A stretch of DNA of 64,000 bases from Octopus vulgaris. Taxonomy: Eukaryota. Each line of letters starts with the position of its first letter. Positions within the stretch are counted from its first letter, which is position 1. Location of the stretch: NCBI GenBank assembly GCA_951406725.2, contig OX597816.1, positions 30,070,001 through 30,134,000 on the forward strand, given 5' to 3'. The position numbers and the translations under genes were made by a program. Of the stretch, positions 1-64,000 are shown piece by piece. The notes under the pieces were generated by a model. The model did not search any database. It worked only from the letters and a program-made list of their open reading frames with translations, and was not told the DNA's origin.

Positions 1-134
1 TGGTGTTGCCATAGTGCGCCAACCAGCTGGGAAAAGGTTTATCAAAATCAATTTACAGAAAACCCAGAAATCATAAAATTTCACTCCTAAGGTATTAGCG
101 TGGTTCTTGATGTATATATAAATTTTTCACTATA

Positions 135-307
135 GGCGCAGGAGTGGCTGTGTGGTAAGTAGCTTGCTTACCAACCACATGGTTTCGGGTTCAGTCCCAC
201 TGCGTGGCACTTTGGGCAAGTATCTTCTACTATGGCCTCGGGCCGACCAAAGCCTTGTGAGTGGATTTGGTAGATGGAAACTCAAAGAAGCTCGTCGTAT
301 ATATGTG

Positions 308-359
<52 letters not shown>

Positions 360-540
360 TGTGTCTGTGTTTGTCCCCCTAGCATTACTTGACAACTGAT
401 GCTGGTGTGTTTATTTCCCCGTAACTTAGCGATAGAATAAGTACTAGGCTTACAAAGAATAAGTCCTGGGGTCGATTTGCTCGACTAACGGTGGTGCTCC
501 AGCATGGCCACAGTCAAATGACTGAAACAAGTAAAAGAGT
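135..540 (+). mobile_element. SINE family A (tRNA-like head, CORE-like accttgggcaagt segment, internal microsatellite, gtaaaaga tail)
   Basis: ggcgcaggagtggctgtgtggtaag head with A/B-box-like motifs; >15 similar copies in window. Confidence 0.85.
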
Positions 541-1021
541 AGGTGTGTGGTGGGGCTTGTTTCATTAGGTTTATGATAGGTACCATATGATCCAATATGT
601 CCTTGCTTTGGGATAACGGTAGAATAAGATATTTCTAGCAGATTGTATGATCAGAAAGAGACTTTGACATGGGATTGTTTGTAGTATGGTGATGTTGTTT
701 AGCCCCAGGTCAACACTGATCGATCTATGATCAAGGGTGTCCCAGACACACAATCGGGCTTTTTTTTTTTTTTTGTATTTACATACATTATCCAATGCGA
801 ACTTCTTTTTCAAGATTTTAGGGTGTGATTCGAAGGATATTTGGTTGCTATTTTCTGCCGATCTCTCGACCAGAACATCCAGCTATTGTTATCACTGTTG
901 CTGCTGCTACTGCTGTTATTGTTGTTGTCGTTGTTGTTTAGTTCGAAATCACCTCTGATTCAGCAGACCTGTGATATCAAAGGCTGTCGAATCATGACCA
1001 TACCCCGACTACATTATCTCT

Positions 1022-1416
1022 TTTACTCTTTTACTCTTTTACTTGTTTCAGTCATTTGACTGCGGCCATGCTGGAGCACCACCTTTAGTCGAGCAAATCG
1101 ACACGGGGACTTATTCTTTCTAAGCTCAGTACTTATTCTATCGGTCTATTTTGCCGAACCGCTAAGTGACGGGGACGTAAACACACCAGCATCGGTTGTC
1201 AAGCAATGCTAGGGGGACGAACACAAACACACAAACACACATATATATATATACATATATACGACAGGCTTCTTTCAGTTTCCGTCTACCAAATCCACTC
1301 ACAAGGCATTGGTCGGCCCGGGGCTATAGCAGAAGACACTTGCCCAATATGCCACGCAGTGGGACTGAACCCGGAACCATGTGGTTGGTTAGCAAGCTAC
1401 TTACCACACAGCCACT
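1022..1416 (-). mobile_element. SINE family A
   Basis: Reverse complement of 135-540. Confidence 0.85.
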
Positions 1417-1772
1417 CACATTTCTTCCTCTCTTCTTTAATTTACTGAAGACGAGAGGGTGGTTTCGGAGATATGACAGAGATTTGACTTCTATTACTAG
1501 GACCTTGAAAGACCATATTGAGGTTTCTTCATTGGCTCGTGTCTGTAACATATTGTTTTCATGGCAAATGTTAGGGGAAGGGGGTACGAATTCATATATT
1601 CACTGCCAACAGGGACGGTCGTATTGATATTCGATCTGTTAGGTGAACAAACAACTGGTGTCAGTATTGATGACAACTATTGAATGTCAGAACAATTATT
1701 ACAGGTGGCAGTACTAAAACACATCAACATGGGTGTGTGTGTGTATGTACGTGTATGTTTGTGTGTGTGTGT

Positions 1773-1813
<41 letters not shown>

Positions 1814-2073
1814 TGAGTTTATACGAGCGTATAAGTGAAATAATAGCTTAAGAATTTGTCTGCGAGTGAGCTTGTGTGTGATTAATTACATATATAGTCG
1901 TATCTAGATACACATACACACACATAAGAAAGTGCGTGCGTGCGTGTGTGTGTGTGCGCGCGTTTATATGTATGTGGGTGTGTGCACAATGAAAAATGAA
2001 CTGAACCGAGTACATCTTAATTCGTATTGAGTGTAATTCACCAAAGAGCTCAACGAAGATTTACAAAATTATA

Positions 2074-2234
2074 CGTAGGAGTGACTGTGTGGTAAGAAGC
2101 TTGCTTACCAACCACATGGTTCCGGGTTCAGTCCCACTGCGTGGCACTTTGGGCAAGTGTCTTCTACTATAGCCTCGGGCCGATCAAAACCTTGTGAGTG
2201 GATTTGGTAGACGGAAACTGAAAGAAGCCCGTCG

Positions 2235-2269
<35 letters not shown>

Positions 2270-2500
2270 ATGTGTATGTATATGTTTGTGTGTCTGTGTT
2301 TGTTCCCCCAACGTCGCTTGACAACCGATGCTGGTGTGTTTACGTCTCCGTAACTTAGCGGTTCGGCAAAAGTGACCGATAGAATAAGTACTAGGCTTAC
2401 AACGAATAAGTCTTGGGGTTGTTATGTTCGACTAAAGGCAGTGCTCCAGCATGGCCACAGGCAAATGACTGAAACAAGTAAAAGAGTAAAGGAGTAAAAA
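2074..2500 (+). mobile_element. SINE family A
   Basis: Head, microsatellite and tail match family. Confidence 0.85.
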
Positions 2501-3659
2501 GTTGTGAGTATTATGGACGGTAATGATATACATCCTCAGTAAAGGAAAAATAAACTAGAAAATGAAGCTACAATGTGCCATAGTAAATACAGTATGTGTC
2601 CACAGCCTCATAAAATATTCTAGAGACAACATATTACTTCGATGCAAACAATTTCTTAAGCTGACCAAAGACGTACATGCATATCTGGGAATCAGAACGA
2701 TCAATATATGTTGGTGGCTAGTAATTTTATCTTGAGATTCTTCAGATCGAGGAAATATTTAATGAGTTTTAACGTACTTTTTACGTATTTCTAATAAATA
2801 CGTATTTCTAATAAAAATGAATTTTTTTTTATTAGAAATGAGTCTTTGAGAATATAATAAGTAGTGGTAGTAACAGAAGTTGGTAATATTTTCAACAAAT
2901 AGTTATCCATCAACTCCTTATCATTATTGTTATCACCACACACACACACATGCATAAATACATATGCGTGCGCGTGCACACACATGAGTTAAGAGAAATA
3001 ACTAAAAAAGTACACTGGATAAAATGTTAATTGTTTGCAAATTGTTTTTGTTACATGTTATTTTGTGTTCTGAATACTTTTATCTTAATAAATGTTGCTT
3101 ACTGCAAGTTATGGATGATTCTTTTATGACTTCATTGCTTTCAGGCTTAGCTTAAGGTATTTTCGCGCCCAACATCACAAAATGTGTCTGAATAAACATT
3201 GCAGGGCAGTAAATTGAGACTCGGACATTGCTTAGAAAATATTTTTCATCTTTAACCTCGTATATAGTACGCACTAAGGATTTTGACCATTAAATTTTGG
3301 GGAAAAAATGCGGATTATACTCGAGGATTTATGGTATGCAAAAACATTGTTAAATACATTTTTAGTCAGCAGTAATTTGCATTATTAACATTGAAATAAT
3401 TGAAGAATTTATTCTGGACAATTTTCGTCTTTGTATATGCTGGCCCTCGAGCTACAACTTCAGAACTTGAACAGCTCTCCAGTTACTATTGTAGTAACAG
3501 GAGCATCCAACTGGGGTTCGAGAGGCTCATGTCTGTGTATGTCCTGATTCTTGAACAGGGCAAATGAAGTTGGCGCCATTGTAAAGAAGACGAGACGATA
3601 GCAGAAGCTAAAATCAATCCAAACTGGTAGGTGGACTTGTAGGTTGGTAATTTTAGAGA

Positions 3660-4070
3660 ATTTCTTTACTACCCACAAGGGGCGAAACACAGAGGGGACA
3701 AACAAGGACAGACAAACGGATTAAGTCGATTATATCGACCCCAGTGCGTAAATGGTATTTTATTTATGGACCCCGAAACGATGAAAGGCAAAGTCGACCT
3801 CGGCGGAATTTGAACTCAAAACGTAGCAGCAGACGAAATACCTATTTCTTTACTACCCACAAGAGGCAAAACACAGAAGAGACAAACAAGGACAGACAAA
3901 CGGACTAAGTCGATTATATCGACCCCAGTGCGTAAATGGTACTTAATTTATCGACCCCGAAAGGATGAAAGGCAAAGTCGACCTCGGCGGAATTTGAACT
4001 CAGAACGTAACGGCAGACGAAATACGGCTACGCATTTCGCCCGGCGTGCTAACGTTTCTGCCAGCTCGCC
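3660..4070 (-). mobile_element. SINE family B (ggcgagctggcagaaacgttagcacg head; gcctttcatcctttcggggtcgata body), body duplicated
   Basis: Two tandem body units, one head; many copies in window. Confidence 0.85.
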
Positions 4071-4491
4071 GATGAACAACGTCACTGGTACTGGATCGAT
4101 AGTCTGGTAAAGCTACTCGAGATCTGGTTCGGTTTATACCTTGAGTTAGACCGAATATAGGACGAGGTAAAGAAAAAGCGGTTAGTATTACGCAGATGAA
4201 CCAAGAAGAAGCTGGTCAAAACCTGGCAAAGGTGGTGAATGCCTTCATCATCTCCGTTATCGTTAACCGCCCGTCTGTCACGCCTTTCTGCAGTTTCCGT
4301 TCGATCGGACTGGAAGGTTTGTTTTTCATATTCTTATGGAAGAATCATGTTCTGCTGGTCGAGCAGTTTGTCTGCTGGCAGAACTTTCTATATGGCGAGT
4401 TAGGGATGGCTTGGCTGTTGATTCTCAGACGCATGCGTCAGTTGCTGTCTTTGGTAAATCAAAGACGGAAACTGTTGCATTGTATCTTTAA

Positions 4492-4883
4492 CTAGCAGTA
4501 TCGCCCGGCGTTGCTCGGGTTTGTAAGGGAAATAACTATATAAGCATTTTTAGAGATGTAAAGTATAATAGCCATCTCAATATGGCTAACCACAAAGGGG
4601 GGGTGTTACTGTAGCTTTTTACGTTCTGAGATTTAATGATAAATTTTTAGAGAGTTACTTCCCTTATATATGCCAAAAATGCATTAAAAATGGGAAAAAT
4701 TGATGGTAATTTTTTTAAAATCATAGACTCATCGTAGACGCGCGCTAATACTCAGAAGGGCTTGATATGAATCACGACTATAAGATACCCGGTTTTGGTT
4801 AAACTGCACCGCAAAATGTGGGAGTAGTTAGGAATCTAAATCGTAGGAGACACAGCACACAACCTCTCTTTTATATATAAAGA
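4492..4883 (-). mobile_element. Non-autonomous Helitron
   Basis: Minus strand starts TC, ends CCCGAGCAACGCCGGG hairpin then CTAG; inserted between A and T without TSD; second copy at 28523. Confidence 0.8.
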
Positions 4884-5976
4884 TGTCGCAGGACGTTCTC
4901 TGCTGTCTACTAGTCGGCAACGGGTTCGGTGAATGTTCCACACTAGCAATTTATAGAAAGTAACGACATTCTCGGGGACGCTCTGGGCGTCAACATGAAC
5001 GAGATAGTTTATCTGTTCAGGAGGACTTTGAAATTGGGGACTACTATAGAAATAACTTCTATAAGTCATTGGCTTGGCAGCGCTGCCGAGAAGCGTTACC
5101 AGTTTGAGATTAACTCTACAGGCCTGGAAGTGCTGTCAGACGGGCCAACTTAAGATGTGTGAAGAGTATCAAAACTTTTCTAGACGCATTTGTTTCGCGT
5201 CCAAACATTACTAACTTGTGAAGCAATGTCGAACAGCTACTGTCAGATATTGTACAGATCCGGATATCAATCGAGTTCATCGTGATGATTTCTCCGTCAC
5301 CTTCCTCAACTGAACAAGGAAGGCAGTTTTTCCTTTGTCCGTAAGAATAGCAGAAGAAGTTGTGAAGCGAACCAAGATGAAAAGCATGAGGACAGAGACA
5401 TTGATTTTCGACGAAGCCCTAATCTAATTTTTCAAGGTTCACTTGAAAAGAAAAGTGAGGGAAGAGAGGGAGGGCCATCCTCAAATAAATTTGTTGAAAA
5501 TGACAAGGGTAGTTGGCACCACAACACGTTCTCCAATTAAAGAGTCGGAGGAGAGCGATTAGAAAGGACACGTTCCGTTGATGATCAAACGATTTGGGCT
5601 ACTTTTCAATTGGCCTGAGATAGACGTCCTCTTAATACAGGAGAAATGTTTCATCTCATCATTCTTCATTGTTTGTGTTTCATAAATACCTATGTTGCAT
5701 GCCCATCGCCTTGTTGTTGCTAATTCGATTTTTTTTGCATAAGTCCCATATATTAAGTATATCTTTTTTCTTGTTTTCTTCGTCCTTTGCCCGTGTAGCA
5801 GGCGAGCTTGCATAATTTCCGTTTTGAATTCAAATTCCACCAAGGTCGACTTTATCTTTCATTACTTTGCGGACGATAAAATAAGTACCAGTTGAATTCT
5901 GGGAGATGATGTAATCGTCTTACCTCCCCACCTGAACTTGATGGTCTTGTGCCAAAATTCGAAATTATTATTATTA

Positions 5977-6007
<31 letters not shown>

Positions 6008-6011
<4 letters not shown>

Positions 6012-6530
6012 TAGTTTTATTATTCAGTAGTTTTATTTTTATTTTTATAACGTGCTTTCACTTCACTACCGAGCATAGCTCTGAGTGCCTTGGGTATGTC
6101 CTGTGGTTTGGTTTGATGCTCTGATGGTTACTGTAGTGAGAGTGTTTTGCGTAGGATGTGTGCAGTGCCTAGTAGTGCAATTTTCTGTACGTTATATGTG
6201 TTTGTAAGTCCTGGTGTTTTTGTTATGTATTTGTATGAATATTTTTTATAATCCCTAATGCACCTACTATGATAGGAATTGTTTCTGTTTTTAGATTCCA
6301 CATTCGAGTTACCTCTATTTCCAGGTCTTTATATTCTAAAAGTTTCTCCATTTCTTTTAGAGACACGTTGTCATCTGCTGGTATTGATACATCAACTAGA
6401 AAGCATTTTTTTTTCTTCATGATCTCTGACAACTATATCTGGTCTCTTGGCCTTAATTTCTCTATCTGTGTGTATTGGCATATCCCAGAGTATGGTTGCT
6501 TTCTCATTTTCTGTGACCTTTTCTGGGGAT
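6008..6530 (-). mobile_element. R4/Dong-like non-LTR retrotransposon 3' fragment (restriction-like endonuclease end) in (TAA)n
   Basis: RPDIVV..CFLVDVSIP..EK..YKDL..IPIIVGALG; 3' end runs into TAA repeats. Confidence 0.75.
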
Positions 6531-6595
6531 CGGTTGTTATGCCATAATGTTGGCAAAGCTTCCAATGTATGAAGGTCCCAACTCTGTCGTGTCTG

Positions 6596-6771
<176 letters not shown>

Positions 6772-6791
6772 TCTTTATTATTATGATTATT

Positions 6792-7245
6792 AAGTGAGAG
6801 AGCAGCGCATGCTATTATAATGGCCTTCATGACTATCCGTTTAATAAGGGTACACCAGGCACATGCATCACAACCATATGTGCGCGACATGGTGATCCCA
6901 CATCACGATACACAGCGCATGGCTCTGCAGGTGGGGCCTTGTTAGAATTTTCTTCAAGTCGAGTAGCTCAACCCGCTCAAAAGGTCCCTGAATAAAGGTT
7001 ATTTAAGGGTGTTGAACGAACCACCAATGTTTCTAGAAATGAATTATTCAACCCCACGAAGAATTCCTCTCAATACATGACTTTGATGCTCCCCCACTAC
7101 TTCTGCTCGTGATCAGAGAGGCACATATCGTCAGTCACCAAGGAACATGCTCTACTGGTTAAGGTCAAACAACTGACAAGCAAATCTGTCGTATTGAGCA
7201 GAATATTTGTTATAGCCCATCTATTATACCTTGACAAAGCATGTA

Positions 7246-7300
<55 letters not shown>

Positions 7301-7825
7301 GAGTGAGAGAGCATTGCATGCCATCAAAGTGACACTGGGGTAAAATATACGAAGCCCAGTATGCCCATCATGACTACCCGTCTGATAAGGGTACACTAGG
7401 CACATGCATCACACCCATGTGTGCGCGACATGGTGATCTCATATCAAGATAAACAACACATGACCTTGCAGGTTGGGCCCAGTTAGAATTTTCTTCGGCC
7501 GAGTAACCCATCCCGCCCAAAAGGTCCCTGAATAAGGGTTGTTTAAGGATATTGAACGAAACGCCCATGTTTCCAGAGGTGAATTATTCAAACCCCAAAG
7601 AATCCTTCTCAACACATGACTATGATGCTCCCTGCCTACTTCTGCTCGTGATCAGAGATGCACATATCGTCAGCCACTAAGGGACATGCTCAACTGGTTA
7701 AGGTCAAACAACTGACAAGCAAATCTGTGGTATTGAGCAGAATATTTGCTGTAGCCCATCTTTTATACCAAGACAAAACAATGTACATCATAACACTTCC
7801 AATCACTTAAGATCAGAAGCAACAC

Positions 7826-7871
<46 letters not shown>

Positions 7872-8397
7872 GAGTGAGAGAGCAGTTCATGCCATCAAAG
7901 TGACACTGGGGTAAAATATACGAAGCCCAATATACCCATCATGACTACCCGTCTGATAAAGGTACACCAGGCACATGCATCACAACCATATGTGCGCGAC
8001 ATGGTGATCTCATATCAAGATAAACAGCACATGACCTTGCAGGTGGGGCCCAGTTAGAATTTTCTTCAGGTTGAGTAGCTCATCCCGCTCAAAAGGTCCC
8101 TGAATAAGGGTTGTTTAAGGATGTTGAAAGAACCACCCATGTTTCCAGAGGTGAACTATTCAAACCCCAAAGAATCCCTCTCAACACATGGCTATGATGC
8201 TCCCCCACTACTTCTGCTCGTGATCAGAGATGCACATATCGTCAGCCACTAAGGGACATGCTAAACTGGTTAAGGTCAAGCAGCTGACAAGCAAATCTGT
8301 GGTATTGAGCAGAATATTTGCTGTAGCCCATCTTTTATACCAAGACAAAGCAATGTACATGATAACACTTCGAATCAGTTAAGATCAGAAGCCAAAC
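6792..8397. repeat. Three head-to-tail ~450-525 bp units separated by (TTA)n
   Basis: Units 6792-7247, 7301-7825, 7872-8397 align along their length. Confidence 0.9.
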
Positions 8398-8464
<67 letters not shown>

Positions 8465-9230
8465 GCTCTCCATGTCTTGGGCAAGTGAGAGAAATGATGA
8501 TTATTATTATCGTTGTTGTTGTGTTTTTGAGAAGGACAATGTGAGTGCAGAATGAAATGCCCTGCCTAATAATCCTATCCAAACACCTGCAGCTGATCCA
8601 TAATCTGATACATCTTACACATTCGATCATCGACCGTCAACTTGTGTCATCGTGGTAGGAAACTGTTTTACAGTCACGACTGACACCTTGTGAAGATGGT
8701 TTCACGCCTACAACAAAATTGCTGATATCATCACGGGAATTACCACATCATGCTGTGTGACCAAATGGTAGCAGAATATTTTACAATGGTACACATTCAC
8801 ATATCTGAACACATGCGCACGCACACACAGAATCGCCCACACATATTAGAGATCCTTCATCGGTTTAATGATGAGCATTCATTTGATTTATTAACTGAAT
8901 TCCTGTTATTGAAATTAAGAAGAAACACACTGTAAAAATTAGTAAAAATGCTAAGTGAAATCTTTCTGCACATGTCATACACGTTATTTCATTTGAATAT
9001 TTCTTTGCTTGTATTGTATGAATACCTTCTCCATTCATATAACCATAAATGTTGTTCCAAAACATAACGAAGCCTCCATTGTTACAGACTCATTCTTCTC
9101 CATGAAAATGCCCGACTACATGACACGCAAATGAACGGGGGTCATCAAGAATTGCTCTGGAATTTTTGCTGTTCGACAAACAAATGTACCCAACTGCTGT
9201 CTTCTCCTCACTGGCAACTTCAACACTATG

Positions 9231-9415
9231 GCGGCGAGAAGGCAGAAACGTTAGCACGTCGGGCGAAATGCTTAGCGGCATTTCGTATGTCTTTATTTTC
9301 TGAGTTCAAATTGCGCCGAGGTCGACTTTGCCTTTTATCTTTTCGGGGTCAATAAATTAAGTATCAGTTGCGTACTGGGGTCGATCTAATCGACTCGCCC
9401 CCTCCCTCCAAAATT
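9231..9415 (+). mobile_element. SINE family B
   Basis: Head and body match family. Confidence 0.8.
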
Positions 9416-9461
9416 TCGGCTGTTTTGTTGTCGGCTGCTTTTCTACTTCGTATTCCGAGCA

Positions 9462-9539
<78 letters not shown>

Positions 9540-9826
9540 GTGTGTGTGTGTGCTTTATTAATAAAATGTATATATATATATATATATATATATGCGTATG
9601 TATGTATGTATATATATATATATATATATATACATACATACGCACACCACACACACATATATAAATGTGTATGTATGCATGTATGTATGTATGTATGTAC
9701 GTACGTATGTAAAGTCACTGTTAATCTGAACTTTACAATAAATTCATTCTATCTCTATTAAGTCACCACAACGGTAAATGTTCTATTTTTATTCTTAAAG
9801 TTGCTTCTTTAATTACCTTAATTTAA

Positions 9827-9917
<91 letters not shown>

Positions 9918-10129
9918 TTATACATAATTGCTGCTTAATTCAGGACTGAAATAAATTTAAATATTCTAGACTCAGTTTATATTGGATAAGTGTATTTTAT
10001 GCATTTTACCGGATAATGTACATGTTGTACGAGTGTGAGTAAATTTCTTCTGTGGAGCAAATTTATTCACACTCACGTTGAAGAGTTGGGGCTACTGGAC
10101 TAAATTAATTAGAAATTCTGCAGAAAATC

Positions 10130-10420
10130 AATATTGTTGGCAATATTTCAATCATGGATACCACAAACTTTTTACCAACGTCCCAGTAAGGGAAACTATA
10201 AATATAATCTTGAATGACGTATACACACATAAAATGAACCCAACTGCTTTACTAGCAACATGATGTTGATCTTTTCCATTGAGGCACCTGAGGTCCTCTT
10301 TTTCAGTTCACAAAATAACGTATACACAGCGAGACAGGTAGTTATGGATTCTGCACTCGATTCTACAATCACGATATTCTTCATGGTTTACTTGAAAACA
10401 AAGTCGTTAGCCTGCATAAC
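10130..10420 (+). mobile_element. Penelope-like reverse transcriptase remnant
   Basis: LFTNVPVRETINIIL and degenerate Q..VVMDSAL..FFM..LK motifs match PLE RT (SLFTNVP, QxxGxxMGSPL); frameshifted. Confidence 0.6.
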
Positions 10421-10516
10421 CATCTGCACAGATATTAATAGACAGGCTAATAGATTTTACAAAGATCTCAGAAATAATTGCATCCATTCACTTCTAATCC
10501 AACATAGCTCTAATAT

Positions 10517-10883
10517 GGAAGCACTCCGTCGGTTACGACGACGATGGTTCCGGTTGATCCGATCAACGGAACAGCCTGCTCGTGAAAGTAACGTGTAAGT
10601 GGCTGAGCACTCCACAGACACGTGTACCCTTAACGTAGTTCTCGGGGATATTCAGCGTGACACAGAGAGTGACAAGGCCGGCCCTTTGAAATACAGGTAC
10701 AACAGAAACAGGAAGTAAGAGTGAGAGAAAGTTGTGGTGAAAGAGTACAGCAGGGATCACCACCATCCCCTGCCGGAGCCTCGTGGAGCTTTAGGTGTTT
10801 TCGCTCAATAAACACTCACAACGCCCGGTCTGGGAATCGAAACCGCGAGTCCGCTGCCCTAACCACTGGGCCATTGCGCCTCC
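10517..10883 (-). mobile_element. SINE family C (tRNA-like head ggaggcgcaatggcccagtggttaggg)
   Basis: A/B boxes; flanked by agctctaatat duplication; homologues at 35519 and 49437. Confidence 0.8.
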
Positions 10884-10959
10884 ACAGCTCTAATATAAAT
10901 CTGTGCCGTCTTGGATGTCTTGGGCGTTTCATCAAATGCTGCTAAAGCAGGGGTTAGTG

Positions 10960-11620
10960 CAATGTTTCTCAACCATTTCTTTTTACCTATGGACTCCTTT
11001 GATTCCTATTTTACTTCGGATGGATGCTCCAAGCATTCTATGTTTAAAAAAAAATCTTAATATATTTTCATAATTAAATTTTATCAGGAACTGTATAAAA
11101 GAAATGAAAATATTTCGTGTATTTTATATTGTTTGCGTAGGAGTGGCTGTGTGGTAAGTAGCTTGTTTATGAACCACATGGTTTCGGGTTCAGTTCCACT
11201 GCCTGGCACCTTGGACAAGTGTCTTCTACTATAGCTTCGGGCCGAGTGGATTTGGTAGAAGGAAACTAAAAGAAGCCCGTCGTATATGTGTATATATATG
11301 TATGTGTGTGTATATGTTTGTATGTCTGTGTTTGTTACCCCAACATCTCTTGACAACCGATGCTGGTGTGTTTACGTCCACGTAACTTAGCGGTTCGGTA
11401 AAAGAGACCGATAGAATAAGTACTAGGCTTACAAAGAATAAGTCCTGGGGTCGATTTGCTCGACTAAAGGCGGTGCTCCAGCATGGCCACAGTCAAATGA
11501 CTGAAACAAGTAAAAGAGTATTGTAGAAGTGTAACCAATTTACTGCGCATAAATTTTAACAGCAAAATCTTATATGGGCTCCTCTTCAAGGGCCATATGG
11601 ACTCCAGTTGCGAACCACTG
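10960..11620. mobile_element. Putative hAT-like MITE with SINE A nested at 11134-11520
   Basis: Imperfect TIRs caatgtttctcaacc / agttgcgaaccactg; TSD degenerate. Confidence 0.45.
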
Positions 11621-12659
11621 AATTAGCATTTCTTGTGCTGCGTTAAGAAGTAAGTAACAACGCTGACGAACAATTAACAGAATTTTAATTATTGCACGTA
11701 GGATATTACATGTGCTGGTCTTTTACAAATAATAACAGCAATAATTATATACTAGGAGACATGGAAAAACCGTGCTGCGTTCAAAGAAGTTACTTATGAG
11801 ATATCGTGTGAATGTTTTGTTCGATCTGTGTAAGAATCTGGAGATGCCTGCGCAAATGTCCCTGGAAAGAGTGGAGGCGCATTTCGCTCAGCCGCCTTCA
11901 ATACAAAGAATTGTGACGCTAAAAGCGGCTATATATAAGGTGCGAAGAGAATATTCTAGAAAATTGAATCCCGGGGTGACTTGACGCTGACTGGTTGCTT
12001 AATAGACCGATCGCATGAAACCACTGTGGTTTAATCGTGATGTCTGACTGCGTGTTCGATGATTCGGTTTCGAATCACAATACCAAAACACTACTCTATT
12101 CTTAAATATAAATGTAGCAATTAAGCAACATTTATAGCAACTCAGTATACACAAACAATCGACTATATGTAGTGAGTGGGGTAATGAAAGTCTTAGTTGA
12201 TGTAAAATATGTGTAGTAAAATCACAAAACAGTCAACCACGAAAAAACAAATCCTAAAGGGGAAAACCTGCAACAATAACAAGTTAAACAGTACTCAACA
12301 GTAACAATAGCCTTCTGTCACTTTGCGTTCGGGAAACGAATGGGGTCCAAATTACGAATTCCAGGAACGCGGTTCAAGTTGATTTTCATGCCCAGAACCT
12401 CCACGAGATGCACGTGTATTTCGGTTTTCATGACAATTGTTTGCGACTGTCGCCCACGGCATTCAACGCAGCTACATTTTGACGTTTCGCTTCAGGGAAA
12501 GTTGAAAGGCTACCTGCAATTTCGGTCTCAGCCATAAACTAGCATGTCTTGGAATATTTACACTTACGTCCCCGAAATAAATTTTCAGAATTTACCATAT
12601 AAAAATGATATTTGAAAAAATTCGCATTTCTTTTGCGATTCAGTGTATACAGACACGAC

Positions 12660-13400
12660 AAAGTAAGCAGTTATATCCACTGGACAATATGCTAACATCG
12701 CAATATCAAAAACTGACAGCAAGTAGTATAAGCATTGCCAAGCAAGGCACAAGACAACGATCAGGCCACAACCATTTGGGATATACCTATTCGAACCCAC
12801 AAAGAAATAAAAGATAATCGCACAGATATAATACTCAAGGATTGGGAAAAAACACCTGCTTACTGATAGACATTGCAGTCCCTTCTGATCAAAATATTTT
12901 GTAAAAAGAAGTGGAGAAATTGTCGAAGTACAAAGACTTTGAAATTGAAATATGCAAAATGTGAGCATGAAAGTATAAACAATATCAATGATAATTGAAG
13001 TATTGGGCACGATAAAAAAAATCCTATGAACAAAAATGTAGAAGCTATACCTGGATCTTCAACACTACGCAGTGTCCCAAAATAGGCCTGCTATGAAAAG
13101 CCCACAACCTACGCACAACACTATCAACCCAATAATACAACTTAAACAAGACAATCCATAAATACAAGACACACTCTATACAGCATTTACCCAGTGAAAT
13201 AAACTGCCACCAGCAAGCTAGAAAACCAAAGCATTACACAATGAACACTCAATACAAGCAGTAACACAACAAAAGACAGCACTACAGCCCAAGGAAAAAA
13301 ACAGACAAACTAACACAATACACTACCGGGAAGAGTTTGCACACTCCCAATAGCAGAAAAGAACACAGTAGAAATTTGCCTCGATCTACCAAATATTGGA
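12660..13400 (+). mobile_element. Older R4/Dong-like 3' fragment ending at (TAA)n
   Basis: WDIPIRTHKEIKDNRTDII..LLIDIAVP..EKLSKYKD with frameshifts; (TAA)n at ~13410-13580. Confidence 0.65.
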
Positions 13401-13439
13401 CAGTTATATAATGATAATAATAATAATAATAACAATAAC

Positions 13440-13580
<141 letters not shown>

Positions 13581-14304
13581 CCTTTCTACCCCGAAAGGAT
13601 GAAAGACAAAAACAACTCAGCGGAATAATAATAATAATAACGGAAGGTTCATGGCGTCTAAGGTCACTTACAGCACGATGTTAGGAATTTTTTTTTCCAG
13701 TAGCCTAATCTGTTGTGTGTTTATGAAATAATAATGATGATGATGATGATAATGATAATGAGGCTGATATGAGGATGACGATGATAGTGGTGGTGGTGGT
13801 GGTGGTGGTGGTGGTGGTGATGATGATGATAATGATGATGGTTACGACGACGACGGCGATGATGATGACCTTTATGGAAAAAAAGTCGGTTTCAATTCTG
13901 TACCCTGTAAACTTTTGCTATACCGTACAAACGTTGCGGTAGCGCTGGATACGGTGGTTGTGATGGTGTTTATTCGTGAAGTAAGACTGAATTCCAATAC
14001 CTAATCTTTTACACACACGCTGAATCTGTTTCAGATTACTTTATTAATCTTAACTTAAACATGTATAAACTTAAATAAACTTTAATATAAATTATGGGAT
14101 TTTAAATATGAATTAAATAAATGAACTTAACTTAAGGACCTTATATGTCGTACACCAAAAATATAAATTGGAATCCACTAATTAAACTAAATGTACGTAA
14201 CTGAAGATAATTGTTGAACTAAACTTTAATTAAGGACCTTATAGTATTACAACATTTTAAAATTTGATTTTATTTAATCCTACCTCAAGTGCAACATCTG
14301 CCTC

Positions 14305-14305
14305 T

Positions 14306-14336
<31 letters not shown>

Positions 14337-14370
14337 CACCATCACCATCATCACCATCATCATCATCATC

Positions 14371-14402
<32 letters not shown>

Positions 14403-14453
14403 CATCACCATCACCATCACCATCATCATCATCATCATCATCATCACCATCAC

Positions 14454-14524
<71 letters not shown>

Positions 14525-14556
14525 CCATCACCATCATCATCATCATCACCATCACC

Positions 14557-14620
<64 letters not shown>

Positions 14621-14770
14621 GCATTATCATCATCACCATCACTATCACCTACACCACAACCACCATTGCCGCCGCCGCCGCCACCACCACCACCACCACA
14701 ACCACCACCACCACCACCACCACCACCACCACCTCCACCACCATCACCACCACCTAAACCACCACCACCT
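14305..14770. repeat. (CAT)n/(CAC)n compound microsatellite
   Basis: Direct reading. Confidence 0.95.
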
Positions 14771-16497
14771 TTCCAATTGTTCAAATGAAGTATTAATGTT
14801 ACTATCCTCAACTAAGCCTTCATTTAGAAAACTTCATTTTACTTTTGAAACAAAATGATTAAAAAAAAACACCATTCCTTCCTCAAACAACTCTTCTGAC
14901 ATCCATGTATTACACTGAATACTACAAATCACCCGCAAAAACAGCTCCCTCTCCCTCTCTCTCTTTTTCACTTTTTGTTTCATAATTATAGAAGCTTTAT
15001 CTAATGAACGCCAAAAGCTGTGACACACAGAAGAGTTATAAGCCTAATTTTATTAAGTTTAAAGCCTGCTCGATGTGTCTCATTAGCCAGATTTAGATGA
15101 GACAAGCATTTTCTTGAAAAGCCGTTTTATATACGTTACAAATCTGTAATGGAGTTAAATCGTGCCATTTTTTCAAAACCTGCCAATTCTTTTTTTTTTT
15201 TTTTCGGCGGACAAATTAAGTTTGCGAATGCTATACTTTAACATTTTTAATCTTCCCAAATTAAAACATGCGTCTCGGCGTTTTAGACCAAATAGTTCTG
15301 AAATGATCCGACTCCTGGAACGTTTCGTACTAAACTATCTAAACAACACCATATTTAGCTTTGAAAATCTGTTTTGTAATTTTTACTGGATATTAACACC
15401 TTTTACCCTTTGACTGCATAATGATTATTCCTGTAATGATGTTGATAATCCTCCACAAAATAGAACTGATATTGTCTGCTTCTGCAATATTTCAGTATCT
15501 CATACAAGCTTGCTTAATGTGGAGGGTGTTTATTGGACACCCTGCGGGATGAAAGACAAAACTCGTCAAAGGGTGGAGCGGACGAACTCTTGAGAGTCAA
15601 CGGCCATCCAATAAATGTCTTAAGGCTGTATCATGCGCAGGGACATAGAAATAATCGGACTGAATATCCGATGGCGCGGTTAAACCATTGGGAGTGAAGG
15701 ACTCCTAGCCTTTGTTATGGCATCCTTCGAGGAGAAAGTAACTCGGGTAACTGTGATAACTCCGACGTAAAATCTGCGGCTCAGTGGTTACCGATGATGT
15801 TGACTTGTTCTTCTTTTCGGATTATGGCTGTTGTTGCTTAGTGAGTGGGATTGACTCAGTGCACAGCCTTTCCTCACTTTAAAAAAATACTTCTTGCACA
15901 GGCATTGCAAGATAACAATTAAGCTTCGTGCAATGGTCATACTCGATAACGAGGGGGCAGTCACCACTGTTTTCATATTCTCCAGTAAAAGCATTTGATT
16001 CTTGCTCTGTAAACAGATATTTGATGACATATGCGAGGGAAAAAAAATTGAAAAATTATTTTTTCTAGAAGTGTTCCTGGGAGTGTCTTTGTTTCTCGCA
16101 GCATAAGAAAAGAATTTTCAAAGCAGTTGAGGTAAAAGCGCCCTCCTCAGTTAAAGTTGGTAAAATTTTGAACGGATATACCTGCTTTCCATGTTCAAAG
16201 GGTTTCTTTTGTCTTTTTGTTTCGTAATGTAACAAATTGTTGAAGAACTTGTTATATACACTCACTATAACATTCTGTTTATCATCTTTTACCGCTTTAC
16301 TGTCGCTGTATTTTTCAATTTCCTGGCTCCATGTTAGAGTTAGAGGTTTTCTTTCCAAATTTTTCTTAATTTGGTCAATCTTGTACTCAATGGAAACTAT
16401 ATTCACTAATGGACCGGCAATATGTAAGAGCATAAAGGCAGATGAAAAATATCGGACACTATCCTCTGTTATTTCAATTTAGGAGTAAAGCGGAAAA

Positions 16498-16947
16498 GGA
16501 TCTTTTCGGTTTGAACAGCAGTTTTTAACATAATTTCTAGGTAACTAAAAAATTTTAAACTTCGTATACTGGTAGAATGTGTTTATAAAACATTTTTTTC
16601 TCTTGGCTTTATTAAGAAAATTCTATAGTTTGTAAGATATTTGTTGTCTTTTTCTTCAATTTCTGCAATTTCAACCAATCAAATACGTCTATTGAGGTAA
16701 AAAAAAACATTCTGTGCCGTATGAATATGTCCCTCGTTTAAGAAACAGATAGGGTTTATTTACATTTGTGAAGTAAAAAAGATACCCTTCCCCCACTCCT
16801 AGCCCTAACTCTAACCCTAACTAACGCTAACTAACCCTAACCCTAAAATAGATTGAAATGCAATAGATCGATACTAGGGTCATAATTATGGGTGACAATT
16901 TCATATGACACCGCTAGAAAAAACTGCCGTTCAAACCGAAAAGATCC
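16498..16947. mobile_element. MITE with ~29-bp TIR (GGATCTTTTCGGTTTGAAC..), 8-bp TSD, internal CCCTAA repeats; Merlin-like
   Basis: TSD GCGGAAAA at 16490-16497 and 16948-16955; GG termini. Confidence 0.85.
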
Positions 16948-17349
16948 GCGGAAAACAACTATGTAGAAGACTTGATTACTTTATCTACATGGTAGATTGG
17001 TAGTTATAGTAATCAAATCTTCCTCTTATGCTCTTTGTGAATACGAAAAATAGAATGGTGCATAGCATAATGCATTCCTAGAAACTCTGCCGCTATATCA
17101 TGAGAGCGGACGATTTGATGAATATAAATTTATCGTATTTTACATACATAGGCTTACACACACTGGCAAACACACGCATACGCACATGCGCGTACTGTGA
17201 CATGAGTACATTACATTATTGTACAGACGTGTATGTACCTGTCTTAGTAAGAGTGATGGACATACAGGGATTTTTTTTTTGAAATGCATAGGGAACATGT
17301 AAAAAAAAATAGGCAACAATAACAACAACAACGATACTACAAGACCAGT

Positions 17350-17382
<33 letters not shown>

Positions 17383-17389
17383 AATAATA

Positions 17390-17443
<54 letters not shown>

Positions 17444-17964
17444 GTAAAGATTGAAGGACAATTGAAAGACCAAAAATCTAAGTCTCAACGGAGAACTCCA
17501 GCTCTGGTGGTCTTACACGACAGCTGCTATCCTAAGACAACGTATGTGGCCACTCACGTAGGAAGAGGGGATCGGTGTTCAGGATTAAAAAGGAAAGCAA
17601 ACGTGTCTCTAAAAGACAAAAAGAAAGAAAAATGTCTCGTTGAGGAAGTGGAAAACATTTAGGTTCAGCAAAATAAAGTTCTTAGACAAGTGACTGAGTA
17701 ATTGTCTGTTGGATATATATGCGTGTGTGTGTGTATATGTATGTATATTTATGCACGTATATATATACACATATATATGTACGTGTGTGTGCCTGTGTGC
17801 CTGTGTGTATATGTGCATGTGTGCATGTATGTATATATATGCATGTATATTTATGCACGTATATATATATATATATATATACGTATATATATATGTGTGT
17901 TTGTAGATATATATAAACGCATGCACATATATGTATATATATATATATGTTTATGTATGTGTAC

Positions 17965-18028
<64 letters not shown>

Positions 18029-18192
18029 GTGCATATACATACACACATATATGTGTGTGTGTATATATATGTAGGCATATATATGTGCATATACATACAC
18101 ACATATATGTGTGTTTCTCTTTATATGTATATCTATCAGTTTATGTACATATATGTGTGTGTATATATATATATATGTATGTGTGAATGTAT

Positions 18193-18246
<54 letters not shown>

Positions 18247-18552
18247 ACGTACGTCAGTGTACAAGACAAAAAAGTTAAAATAGCAAAGACGCACTGGTGA
18301 CATGATGAATAACATGACACCCATGAAGGAACATGCAGCAGCAGAAGTGGTGGTGGCGGTGGTGGTGGTGGTGGTAGTAGTAGTAGTAGTCTATCAATTT
18401 ACATGCTTTTTTTGTGTGTGTGTGTGTGCGCGCGTATGTATTTGTGTATATGTTGTAGGGTGGGCTTTAGTTCTTCGACACTGGGTCTGTACACGGCTTG
18501 TCTCCCGTGCGTATGTATGTGTGAGCGTGTATGAGTGTGTGTCTGTGTGTGT

Positions 18553-18586
<34 letters not shown>

Positions 18587-19079
18587 GAGGGAGAGAGAGA
18601 GAGAGATGTTATTTGTGACTGGGAGGGTAAATGCATATAGGAAACCAACTGCCTACAGCAGACATGGGCTGGTCGTGAAGGGTTTCCTTTTTTTTTTTTG
18701 AGGTGTGTATTTTACCAACAGCGACGACCGACTGACGAAGGAATTGCTAAGCTTTCGCCACTACCACCTACACTACCACCACCACCACCACCACCACCAC
18801 CAACGACAACAACAACAATGACAGCAAGAACGGCGACTACTTGACATTCTCTTTCACTTAACACTATCCCAGACGTTTCAACTGCACTCGTTACTTGGCT
18901 TGAACGAAAGAACGACGGAGTGATGGGAGACACGGCTAGAGAATGAACGGGTAGGAAACGGGTGGAGGATGAAGCTAACAGCTAAACGACTTGAGGTCTT
19001 TAAGTTGCGCACTTTAACTTTTAAGTTCGAATTATTTGTCAACCTCGAAGAATCGTTTGAGCAACGAAAACCAATGCCC

Positions 19080-19305
19080 AGCGGCAGAAACGTTAGCACG
19101 CCGGGCGAAATGTGGAGCCGTATTTCGTCTGTCGTTACGTTATGAGTTCAAATTCCGCCGAGGTCAACTTTGCCTTTCATCCTTTCGGGGTCGATAAATT
19201 AAGTACCAGTTACGCACTGGGGTCGATGTAATCGACTTAATACCTATGCCTGTCCTTGTTTGTCCCCTCTATGTTTAGCCCCTTGTGGGTAATAAAGAAA
19301 TAGGT
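19080..19305 (+). mobile_element. SINE family B
   Basis: Family match; older fragments follow to ~19660. Confidence 0.8.
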
Positions 19306-19658
19306 ATATATACTTGCTCTTTGTGTTCTAAGTTCAAATCACGCTGGGGTCAAGTTTGCTTTACATCCCTCCGTGATCAATGAAATTTTGTACCAGTCAA
19401 GCTATGGAGTCGATATTATCGAACAAGCCTCTTCATTCAAAGTGACTGGCTTTGTGGATAGAATTGTAACAGCATTGAACAAAAGGCCACGCCGCATATC
19501 GTATGGTTTTTACGTTCTGGGATCTCGAGAAGATCCACGTTCTGAGTTCAAATGCTGCAGATGTCGACTTTGCCTTTCATCTTTTCAAGGTCGATAAAAT
19601 AAAGTAGCAGCCAAGTGCTGGAGTCATTGTAATCGACTACCACCCGCCCCCAAAATTT

Positions 19659-19719
<61 letters not shown>

Positions 19720-19749
19720 TGTAGTAGTAGTAGTAGTAGTAGCAGCAGC

Positions 19750-19805
<56 letters not shown>

Positions 19806-20069
19806 AGACATGCCCCGTAACAGCGCGTCGACGCGTCCGCCATTTGTTGGCGGCTCCCTGCTCCGGGTAGATGACATTTTTGCACCACTCAGGCGACAAC
19901 CCGCCGACCCATGGCCCTGTTTGAGTAATCGTTGCTGCTGAGAGTTTTATGAGGTTTGACTGCAAACTCCTTTAGCCGTCTTTTGCGACACGCAGAGAAA
20001 ACATTAGGTCTATTCTTTGATATGCTGGTCCCCACACAACTCATTATACTGGAAAGGATTTTCAAGGCA

Positions 20070-21110
20070 GCCTGCTGGCAGAATCGTTAGCACGCCGGAC
20101 AAAATGCTAAGCGGCATTTCGTCCGTCCATACATTCTGAGTTCAAATTCCACTAAGGTCAACTGTACCTTTCATCCTTTCAGGGTCTATAAAATAAGTAT
20201 TAGTCGAGTACTAGAGTCGATGCCATCGACTGTCCCTCTCCCCACAAATTTCAGGCTTTGTACCTATATTAGAAAGGATTGTTATTAAGATGGTGAGCTG
20301 GCAGAACCGTTAATGCGTCAGACAAAATGCCTAGCTGCATTTCTTCCGATTCATTACGTTCCAAGTTCAAATCATACCAAAGATGACTTTGCCTTTCGTC
20401 CTTTCGGGGTTGCTGAAATAAGTACCAAATAAGCTCTGTGGTCAATATGATCAACTAAAACCTAACCAAAATTTTCATGCCTTGTACCTATATTAATATT
20501 ATTATGGGTGGCCGATTAGCAGAATTGTTTAGAGAGCTTCAGGGCGACGAGCTGGCAGAAACGTGAGCACGCCAGGCGAAATGCTTAGCGGTATTTCGTC
20601 TGAGTTCAAATTCTGCCAAGGTCGACTTTGCCTTTCATCCTTTCGGGGTCGATAAATTAAGTTCCTGTTACGCACTGGGATCGGTGTAATCGACTTAATC
20701 CTCTTTGTCTGTCCTTGTTTGTCCCCTCTGTGTTTAGCCCCTTGTGGGCAGTAAAGAAATAGGTATTTCATCTGCCGTTACCTTCTGAGTTCAATTTTCG
20801 CCGAGGTCGACTTTGCCTTTCATCCTTTCGGGGTCGATAAATTAAGTACCAGTTACGCACTAGGGTCGAAGTAATCGACTTAATACCTTTGTCTGTCCTT
20901 ATTTGCCCCGTGGGTAGTAAAGAAATAAGAATTGTTTAGAGCTTCGGTACTTGTTTCGTAAAGATATTCGGAATTCAGATCTCGCCGCGGTCAGCTTTGC
21001 CTTTAATGTCTCCGAGATCGATAAAATACAAGCTTCGTCAAGTAGCTGTGATTGATTTAATCGCCTAATTCGTTCCTCTCCAAATTAATGGCTTTATCTT
21101 AAATTAGAAA
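20070..21110 (+). mobile_element. Cluster of SINE B copies; dimeric young copy 20541-20928 nested in an older copy
   Basis: agaattgtttagag(ag)cttc duplicated at both sides of young copy. Confidence 0.75.
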
Positions 21111-21311
21111 CTACTAAAAGCAGATGATTTAAGTTGACAGATTGAGTAGTTGAGGAGATTCTACCGTTATACTTTAGTTGTTGAGATGTGAGCTCTGCGG
21201 TCCTATTTTTCAGAATATATTGACAGCCGAGATGCATTTCTCTTCTGATAAGCGTAACTGATTATCATTTTATCAGGTATGAAGCATTTGTTTTACTTTT
21301 GTATAGACAGC

Positions 21312-21349
<38 letters not shown>

Positions 21350-21664
21350 ACATGTGTATACATACATACGTACGTGTGTGTGTGTGTGTGAGGGAGCTTG
21401 TGTGTGTGTGTGAGGGAGCTTGTGTGTGTGTGTGTGTGGGTGGTTACGTTTAACTATTTGAATTCTTCCACTGAGGAAGGAGCTGGTTTAAAATAAAACA
21501 CAGGCGCAGGAGTGGCTGTGTGGTAAGTAGCTTGCTTAACAATCACGTGGTTCCAAGTTCATTCCCACTGCGTGGCAACTTGGGCAAGTGTCTTCTACTA
21601 TAGCCTCGGGCCGACCAAAGCCTTGTGAGTGAATTTGGTAGACGGAAACTGAAGGCAGCCCGTC

Positions 21665-21709
<45 letters not shown>

Positions 21710-21713
<4 letters not shown>

Positions 21714-22431
21714 AATTATGAGAGAGTTACCACTATGTGGATAGCTCTAGTGCTAAAAATAGCTCCGTTCCTAGTAAAGCCACAGAAAAGATGTTTCCAA
21801 GGAGAGGAGCTATTTTTAGCACTAGAGCTATCCACATAGTGGTAACTCTCTCATAATTTATGTATAAATTTGTATTATCTCCCTAGTTTCATGTGCTAAG
21901 CCACTTGGTGTTAAATTGATGGTATTATTAAATTAATATCAAATTTTTCACCCTCATTTATAAATTTATAAATTTAATTATGCTGCAGTAAATATTTTAT
22001 GCAGTATTCGTTTCCAATGAGTCTTAGCATGCTTTTGGCGGGTGATTTGAGGCATAACTACAAATGCAATCGATTAAACCGCACGTGTTTTTGACGCTCG
22101 TGAGGGTCTAGTAAATTGTATTTAAGACAAACCTCTGCCGATGATTTATAGATGTCTATGTAAGTAAAATTACATATTACATTAGTAATGAAACAATTGT
22201 TCAGGGTCAATCTATGTTTTCGTTATGTTTCACTTTCCTTCCTTGGAAACATCTTTTCTGTGGCTTTACTAGGAACGGAGCTATTTTTAGCACTAGAGCT
22301 ATCCACATAGTGGTAACTCTCTCATAATTTATGTATAAATTTGTATTATCTCCCTAGTTTCATGTGCTAAGCCACTTGGTGTTGAATTGATGGTATTATT
22401 AAATTAATATCAAATTTTTCACCCTCATTTA
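21710..22431 (+). mobile_element. Penelope-like pseudo-LTR structure (inverted fragment plus partial tandem)
   Basis: 21710-21803 inverted relative to 22240-22333; 21806-21961 repeated at 22277-22431; hammerhead-like motif inside. Confidence 0.7.
22132..22206 (+). ncRNA. Hammerhead-like motif, U4C core variant
   Basis: CUCUG CCGAUGA ..long AT-rich stem II.. GAAA CAAUUG UU CAGGG; palindromic stem III. Confidence 0.45.
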
Positions 22432-22523
22432 TATATATATATATATATATATATGACCGCGTGTGTACCGTTGGCGATTTTTTTTCCTCCGTCTTCCCTT
22501 CTCTGGATCTTTCCTTTTCCTAT

Positions 22524-22558
22524 GTTTCTGACGAGGAGCTCTACTCGAAACGTAAAAC
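22524..22558 (+). ncRNA. Minimal hammerhead ribozyme motif in ~200-bp Penelope-like insert (22455-22662)
   Basis: GUUU CUGACGA G GAG cucua CUC GAAA CG UA AAAC. Confidence 0.6.
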
Positions 22559-22659
22559 TCTCCTTCTTCCCTTCCTTCCTGAGCGTCCAATAATACTATA
22601 TTTGTTCCACGTCCTCGTGTTGTTGTGCTTTCTCTTTGTGTTTTCACGTTTGGATTAAC

Positions 22660-22752
<93 letters not shown>

Positions 22753-24477
22753 CTGCATTTGTCCCCCCACCACACCATCACTTGACAACCGATGCTGGTG
22801 TGTTTACGTCCGATAGAATAAGTACTAAGCTTACAAAGAATAAGTTCTGGGGTCGGTTTGCTTGACTAAAGATGGTGCTCCAGCATGGCCGCAGTCATAT
22901 GACTGAAACAAGTATAAGAGTAAAAGAGTAAACTGCATCGTTGGAAAGTAGATAACAAAAAACAGTGTCACATGTTAAGCTTGAGTAAAGTCTTGCATAT
23001 TTTTATTGTTCATCTTATATATTGTACTTGAAATGTGCAAGCAGGTTGATTGTATGTATGTATGTGTGTATGTATGTATGTATGTATGTATGTATGTATG
23101 CATGTATGTATGTATACGTGTGTCGTACGTATGTATGTGTGTATGTATGAATGTATTATTTATGTATGTATGTATGTATGCATGCATGTATGTATGTATT
23201 CGTGTGTTGTTTGTATGTATGTGTGTATGTATGTATGTATGTATGTATGCGTGTGTCGTATGTATGTATGTGTGTATGTATGTATTATGTATGCATGTAT
23301 GTATGTATGTATACGTATTTGTCTCTCACGATGCTTGAAACCGGTGTCAGGTTGTTTACGTTCCCGTAACTTAATCTGTTTGGTAAAAAAAGCCTAGTAA
23401 AATAAGTATCAAACTTTAAAACTAATGGGTTCGATTAGTTCGACCAAAAACTCTTCAAGGCAGTGCCCCCAGGGTGGCCGCAGTCCAATGATTGAAACAA
23501 GTTTTAAAAAAATATTTAAAAAAGCTTACGTGTGTGTGTGTGTGTGTGTTTGTGTGTGTGTGTGCGTGCATATGTGTATGTGCAGGTGCTCGCACGTGCA
23601 CGTGTATGTGTACAGAACAGAATTTTAGTTGAGTTAGTGCTGGTCTGAGTCGGGTAAAATCGTAGTTATTGTAAACCTGTAAAATTTCTTAAGTAGCGTG
23701 TATGGTGCTGCGAGAAAAGTTTCTGCTATTTTGGACAGAATCCTTCATAAAGGAGCAAGAAAATATCTTCCTTGATTTTTGCCCATCACCAGTGTCATAT
23801 AAAATGCAGGTTGCTACGTTTAATTTGGTGAGTTGAAAATAATATCTCATTGACCCACCCAGGGACGACAAAGTTATTATTGAAGGCGGTGCTCCAGCAT
23901 AACCACAGCCTAATGATTGAAACAAGGAACAGACAAAATATAATAATCATGACAGCCCTTGGCGTTAATAAGAATTAATCTTAAGAGAAACAAATGAACT
24001 CTGAAATAGATTTTCATTAATGCTAATGACTATCCGCATTACAGTTCTAATTTCACTTGATTAGAATTTATTTTTAGTTCGCTATCTTAAGTATGGTTGA
24101 CTGGGCTCAACAATGTTCTTCACATAGGTGGCTCATTGGCACTACTGTTAAGACGTTCATAACCAATTATTTCTCTGTATAATATGTTCTTACATAGGTT
24201 GTCTGAATAAAATATGAAAAAAAAAAAAGAATAGGAACGACTAAAATACATTTTATCTCAGGGCTACATCTTCCCATTCTTCCATTCTTCCTCTCTTCCT
24301 CCTCCTTCTCCCCTATTACTTCACCTTCCCTTACCCCTCCCCTCCTCCTCCTCCTCCTCTCATCTTCCTTCTCCTCACCTCCTTCACCTCCTCCTTTCAT
24401 CCCTTTTTCACCTCCTCCTCTCTTCATCTCCTTCCTCTCTTCATCTTCTCCTCCCTTTCCTCTCCACATCCTCCTCA

Positions 24478-24707
24478 TTTCTTTACTGCCCACAAGAAGC
24501 TACACACAGAAGGGACAAACAAGGACAGACAAACGGATTAAGTCGATTATATCGACTCCAGTGTGTAACTGGTACTTTTTTAATTGACCCCGAAAGGATG
24601 AAAGGCAAAGTCAACTTCGGTGAAATTTCAACTCAGAACGTAGCGGCAGACGAAATACTGCTAAGCATTTCGCCCGGCGTGCTAACGATTCTGCCAGCTC
24701 ACCGCCT
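24478..24707 (-). mobile_element. SINE family B with TSD
   Basis: tccacatcctcctc on both flanks. Confidence 0.8.
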
Positions 24708-24759
24708 CTTCCACATCCTCCTCTTCCTCTCTTCTCCTCATCATAGTTTCAGAAAACTA

Positions 24760-24995
24760 ACTACATTAGGTATGATAAAAAAATATTCAGACAAATACAT
24801 AACAAAAACACCAGGACTTACAAACACATATAACATACAGAAAATTGCACTACTAGGCACTGCACACACCCTACGCAAAACACTTTCAATACAGTAACCA
24901 TCAGAGCGCCACAACAAATCACAACACATACCCAAGGCACACAGAGCTGCGCTCGGTAGTGAAGTGAAAGTACGCTATAAAAATAAAACTACTGA
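24760..24995 (+). mobile_element. R4/Dong-like 3' end in (TAA)n
   Basis: LGMIKKYSDKYITKTPGL..IQKIALLGTAHTLRKTL; near-identical to reverse of 6008-6265. Confidence 0.75.
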
Positions 24996-24998
24996 ATA

Positions 24999-25066
<68 letters not shown>

Positions 25067-25141
25067 AACAATAATATAATAATAACAACAACATCGAAAA
25101 ATACTTTAGGAATGAGAACTCAGGTTCGAAATTTCCCCAAG

Positions 25142-25183
25142 ACACCTGAAGAAGGCTGGAGGGTATATCAGCCGAAACGTGTT
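25142..25183 (+). ncRNA. Hammerhead motif, cleavage site apparently damaged
   Basis: ACAC CUGAAGA A GGCUG..CAGCC GAAA CGU G; position 17 is G or deleted. Confidence 0.5.
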
Positions 25184-25654
25184 AACAACAAACAAGATGA
25201 GGTCAAATATCTGTCAAATGTAAATAATGTAAATAATGTAGATATTTCTTTGTTGACAACATTAATTTACACTTTACTCACGCAAATTTCACCTTCCAGT
25301 CTTGTGATCAAGTTTTTCATGTGGACAGAGTCTCTCTGTTTCAACATATTGCAAGAATTTCACCTTCACTTCGAAATGTTTTTGTAAGCCTACGTCAATT
25401 TCCATCCAATAAAATTTCCAGCTCAAAGCTTCCATTCATATGAAGAAAGGATGTATATATATATATATATAATGAAGAACAAGATAATCCTAGAAAGAGG
25501 GGTTTGTAACAGCTTTGATTCTTGATCACCTCAAACCTAATGCTTTTCAATTAATTAAAGATGTTCTAACTATGGCCATCCCTACCGGGATGATGCAGAA
25601 GAGAAAATACAATAGTCATGATTGGAGCATCATTAACCACATCCTTAAATATGT

Positions 25655-25877
25655 TTCTTTATTACCCACAAGGGGCTAAATATAGAAGGGACAAACAAGA
25701 ACAGACAAACGGATTAAGTCGATTACATCGACCCCAGTGCATAACTGGTACTTAATTTATCGACCCCGGAAGGATAAAAGGCAAAGTTGACCTCGGCGGA
25801 ATATGAACTCAGATCGGAAAGACGACGAAATACAGTAACGTATTTCGCCCGGCGTGCTAACGTTTCTGCCAGCTCAC
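25655..25877 (-). mobile_element. SINE family B
   Basis: Family match. Confidence 0.8.
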
Positions 25878-27142
25878 AATATCAAGGAAGAAGGTAAGTC
25901 AGGGATCAAAAAGTAAAAATCTCTACATACCATAATTCCTGCTGAGATACAAGTTTGAGTTCCTTCAAATGGCATTTTAATTCAGGAAGAACGCATTGGA
26001 TAATCTAGTCCTGGATATACTGTATCTCAGTAAAAGACAGGACATATTCGATATTGTAGCCTTAGATACACTATGACTTGAATACAACACACGACATATT
26101 AGACAATGTAGTCCTAGATACACAATGCCTAAATACAAGATAGAATAGATCAGATGGTGTAGTCCTAGATACAATGAGTCTGAATAAAATAGCTGCTAGT
26201 TTACCCATGTCCAGATGGTCTATCAATTCCAGCCTTCACCTCAATACATTACTGTAGGAACATCAACAGTCACTTATCTGTCCAGAAATAGCAGCCAACT
26301 CTATCACTAATTCCAGAATGCAACATTATAAAAGAAGAACGTATTACATAATGCTAGAAAGACAGGTTGGTCACGTTTGAAATGGCGTTGATCCTTAATC
26401 AACTCAAACCCAAACCTATCCACTTACTCAATTTCAGCCACTCCTTTCTTCTCTAAAATACTTCATTCCACAAACATTATGTCGAACAGTTTTGGCAATC
26501 CTTTATTCTAAAATTTATGCAGACCAGGCCTTTATAACCCCATCATTCCCCAAACACATACATGGCAACAGACATCGACCTTCAGACAACAACCTCAAAT
26601 ATCAACCACGACATCATAAGACAGGGAGGGTGCTGAAGGGGAAGACCATATATCACTCCCTCGTCATCCAAACATCAAATACAGAAATAAATGCTTAGGA
26701 GATGGGCGAAAAGGCAGTCAAGAGTGAGTGCAAACTAGACATACATACATACATACATACATACATACATACATACATACATACATACATACATACATAC
26801 ATACATACATAGGAACGTAGGTACGTACATACAAACACCATGGGAGTCCAAGAAGTTCTTGTGCGTGAATTTGTTTCGAATGGAGAAAGTGTTCAACAGC
26901 ACTGAACACACTTTACAGCGCAATCAGCTATATAATTACATAGATACACGTACATATGTATAAGTGAGTCATATTTACAAGAGGTGTGGGTTCGTGTAAC
27001 CCGTGGGACACGAACCCAAATCTCCTTCCATTTTTTTCTTTCTCAAAGTATTTGAAACCAATATTCACACCCTATTATTTATAGCTCTATGTGTTTCGAG
27101 ATTCACTGTTCCTAAAAAGACACACACACACACGCACACACA

Positions 27143-27225
<83 letters not shown>

Positions 27226-27764
27226 GTGGAGGGATAAATTCATGCCACCGTTACTTGCAGATTCACGGTCACGCATGCGATGTATATTGTATTCTCACCT
27301 GCTGTTGACTTAAGTTCCATGGTTTCGGCAATAACTTCAATATACGATCTAGACTGGCAAATGACTGTTTGGGTAGTATATTTATTCTTCTCCATAATTG
27401 TTATATCAATGTAACCCATGCGTTCGACATTAACTTACGTCTGCAAAATGTCAGTTAATATAGGGCTGACACAACTTGCTAATACATATATTGGTTTCAA
27501 ATTTTAGCACAAGGCCAGCGAGTTCGAGAGAGGAGATAAGTCGATTACATGGAATTCCTTCTACTCAACTACTTATTTTATCGACTCCGAAAAAATGAAA
27601 GTCAAAGTCAACGCCAGCAGAATTTGAACTCAGAACTAAGCAGTTTCCCCGGCGTACTAATGATTCTTCAGGCTGGCCGCTCTATTGTTAACACATATAT
27701 TCAATATACACTCTACACGTATTGAGCACTTTCTTCATTCGTTTGTACGTGTATGTATTTTATA

Positions 27765-28220
27765 TTTACTTGTTTTACTTACTTGACTGTAGCCATGCTG
27801 GTCACTGCCTTGATAGGTCTTAGCCAAACAATTCCACCCCAGTACTTATCTTTTAAGCTTAGTACTTATTCTATCGCTCTTTTTGCTGAACCTTTGAATT
27901 ACGACAAGGTAACCAAACCAGTACCGGTTGTAAAGCGTTGGTGGGGACAAGCTCAAAGACAGCACACACACACATAAATATGCATACATGCTTATATACA
28001 CATGTGTGTGTGTGGGAGAGAGTGTGTGTGTGAGAGAGAGAGAGAGAGTGTATATATATATACGACCGGCTTCTTTCAGTTTCCGTTTAACAAATCCACT
28101 CACAGGGTTTTGGGCGGCCAGAGGCTCTAGTTGCTGTCACTTGCCCAAGGTGTCACGCAGTAGGATTGAATCCAGAACCATGTGGTTGGGAAGCAAACTT
28201 CTCACCATACTCCTGCGCCT
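27765..28220 (-). mobile_element. Older SINE family A copy
   Basis: Diverged family match. Confidence 0.7.
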
Positions 28221-28251
28221 ATATATGCAGTATATGATGATGATGATGATG

Positions 28252-28287
<36 letters not shown>

Positions 28288-28345
28288 TCTTGCAAACAAC
28301 TTGCACATGCAAGTGCTACCAATTAAAAGCTCCGTATATCGGAAG

Positions 28346-28457
28346 CTAGCAAGTGTATGGGGTCATCAGGAGAGAATGCGCGCCGTTTCGGGGCCTACCT
28401 CTCAACGGCATCAATGCGCACCGGCCCCCCTCACTGATATGAGGCCCCGCTTGCTAG
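28346..28457 (-). ncRNA. Hammerhead core with permuted, pseudoknotted connectivity in ~225-bp insert (28287-28510) within (TAA)n
   Basis: GCCGU-U-GAGAG, GGCCCC-GAAA-CGGC, CUCUC-CUGAUGA and GGGGCC all present with perfect stems. Confidence 0.6.
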
Positions 28458-28522
28458 ATCAGCTGGTTATGAAGAACTCAATATACTTCTAGCCATCGCT
28501 CATCGTCTCTTAATAATAATAA

Positions 28523-28825
28523 CTAGCAGTATCGCCCGGCGTTGCTCGGGTTTGTAAGAGAAATAACTATATAAGCATTTTTAGAGAGTTACTTCTCTTA
28601 TATAATAGCAAAAAAATGCATTAAAAATGGGAAAAAATGATGGTAAATTTTTTTTTAAATCGTAGGCTCATCGTAAACGCGCGTTAATACCCAGAAGGGC
28701 TCGATATGAATCACGACTATAAGATACCCGGTTTTGGTTAAACTGCACCGCAAAATGTGGGAGTAGTTAGGAATCTAAATCGTAGGAGACAGACACTCAC
28801 ACAACTTCACTTTTATATATAAAGA
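28523..28825 (-). mobile_element. Non-autonomous Helitron, shorter copy
   Basis: Same TC..hairpin-CTAG ends and AT target as 4492-4883. Confidence 0.8.
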
Positions 28826-30826
28826 TATCTAGTCTTTCTCATTCGCAAAATGAGCTCCCCTTAATTTCGCTCAGATTACTTTCAATTTTAGTGCATCGAT
28901 GCAACTCTGAATTTTGATTACGATCAACCAATTACTTTTATCTCGTAAATTAAAGAATCTGATGTTATTTGGAATTAAAGTTGGGAAATTTGGGGAATTT
29001 TAGCCAATCTACAGACAGCGGTGTATTAACAGCTTGTTACTATGACAACCGCACGCTGTGTTGTGGTTCACTGTTATCTGTGCCGTTGTTGTTCTATATT
29101 GATTTTTCACACTTGATGCTTCACACCACGAGATTCTTGTCATCCGTGTGTTTTGTTTTAATTTATCTGTGTTAGTATATTACATATTTTTCTGTGCTTT
29201 TTCTGTGTGTTAGTATTTTTCTGTGCTTTTTCTGTGTGTTAGTATTTTTCTGTGCTGTGCTTTTTCTGTGTGTTAGTATTTTTACATATTTTTCATTTCA
29301 TATATTTTTGGGACTCATTGACTCAGATAGCTGGATTTATGATTTTACTAGATTAATTCTATTCATAAAAGTTTAAATTAGGGGTATTTCTTAAACCGCC
29401 AGCTTCACATTTCAACAGCTTATAGATATAGATATTACTATGGGTGATATACAGGCATTACTTTTGAATTCTGCATGCAAAAACATATAAGATACAGTCC
29501 TCTAATATATAGTCCTATAACATATAAGATATATTATTATTCTTATCGTAGTTTACAAATCCAGGCATGAAAACGTTTCTCAGCTTTGGACACACACATA
29601 CACATATGCACTTATATATTAATGATGTACATAAATACAGAATAAACACATGCAGACAAATATATTAATATAAAAAAAAAATTTTTAATGGTAAAAACAT
29701 ACAATCAATGATGAGACAAAAGAAACAGTAAGATGATACATGTTGATTTTATTAGGTATTTCTGTTTATTTCGAAACCTACAATGAACAGGTCAGATGCT
29801 AAACTATAAATTTCACAGTGTACAACTTTAAAGTTGACACCGCTCCGCAGAGAATTTCTGTTTCGGAAGTGGCTAAAAATACCCATTTTTTTAATTATTT
29901 TTAAACCTCAGTAACATTTTTCTCTATTTTTTTTTCCCACAACATCATACATTCAAAGCAATGAGACTGGAAGGCTACATTATTATAGCCGATTTTCAGA
30001 TTTTTTTAACTTCCTTTTAAAAATGCATATTTTACGAATGAAAATAACTAGATCATAATAAATAATAATAATAATAATAATAATAATAATTAAATAGTTA
30101 AATTATCGAAACTGCATGTATATGCATAAATTGTGAAAAAGTTCACATTCGTACGTTTGTTAAACACACACTGAGCCTTGCTGTGCTTCGAGACCAAGTT
30201 GTAAGTCTCCCTTTGCGCTACATCTCTCTCTCTTTCTCTCTCACACACACACACGCGCGCGCGCGCGGTCTCCACATCTATGCTAATGGGAAATTAATCA
30301 AACATTAACTTAGGGAATTTCACACATGCATGGACACACAGGCAATCAAACAGACGTACACATGTATGCTGGTATGTGTGTGTGTGTGTGTGTGTGTGTA
30401 TGAATGTGTGCGTGTTGACATTCAGGAATAAATAATATGCCGTTTGATAAATTTCACATTAGCATATTTTTCTTTTAATTTATAGAAGTTCGTTATATTC
30501 ATGCCCATTCCAGCATCCAACCATTTGATGTTAAAATTTCTTTGATAATAAATAGGTTTCTCATTGGATGTTAGTTAATACCTAATTACATAGATTCAAA
30601 TATGATTTTGATACAATGTAATTTGTTTTTCATCTAATTTCTATAAACCCCAAAAATATGCAACACTTTTTATGAGCTGAAAGGTTTCCTATTGCATGAT
30701 TTCAAATCAGTCAGCACACACAAAAAAAAAAAAACAAAAATAAAATAGCGTTTTCCAAAAACATGTCTGACTATTTTAAAGGTAAATTGAGCCCCCTTAT
30801 GCTATTATACAACAAAATAAACGTAA

Positions 30827-30928
<102 letters not shown>

Positions 30929-31137
30929 TCTCTCGCACCATCACTCCCTTTGTCTTTCTCTGGATCCCTACCTCTTTCTTGCGACCTCTTCTTCAGATGT
31001 TAGGAAACAATCGGGTAATCTGAACGTGTTCTACGCGTAGAAAACTTTATGCGGAGAGCAACTTAACCGTTATTAAATATATATAACTTCATTTAAACAT
31101 GTTTACTGTTACTTTTGGCCGTTTATTCACTTATTAG

Positions 31138-31169
<32 letters not shown>

Positions 31170-31303
31170 TGTATGTATGTATGCATGTATGTATGTATGT
31201 TTGCATGCATGCATGCATGTATGTATGTATGTATGTGTATGTATGTATGTATGTATGTATGTATGTATGTATGTATGTATGTATGTATGTGTGTGTGTAT
31301 GTA

Positions 31304-31384
<81 letters not shown>

Positions 31385-31629
31385 ATCTTTTACTTGTTTC
31401 AGTCACTAGTGATAAATTTATATATATATATATATATATATAATTGAGTAGTTGAATGAATTATCTTATTATGGATAATTCGGTTAACCGATACCTGGGT
31501 AGCAAATTCACGTCAGAAAAACACGGTTGAAGCTACATGCCTATTGTGTGGAAATTTGTGTGTGTTTTTTAATACAAATAAATGAAAGAATGGAGTTGAA
31601 CGACGAATTAACAAAATTCCTTTATTTTA

Positions 31630-31713
31630 TTTTCGACATATGTTTCGAAGGCTGCATATTCCTAATTTCGAAGGAATAAGGGGTGCATTATGCCGCAAAC
31701 TCATCAGGAAAAG
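31630..31713 (-). ncRNA. Type I hammerhead ribozyme motif in Penelope-like insert (31443-31795) within (TA)n
   Basis: UUUC CUGAUGA G..extended stem II..C GAAA CAUAUG UC GAAA; GUC site. Confidence 0.65.
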
Positions 31714-31792
31714 TAAGGAACTTATGTCAGCATCAAGATGCACAAAAAATTTTAGATGTCTGCCCACACGGAGCCCATAGCGATATTCTTTC

Positions 31793-31840
<48 letters not shown>

Positions 31841-32199
31841 CTAAGAAGAACAATCATGCAATATCCATATATGCTATGATATAAACACAAAATCACAACA
31901 ATCCAAGAATCCCTTGATATGTCCTACACAATGAAAATAAAGAGCAATGAGAACACATGGTATAACTGATTCATATACAAAGACACTTCAGAAGTATAAT
32001 TCCAGCATCATTTGCCTAATGAATATAATTTGGGTTTCGACACCTGGGCAGTAACATTCAATCTTACGTCGTCACCAGCATTCAAAACAGAAAGGCAGCA
32101 AGAAGCAAGAACGAAATTTTGTGTAATATGTTCATTATGTCTACCTCTGCTTATTATCAGTTTCATATTTTGGCACATGATCAGCAGTTCCGTGTAGGA

Positions 32200-32615
32200 T
32201 GTAAGTCGGTTACACTGACCCCAGTGCTCAGCTTGTACTTATTTTATCGATCCTGAAAGGACGAGAGGTAAAGTCGACATTGGTGAAATTTGAACTCAAA
32301 GTGTAAAGACGGACGAAATGCCGCTAAGCATTTTTGCCCGATGTGCTAACGTTTCTGCCAGCTGGCCGCCTTAAATATCTGCTTATTATTACAAATATAA
32401 ACAAAGGCTGTGAGCTGGGAGAATCGTTACCGCGCCGGGTAAAATGCTTAGCGGCATTTCGTCTGTCATTCTGAGTTCAAATCCGCCGAGGTCGACTTTA
32501 TCTTTGATCCTTTCGGTGTCTTTAAAATAAGTACCAGTTGTGTACCGGGGTCGATTTAATCGACTATCTCCTCCTCTAAATTCCAGGTCTTGTGCCTATA
32601 GTAGAGAGGATTATT
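32200..32615. mobile_element. Two divergent SINE B copies
   Basis: 32200-32372 minus, 32408-32615 plus. Confidence 0.7.
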
Positions 32616-32953
32616 GTAAATACAAATTACAAATATCAAATATAAATAGTTTCATGTCTATAGCTAAGAAACACAGTAATTGAAAATGCTACATACAAAA
32701 CAGAACTTCAAACATATGAAATCAATTAAAGAACGTAGACCAACAGACATTGCTCATCCACAATAAACACGAAAGCATAATTAAAATGAACCGAACGTAA
32801 ACTTGAGGGACAGAATATCACTTTTAACTATCAGGCTTCAACCGTCTTAAGACAATACTACATTGGAATATTCCATGTTCCTCTCGTTACATAAAGGTTT
32901 GACAAGATGAACATGAATTACATGTAATGTGTTGTAATATTAAACAATACGCA

Positions 32954-33129
32954 GGCGCAGGAGTGGCTGTGTGGTAAGTAGCTTGCTTACCAACCACATA
33001 GCCCCGGGTTCAGTCCCACTGCGTGGCACCTTGGGCAAGTGTCTTCTACTATAGCCTCGGGCCGACCAAAGCCTTGTGAGTGGATTTGGTAGACGGAAAC
33101 TGAAAGAAACCCGTCGTATATATATATAT

Positions 33130-33188
<59 letters not shown>

Positions 33189-33955
33189 TTGTGTGTCTGT
33201 TTGTCCCTCCAGCATCGCTTGACAACCGATGCTGGAGTGTTTATGTCCCCGTAACTTACTGGTTCTGCAAAAAGAGGCCGATAGAATAAGTACTGGGCTT
33301 ACAAAGAGTAAGCTCTGGGGTCGATATGCTCGACTATAAAGGCAGTGCTCCAGCATGGCCACAGTCAAATGGCTGAAACAAATAAAAGAGTAAAAGAGTA
33401 ATTATTTAAGGCGGTGAGCTGGCAGAACTGTTACCGCGCTGGGCTTAGTGCCTTTCGTCCCGCTTTGCGTTCTGAGTTCAAATTCAGCAAAGGTCAACTT
33501 TGCCTTTCATCCTTTCGGGATCGATAAAATAAACACCAATTGATTACTGGGGTCGATGTAATCGACTTACTCTGTTCCTTGAAATTGCTGGTCCCATGCC
33601 AACATTTAAAACAGTATAGGCGCAGGAGTGGCTGTGTGGTAAGTAGCTTGCTTACCAGCCACATGGTTCTGGGTTCAGTCCCACTGCGTGGCACCTTGGG
33701 CAAGCGTCTTCTACTATTGCTTAGGGCCGACAAAAGCCTTGTGAGTGGATTTGGTAGATAGAAACTGAAAGAAGCCCGTCGTATATATGTATATGTATAT
33801 ATGTATGTGTACGCGTGTTTGTGTGTCTCTGTCTGTCCCCACCATCATCGCTTGACAACCGATGCTGGTGTGTTTACGTCTCCGTAACTTAGCGGCTCGG
33901 CAAAAGAGACCGATAGAATAAGTACTAGGCTTACAAAGAATAAGTCCTGGGGGTC
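32954..33955 (+). mobile_element. SINE A - SINE B - SINE A tandem cluster
   Basis: A 32954-33400, B 33409-33610, A 33619-33955. Confidence 0.8.
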
Positions 33956-34656
33956 TGATATGTTCTGGGTAAGTTTAGCTACCAAACTCTGATGTGTATC
34001 GCATAACTTAAGCATTACTGAGCAATGAAACTGAATAATTTGACATGGCTTGCATTGTCCAGAGTATTCGTGGCTACTTCATAACTACGTTATGATGAGT
34101 TAGATTTGGTTACTATTTCTAGCAGTTTTAGTGACAACTGAATTGTATGTGTTTAGCAAACTCTGAAATATCTGATAGTAAAAGTGAGTGGCTGTTTACA
34201 AAACGTGTAATGTATCTCTTCGATTATTCATGTAAATATTGAGATCTCAGACAGATATAAAACATTTAAAAGTAAGATGTCAAAATCTAAAAGATGACAA
34301 CAAAGCTATTTATGAATCTGAAAAATTATGAATTCTTTTTCTCTACTTTGTTTGACATACATAAGCAAAATATCCTCATCTTAATGACAATGATATATAA
34401 ATAATGCAATATCATGTCCTATATATATGTATGAATGTATGTATGTATGTATGTATGTATGTTTGCATGTATGTATGTATGTATGTATATATGTAAGCAG
34501 GTATGTATGTATATATGTATGCATGTATGTATGTATATATGTATGCATGTATGTATGTATGTATATATGTATGCATGTATGTATGTATGTATATATGTAT
34601 GTATGCATGTATGTATGTATGTATGTATGTATGTATGTATGTATGTATGTACATAC

Positions 34657-34712
<56 letters not shown>

Positions 34713-34729
34713 ATATATGTATATATATA

Positions 34730-35162
34730 GGCGCAGGAGTGTATAGCTGTGTGGTAAAGAGCTTGCTTACCAACCACATTGTTCCGGGTTCAGTCCCAAT
34801 GCGTGGCACCTTGGGCAAGTGTTTTCTACTATAGCCTCGGGCCGACCAAAGCCTTGTAAGTGGACTTAGTAGACGGAAACTGAAAGAAGCCCGTCGTATA
34901 TATACATATACATATATGTGTATGTGTGTGTGTGTTTCTGTGTCTCTGTTTCTTTGTCTGTGTTTGTCTCCCCACCATCGCGTGACAACCGATGCTGGTG
35001 TGTTTACGTGCCCGTAACTTAACGGTTCGGCAAATGAGACCAATAGAATAAGTACTAGGCTTACAAAGAATAGGTCCTGGGGTCGATTTGTTCGACTAAA
35101 GCCGGTGCTCCAGCATAGCCGTAGTCAAATGACTGAAACAAATAAAAAGAATAAGAGAAAAA

Positions 35163-35165
<3 letters not shown>
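34730..35165 (+). mobile_element. SINE family A
   Basis: Family match. Confidence 0.85.
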
Positions 35166-35216
<51 letters not shown>

Positions 35217-35354
35217 CGGAGATGTACTCGCATAGCAAGTAATTTGATCTGAGATCGTGTGCTGAAACGAAAACAATTGCAGCGTGGGAGGTGTTTATAA
35301 GCCATTTAAGAAACACACAAAAGCCGTTCGATTCACTCCAACATTTAAGTTTAA

Positions 35355-35404
35355 TTTGTCAAAATATTTTCGTCGCTAAAATCCGCGACCTGTTCACTGA
35401 CAAA
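35355..35404 (-). ncRNA. Hammerhead motif with G3-C8 swapped core in ~200-bp insert (35213-35414) within (TA)n
   Basis: UUUGUCA GUGAACA G GUCGC ggauuuua GCGAC GAAA AUAU UU UGACAAA. Confidence 0.6.
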
Positions 35405-35411
35405 GTCCGTG

Positions 35412-35515
<104 letters not shown>

Positions 35516-35518
35516 TTC

Positions 35519-35903
35519 AGTGGTTAGGACAGCGGACTCGCGGTCGTAGGATCGCGGTTTCGATTCCCAGACTGGGCGTTGTGAGTGTTTATTGAACGAA
35601 AACACCTAAAAAGCTCCACGAGGCTCCGGCAGGTGGTGGTGGCGAACCACCTTTCTTTCACGAACTTTCTCTCACTCTTTCTTCCTGTATTTCAAAGGGC
35701 CAGCCTTGTCCCGCTCGGTGTCACGCTGAATCTTCCCGGGAACTACGTTAAGGGTACACGTGTCACGCTGAATCTTCCCGGGAACTACGTTAAGGGTACA
35801 CGTGTCTGTGGAGTGCTCAGCCACTTGTACCTTAATTTCACGAGCGGGCTGTTCCGTTGATGGGATCAGCTGGAACCTCGTCGTCGCAACCGACGGAGTG
35901 CCA
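35519..35903 (+). mobile_element. SINE family C with internal ~42-bp tandem duplication
   Basis: tgtcacgctgaatcttcccgggaactacgttaagggtacacg twice. Confidence 0.8.
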
Positions 35904-36003
35904 CGATAGATACATATATGTGCGCGTGTGTGTCCATCCATCCATCCATCCATCCATCCATCCATCCATCCATCCATCCATCCATCCATCCATCCATCCA
36001 TCC

Positions 36004-36081
<78 letters not shown>

Positions 36082-36685
36082 ACACTGTATGAACTGATAT
36101 AGTTTAACCGTGACAGCGTTTATTGACGATCTAATGATCTCGCATTTAGTCTCAGAGCTTTCATGTTGATGAAATTGCAGGGGTAATTTAGGTTAGATTT
36201 ATAAATATCGTAGTATAATCATAATCACTATTATGATTATATTTTACGATATTTATAAATGTAATAATATACGGAGTTACACACACAGACACACACACAG
36301 ACGTACAAGTCATGTTTAAATCTGAAATTCATTTGAACAGAGATTTACGAAGGCAGAAGGATATTTTTTGACATAACTCCTGATGTCAAAAAAGTCTCCT
36401 CTTTGATCGTGAACCATAAATGACCTCGGACTAAACAAGTAGCAACAACAATATATAATCAAATAGAAAGAAACAAATGGAATATTCATTAAAATAGGGA
36501 ATCATATGAGGGAGAGATTTGAAAGAAAATTCAAAAGGAAGGTAAGGAGTGACAATCTGGCTTCTTACAGACGTTTTCTTACTGATCTGAGGAAATGTTA
36601 TCTTTTGTCGGCATTCTGCTGCCTCTTTCTTACTTTTTTCCTTCTTTTTTATTTTCTTTGTCATTCCTGTTACTGCTTTCACACG

Positions 36686-36758
<73 letters not shown>

Positions 36759-36895
36759 TCACGCACACACACACCTTTGTGGTCCCTGAAGTTTGGAGAC
36801 TGCTTTAGACATTTCATACCACACCGACCATATCTTAATTTGTGTTTGCATGAATGTATACATATGTATATATACATGCACATATATATCCATTA

Positions 36896-36927
<32 letters not shown>

Positions 36928-37847
36928 CTTCCGTTCATGATATAAGAATTTCGATGCTTTCGAACGTGCGTGAAATAATTCATTTTTGGAATGGTGAATC
37001 TTGAAGCAGACAGGGCTATGAACAATAGCATATAAAACTCTTTCGATCTTTGGATTTAAAGAAGTCGAATGCTACCTGTGAGACACAAAGCTACATCTCC
37101 TGTAAACTCGACATGTGTCATAAGCATTTTTTATATATTTGTTGTATCTCTAGAGGATTATTATGCAAATAATAAACGCATGTACTGGTTCTATTTCCTT
37201 TCTTTATTATTCGTCAATTGGTTAAATATTTTACTAATTAACTAATCAATTGTTTGAATAAATATTCGGTTAATTAACCAATTAGTTATTTTTGTCAAAG
37301 CTCTTTCATTACCACTCGCAATCTCAAAGACATGCCCTCTTTACTCCAGATAGTAATTCAAACTTTGATACTATGTATTGTAATCAACAGTAGAATTCAA
37401 GAAAACTAGTCACAGTTTGCACCAGTCTTTGGTGTGTAGAAGCAATTCAGATGTGCAATATATTTCTTTGTTGTGAGTGACACGAAAATTCTAACGCTTC
37501 GGGCAATAATCCTTTGTCATACACTACTCTTAATCTACTCATTCGGAATCGTCAGAAAGTGTTTGGGTTGACCGAGGAAAACTTCTATTCAAGATACTAG
37601 ACTTTTTATTTTTTCTCACAGTTCTTTTCAGTTGTTTACGCTATGTATTAGATTTTATAGCTTTGTTTAAGTAAAGCACCTGTATTAATTAATTAAGGTA
37701 ATTACAAATAATTAAGTTAAGGCTCTTAAAAGTATAAATCCGTTTGCATACTAATGGAGCAGTTCCTTATTTTGTTTAGTTCCTGGATAGTTCACATCGA
37801 GCAGACCTATGTTCATAGGTATTCTTCTGTGACTATCTCATCATATT

Positions 37848-38022
37848 TCTTCTTTACTACCCACAAGGGGCTAAACACAGAGGGGACAAACAAGGACAGA
37901 CAAAGGGATTAAGTCGATTACATCGACCACAGTGCGAAACTGGTACTTTTTTAATCGACCCCGAAAGTATGAAAGGCAAAGTCGACCTCGGCGGAATTTG
38001 AACTCAGAACGTAACGACAGAC
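37848..38022 (-). mobile_element. SINE family B, head truncated
   Basis: Family match. Confidence 0.8.
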
Positions 38023-38674
38023 AATAAGACATGGCAATAAGGGTATCTTCTACAGGGCCTTTGGTTGACCGATCATATTACACGATTGATATTTGGTAGC
38101 CTGTCTTTCTCTTCCTCTCTTTCTGTGTATGTGTGTGTGTGCGGGTATGGGAATATACATATACAGACATACATACATAGAAACATATATATACATACAT
38201 AATTTGTGCGTGTGTATGCGTGTAAGCATTGGAATATACGTATGTGTTTATGAGGGTGTACGTGAGGTTGTGCCTGTGTTTTACTTTTATAACGTTCAAA
38301 AAATAAATATAAACTGATGCTGATAATTATGTCATGTTGCTGAGCGATTCATAAAACACGAAACGTTCAAAAAGTTGTTGAATAAAATATATGCAGAGGT
38401 CCACATGAGCGTAGGAAATCGCCGCATCCAAACAGAAAATAATAGTATGGATGTTACAATGGTTATTAAACACATATATAATTGTATGTGTGTGTATGTG
38501 AGTGTGTTTGTATGCATGTATCTATAGAAGCAAACATACGTATACTCGTTTCTATATATATATATGTATACCGGAGTAAACACATAAATGTGAAACAAGG
38601 TGGAAAAAAGAGTACTCAAATACCAGAGGTAGAGTAATATGCTTTATTTAAAAGCAGCAGAAATTCAACAAAAG

Positions 38675-38711
38675 CTGTTACTCGAAGTTTCATGTTCCGT
38701 TCGTCGGACAG
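38675..38711 (-). ncRNA. Degenerate hammerhead motif (U4C)
   Basis: CUGU CCGACGA ACG gaa CAU GAAA CUUCGAG UA ACAG. Confidence 0.45.
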
Positions 38712-38731
38712 TTTTGTTAAAAAACAAAATC

Positions 38732-38778
<47 letters not shown>

Positions 38779-38852
38779 GGGGAGGACCCCCACGCACACA
38801 CACATACATACATACATACATACATACCTACATACATACATACATGCATACA

Positions 38853-39610
38853 TACGATGGTAACATTGATCATCAAAGCAGTCTATTATGGATCAGTAGC
38901 CGGATTATTACCTCCCACTTTGAAAGGCATGCATTTGCAATCCAGGAACTGGAAATATCAATCAAATATCTGATGCACAAAAAGGATAGAGATGCAGGAA
39001 AAGCAGTAAAATGTGACAACCGATGCAGACTTTGTGAAGTAAACACCGATGATATCACCAACATCATAAGTAGTTGTCCGAAAATGTCATCACGGTATTA
39101 TCTGCCGATAAGACATGATGTTGTAGCTGGGACGCTCTATAATGAAAGTCATCGGAAGGGTAACTCCGAGGACAAAGAATTAAGAATCCACAATATTGGT
39201 AGAAGCCATAGCCACTCAAAAAGGAGAACTGGTGGAATGTCCCAGTGAAGACCTCAATAAAATACAATCGCAACATACCTGATATAATGATTTGGGACAG
39301 AGAAGAGAAACTGTACAGTTGTGGGAATTAGCTGTCCAGCAGGCGTTAACTTAAAGCTGATGATCAGTGGAGAAGAGAATACCTACGCTGATCTATTGAG
39401 AAATCTGCAGTTACTCTATCGAGATTACAAGTCCAGGTTTATACCTGTAATTATTGGGGCCCTGGGATATGTAACATACTGCCTAAATACCGAACTTGAG
39501 ATATTAGGCTTTTTAAAACCAGAAAGAAGAAAGCTAATTTGAAGACTACAGATCCAATCCAATCCAGGAACTGTAAAAATCTGTAAAACTTACCAGAAAG
39601 TTATCATTTA
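38853..39610 (+). mobile_element. R4/Dong-like ORF 3' remnant: zinc knuckle plus restriction-like endonuclease
   Basis: FAIQE..CRLCEVNTDDITNIISSC..RHD..PDIMIWD..FIPVIIGALG; frameshifts. Confidence 0.75.
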
Positions 39611-39818
39611 GATATATATGAGCATGTCTAGATATACAGCTATATACATAAAAATACATACCAAAAACAAAACATACAAATCTGCACATATCCATCCATC
39701 CATCCATCCAAGTAAAAATACCCTGTTGTTGATGAAGGAACCTTGGATCTCGGTTACAAACCGGCACTTTCACTATTGGCAAGAAATCTCGAAATATAAC
39801 TGAACAATGACATACATA

Positions 39819-39980
39819 GGCGCAGGAGTGGCTGTGTGGTAAGTAGCTTGCTAACCAACCACATGGTTCCGGGTTCAGTCCCACTGCGTGGCATCTTGGG
39901 CAAGTGTCTTCTGCTATGGCCCCGGGCCGACCAAAGCCTTGTGAGTGGATTTGGTAGACGGAAACTGAAAGAAGCCCGTC

Positions 39981-40021
<41 letters not shown>

Positions 40022-40240
40022 TGTGTGTGTTTGTGTGTCTGTGTTTGTCCCCCTAGCATTGCTTGACAACCGATGCTGGTGTGTTTACGTCCCCGTCACT
40101 TAGCGGTTCGGCAAAAAAGAGACCGATAGAATAAGTACTGGGCTTACAAAAGAATAAGTCCCGGGGTCGATTTTCTCGACTAAAAAAAGGCGGTGCTCCA
40201 GCATGGCCGCAGTCAAAATGACTGAAACAAGTAAAAGAAA
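39819..40240 (+). mobile_element. SINE family A
   Basis: Family match. Confidence 0.85.
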
Positions 40241-40273
40241 AAAATACATATATTTGTGTATGTATGAAATAAT

Positions 40274-40310
<37 letters not shown>

Positions 40311-40479
40311 GAAAAACAAACAAATTTTGTAAATACAATTATCCAGGATTGAATTATTATTTCGACAAGGAAATGCTGGGAAGCTGTATTCTCATATTTT
40401 CTTTTTTGTTTTGTATAAGATAATGTCTCCTCTCTGAGCTGATCGAGTGCCTTTCTATTTGTTGAAGCATTGCCACCAT

Positions 40480-40544
40480 AACACACACACACATACACAC
40501 ACATACACACACATACACACACATACACAAACACACATACACAA

Positions 40545-40643
<99 letters not shown>

Positions 40644-40658
40644 AACACACACACACAA

Positions 40659-40714
<56 letters not shown>

Positions 40715-40761
40715 ATACACAAACACACACACACAAACACACATACACAAACACACACACA

Positions 40762-40797
<36 letters not shown>

Positions 40798-40885
40798 CAC
40801 ACATACACAAACACACACACACAAACACACACAAACACACACACAAACACACACACACAAACACATATACACAAACACACACACA

Positions 40886-40943
<58 letters not shown>

Positions 40944-40971
40944 AACACACACACACACACAAACACACACA

Positions 40972-41033
<62 letters not shown>

Positions 41034-41044
41034 CACACACACAC
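40480..41044. repeat. Long interrupted (CA)n microsatellite
   Basis: Direct reading. Confidence 0.95.
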
Positions 41045-41500
41045 GGTACGTTTCTTTCAGTTTTCGTCCATCATATCTGTTCACGAGGATTTGATCGAAC
41101 CTTGGTTATAGTAGGAAACATTTGCCCAAGATCTCACACAACGGGACTGAACCCGAAGCCGTGTGGTTGGGAAGCAATCTTCTTATCACATAAATAGAAA
41201 TTAAATTCACATATATATAAAACTGGTAACCATTTGGGGGGGGGGGGATGATTCCGGATATCTGCAAGTCGGAAAAGAGGTCCGGTACTGTATATCTATA
41301 TTTAGAATACGTTAGCCCCTTGTGGGTAGTAAAGAAATATATATTTAGAATACGGCCATCCATTGACTTACAGAGATGTATTTTGTTGACTACAGGAATG
41401 CTTTCAGAACCGCTCAGCTAATTATAAAGCTAGAGTAACCACATGTTGTCTTGACTACAATTTACATAAATTTACATAGGGTATACTTTCTCTCTCTCTG

Positions 41501-41531
<31 letters not shown>

Positions 41532-43730
41532 TTATATATATATATATATTCACAGACATGTACATACGTATACACATGCATATATACACTCATACGAACA
41601 GAGGTATACACATATAGAAGCATGTGTGTATATGTGTGTGTATTGATTGAAATAACAAAACCAGTACTACGAACAGAAATTCCTTATTTATTTCTGTCAA
41701 ACTTATGGACATTTATATCACGTTCGGATTTCTTTCCCTTTAGGTCCTGGGGGTCTCTTGAAGGCTGTACTCTAAATAGCAACTGTCCGGTGACTTGAAA
41801 GTAGTAAACAATTATGCTCGTAAATTGATTTTGGTGTTAGAGAGACAATGGGATTTGAGGCTATGGTAAAAACATTTGCCCGTCTGAGTAAGATCGAACC
41901 ACGTGGGCGGGAAGCGAACTTTTAACAGCCTTGCTTGCAACCGTATATCTAAATTTATTATAAAGCTAGACGTACAGAAATGGATACTTAAGCATATTAT
42001 GAAATAATTTTTCAATTAAAAGCGAAAATTAATATCAGAATTTCTCAAGACAAACAACAACAATAACAAATTATATTAAAAAATGAAAACATCAACAACT
42101 ACACACAAAATAAATGCTGTAAAAGTACTTTTATTAAATGAATGTATAATCAAAAGAAAAAAATTAATTACGAAAGAAAATTACGCAGCGGCGCCATCCG
42201 CATAAAAATAGAAGAGGTTTAGCTGTTCTTTACATAATTCATGTAGTAAGCATAAAAAATAAATCGAATTAAAATATGCCTGTGATGAAGAAAAAACAAT
42301 ATTTCAGTGATTAACATTGAATTAATTTGGAAAGAACGGGAAATAATTGAGGACATGTTTTAGCCTTATGAGACCTCATCAACGTTGCATGGTTTTCCTC
42401 GTATTTATCGAAGTAGTGTTAAGACAATATCTGTACACAATTTCGTACAGCTAATTTGTAATTACCTCATCACTAACTCGGAATATACGCTAAGTACTAT
42501 GATTCACTAAAGAGGTCTAATAACTCCAAAATAAGTCTGCAGCTATCTATCCTACTTGTTGGATTGATTTGACTATTACTAATCATTGAGTTAATATTGT
42601 ATTTTTCTCCCAACACAAATACTACTAATTAGCGTTTACGATGTTTCCTTCATTAACAGTAAAGTAATGCTAAAGTCTGTCTCGAGCTTACTGGATAATT
42701 ACTCCGGAGTCAAAGTTACAATCTTATGACCGTGAGCCTAAACACTAAAAAAAGGCGACATTCAAGATGCTAAATATCGCTGCCAAATTTCCATCAGGCT
42801 GCATCCAATTCACTTCTAAAACGAAAGGTTTTACTCTTTCACCACAACTTTCTCTCACATTTTCTACCTACTTCTGCCACAAAGCAGAGGAACCATGGTG
42901 TAACCCACTATGGTGTGGTAAACTTTCAGACCCTAGTCTAGATTGCGAATCCTCTGTACCCTAGGATGGTTCAGCTCTCCACCCATTAAAAGCCACTGTT
43001 TATGGAATGAGGATAACAACGTAGCTTTCGCGCCCGTGCAACTGCCAGTCTATCGCATGTGCTGGGTGGATCTTCAAGTTGTCACACGCATTCTTAGTAG
43101 CTTAGAGTAGGCTCCAATTAGAGATTACTCTTCGTGGCTAATGGTGTGAATCCTGATTGGAAGAAGAAAAAGAAGATAACAGCAGTAGCAGTAGTTGTTA
43201 AACACCTATCATCTCTGACCAAATACACCTTATGATCAAAATAATTAAAATAATTAAAAGTGTGACTCTCCAATCATTCTTTTTGCAATGCATAGTTAAC
43301 TCAGGACCGCATTATTTAGTGTGCCCTTTTCTAAAATGGTAAACTGTCGTTTGGGGAGAATTGGCAAATATTTCGAGGCTTTCGAGCAACCAATTGGATA
43401 ATCTCTTGATGTCTCACCTTCATAATGACATAGACTGACAAAAATAGTGCAACGTGTAATTAATTACCTGACTATGTCTGGTTATGTCCCTTTACGTTCC
43501 GAGTTCAGACCTTCCAATGTTATTAGCAAATATTTATAAGGGTTTATGTAATTGCCTATATTCCTTTGTACAAATTTTCTTTGTCTTTATGGCATGCATG
43601 ACATTCATACACTTAGTGTATGTTCCAAATCGTAGGCGACAATTTTCTCCACATGATAACTGAAAGTTTGCGTAAGACCAAAGATTTCAGGTAGGTCATA
43701 GGTATATTGCTTTCTAAAAGTGTATGTATA

Positions 43731-44145
43731 GGCGCAGGAGTGGCTATGTGCTAAGTAGCTTGCTAACCAACCACATGGTTCCGGGTTCAGTCCCACTGCG
43801 TGGCATCTTGGGCAAGTGTCTTCTGCTATAGCCCCGGGCCGACCAATGCCTTGTGAGTGGATTTGGTAGACGGAAACTGAAAGTAGCCTGTCGTATATAT
43901 GTATATATATATATATGTATGTGTGTGTTTGTGTGTCTGTGTTTGTCCCCCTGGCATTGGTTGACAACCGATGCTTGTGTGTTTACGTCCCTGTCACTTA
44001 GCGGTTCGGCAAAAGAGACCGATAGAATAAGTACTGGGCTTACAAAGAATAAGTCCTGGGGTCGATTTGCTCGACTAAAGGCGGTGCTCCAGCATGGCCG
44101 CAGTCAAATGACCGAAACAAGTAAAAGAGTAAAAGAGTAAAAGAG
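43731..44145 (+). mobile_element. SINE family A
   Basis: Family match. Confidence 0.85.
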
Positions 44146-44430
44146 AGTATATATATATATATGTGTGTGTGTGTGAGTGTATGTGCCGTCGCTGCCACAG
44201 ACCCGTTTGCCACCTTTCTAATTGTAGAAGCCAAAATAAGTCAGTATATTTATTTTATTTTTTCGTTATTGTAAAACCTGACTGAAAATCCATATGTTCA
44301 AACGGTATTTCAAAATGTAAATGTCTCTGCTCTGTAGGACTAGCTATGACTACAATAGTGATTGTATACCTTAATTTTTGATGATGGCAGGATTTAATTC
44401 AAAGACAATTAAGCTGTTATTTCTAACCTA

Positions 44431-44843
44431 TTTCTTTATTACCCACATGGGGCTAAACACAGAGAGGACAAACAAGGACAGACAAATGGATTAAGTTGAT
44501 TATATCGACTCCAGTGCGTAACTGGTACTTATTTAATCGACCCCCAAAGGATGAAAGCAAAGTTGATCTCGGCGGAATTTCAACTCAGAATGTAAAGACA
44601 AACGAAATACCTATTTCTTTACTACCCACAAGGGGCTAAACACAGAGGGCACAAACAAGGACAGACAAACGGATTAAGTTGATTATATCGACCCTAGTGC
44701 GTAACTGGTACTTATTTAATCGGCCCTGAAAGGATGAAAGGCAAAGTCGACCTTGGCAGAATTTGAACTCAGAACGTAGCGGCAGACGAAATACCGCTAA
44801 GCATTTCGCCCGGTGTGCTAACGTTTCTGCCAGCTCACCGCCT
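44431..44843 (-). mobile_element. Dimeric SINE B with 22-bp TSD
   Basis: ttaagctgttatttctaaccta at 44409-44430 and 44845-44866. Confidence 0.85.
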
Positions 44844-45442
44844 TTTAAGCTGTTATTTCTAACCTAAAGAGCGACTTCTTTGAAGTCACAACATTAGTTT
44901 GTCATTATTTGTGGCAGGTGTGTAGAAAAGCAAAGAATCTGACTTTGCAAATTTAATGTTTAGTTGTTAAATTTCACAGTATAATGTCGTTTCAAGATGG
45001 CTGTCGTAATATTTATTGTAGAGGGAAAAAAAGATGCAGTAATAATAAATAAAAAACAAGAATTTGTTAAAACTGAGATTTTATCATCCATAAACGAGTT
45101 TGCCAACCTATTTACCTACAAGTTCATTAATTAATTATGTTCTCTCAGTCTCTCTATCTCTGCCTCTGTCTGTCTCTCAATATAAACACACGCTTACATA
45201 TATCCAGACATAAACACACATGCACATAAATAAGGTATTGAAGGAATACCGTCTTTTGGGGATGAGGATTCAATTGTTCGACCGACTGAATTTCCTGCTC
45301 CTGAATGAAGGCAGTTGAGCTTTCAATGGTCACATCTACATATATACATATATATGTAAGTATGTACATGTATGTATATATGCATATATATATAAAATAT
45401 TATATGATTGAATGCCACGCATTCATTGCCAACTAAGTTTTA

Positions 45443-45533
<91 letters not shown>

Positions 45534-45744
45534 GTGTGTGTCTTTATCCCCCTTCCATCGTTGGTGTGTTTATGTCCCTGTAAGTTAGCGGTTCGATCAA
45601 AAAGGCCGATAGAAGTACCCAGCTTACAAATAATAGGTCCTGGGTTCTATTTGTTCGACTAAAGGCGGTGTTCCAGCTTGGTCGCATTCAAATGACTGAA
45701 ATTAGTAAAAGAATAAAAGAATACACGCACACACACACACACAT

Positions 45745-46300
45745 AATTCCAAAAGAATTAGAGGTTGTGGATCCAACCAACTAAGGGGTAATATATATCC
45801 AATATACTGCTGGTAGAATACCCAATTATTAATACACAAGTGCTTTTTATTGCATGGCAATTACACTACTAAATGTAATAAGTGGGTGAGTGTAAAAAGT
45901 TGTTTTACCCTTAATTCATACGGCAATAAGAAAATGGAGGGGTCTCTATAGAGATTAGGGTTTAAATTCCAATCTATAAAAAGCTTCCGTTCTACAATAT
46001 TCTTAAGGGAACGAAAAATTATCCAGCAACTCGGGCCAATACGAACGAGCATGGAAGGTGAAAAGAACTGACATCTCTTGTCAAGAGTACAGGCAACATT
46101 CAGATCGCCGATGCCTGATGCGAACTCCGCTTTCATTATTTGATTGCTGTTATTCCGTGCGTCTGTGTGTGAATATAAGTTGTGTTTTGCATGGTTGCCT
46201 TATTTTTACCCATAACTTAGAAATGGGGAAAGACATAGTGCTAGATACTAAAAGTAAGCCATCTAGGACTAGAAAAATTGCGAAAAAACGTGAGGCATTC
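45745..46300 (-). mobile_element. Possible Penelope-like endonuclease C-terminal remnant
   Basis: Weak resemblance (NIVERKLFI..NLNPNLY); adjacent to hammerhead-bearing insert. Confidence 0.3.
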
Positions 46301-46449
46301 TTTCGTTAGAAGCAGCAAACTTACTCACTGTTAGATTATCCGTGCATATGTAAGTCTGCATTCTGCATTACATCTCTTACCTTCTTTTATACATGTGACT
46401 TATGCGAAATCTGTGATGAGCCCGAGTTACACTGATGACCTGGAGTCAC

Positions 46450-46508
<59 letters not shown>

Positions 46509-46648
46509 CAATGTACATTTAAACACGTAAGGAATCCACTCGTCGTATTCAACACGCTAGAAAGAACAGCTAGGTTCTATAACCACGAAATTAGGGATAA
46601 AATTCGACAGGAACGAAATGAAAAAATAAAAACATTTTACCAGCTAGT

Positions 46649-46729
46649 TTCCTGGACCAATTGGTTTCTGATTTTAGTTTATCAAGTTAATAACATATAC
46701 CGCCTAGGTGAAATCGTCTTCAGCAGGAA
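46649..46729 (-). ncRNA. Type I hammerhead ribozyme motif in insert 46505-46889 within (TA)n
   Basis: UUCCUG CUGAAGA C GAUUU..AAAUC A GAAA CCAAUUGG UC CAGGAA. Confidence 0.7.
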
Positions 46730-46887
46730 CACCTTGGGTTAAATATATAAACACGAGACGATCAAACTATGCGCCTCTAGTTTATACATCCTAATTTTTT
46801 TCAAAATCTGCTGCGCAGGCGCAGCCCTTCGCCGGCGATAAAATATGCCAACTTTTAAAAACCGAGAATTATCCAAAGTATTGTAAG

Positions 46888-46950
<63 letters not shown>

Positions 46951-47047
46951 CATATATATATATATATGTATATATATATATTTATGTATATATATATATA
47001 TATATATAAAGTTAATCCAAACATGAAAACACAACGCGAGGACGTGG

Positions 47048-47101
<54 letters not shown>

Positions 47102-47619
47102 CATGTATGTATATACATACACACACACATGCATACATATACGTCAGCATAAATGCATTTACAATTCAATTACCTAGCTATTAATTTAACTAGCAACAAA
47201 CCTACCTGGCTAGTCGCTTACTGACTAATTACTCAGTTACAATTTCTTTATAGTTTATATAATTACCGGTACAATTACATACTTGGCTATTTAGCCAACT
47301 AACCACCTTCCTTAGATGATAATTTAAAAGTAACTGATTTACTTTCTGAACAGTTTAGCTGCAATTTATTTCACCTACCTTACACACGCCTTGCCCTTAT
47401 CACATGACCTACCGCAATCAAGGAGCTTGTATGTGGTCATTCGCGCTGCTAAATATATCAACAAATCTCACTCAAATCACACTCGATCCTTATAAACAGA
47501 CGACGCATTGGCTTGTATTGTCCTACATATAGAAACGACACAATATAGCTCTTGATATACAAATAAACTGAAAGGTCATGGCTGGAACGTAGACTTTGAT
47601 CCTGATAGACATGTGTGAT

Positions 47620-47920
47620 GTACAGTTCTGCCGCACCCGCTTCTGCAGGTATCCAAAGGATGTTTTGGCTTTGTCAGTGCGGTCGTCGACGTTATTTTCA
47701 CAGGTTGCATCACTGGAAATGACGTTTCTCCAAGTAGGTGCAGTGTTGTATTGCTGGAAATCGGTATTCTTCGATGCCTACTTGAGGTATATTGCGGTTT
47801 CTGGAACTGTGTCAGTTTCCTTCAGACTGATGGTGAGACCAAAGGCTACCCTATCAAAACCAGACATAATTGTCTGGAGAGCCGACGCTTGTGAGCATTA
47901 AAAGATGCAGTCATCACAAC
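47620..47920 (-). mobile_element. RTE-clade LINE RT fragment
   Basis: DDC..ALQ..FGLTISLK..YLG..ISSD..KAKTSFGYLQKRV resembles RTE RT after FADD. Confidence 0.65.
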
Positions 47921-48356
47921 TTACTTCATTCGTAGCGACATACATGGTTCTAGATGTGTACAGTTTTTGTTTAGAGGAGGGGTATGGTATGATTTTCTTG
48001 ATATATTTATCGATTGAGTTTTTGGGGTTAGGGTTAGGATTAGGAGACAAGACTGTCACAGTTTCTCTTCGTGGAAGCAGCGCAACCTCAACGTGTGATG
48101 TCTAGGCTGCAGGTAGATGATGTGTCAGTGCAGAAGATTTGGAACAAATGCAAGAAGGTATGATCTTCATAGGAGTAGATATTATTGAATACAATGGTGG
48201 AAAGCTTGGTAAAGTATATGAGAAAAAGTGTAAGGGACAAAGCCATACATTAAAGCGCACTACTTTTGAGACCTAAATTTTGGCAAAATTGTATAAGGTT
48301 TGCAAATTAAGCATTACTTCACTTATTATGGCGAGCACAATAACTTTTATTAATCA

Positions 48357-48625
48357 AGTTAGTAAGTTAATTTTTTTGGCTCAAAAAGCAAAAAGCAAGG
48401 CCATGTAGGGGGACATGGAGTTATGTGCAGGGTGGTGTTCATGTAAAGAGTTCAGGCCACTTGAGGTCAAGGGAGATTTTGAACAAAGCGGTCGTCGGCA
48501 TCTTCACCATCTCGTCTGGCAGCTTGTTCCACGGATCCGCAACCCGGACGGAGAAAGCCCCTCTCCTTCGATTGAGATGAAATCGTCGCAGATAGAGCTT
48601 TTCGGAATGACCCCGAAAGTTGATT
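48357..48625 (-). mobile_element. CR1-like LINE 3' end
   Basis: RGHSEKL..RR..FSVRV..WNKLP..FKISLD then short 3' UTR. Confidence 0.75.
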
Positions 48626-49398
48626 TCTATATAGATATGAGATAAATACTGTTGAACATTAAATGAACCGAAGACCAAGGACGAGAACATTTATTCAATC
48701 CAGAAATATTACGAATGTTATATTTGAACTGTGATCCGTCACATGGCAATCAAATGATATCCATTTAATCATCTTCCCTTCCCTACTCCTGATTTTTAAA
48801 TTAAATTAAGAATTATTAATTAAGACGAAAATAATTTAATATAAAAATTAAATAACTTAGAATTTAATTCCTGGATGTAAGAGCCGATTATGTAATTCAC
48901 ACACCAGCAGAAGTAATTTTATTGTTAATGATTTTCTTTTCGTTCTTAGTGTTGCTGCTTGCACTGTAGAACGGCAGTAAGTTTTTGAAGTCATTAATCC
49001 ACGACTCAGTCTCGAATCCTAGTCGGAGCCATATTAATTCATTAAAAAAGAAAGAAATGGACTTTTCAGAAACAATCAGGGATCATTTAAGTGCCATAAA
49101 TTAGCATTCTGTTTCCACCAAAGACCTGTATTTCAAAGGGCTAGCCTTGTCACACTCTGTGTCACGCTGAATCTACTCGATAACTACGTTAAGGGTACAT
49201 GCGTCTGTGGAGTGCTCAGTCACTTGCACGTTAATTTCACGAGCAGGCTGTTCAGTTGATATATATATATATATATAATTAATCAATATAGGGTGGCAAA
49301 AAATTTCGTAGAATTTTTTTGCCACCAGCGGCCTAGTGGGAAAAGAATTAAATAGTCATAGACCATTTATAATGGCCTATTATGGCCGTTCCTTGATT

Positions 49399-49429
<31 letters not shown>

Positions 49430-49436
49430 TACGTGG

Positions 49437-49777
49437 CTCTCCGTCGGTTACGACGACGAGGTTTCCAGTTGATGCGATCAACTGAACAGCATGCTCGTGA
49501 AATTAATGTGCAAGTGGCTGAGCACTCCACAGACACATGTACCCTTAACGTAGTTCTCGGGGAGATTCAGCGTGACACAGAGAAATATAGGTACAACAGA
49601 AACAGGAAGAAGTTATGGTGAAAGAATACAACAGGTTTCGCCACCACTCCCTGCCGGAGCCTCGTGGAGCTTTAGGTGTTTTCGTTCAATTAACACTCAC
49701 AACGCCCGGTCTGGGAATCGAAACCGTGATGGTATGACTGCGAGTCCACTGCCCTAACCACTGGGCCATTGTGCCTC
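49437..49777 (-). mobile_element. SINE family C
   Basis: Family match; opposite-strand fragment at 49125-49260. Confidence 0.8.
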
Positions 49778-49889
49778 ACACACACACACACACACACACA
49801 CATGTATGTATGTATGTATGTATGTATGTATGTATGTATGTATGTATGTATGTATGTGTGTGAGTATATATATGTATATATATATAATA

Positions 49890-49929
<40 letters not shown>

Positions 49930-49960
49930 GTATATATATATATATATATATGCATATATG

Positions 49961-50524
49961 GGTATAGGACGTCACCATAGGGGCAAACAGCATGATATAC
50001 GTAAACTAACGAGGCAAAAATGAGTGAAATACGTAAACAAGAAAAAAAATGGAAGACAGGACAAGAAAACACAGAGAAAGGCCCCTTCATCAGTTGTTGG
50101 CTGTCTATCTACCCCCTCATTTCGAGCATTCAACGACAATATGAGTTTCAATAACAGTTGCTCCCATAAATTCTAAAATAAAATATAGGGTTTGTGGAGG
50201 GCCCAAGTTAGTAACAAAAAAAACAAAACAAAAAAAAATGACAGTGGAGACAGACAAGGAAACCGAACGAAAACAAACATGGAGGGTCGTAGACCAGGAC
50301 AAAAGGAAAACAGTGAACGCTAGGAGAAACATTTTTTTGAAAAGAGAGAAAATATAGAAGACTTTAAAGATTCTTATTGTCGCTGAATGCTCGAAATGAG
50401 GGGCTAGATAGATACCCTACAACTGATGAAGAGTCCTTTCTCTGTGTTTACTTGACCTGTTATCCATTTTTCGTGTTGTTTAAGTATTTCATGTTATTTA
50501 CACTGTTGGTGACGTCCAGTACCC
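49961..50524. repeat. Diverged inverted repeat (arms ~49961-50143 and ~50373-50524)
   Basis: ggacgtcacca/tggtgacgtcc; cctcatttcgagcattca/tgaatgctcgaaatgagg. Confidence 0.7.
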
Positions 50525-50535
50525 ATATATACACG

Positions 50536-50616
<81 letters not shown>

Positions 50617-50617
50617 G

Positions 50618-50732
<115 letters not shown>

Positions 50733-50757
50733 ATATATATATCTATCTATCTATCTG

Positions 50758-50802
<45 letters not shown>

Positions 50803-50900
50803 ATATCTATCTATCTATCTATCTATCTAACTGTCTATCCCTCTGTCTATACATTATATATTATTTATTATTTGATTGAACGCGACGCATCCATTTCCAA

Positions 50901-50951
<51 letters not shown>

Positions 50952-51024
50952 CATATATATATATATATAATACATTTATATAAATATATATACATATACA
51001 TATATATGTATGTATGAATGTACG

Positions 51025-51090
<66 letters not shown>

Positions 51091-51473
51091 TGTGCGTGCG
51101 CGCGCGCATGTACGTGCGTATAGTTTACATCATTAATAATTTTCGCTGGTAACAAATCGCGGGTAGAACCTGATCTCCCACTTAAAAGTTCTCGGTCGTA
51201 TTTCAAGGCGTACTCAAAACAATTTAGTCTTCTTAGAATTTTACATCCATGACTCCAAGGGCGTCACGCTTGATGTAAAACCATTCTGATTATGTGACTG
51301 TTCCTAATTTAGTTAAAATGCATTGCCCAATTTTATTTCACGCCTGCTATGCCTTTTTTCAGTATACATACGGAACTCAAAGCGTAATGGATATTACATC
51401 CTTTTATTTAGTTCTAATTTCCCATAATTCTAGAATTTCAAATCTAATTTTGAATATATGTACGTCAGTGTAC

Positions 51474-51510
<37 letters not shown>

Positions 51511-52022
51511 ATGCATCTAATATTAATAATTAACATTTTGCAAATTCTAATTTCCCTATACTCTTGTTCGTGGGTGTCATTCGCAGCTAAAGCCAAGAAT
51601 TCAGTCTGACTGCTACTAATTTTTTTACCATTTTCTTTGTGTATTCAGTTTTTGATTTTAGAACACACACACGCACGCGCGCGCAAATAAGCGCGCGTGC
51701 GCAAACTCGGATGCAAACTGAGGTAAGCTGAGCTAGATATTCCGCGATATTCCGCGATATTCCGCGATATTCCGCATTCACTGCGTGATGTAATATTCCA
51801 AGCGCATTCTTCCTGTTTGTTTGATTCCCATGAACGTAAATTTGAGGCATCGATTTCCTGTTGACTATATATCCATGAGGATATATTGACTATATATCCA
51901 TGAGGATAGTCTATATATGTGTGTGGAGTGTGCATATATATATACATACACATAATATATATGTGTGTGTATATGTAATGTTTACATATATATATGTGTG
52001 TGTATATATATATATGTGTGTG

Positions 52023-52095
<73 letters not shown>

Positions 52096-52232
52096 TTGTG
52101 TGTGTATAGCGAGTTTGGAAGAGATAGAGATAGAGATAAAGAGCATTCCGACCACATGGTTTCAGATTCAGTTTTTCCTACTCTCGCCTTGGGGATGACC
52201 AAAGGTTTGTGAGTGGATCTGGTAGACGGAAA

Positions 52233-52319
<87 letters not shown>

Positions 52320-52585
52320 CAGTGTTTGCCCAACCACTATCGCTTGACAACCGACGTTGGGGTGTTTACGTCCCCGTAACTTAGCGTTTCGACCGATCGA
52401 ATATGTACTAGGCTTGCAAAAGAATAAGTCCTGGGGTCAATTTGTTCGACTAAAGGCGGTGCTTCAGCATGGCCGCAGCCAAATGACTGAAAGAAATAAT
52501 AGATTAATAGAATAAAAAAATATATATATATACACACACTCACACACACACACGTACATATGTATATGTATATATACGTAACATA

Positions 52586-52657
52586 TCCTCAGTAGTATAG
52601 TGGTAAGTATCCCCGCCTGTCACGCGGGAGACCGGGGTTCGATTTCCCGCCGGGGAG
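52586..52657 (+). tRNA. tRNA-Asp (GTC), possibly impaired copy
   Basis: TCCTCAGTAGTATAGTGGTAAGTATCCCCGCCTGTCACGCGGGAGACCGGGGTTCGATTTCCCGCCGGGGAG; cloverleaf; T5 run ~12 nt downstream. Confidence 0.85.
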
Positions 52658-53062
52658 GTAATAAATATATTTTTAATGGCGGTGCCCCAGCATGGCCAAA
52701 GTTCGTGAGATGAAACTAGATAAAACAAACATAAAACAAACATATATCTTGTTAGATTCTTATCCAAAATTTGAAACGCAGGCTAGGTTTTTCTCATAGA
52801 AGAGACGGAAAATCCTTTGTTTAGCCTGACCAAATTTAGTTAGGAAAAATGTAAATACAGAACCCAAAATCGATTTTGTTTCTTTTTGTTTGGCTCTTCA
52901 CCCATGTAGCACTTCACATAAGGCCCGCCATCTTTCGACTACACAACATTCACCCTCTCCTCTTGTCCAAATTCTTTTACTCTTTCTCTCTCCTTTCATC
53001 TGTTCTAGCAGCGTCCCACAGGTGAAGGTAACTACCAACAGTAAGGATAATAGAACGGCAAA

Positions 53063-53477
53063 TAATCTTTTCGGTTTGAACGGCTGTTTTTAACAATTTC
53101 TAGGTAACTAAAAGATTTTAAACTTCGTATACTGGTAGAATGTGTTTATTAAACATCTTTTTCTCTTGGCTTTATTGAGAAAATTCTATAGTTTGTAAGA
53201 TATTTGTTGTCTTTTCTTCAATTTCTGCTATTTCAACCAATCACTGACGTCTATTGAGGTAAAAAAACATTCTGTGCCATATGAATATGTCCCTCGTTTA
53301 AGAAACAGATTGGGTTTATTTACATTTGTGAAGAAAAAATGATACCCTTCCCACCACCCCTAACCTTAACCCTAAAATAGATTGAAATGCAATAGATCGA
53401 TACTAGGGTCATAATTATGGGTGACAATTTCATATGACACCGCTAGAAAAAATCTGCCGTTCAAACCGAAAAGATCC
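53063..53477. mobile_element. Second copy of Merlin-like MITE
   Basis: Aligns to 16498-16947; left terminal GG lost. Confidence 0.8.
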
Positions 53478-54025
53478 CAAACTTTTAAGCTGCATAGTGT
53501 TGTTAAATACTAATATATGTACTCCTACAAAATATGTTGAGTGCCTCTTTCTTTCGTTTGTGCACTCACGTATATATTTATGTGTGTGTGTGTGTAAGTG
53601 TGTGAGTGTGTATGTGTGTGCATGTTGGGAAGTGAGGCACGTGCAGCCTGAATACCGTATCAGACACTCCACTCCTATATGCAGTGCGGTACGATGCCGA
53701 GCATCAAATCATAGGATAGGCTTGTATGCAGAATACGTCCCACGTAAAAGTGTTAATGAAATACAGAAAACATATATGGTATTATATTCTTTATAAGCAT
53801 ATACGCGTTTCCGAAAATTAACTACCAGTATCACATCACTGCTTTTTGAAACATTATATAATCTTATTATTTCACCCCGGTATTTAAAGATTATATTATG
53901 TTTCAGCAAGCTATAATATAATTCTGGCAGGTAATTTTACGAAACGCGTGTATCTTCTACAATGCATGAAATACCATGTTTTCTATATTCTATAAATAAA
54001 ATACATATGTATGTATGTATGTATA

Positions 54026-54253
54026 GGCGGCGAGCTGGCAGAAACGTTAACACGCCGGGCGAAATGCGTAGCCGTATTTCGTCTGCCGTTATGCTCTGAG
54101 TTTAAATTCCGCCGAGGTCGACTTTGCCTTTCATCCTTTCGGGGTCGATTAAATAAGTACCAGTTATGCACTGGGGTCGATGTAATCGACTTAATCCGTT
54201 TGTCTATCCTTGTTTGTCCCCTCTGTGTTTAGCCCCTTGTGGGTAGTAAAGAA

Positions 54254-54255
<2 letters not shown>
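54026..54255 (+). mobile_element. SINE family B
   Basis: Family match. Confidence 0.85.
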
Positions 54256-54284
<29 letters not shown>

Positions 54285-54456
54285 TGTATGTATGTATGTA
54301 TGTATGTATGTATGTATGTATGTATGTATGTATGTATGTATGTATTTATGTATGTATGTATGTATGTATGTATGTATGTATGTATGTATGTATGTAGGTG
54401 TGTGTGTATGTATGTATGTATGTATGTATGTATGTGTATGTAAATATGTATGTACG

Positions 54457-55170
54457 TACGAAGGTCGGTTAAAAAGTTCATTGGCTGATAAAGACACATT
54501 CATGGAATATGACAAAGATACAACACGTCTTCTATAGCTGTTGCAATGTTTGGATCCTATTGGAGAAGAAGCTAACAACAGATATGATACTAGTTTCCAA
54601 CCAAATGTTTTTTTTTTTTTTGAGGAACAGATGGTAGTCAAATGGGACCTTTCGTAACCGCCTAAACAATTTGGCATAGTACTCTGTAATGATGGTGTGA
54701 ACTTTTTCAAGATAGTCAATAAACACTATGCATTTGCATCCCCCAGAAACTGAGGCCATCACCTTCTCTGCAGATGAAACGATCTTGGCCTTCCTTGGGG
54801 CAGGTGAGGAGGGGTGTTTCCAATGCATGGATTGTCTGTTTGTCTGCGACTCAAAGTGATGAATTCAACCCTCATTCTGGGTTAGGAAACGAAACGTTCA
54901 AGGAAACCAGCTGGATCTGCCTCTAACAATGTCAGATTTTCCCATGATCTCATCAGCCTGGTGCACTTTTGCTCCAGTGTTAGATGTGACACCCACTGAG
55001 CAGAAACCTTCGTCATGCCAAGTTCATTGTGCAGAATATTCCCAACTCTCTCACAAGATATGCTAATAGCATTGGCTATTTTATCTATCGTGAATCATTT
55101 GTCATCCATCACCATGTGGTGAACATAATCAATGTTTTTCTTGGTGGTTGCAGTTGTAGGACGTTCAGAG
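54457..55170 (-). mobile_element. Mariner transposase pseudogene remnant
   Basis: KVSAQWVSH (WVP), WKHPSSPAPRKAK..KVMASV..IDYL..I..EYY, PFDYHLF; TA-CGAAGG TIR-like end; stops and deletions. Confidence 0.85.
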
Positions 55171-55249
55171 CTTGGGTATGTGCTCTAAGACACAAAAGAA
55201 CGAAAGCTGTACCATGGATCAAATTCGATCTTAGGTGGAAAGAATGAGC

Positions 55250-56490
55250 GCGTATTACTCAATTCCAAACAGACATATGAGGCCTTTCAGCAGTACATTA
55301 CTCTACTGTCCAGGACAAGTTATAGATCGGAATTTAGGGTGGAATTCAATGCCTACCTTCACTGCATGTTGCGACTCACGGCAAGGGAGGCAAAGTGTTC
55401 CGAAAAGCCGGTAATAACCCTGGAAATACTGGAAGCGATGGTTGGCTACACGGCGGATAAATCACATTATTTGGATGATCTTTTCTATAAACTATTCCTT
55501 CATATACCAGACTTGTTTGGCGACGCATTGCCAAATGTCTAGCGCAACTGGCAACAGAGCAGAAGAATCTCAAGTCCTGTAAGTCGAGGAGTGGTGGTGC
55601 AGGTAAAAAAAAACAGTCAAAGGGGATCATATTGATAATTTTCGAGCTATAAATCTACTAAGCGCAAATTTTAAGGTTTAGACCAAGGTGTTGTAGTCTG
55701 GTAATGCGCAAACAAGTGCCACCCCGGACAGGACTATCCACAACCTACACCACATAAATAACATCATAGGGAAAGTAGGAAAGGAACATGGCATAAGTGT
55801 AGCCCTGATTAGCTTAGATCAGTCGAAAGTTTTGACAGAGTTGATCAACAACGCTTAGCTGTTGTTCATACAACAGTCGAACTGGATCCCCGCAAAGTAC
55901 TGCGATAGTTATTTAGCGATTGGGGCGAAAGGTCACCAAGTGGAACCGTTCCGCATCATGTGCTCTGTCTATCAACGCTGACCACTCTTGTCTGTATTAT
56001 ATGTACAACCACTTGTACCATTTCTGCTAGAGTCATTGAGAGATATTCTGCGCGAATACAGTTACCATGTTTAAGGCGGCGAGGTGGCAGAAACGTTAGC
56101 ACGCCGGGCGAAATGCGTAGCCGTATTTCATCTGCCGTTACGTTCTGAGTTCAAATTCCGCCGAGGTCGACTTTGCCTTCCATCCTTTTGGGGGTCGATA
56201 AATTAAGTACCAGTTTCACACTGGGGTCGATATAATCGACTTAATCCGTTTGTCTGTCCTTGTTTGTCCTCTCTGTGTTTAGCCCCTTGTGGGTAGTAAA
56301 GAAATAGATATTCCGCGCGATCAATATCAGTATATGCTGGCAGCATCACCGTCATAGCGTCGGACACAAAGTACAATGAGGCAATCGCCACTGCTTTGTG
56401 GGGGAAAACGAGGCGGTGTCAGGAACCCAAGATCAAGCAAAAAAAGTCATTGGGCCTACGTCTCGGCACCTAAAGAGGCAAATCCATGTC
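55250..56490 (+). mobile_element. Decayed Tx1/L1-like RT region with SINE B inserted at 56076-56306
   Basis: PDLFG, ALISLDQSK-FDRVD, SVYAGSITV (degenerate YADD), KKSLGLRLG. Confidence 0.7.
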
Positions 56491-57161
56491 GTCCAATTGC
56501 GTCATATGACAATGAAGTTGTAAGTATGATAGCACAATCATTACACACACTAGCATACAGACACACGCACGTATACACATGCTCACACACACACACGTAC
56601 TAAAAATATATATACCTACATACATACTTACGCTCACACGCACATGTATAAAATATATGTACATATATGTTTGTGTATGTTTGTACCTATGTCCTTGATC
56701 TTTCTTTTTCTGAACATTCTTTCGTGTCTTTTTGAATTTTTTCCATTTTTTTTTTCTTCAACAATTGCTATATATATGTCCATCATTCCTTGTCCCTCTA
56801 CACAACTTCCGGTTACGAAAGCAATTAATCACGTTACATCCGTCAGCTTAACACACCAACTGCCATTAATTTCCATTAATTTCGGCTATTTCCTATACCG
56901 TTCCGACCTAGCCTTTCAATAATTATAGTACATATTACTCTCTTCACTTTATTTCATGTCACCAGCTTTTCCTTTTTCTTCTCTTTGTCATTCTCCATCT
57001 CTTTTCTATGTTCTCTTCACTTTCACATTGTGTGTATATATGAGTGTGTATATAAATACACTCACACACACACATATATATATACACACATATATACTTA
57101 TACATATATTTATATATTAATATGTGTGTATGTATGTATGTAATGACTATATGTCTATAGG

Positions 57162-57244
<83 letters not shown>

Positions 57245-57278
57245 ACATAAGTATACATACATACACAGACACACACAC

Positions 57279-57317
<39 letters not shown>

Positions 57318-57498
57318 ATGTGTACATATACAAATACACACATAGTTATGACGTATATATAACTGTTATAGCTATTTAAAATTACGTGTGTATGTGTATG
57401 TAGAATGTTGAAAAGTGACACATGAATTGATATGTATAAAAAAATAAGACAGTAGAAAATGCTAAAATAATTTTATCATGAAATACATTTTGTAATGG

Positions 57499-57536
57499 TC
57501 AGTACCGGTTTCTGGCTTTTCGACTTTTTCAACTAA
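57499..57536 (-). ncRNA. Degenerate hammerhead motif with U3-A8 core
   Basis: UUAG UUGAAAA A GUC gaaaa GCC A GAAA CCGG UA CUGA; stem II has a mismatch. Confidence 0.4.
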
Positions 57537-57621
57537 GAATAAAACAAAAGTGGATATTAATTAAGAAGAAAAGCAATTAAATTGAAGAAAGAATTAAATG
57601 AAATTTCATTGTATCTTGAAA

Positions 57622-57833
57622 GAGGTAATTCTCTTTTAGTGTTTTATTAATTTAAGACAATTACCGGTCTGGTTTCTACTCATCTATTTAATTGTTTTTG
57701 CTAAAATTTTCATTGCGTCTTGCAACCTTTCCAAGACGCAACGAAAATTTTAGTAAAAATAAATAAGTAAACCAGTAGAAACCAGACCGGTAATTGTCTT
57801 AAATTAATAAGGCGCTAAAAGAGAATGACTCTC
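57622..57833. repeat. Fold-back inverted repeat, ~100-bp arms, 9-nt spacer
   Basis: ttaatttaagacaattaccggtctggtttctact / agtagaaaccagaccggtaattgtcttaaattaa. Confidence 0.85.
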
Positions 57834-58339
57834 CCCAGACACAACAAAATATGCTTTAACACAGGAATTCACAGAAAATCTTGGAAACCAAATACAAAAA
57901 TGGAATTAAATGAAATGTTTTGTAAATATTTCCTTAGTCTTCAAATAAGTAGGACATTTTCCGTTTTTTCTGTCTGTCTCTTTCTTTTCCTTTGGGAATG
58001 TTCGTTAGGCAGATAGTGGCAGATCTGAAAAGCTGTGTTTATGGGTGCAAAGATATATTTGGTTCTGAAGTTTGATGGTTTAAGCAGCAGCGGCCGAAGA
58101 AGAAGGCAAAGGAGATGGAGGGGGAATATAATAAATTAAAAAGATAAAGAAGAAGAAGGAAAAGAAGAGGAAGAAGAAGAAGGAAAAGAAGAGGAAGAAG
58201 AAGAAATGGGAATGGTTTTATCCAGTAGTAGAGGCTGTCCGCGGAATCTACTTTAATGGTCAAGTGGCCTCACAGTGACCCTGTGTGGTTGTAGTAGCAG
58301 TAGTAGTAGGAACAGTTCTAAATAAATTAGTGGGTAGCA

Positions 58340-58780
58340 ACTGTCCTAAATATATCTATCGTTTTTAATATTTCCGCGGGTATTATTCCAAGATCCCTGT
58401 AGTAGTATCATGTGCGGTGGAACCATTGAAAAGAGGTTTATATTTGCAATAAAATATGTTTCTTTGCTAATGCATTGATTATAGGTTGCATTGTCCCTAA
58501 ATCCATAGATCGGGGAAAAATTTAAAGTTGGGTTGTTCATTAGTGGTGCAAATGTAGATGTTCATTTAATACTACTTTTCTGTATTCCCGTACTTTAATC
58601 TGCGATCTATGTACGGTCATCCTCTGGCGTAGACTGTTTTTAGATTGACCAATATATTGCTCTCGACACCCTGAGCAAGTTAACTCATATATCAGGTTTT
58701 CCGAAGCACATGTGAAGTTGTCTTTCACTATAAAACGCTGACCCTATTTGAAGGAGAACTCCGATCCCTCAATTAGGTTG
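58340..58780 (-). mobile_element. Penelope-like GIY-YIG endonuclease remnant
   Basis: FTCASENLIYELTCSGCREQYIGQSKNSLRQRMTVHRSQI. Confidence 0.8.
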
Positions 58781-58829
58781 ATTCATATACCACATATACA
58801 CATATTTATATATATGTATGTAAATATAT

Positions 58830-58885
<56 letters not shown>

Positions 58886-58903
58886 AAATACATATATATA
58901 TTT

Positions 58904-58953
<50 letters not shown>

Positions 58954-59519
58954 AAATACATATATATATTTATACATATATATATATATACATATACATA
59001 TGCACAGATATATTATATATATACAAACACATATACATATTTATTCATAAATACTTATACGTACCCGCCGACATGCATACAGGCATATATACTTAGATAC
59101 ATACACTCATAACATACCAAATGCGAGGTAAAATATATTTGATATCTTTTGCTCAATTCTTCATTATTCCAATGCTTAGGAGGTGTAATGAAATTTCCTC
59201 AGTCGTTCTTTCATCCTTATTCCAGCAAGTGCACAGAAGTGTATTATTTATTGAAGGGTTTAAAGCAGTGAGCTGGCAGAATCGCAAGCAGCATTTTGTC
59301 CGTCTTTACGTTCTGAGTTGAAATTTTGCCGATGTTCGCTTTGCCTTAAATCCTTTCGGGGTCGAAAATATACATGCCAGTTGAGCACTGGTGTCAATGT
59401 AACTGACAAGCTCCCTTACCCAAAATTTAAGGCCTTGTGCCTATAGTAGAAAGGATTATTTATTGAGGGGTTCTAATATTTTATTCATGTCTGAGTTATC
59501 TTTCGTTGTTACCGACATT

Positions 59520-59710
59520 CTTTTACTCGTTTCAGTCATTTGACTGCGGCCATGCTGGAGCACCGCCTTTAGTCGAGCAAATCGATCCCAGGACCTATTC
59601 TTTGTAAGCCTAGTACTTATTCTATCGGTCTCTTTGGACGAACCGCTAAGTTATGGGGACGTGAACACACCAGCATCGGTTGTCAAGCGATGTTGGGGGG
59701 ACAAACACAG

Positions 59711-59745
<35 letters not shown>

Positions 59746-59927
59746 ATTATATATATACATAGATACGACGGGCTTCTTTCAGTTTCCGTCTATCAAATCC
59801 ACTCACAAGACTTTGATCGGCCCGAGGCTACAGTAGAAGACACTTGTCCAAGATGCCACGCAGTGGGACTGAACCCGGAACCATGTGGTTAGTAAGCAAG
59901 CTACTTACCACACAGCCACTCCTGGGC
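59520..59927 (-). mobile_element. SINE family A
   Basis: Family match. Confidence 0.85.
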
Positions 59928-60093
59928 CAATCTTCAATATATTATTTATTGAGTTATTGTTTTCATTCCCTTGCTACATTCTAATTTTAATTCTGATATG
60001 TTAATGCTTCCCATCTAATTCCAGTACAATGTTGTTTTGGTAAGTACGATAAGATGAAGCTAATTCTACACCGTAAAAATATATCTAAAATAT

Positions 60094-60296
60094 AGTCGCC
60101 ATGATAGATCGTTAGTCACTACACACATTTTTTCTCTCCTTGTTTCTCTCCTTGTTTTTTTCTGTGTCCCTTTCTGTAGAAGAGCGTAGGCTTGAAACGT
60201 AAAAGACTTTTTCTATTTCTGAGCGTTATACTAATACATCTGTTTGTTTCGTGCACCACCTGTCTTCGTCTTTTGTTTTTTTTCGTAAACTCTCCC
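60094..60296 (+). mobile_element. ~200-bp Penelope-like short element with 12-bp TSD and hammerhead-like motif (60170-60205)
   Basis: tatctaaaatat at 60082-60093 and 60297-60308; CUUU CUGUAGA A GAGC guag GCUU GAAA CG UA AAAG. Confidence 0.65.
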
Positions 60297-61057
60297 TATC
60301 TAAAATATGCTTGGAATTATCTCCCTTACTTGGAAGAATGCCTAAACTAAGACTAGTCATTCAGTTAATGTATTTTCCAAGTTGTATAATTATTTTAAAT
60401 TAGCTTTTTAATGTTAACTTTATTAACAATATCTAACTTAGAGGATATTCATTAAAAAAATGATATAATTTCCACAATCATTTGTTTTACTCGGATTTGT
60501 TTTGCAGGCCTATTTAGCGGGCTAATGATGAAAAGCATTTCATCCACCACCATCCCGTCTTTTTTATATCAAAGAAATGCCAGGACAGCCAAGAGGACGG
60601 AAACTGTGAAAGAGAAAGACTAAGGAAGACAAATGTGATAAAAGCGCAGAGTGTTGAACAACGCAAAGGAAATGACAAAAGGAACACAAGTGGCGAAACG
60701 CGGTGTAGGAGAGGACCCATTCAATCCATGAAAATGAGGTGAAGTAGGTGCAAAAATGGTACTGATGCTGGTGGTGGTGGTGGTGATGGTGATATTAATG
60801 TATACGTTCATACACATGACAAAGGCGACAATGACACACACACAAACATTTGCATATATATATATATATATATATATATAAATTTATATATAAGTGTGCG
60901 TGTGTGTGCGTATGTGTATGTGTATGTGTATATGCATACAATTATGCGTGTATACGTATACATGGAGACATATATATATATATACATACATACAATATAT
61001 ATGCATATGTATAAGCGTGTATACACGCACACACATATATATGCACACACATATACA

Positions 61058-61092
<35 letters not shown>

Positions 61093-61104
61093 GTAAATGG
61101 ATAG

Positions 61105-61227
<123 letters not shown>

Positions 61228-61501
61228 TAACCAATAAGCAACCTATAAGTCAGCTCTAGTGGCAATGACATTGAAAATGTCTGCGAAATTCTTCGTCGAC
61301 TACTCAAAAGAATTTCCGGTAAATGTTATGCTGGTTGTCAACGACCAGACAATCCTGCAGGTCATTATCTGTGATTTCCTTCATTGACCTGCCACACAAT
61401 GTCATTACACTCGTTCAACCAACTACCTTCATTATTCATAATGATCCCTATATGCCTTGCTATTTCTTTATTTGTTTTCTCTCGTTAAAAATTATCTATA
61501 A

Positions 61502-61880
61502 CGCAGACGTGGCTGCGTGGTAAGAACGTTGCTTCCCAGCACCAAGATTCTTGAGTTCACTCTCACTGCGTGGCATCTTGAGCAAGTGTCTTCTCCTATA
61601 GCTTCGGGCTGGCCAAAGCCTTGGGAATGGATTTAATAGACGGAAACTGAAAGAAGCCCGTCATATACATTTGTGTGTGCGTGTGTGTATGTGTGTGTGT
61701 GTGTTTGTGTTTGTCTCTCACTATCGCTTCACAACCGGTGTTGATGTATTTACGTCCCTGTAACTTAACACTTCAACAAATCAGACCGATAGGATAAGTA
61801 CAAAACTAAGTACTGGGATCGATTCATTCGACAAAAAATTTTCAAAGTGGTACCCCAGCATGGCCGCAGTCTCATAAATA
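61502..61880 (+). mobile_element. Older SINE family A copy
   Basis: Diverged family match. Confidence 0.7.
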
Positions 61881-62539
61881 AAAATAGTAAACGATAAAAT
61901 ATAAAAGATAGCATATTCAGAGGGGAAGAATATTTTGAGTGGCATTTTTCGGGGTTCCCAAAACAAGTGAAAAGAAGAGAGGAAGTTTGTCTGAATTCCT
62001 GGGACAGAGTAGGCCCCGATAAAAGTACTAAAGAGCCGGGTGATGGCATTAAACCGGGTCTATCTCTGAATATTATGAACATTCCATCCGATTAGTTACA
62101 TAGTTGCAGTTTATTTGCTCAACATGCCTTGAAGTACGATTTTATCCAAAGCCCTGCAGTTGAAATGTAATTTTCTTAACAGTATATGCTCCCGACTCCA
62201 GTATTCTCCAGTAATGTCAAGTAAATGTGGGATAAATCAATATTTGGACAGAAAGATGGGCTATCCGCAAGGAGATTTTTCCACAGCAAGAATTGTATTC
62301 AATACTGATAGCTAACGAATCACTCATCTAATCAACAATGCTACCACTGTTTACAGAAGTTAGAACATTTTTACTATTTACTACTAGGCTGACTGAGCCG
62401 TTTGCTAGTTATGTAGTGTAGTTTCAGACAAAACCCAATGTCGATAGCAGCAAACGAACTACCGTTCCATGGGATCGTCGTCTGCTTCATTATCACCTTA
62501 GACTTCTTTTCCATCTTATATCTATCATCATTTTTTCTT

Positions 62540-62665
62540 GCTCATGGGCCCGGTTTCCCGATTTCAATGGTGTATGTGTTCCCCAGCTGGACGGGACGCC
62601 AGTTTATCGCAGCGTTACTCATTTTTGCCAGCTGAGTGAACTGGAGCAACGTGAAGTGAAGTGTT
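62540..62665 (-). mobile_element. Fragment of a fourth SINE type (V-SINE-like body)
   Basis: ttgctccag..actggcgtcccgtccag motifs on minus strand. Confidence 0.4.
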
Positions 62666-62668
62666 GTT

Positions 62669-63020
62669 GAATGTGTTTATAAAACATCTTTTTCTCTTGG
62701 ATTTATTGAGAAAATTCTATAGTTTGTAAGATATTTGTTGTTTTTTTTCTTCAATTTCTGCAATTTCAACCAATCAATTATGTCCATTGAGGTAAAGAAA
62801 ACATTCTGTGCCGTATGAATATGTCCCTCGTTTAAGAAATAGATTGAGTTTATTTACATTTGTGAAGGAAAAAAGATACCCTTTCCCCCACCCCTAACCC
62901 TAACTAACCCTAACCCTAAAAGAGATTGAAATGCAATAGATCGATTCTAGGGTCATAATTATGGGTGACAATTTCATATGACACCGCTAGAAAAAACTGC
63001 CGTTCAAACCGAAAAGATCC
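62669..63020. mobile_element. Third Merlin-like MITE copy, left end truncated
   Basis: Aligns to ~16575-16947 including right TIR. Confidence 0.8.
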
Positions 63021-63529
63021 GGATGTAACTTGATATTGGCTCACACTTTAGTTGACACTTTACTGATTCAACCATAATGTCACTCTCCAACATAGGTACA
63101 GTTGCATGTATAAAAATTCCCTTCGCAAACACGTAGTTTCATACACAATCCCACATCGTTGAACCTTGGAGAACTGTCTTCTACCACACTTGGGGAACAA
63201 CCAAAGACTTGTGAGTGAAATCCAGGCAGACGGAAACTGTGTGCAAGCCTGTCAGAAGAATTGTTCCTACTCTAAGATGGTAGACTTAATCTGTCAATTA
63301 AAACCACCACCTGGTTCATGGGTACCTTTAGCAAAGGCCGCAATATCACAAGCATTCGAGCCAGGTGACAAATTTTAGGATATTTATTGTCTATCCTTAC
63401 ATTCTCTAACTTCGTATGGGGCATGGATACTGCTTTTTAGCTTCTAAATTGTTAAGCTTCTCTTCTTGTAAGTTATTGAAAGTATGTGAAAAATTATAAG
63501 GATTTTTAACAAATATAGGTAGAAGCTAA

Positions 63530-63725
63530 GGTGGCGAACTAGCAGAATCGTTAGCATGCCGGGTAAAATGCATAGCAGTCCCGAGTTCAAATTCTGCTCA
63601 GATCTACTTCGTCTTTCATTCTTTCGAAGTCGATAGAATAAGTGCCAGTTGAACCCTGGGGTCGATGTAATCGACTTACCCTTCCCATTTAAATTACTGG
63701 CCTTGTGCCAAAATTTGAAGTCAAT
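63530..63725 (+). mobile_element. Older SINE family B copy
   Basis: Diverged family match. Confidence 0.65.
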
Positions 63726-64000
63726 ATAGGCAAAAGGACTGGGCGTTTTATGAGAGATGAGGCTAATAATCGAATAATAAGAATAATAAGAACAACAACA
63801 ACAGCGGCAGCAGCGATAGTACCAAACAGCAATAACAACACACACAACAACTCAGCAATTCTGCGTTTTTGTTTTGTTTCAGTCTATAATTTTTCGACCT
63901 TAAAGAAATAAAATCCAATTTTACCATTACTTGCTAATTAAGGCATGTATGTTTAAAGTATAATTAGATTATAATTTACAAGGAATCAAATAAAATATCT

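Follow-up and report, generated by a model that had tools for sequence, protein, structure and literature searches.

The window, the whole 64-kb stretch of Octopus vulgaris DNA analysed here, carries on its minus strand a predicted hammerhead ribozyme with an unusual strand order. The motif belongs to the 3' UTR of a young Hero-like non-LTR retrotransposon encoding a reverse transcriptase (RT) and a restriction-like endonuclease (Table 1). The initial annotation had read the minus strand of 28346-28457 as a complete set of core nucleotides, each beside perfect stems I, II and III; we found all of these stems in place and confirmed this reading. The genomic context was absent from that first reading, namely the 3' UTR of an RT/endonuclease retrotransposon that has longer-than-unit insertions.

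Table 1. Features of the retrotransposon copy and the predicted ribozyme in the window
Feature	Position	Strand	Basis or remark
3' end of non-LTR retrotransposon, 5'-truncated, ~227 bp	28285..28511	-	98-99% identity to 39 other scored genomic loci; fixed 3', variable 5' ends
Final ORF codons and stop	28478..28511	-	Identical sequence closes the 1175-codon frame of L033:5505-9029
Outer helix, 5' strand, extends helix X past a bulge	28450..28457	-	Pair probability 0.99
Outer helix, 3' strand	28346..28353	-	Pairs with 28450..28457 on folding
Helix X, 5' strand, GGGG	28445..28448	-	Partner is the strand directly behind A9; covariation in relatives
Hairpin Y, directly abutting helix X and G10.1	28429..28444	-	Conserved, covarying
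Stem II, 5' strand, GGGGCC	28423..28428	-	G10.1 = 28428; pairs with GGCCCC, 28395-28390; G10.1-C11.1 in 22/23 non-redundant elements
P4, 5' strand, joins free sides of stems II and I	28416..28422	-	7 bp, probability 0.91
Stem III, 5' strand, and NUH site	28404..28409	-	GCCGU (28409-28405) pairs with ACGGC (28386-28382); predicted cut 28404/28403; GUU in window copy, GUC in most copies
Stem I, 5' strand, GAGAG; 5' end of predicted cleavage product	28399..28403	-	Pairs with CUCUC, 28374-28370; core conservation and covariation
Stem II 3' strand, GAAA core, stem III 3' strand	28382..28395	-	GAAA = 28389-28386, in 23/23 non-redundant elements
P4, 3' strand	28375..28381	-	Pairs with 28416..28422
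Stem I 3' strand and CUGAUGA core	28363..28374	-	CUGAUGA = 28369-28363; CUGANGA in 21/23 non-redundant elements
Helix X, 3' strand, CCCC, immediately 3' of A9	28359..28362	-	No gap in 36/37 parses, gaps penalised
Inferred reverse transcription start region, without poly(A)	28285..28293	-	~116-126 nt past the cut; 37 genomic 3' ends
(ATT)n microsatellite target	28252..28286		Repeat recurs at 28512-28523; target-site duplication not delimitable

Three details of the annotated structure were revised. One extra helix had been placed between A9 and stem II; helix X does enter there, and it is accompanied by hairpin Y, so that two conserved elements, one open helix and one hairpin, occupy this position. 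The proposed 5-bp linker pairing UGCGC/GCGCA exists as a longer helix, P4, of 7 bp (GGUGCGC/GCGCAUU, including two G-U pairs), which prolongs stem III past a 6-nt bulge. The GUU cleavage site holds for the window copy and is a minority state in the family: among the matches listed, 95 of 100 have GUC, 4 have GUU and 1 has GCC. From these counts we take the window copy's GUU to be CpG-type decay of the family GUC.

Nested folding returned pair probabilities of 0.89-1.0 for the outer helix, helix X, P4 and stem III, and of only 0.29 for hairpin Y. Stems I and II were absent from the nested fold because both cross other helices. The nested minimum-energy fold paired the stem I 3' strand and hairpin Y differently, and misfolding of the ribozyme RNA is possible on this model; the folding program cannot form pseudoknots. 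At 28452-28433 (minus strand), where GGGGCC occurs twice, the 5' side of X or Y can alternatively pair with the stem II 3' strand, and the same alternative was seen in L044, L048, L050, L053, L054 and L097. It could act as a switch to an off state, or could simply follow from G-richness. Between the ribozyme and the element 3' end there is apparently a second conserved structure (window 28345-28290; also L039, L040, L041, L088 and L095), a UCCG..CGGAGCU-like hairpin followed by AGCAC..GU(G/U)UUU, which is a candidate signal for the start of reverse transcription.

Searched with Rfam at gathering threshold, the 64-kb window gave no hammerhead match. This miss was expected for a pseudoknotted order. 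A strict descriptor of the knotted order, run on both strands of the window, gave one additional, weaker match near 50093. This match (~50087-50163, minus strand) has an AUA site and a score of 26 vs 34, and the extra helices are absent by eye; it is probably a chance match.

Exact sequence patterns counted 648 and 838 copies of the ribozyme, that is, at least 838 in the 2.8-Gb genome of the animal. A search of this genome returned 2203 candidates, and the 40 that were scored are 98-100% identical. The 30 genomic loci examined share a common fixed 3' end and have variable 5' ends. Long copies contain an open frame of 1175 codons whose stop lies ~20 nt before the motif. The frame carries an RT (Pfam RVT_1, E 5.7e-19); behind it lie a CCHC knuckle (residue 954) and a PD..E endonuclease motif (residue 1063). 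With Pfam matches accepted to E 0.1, RVT_1 is the only domain found in the frame. This protein and 24 of 56 proteins longer than 1000 aa have an N-terminal zinc-finger-like motif. Short repeats in the 5' UTR (CAGUGAC, GGAAAGAC), seen at L033:5500-5600 and downstream of the ribozyme in L047, L049, L056, L060, L083, L088 and L117, are conserved across distant elements and are a candidate translation or promoter signal.

Among 85 protein relatives were many fish proteins, including Takifugu BAC82598.1 (36% identity, E 1e-52), which we take to be HEROFr. With 984 aa, BAC82598.1 fell below the length filter of the zinc-finger count and stands outside it. In a quick tree of the C-terminal region, midpoint-rooted without outgroups and of descriptive use only, it falls among ribozyme-bearing loci. 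In seven NCBI fish proteins, BAC82598.1 among them, the C-terminal tail matches the translated 5' half of the ribozyme of L044, L051, L054 and L104, and therefore the ribozyme motif is probably present in those fish as well, judging from the protein tails. No relative was found in viral contigs. None of the sequencing runs that carry the element is recorded as RNA; assembled contigs of four runs cover parts of the element and one of them spans a unit junction, with ends, strand and circles not readable from them, and these contigs are given no weight. Many of the closest protein relatives (P0001-P0031) lie on contigs of 3.6-4.0 kb, roughly the length of one unit, which is what assembly would produce by collapsing tandem or circular units.

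The domain order resembles that of R2 and Hero elements, which have a single ORF with RT, CCHC knuckle and restriction-like endonuclease (PMC3636483, PMC2790886, PMC6765202, in the parts consulted). HERO elements are described in the passages cited as non-site-specific members of the R2 group (PMC3636483, PMC2790886, PMC7650587, PMC5678591, PMC13580325), and the octopus element shares the lack of target specificity stated there (PMC3636483, PMC2790886): its flanks at 37 3' ends are varied AT-rich or microsatellite sequence. The Hero clade is stated in the relevant section of PMC2790886 to have no Cys-His motif upstream of the RT; the octopus element has the N-terminal zinc-finger-like motif there. 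In the sections of the Hero literature available to us, no ribozyme is described, and our literature searches turned up none for Hero elements.

We examined the conservation of the wiring in relatives from a scan of metagenome contigs, which yielded 80 loci, 51 of them reaching the protein C-terminus and 44 having at least 150 nt beyond it. The strict descriptor fitted 25 of the 45 regions that follow related ORFs, namely 24 out of 44 relatives and the octopus element itself, and was absent from all 45 reverse complements and from 900 dinucleotide shuffles. It also found nothing on the plus strand of the window, and a plus-strand hammerhead was discarded. Relaxing the descriptor added three loci, and it then also matched 5 of 900 shuffles. 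A mismatch-tolerant parser that includes X and Y parsed 36 of the 44 relatives and the octopus element (scores 54-74) and left 8 relatives unparsed; it parsed 8 of 900 shuffles, with a top score of 40, below the scores of all parsed relatives. The junctions are flush in 36 of the 37 parses, gaps being penalised by the parser. Stem III has 4-7 bp in the parsed loci, and with such a stem an obligate dimer, as in Penelope hammerheads, is possible but unnecessary.

In 23 sequences below 80% identity the core is largely invariant (CUGANGA in 21, GAAA in all 23, and G10.1-C11.1 in 22), two of these non-redundant elements having non-consensus cores. The cleavage sites of the 23 elements are GUC (12), GUA (5), GUU (4) and AUA (2), and the NUH rule is kept throughout, with no G at H in 23/23 under a parser that penalised G. 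The catalytic positions are maintained across elements whose proteins are ~30-50% identical. X and Y were also scored against 200 shuffles of the sequence upstream: in 19 of the 23 elements no more than one shuffle reached the element's own score, and in the remaining four 3-9 of 200 did so. A P4-equivalent helix of 4-11 bp connects the same segments in 28 of 28 parsed loci, a count that comes without a null.

Because the parses were fitted to the model, pair counts were repeated on alignments made from sequence only. A 24-row MAFFT alignment lost the register of stem II and of the site across subgroups, and for this reason two sub-alignments were used; their ends were trimmed with the same parser and the tested structure was specified by the analyst. 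A MAFFT alignment of 16 sequences from the 37 parsed loci gave 93.9% paired cells for X, Y and II, and both partners vary in 21 of the 23 base pairs; none of 500 shuffles matched this pairing, and slid partners reached at most 42%. For the six closest sequences, counted over the helices X, Y, I, II and III, 94.4% of cells are paired and both partners vary in 13 of 21 base pairs. This covariation upholds the annotated strand order II, III, I, II', III', I', with the chain open at the step from A9 to stem II. Considering the descriptor controls and the compensated pairs together, we regard the core-opened, knotted hammerhead motif as real and conserved. Within the octopus genome, several copies show a recurrent identical deletion of the stem II 5' strand via a short CAC direct repeat, and the G-run before this strand is often changed in length.

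The initial annotation suspected that this topology had not been described. In this respect it went too far for one part: the order site-GAAA-CUGAUGA is that of the published type SGC (PMC10085705), so the pseudoknotted, triply crossed core was already known. According to the portions of that paper cited here, Eckert et al. 2023 reported active non-circularly permuted hammerheads of type SGC (also CSG and GCS), with cleavage rates of 0.007-0.19 per min for type SGC, and assumed the blocks to be uninterruptible. The octopus ribozyme and type SGC share the order site-GAAA-CUGANGA, three mutually crossing stems, an I-II linker of ~3 nt and a helix that joins the other sides of stems I and II (same portions). 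They differ in the source of the stem II 5' strand, which in type SGC follows CUGANGA and in the octopus element comes from upstream, with helix X and hairpin Y entering between A9 and G10.1. Stem I, CUGANGA and stem II thus do not stand in a row as an intact block C. Hammerheads link A9 to stem II directly or by 1-2 nt; here, the strand behind CUGANGA instead pairs upstream to form helix X. Between this strand and the stem II 3' strand there are 0-2 bp in 31 of 37 parses, and 3-4 bp in the other 6, only with an offset of 1-2 nt. A standard type SGC, whose stem II would be formed by the strand after CUGANGA, is ruled out by the 31 parses.

What appears to be new is the opening of the chain between A9 and G10.1 with two entering helices, and the host, an animal genome. 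The (+) hammerhead of CChMVd tolerates an extra A between A9 and G10.1, so that activity can survive an insertion at this point of the backbone; there it is one nucleotide in a standard three-way junction vs two helices and free RNA ends here (PMC3705267, the parts dealing with this insertion). Perreault 2011 gives insertions at 2a/2b, 6a and 13a and, in the pages cited, no helices at 9/10.1 (PMC3088659). The core-opened variant is likewise absent from the portions of PMC13725137 and PMC10162972 available to us. In the papers searched, the core-opened wiring was not found described, and type SGC was traced only to Eckert.

We looked for traces of cleavage in the genomic copies. A coarse test found foreign sequence just upstream of the cut in 9 of 838 copies, compared to 5 and 12 at two control positions. 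The counts are like those of the controls, and there is therefore no gross pile-up at the cut. Several of the nine copies are ~120-bp copies that start at +1. In a fine test, the 100 copies with a deviation anywhere from +33 to -9 were all classified; the element resumes upstream in 63 and is truncated in 37. By eye, two of the truncated copies (L248, L254) are small deletions, and two scored as resuming (L259, L260) look truncated. Six of the 37 truncated copies (-5 to +33) end exactly at +1, a position predicted before the ends were counted, compared to 0.84 per position elsewhere (Poisson P 2.4e-4). Four further ends can be read as +1, or as -2 with CpG decay, giving a candidate +1 total of 6 to 10 of 35-37; the -2 reading is unlikely because CpG decay occurs in only 4 of 100 listed copies. 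No truncated end falls between +7 and +15. A smaller cluster of ends lies at +25 (four copies), so RT stalls or microhomology can create peaks too.

The pile-up at the cut is likely a footprint of cleavage in vivo. Its simplest reading is that the RT would run off the 5' end of cleaved RNA in ~1-2% of events and cross the site otherwise. We consider it very probable that the RNA is cleaved at the predicted site. The other possibility is that the motif is a non-catalytic, hammerhead-like scaffold that serves only as a binding site for the RT protein. The replacement of the A9-G10.1 backbone link of known hammerheads by two helices and the missing Rfam match would fit such a scaffold, which would leave unexplained why catalytic positions, the NUH rule and G10.1-C11.1 are retained across such protein divergence and why ends accumulate at the predicted scissile bond; we find it hard to credit.

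The long copies revealed how units are joined. Among 18 long loci examined, 13 have two cut sites, and these insertions are 1.0-1.5 units long with a ribozyme at both ends, so that tandem hammerheads bound a monomer as in retrozymes. The period between the two sites is 3732-3738 nt in 8 of the 13 and shorter, with internal deletions, in the other 5. The longest insertion measures 1855 + 3738 + 122 nt, the unit being 3.74 kb. Both repeats of one insertion share variants relative to the reference copy in 8 of the 13 (1-24 variants each, with the maximum of 24 in L161) and are identical to the reference in 5. Since the repeats share lineage variants, the upstream repeat appears to be remade from the same template as lineages diverge. 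The insertions cross the predicted cut unchanged: among the matches listed, the joint is free of indels in 99 of 100. Among the 26 relatives with over 300 nt of sequence past the ribozyme, 6 begin the family ORF again there; in L051, ribozymes occur twice at a distance of 3643, and the contig of L055 is circular. The tandem or circular layout of relatives is seen in assembled contigs and is weak evidence.

For the 5' ends we used the best 30 of 40 scored loci with 5' UTR, taken from 92 candidates, two of the 30 being a duplicated pair. In eighteen the first base lies before the cut, from -19 to beyond -1368; six others begin after the cut but ahead of the usual 3' end, and six further inside the element. 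None of these 30 5'-UTR-bearing copies starts within 18 nt of the cut. A fixed 5' end made by the ribozyme, as in R2, is thereby ruled out (0 of 30 long copies). The ribozyme as maker of the element 3' end is ruled out as well, with copies ending 116-126 nt past the cut. The 37 3' ends, one of which (L003) is an upstream repeat, have no poly(A), are ragged, and run 2-10 nt (mean 4.3) into the continuation of the tandem unit, a pattern that microhomology priming inside a longer RNA would give. Few copies have clear target-site duplications (one of 25 bp in L006, besides several microsatellite matches), and in most the search found none. At L037 (G000:C11:84624000-84633900), two inverted element copies have 3' flanks that are near-identical over ~900 bp.

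These patterns could arise if the ribozyme were slow or regulated and uncut transcripts of pre-existing tandem copies served as linear templates, as proposed for Penelope elements, with cleavage only freeing a 5' end for translation or limiting transposition. Some 98% of cDNAs do pass the site. Slow cleavage is in keeping with the published type-SGC rates, and self-cleavage can aid cap-independent translation according to the part of PMC13725137 cited. However, copying of uncut linear RNA should only shrink the overlaps and let the repeats diverge. In diverged lineages, by contrast, both repeats show the variants of their lineage (up to 24, in L161), and the upstream cut, where an R2-like 5' ribozyme would place 5' ends, is the start of none of the 30 long copies. 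We therefore believe that linear read-through is quite improbable.

The main rival is an exact template jump across a nick, in which the ends of the excised monomer would remain unjoined but be kept in place by stems I and III, with the RT jumping from the 5' end to the 3' end of the same or another monomer. Such a nicked circle likewise predicts longer-than-unit copies, shared repeat variants and stops at +1. Bibillo and Eickbush are said to have reported in 2002 that R2-type RTs copy across non-continuous templates, and such template jumping would suit this rival. Of the 10 candidate +1 ends, 9 have a T in front of them, as expected if the cDNA had received an untemplated A. Jumps usually leave extra or missing bases, and against this expectation stands the joint that is exact in all but one of the listed copies. 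We judge the nicked circle unlikely. The DNA patterns by themselves cannot tell a ligated circle from an exact template jump.

Our preferred reading, which we hold to be reasonably probable, is that the knotted hammerhead likely cleaves longer-than-unit transcripts to 3.74-kb monomers, which are likely ligated to circles and copied by the element's own RT in rolling-circle mode. Transcription would run across two ribozyme copies, and cleavage would occur at GUC, the remaining RNA entering the core via helix X at A9/G10.1. The ends would then be ligated by the ribozyme or by a host ligase. The endonuclease would nick an AT-rich target, whose DNA 3' end would prime via 2-10 nt of microhomology ~116-126 nt past the joint. 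Since this inferred start lies ~116 nt from the monomer 5' end, productive copying must cross the joint. The RT would pass it, circle round and drop off randomly, so that most insertions would be short 3' pieces such as the window copy, and an occasional cDNA of more than one unit would restore a template with two ribozymes. Unligated RNA would give dead copies of ~120 bp that stop at the cut. Taken as a whole, a circle with rolling-circle reverse transcription would account for all patterns, and we favour it to that same, reasonable degree.

The circle model itself comes from retrozymes and Penelope elements (PMC7761336, PMC6765202, in the parts consulted). Retrozymes are described there as non-coding, 150-1000 nt long, with type I or III hammerheads and a borrowed RT (PMC7761336); the octopus element is 3.74 kb long and has its own RT and endonuclease in the 1175-codon frame, and is thus neither non-coding nor non-autonomous. 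Penelope-like elements are closer in being autonomous, in their partial tandem layout with a hammerhead in the repeated end (pseudo-LTRs), and in that circles have been suggested for them; they differ in their minimal type I hammerheads, which need dimers (PMC6765202, same parts). In R2, an HDV-like ribozyme sets the 5' end of a linear template (PMC6765202, passage on R2), whereas in the octopus element the hammerhead lies behind the stop codon, priming would take place just downstream, and copies exceed one unit. No ribozyme-bearing retrotransposon with a circular RNA intermediate and tandem copies was found in our search of the literature since 2021. Penelope-like elements belong to another RT clade and carry a GIY-YIG endonuclease. 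The octopus element has neither this domain (RVT_1 being the only one found) nor the minimal type I order; it combines a full-stemmed, pseudoknotted hammerhead with a PD-(D/E)xK-type domain.

Some neighbouring sequences were recorded. Directly upstream of the element (28524-28827, minus strand) lies a non-autonomous repeat with a TC..TATATATAAAAG start near 28825, a CTAG end near 28524 and a GC-rich hairpin at 28550-28535, which we presume to be Helitron-like; similar sequence flanks L016/L031. The sole Rfam match in the window is a plus-strand tRNA gene at 52586-52657 (49 bits) with a GUC anticodon, Asp by reading. A short CTAACCCTAA repeat at 16811-16841 resembles telomeric TTAGGG.

Current hammerhead classification explicitly takes the CUGANGA-stem II block to be uninterruptible; the wiring found here contradicts this and places a non-circularly permuted hammerhead in animal genomes. 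With this block interrupted, Rfam and the six-permutation descriptors miss such ribozymes, of which one genome holds hundreds. For the biology of the element, the data suggest that an R2-related clade of protein-coding LINEs uses circular (or nick-bridged) RNA and rolling-circle reverse transcription, and not a 3'-primed linear template. On balance we lean towards the view that an autonomous branch of R2-group LINEs, reaching into fish genomes, transposes via a self-cleaved, covalently closed 3.7-kb circular RNA that would serve as mRNA and also as the template for rolling-circle copying. Its processing would fall to a seventh hammerhead wiring, with a five-way-junction core opened at A9/G10.1. 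If true, this would link retrozymes to an autonomous element and make the long-proposed model of ribozyme, circle and multimeric cDNA directly testable in a self-contained system.
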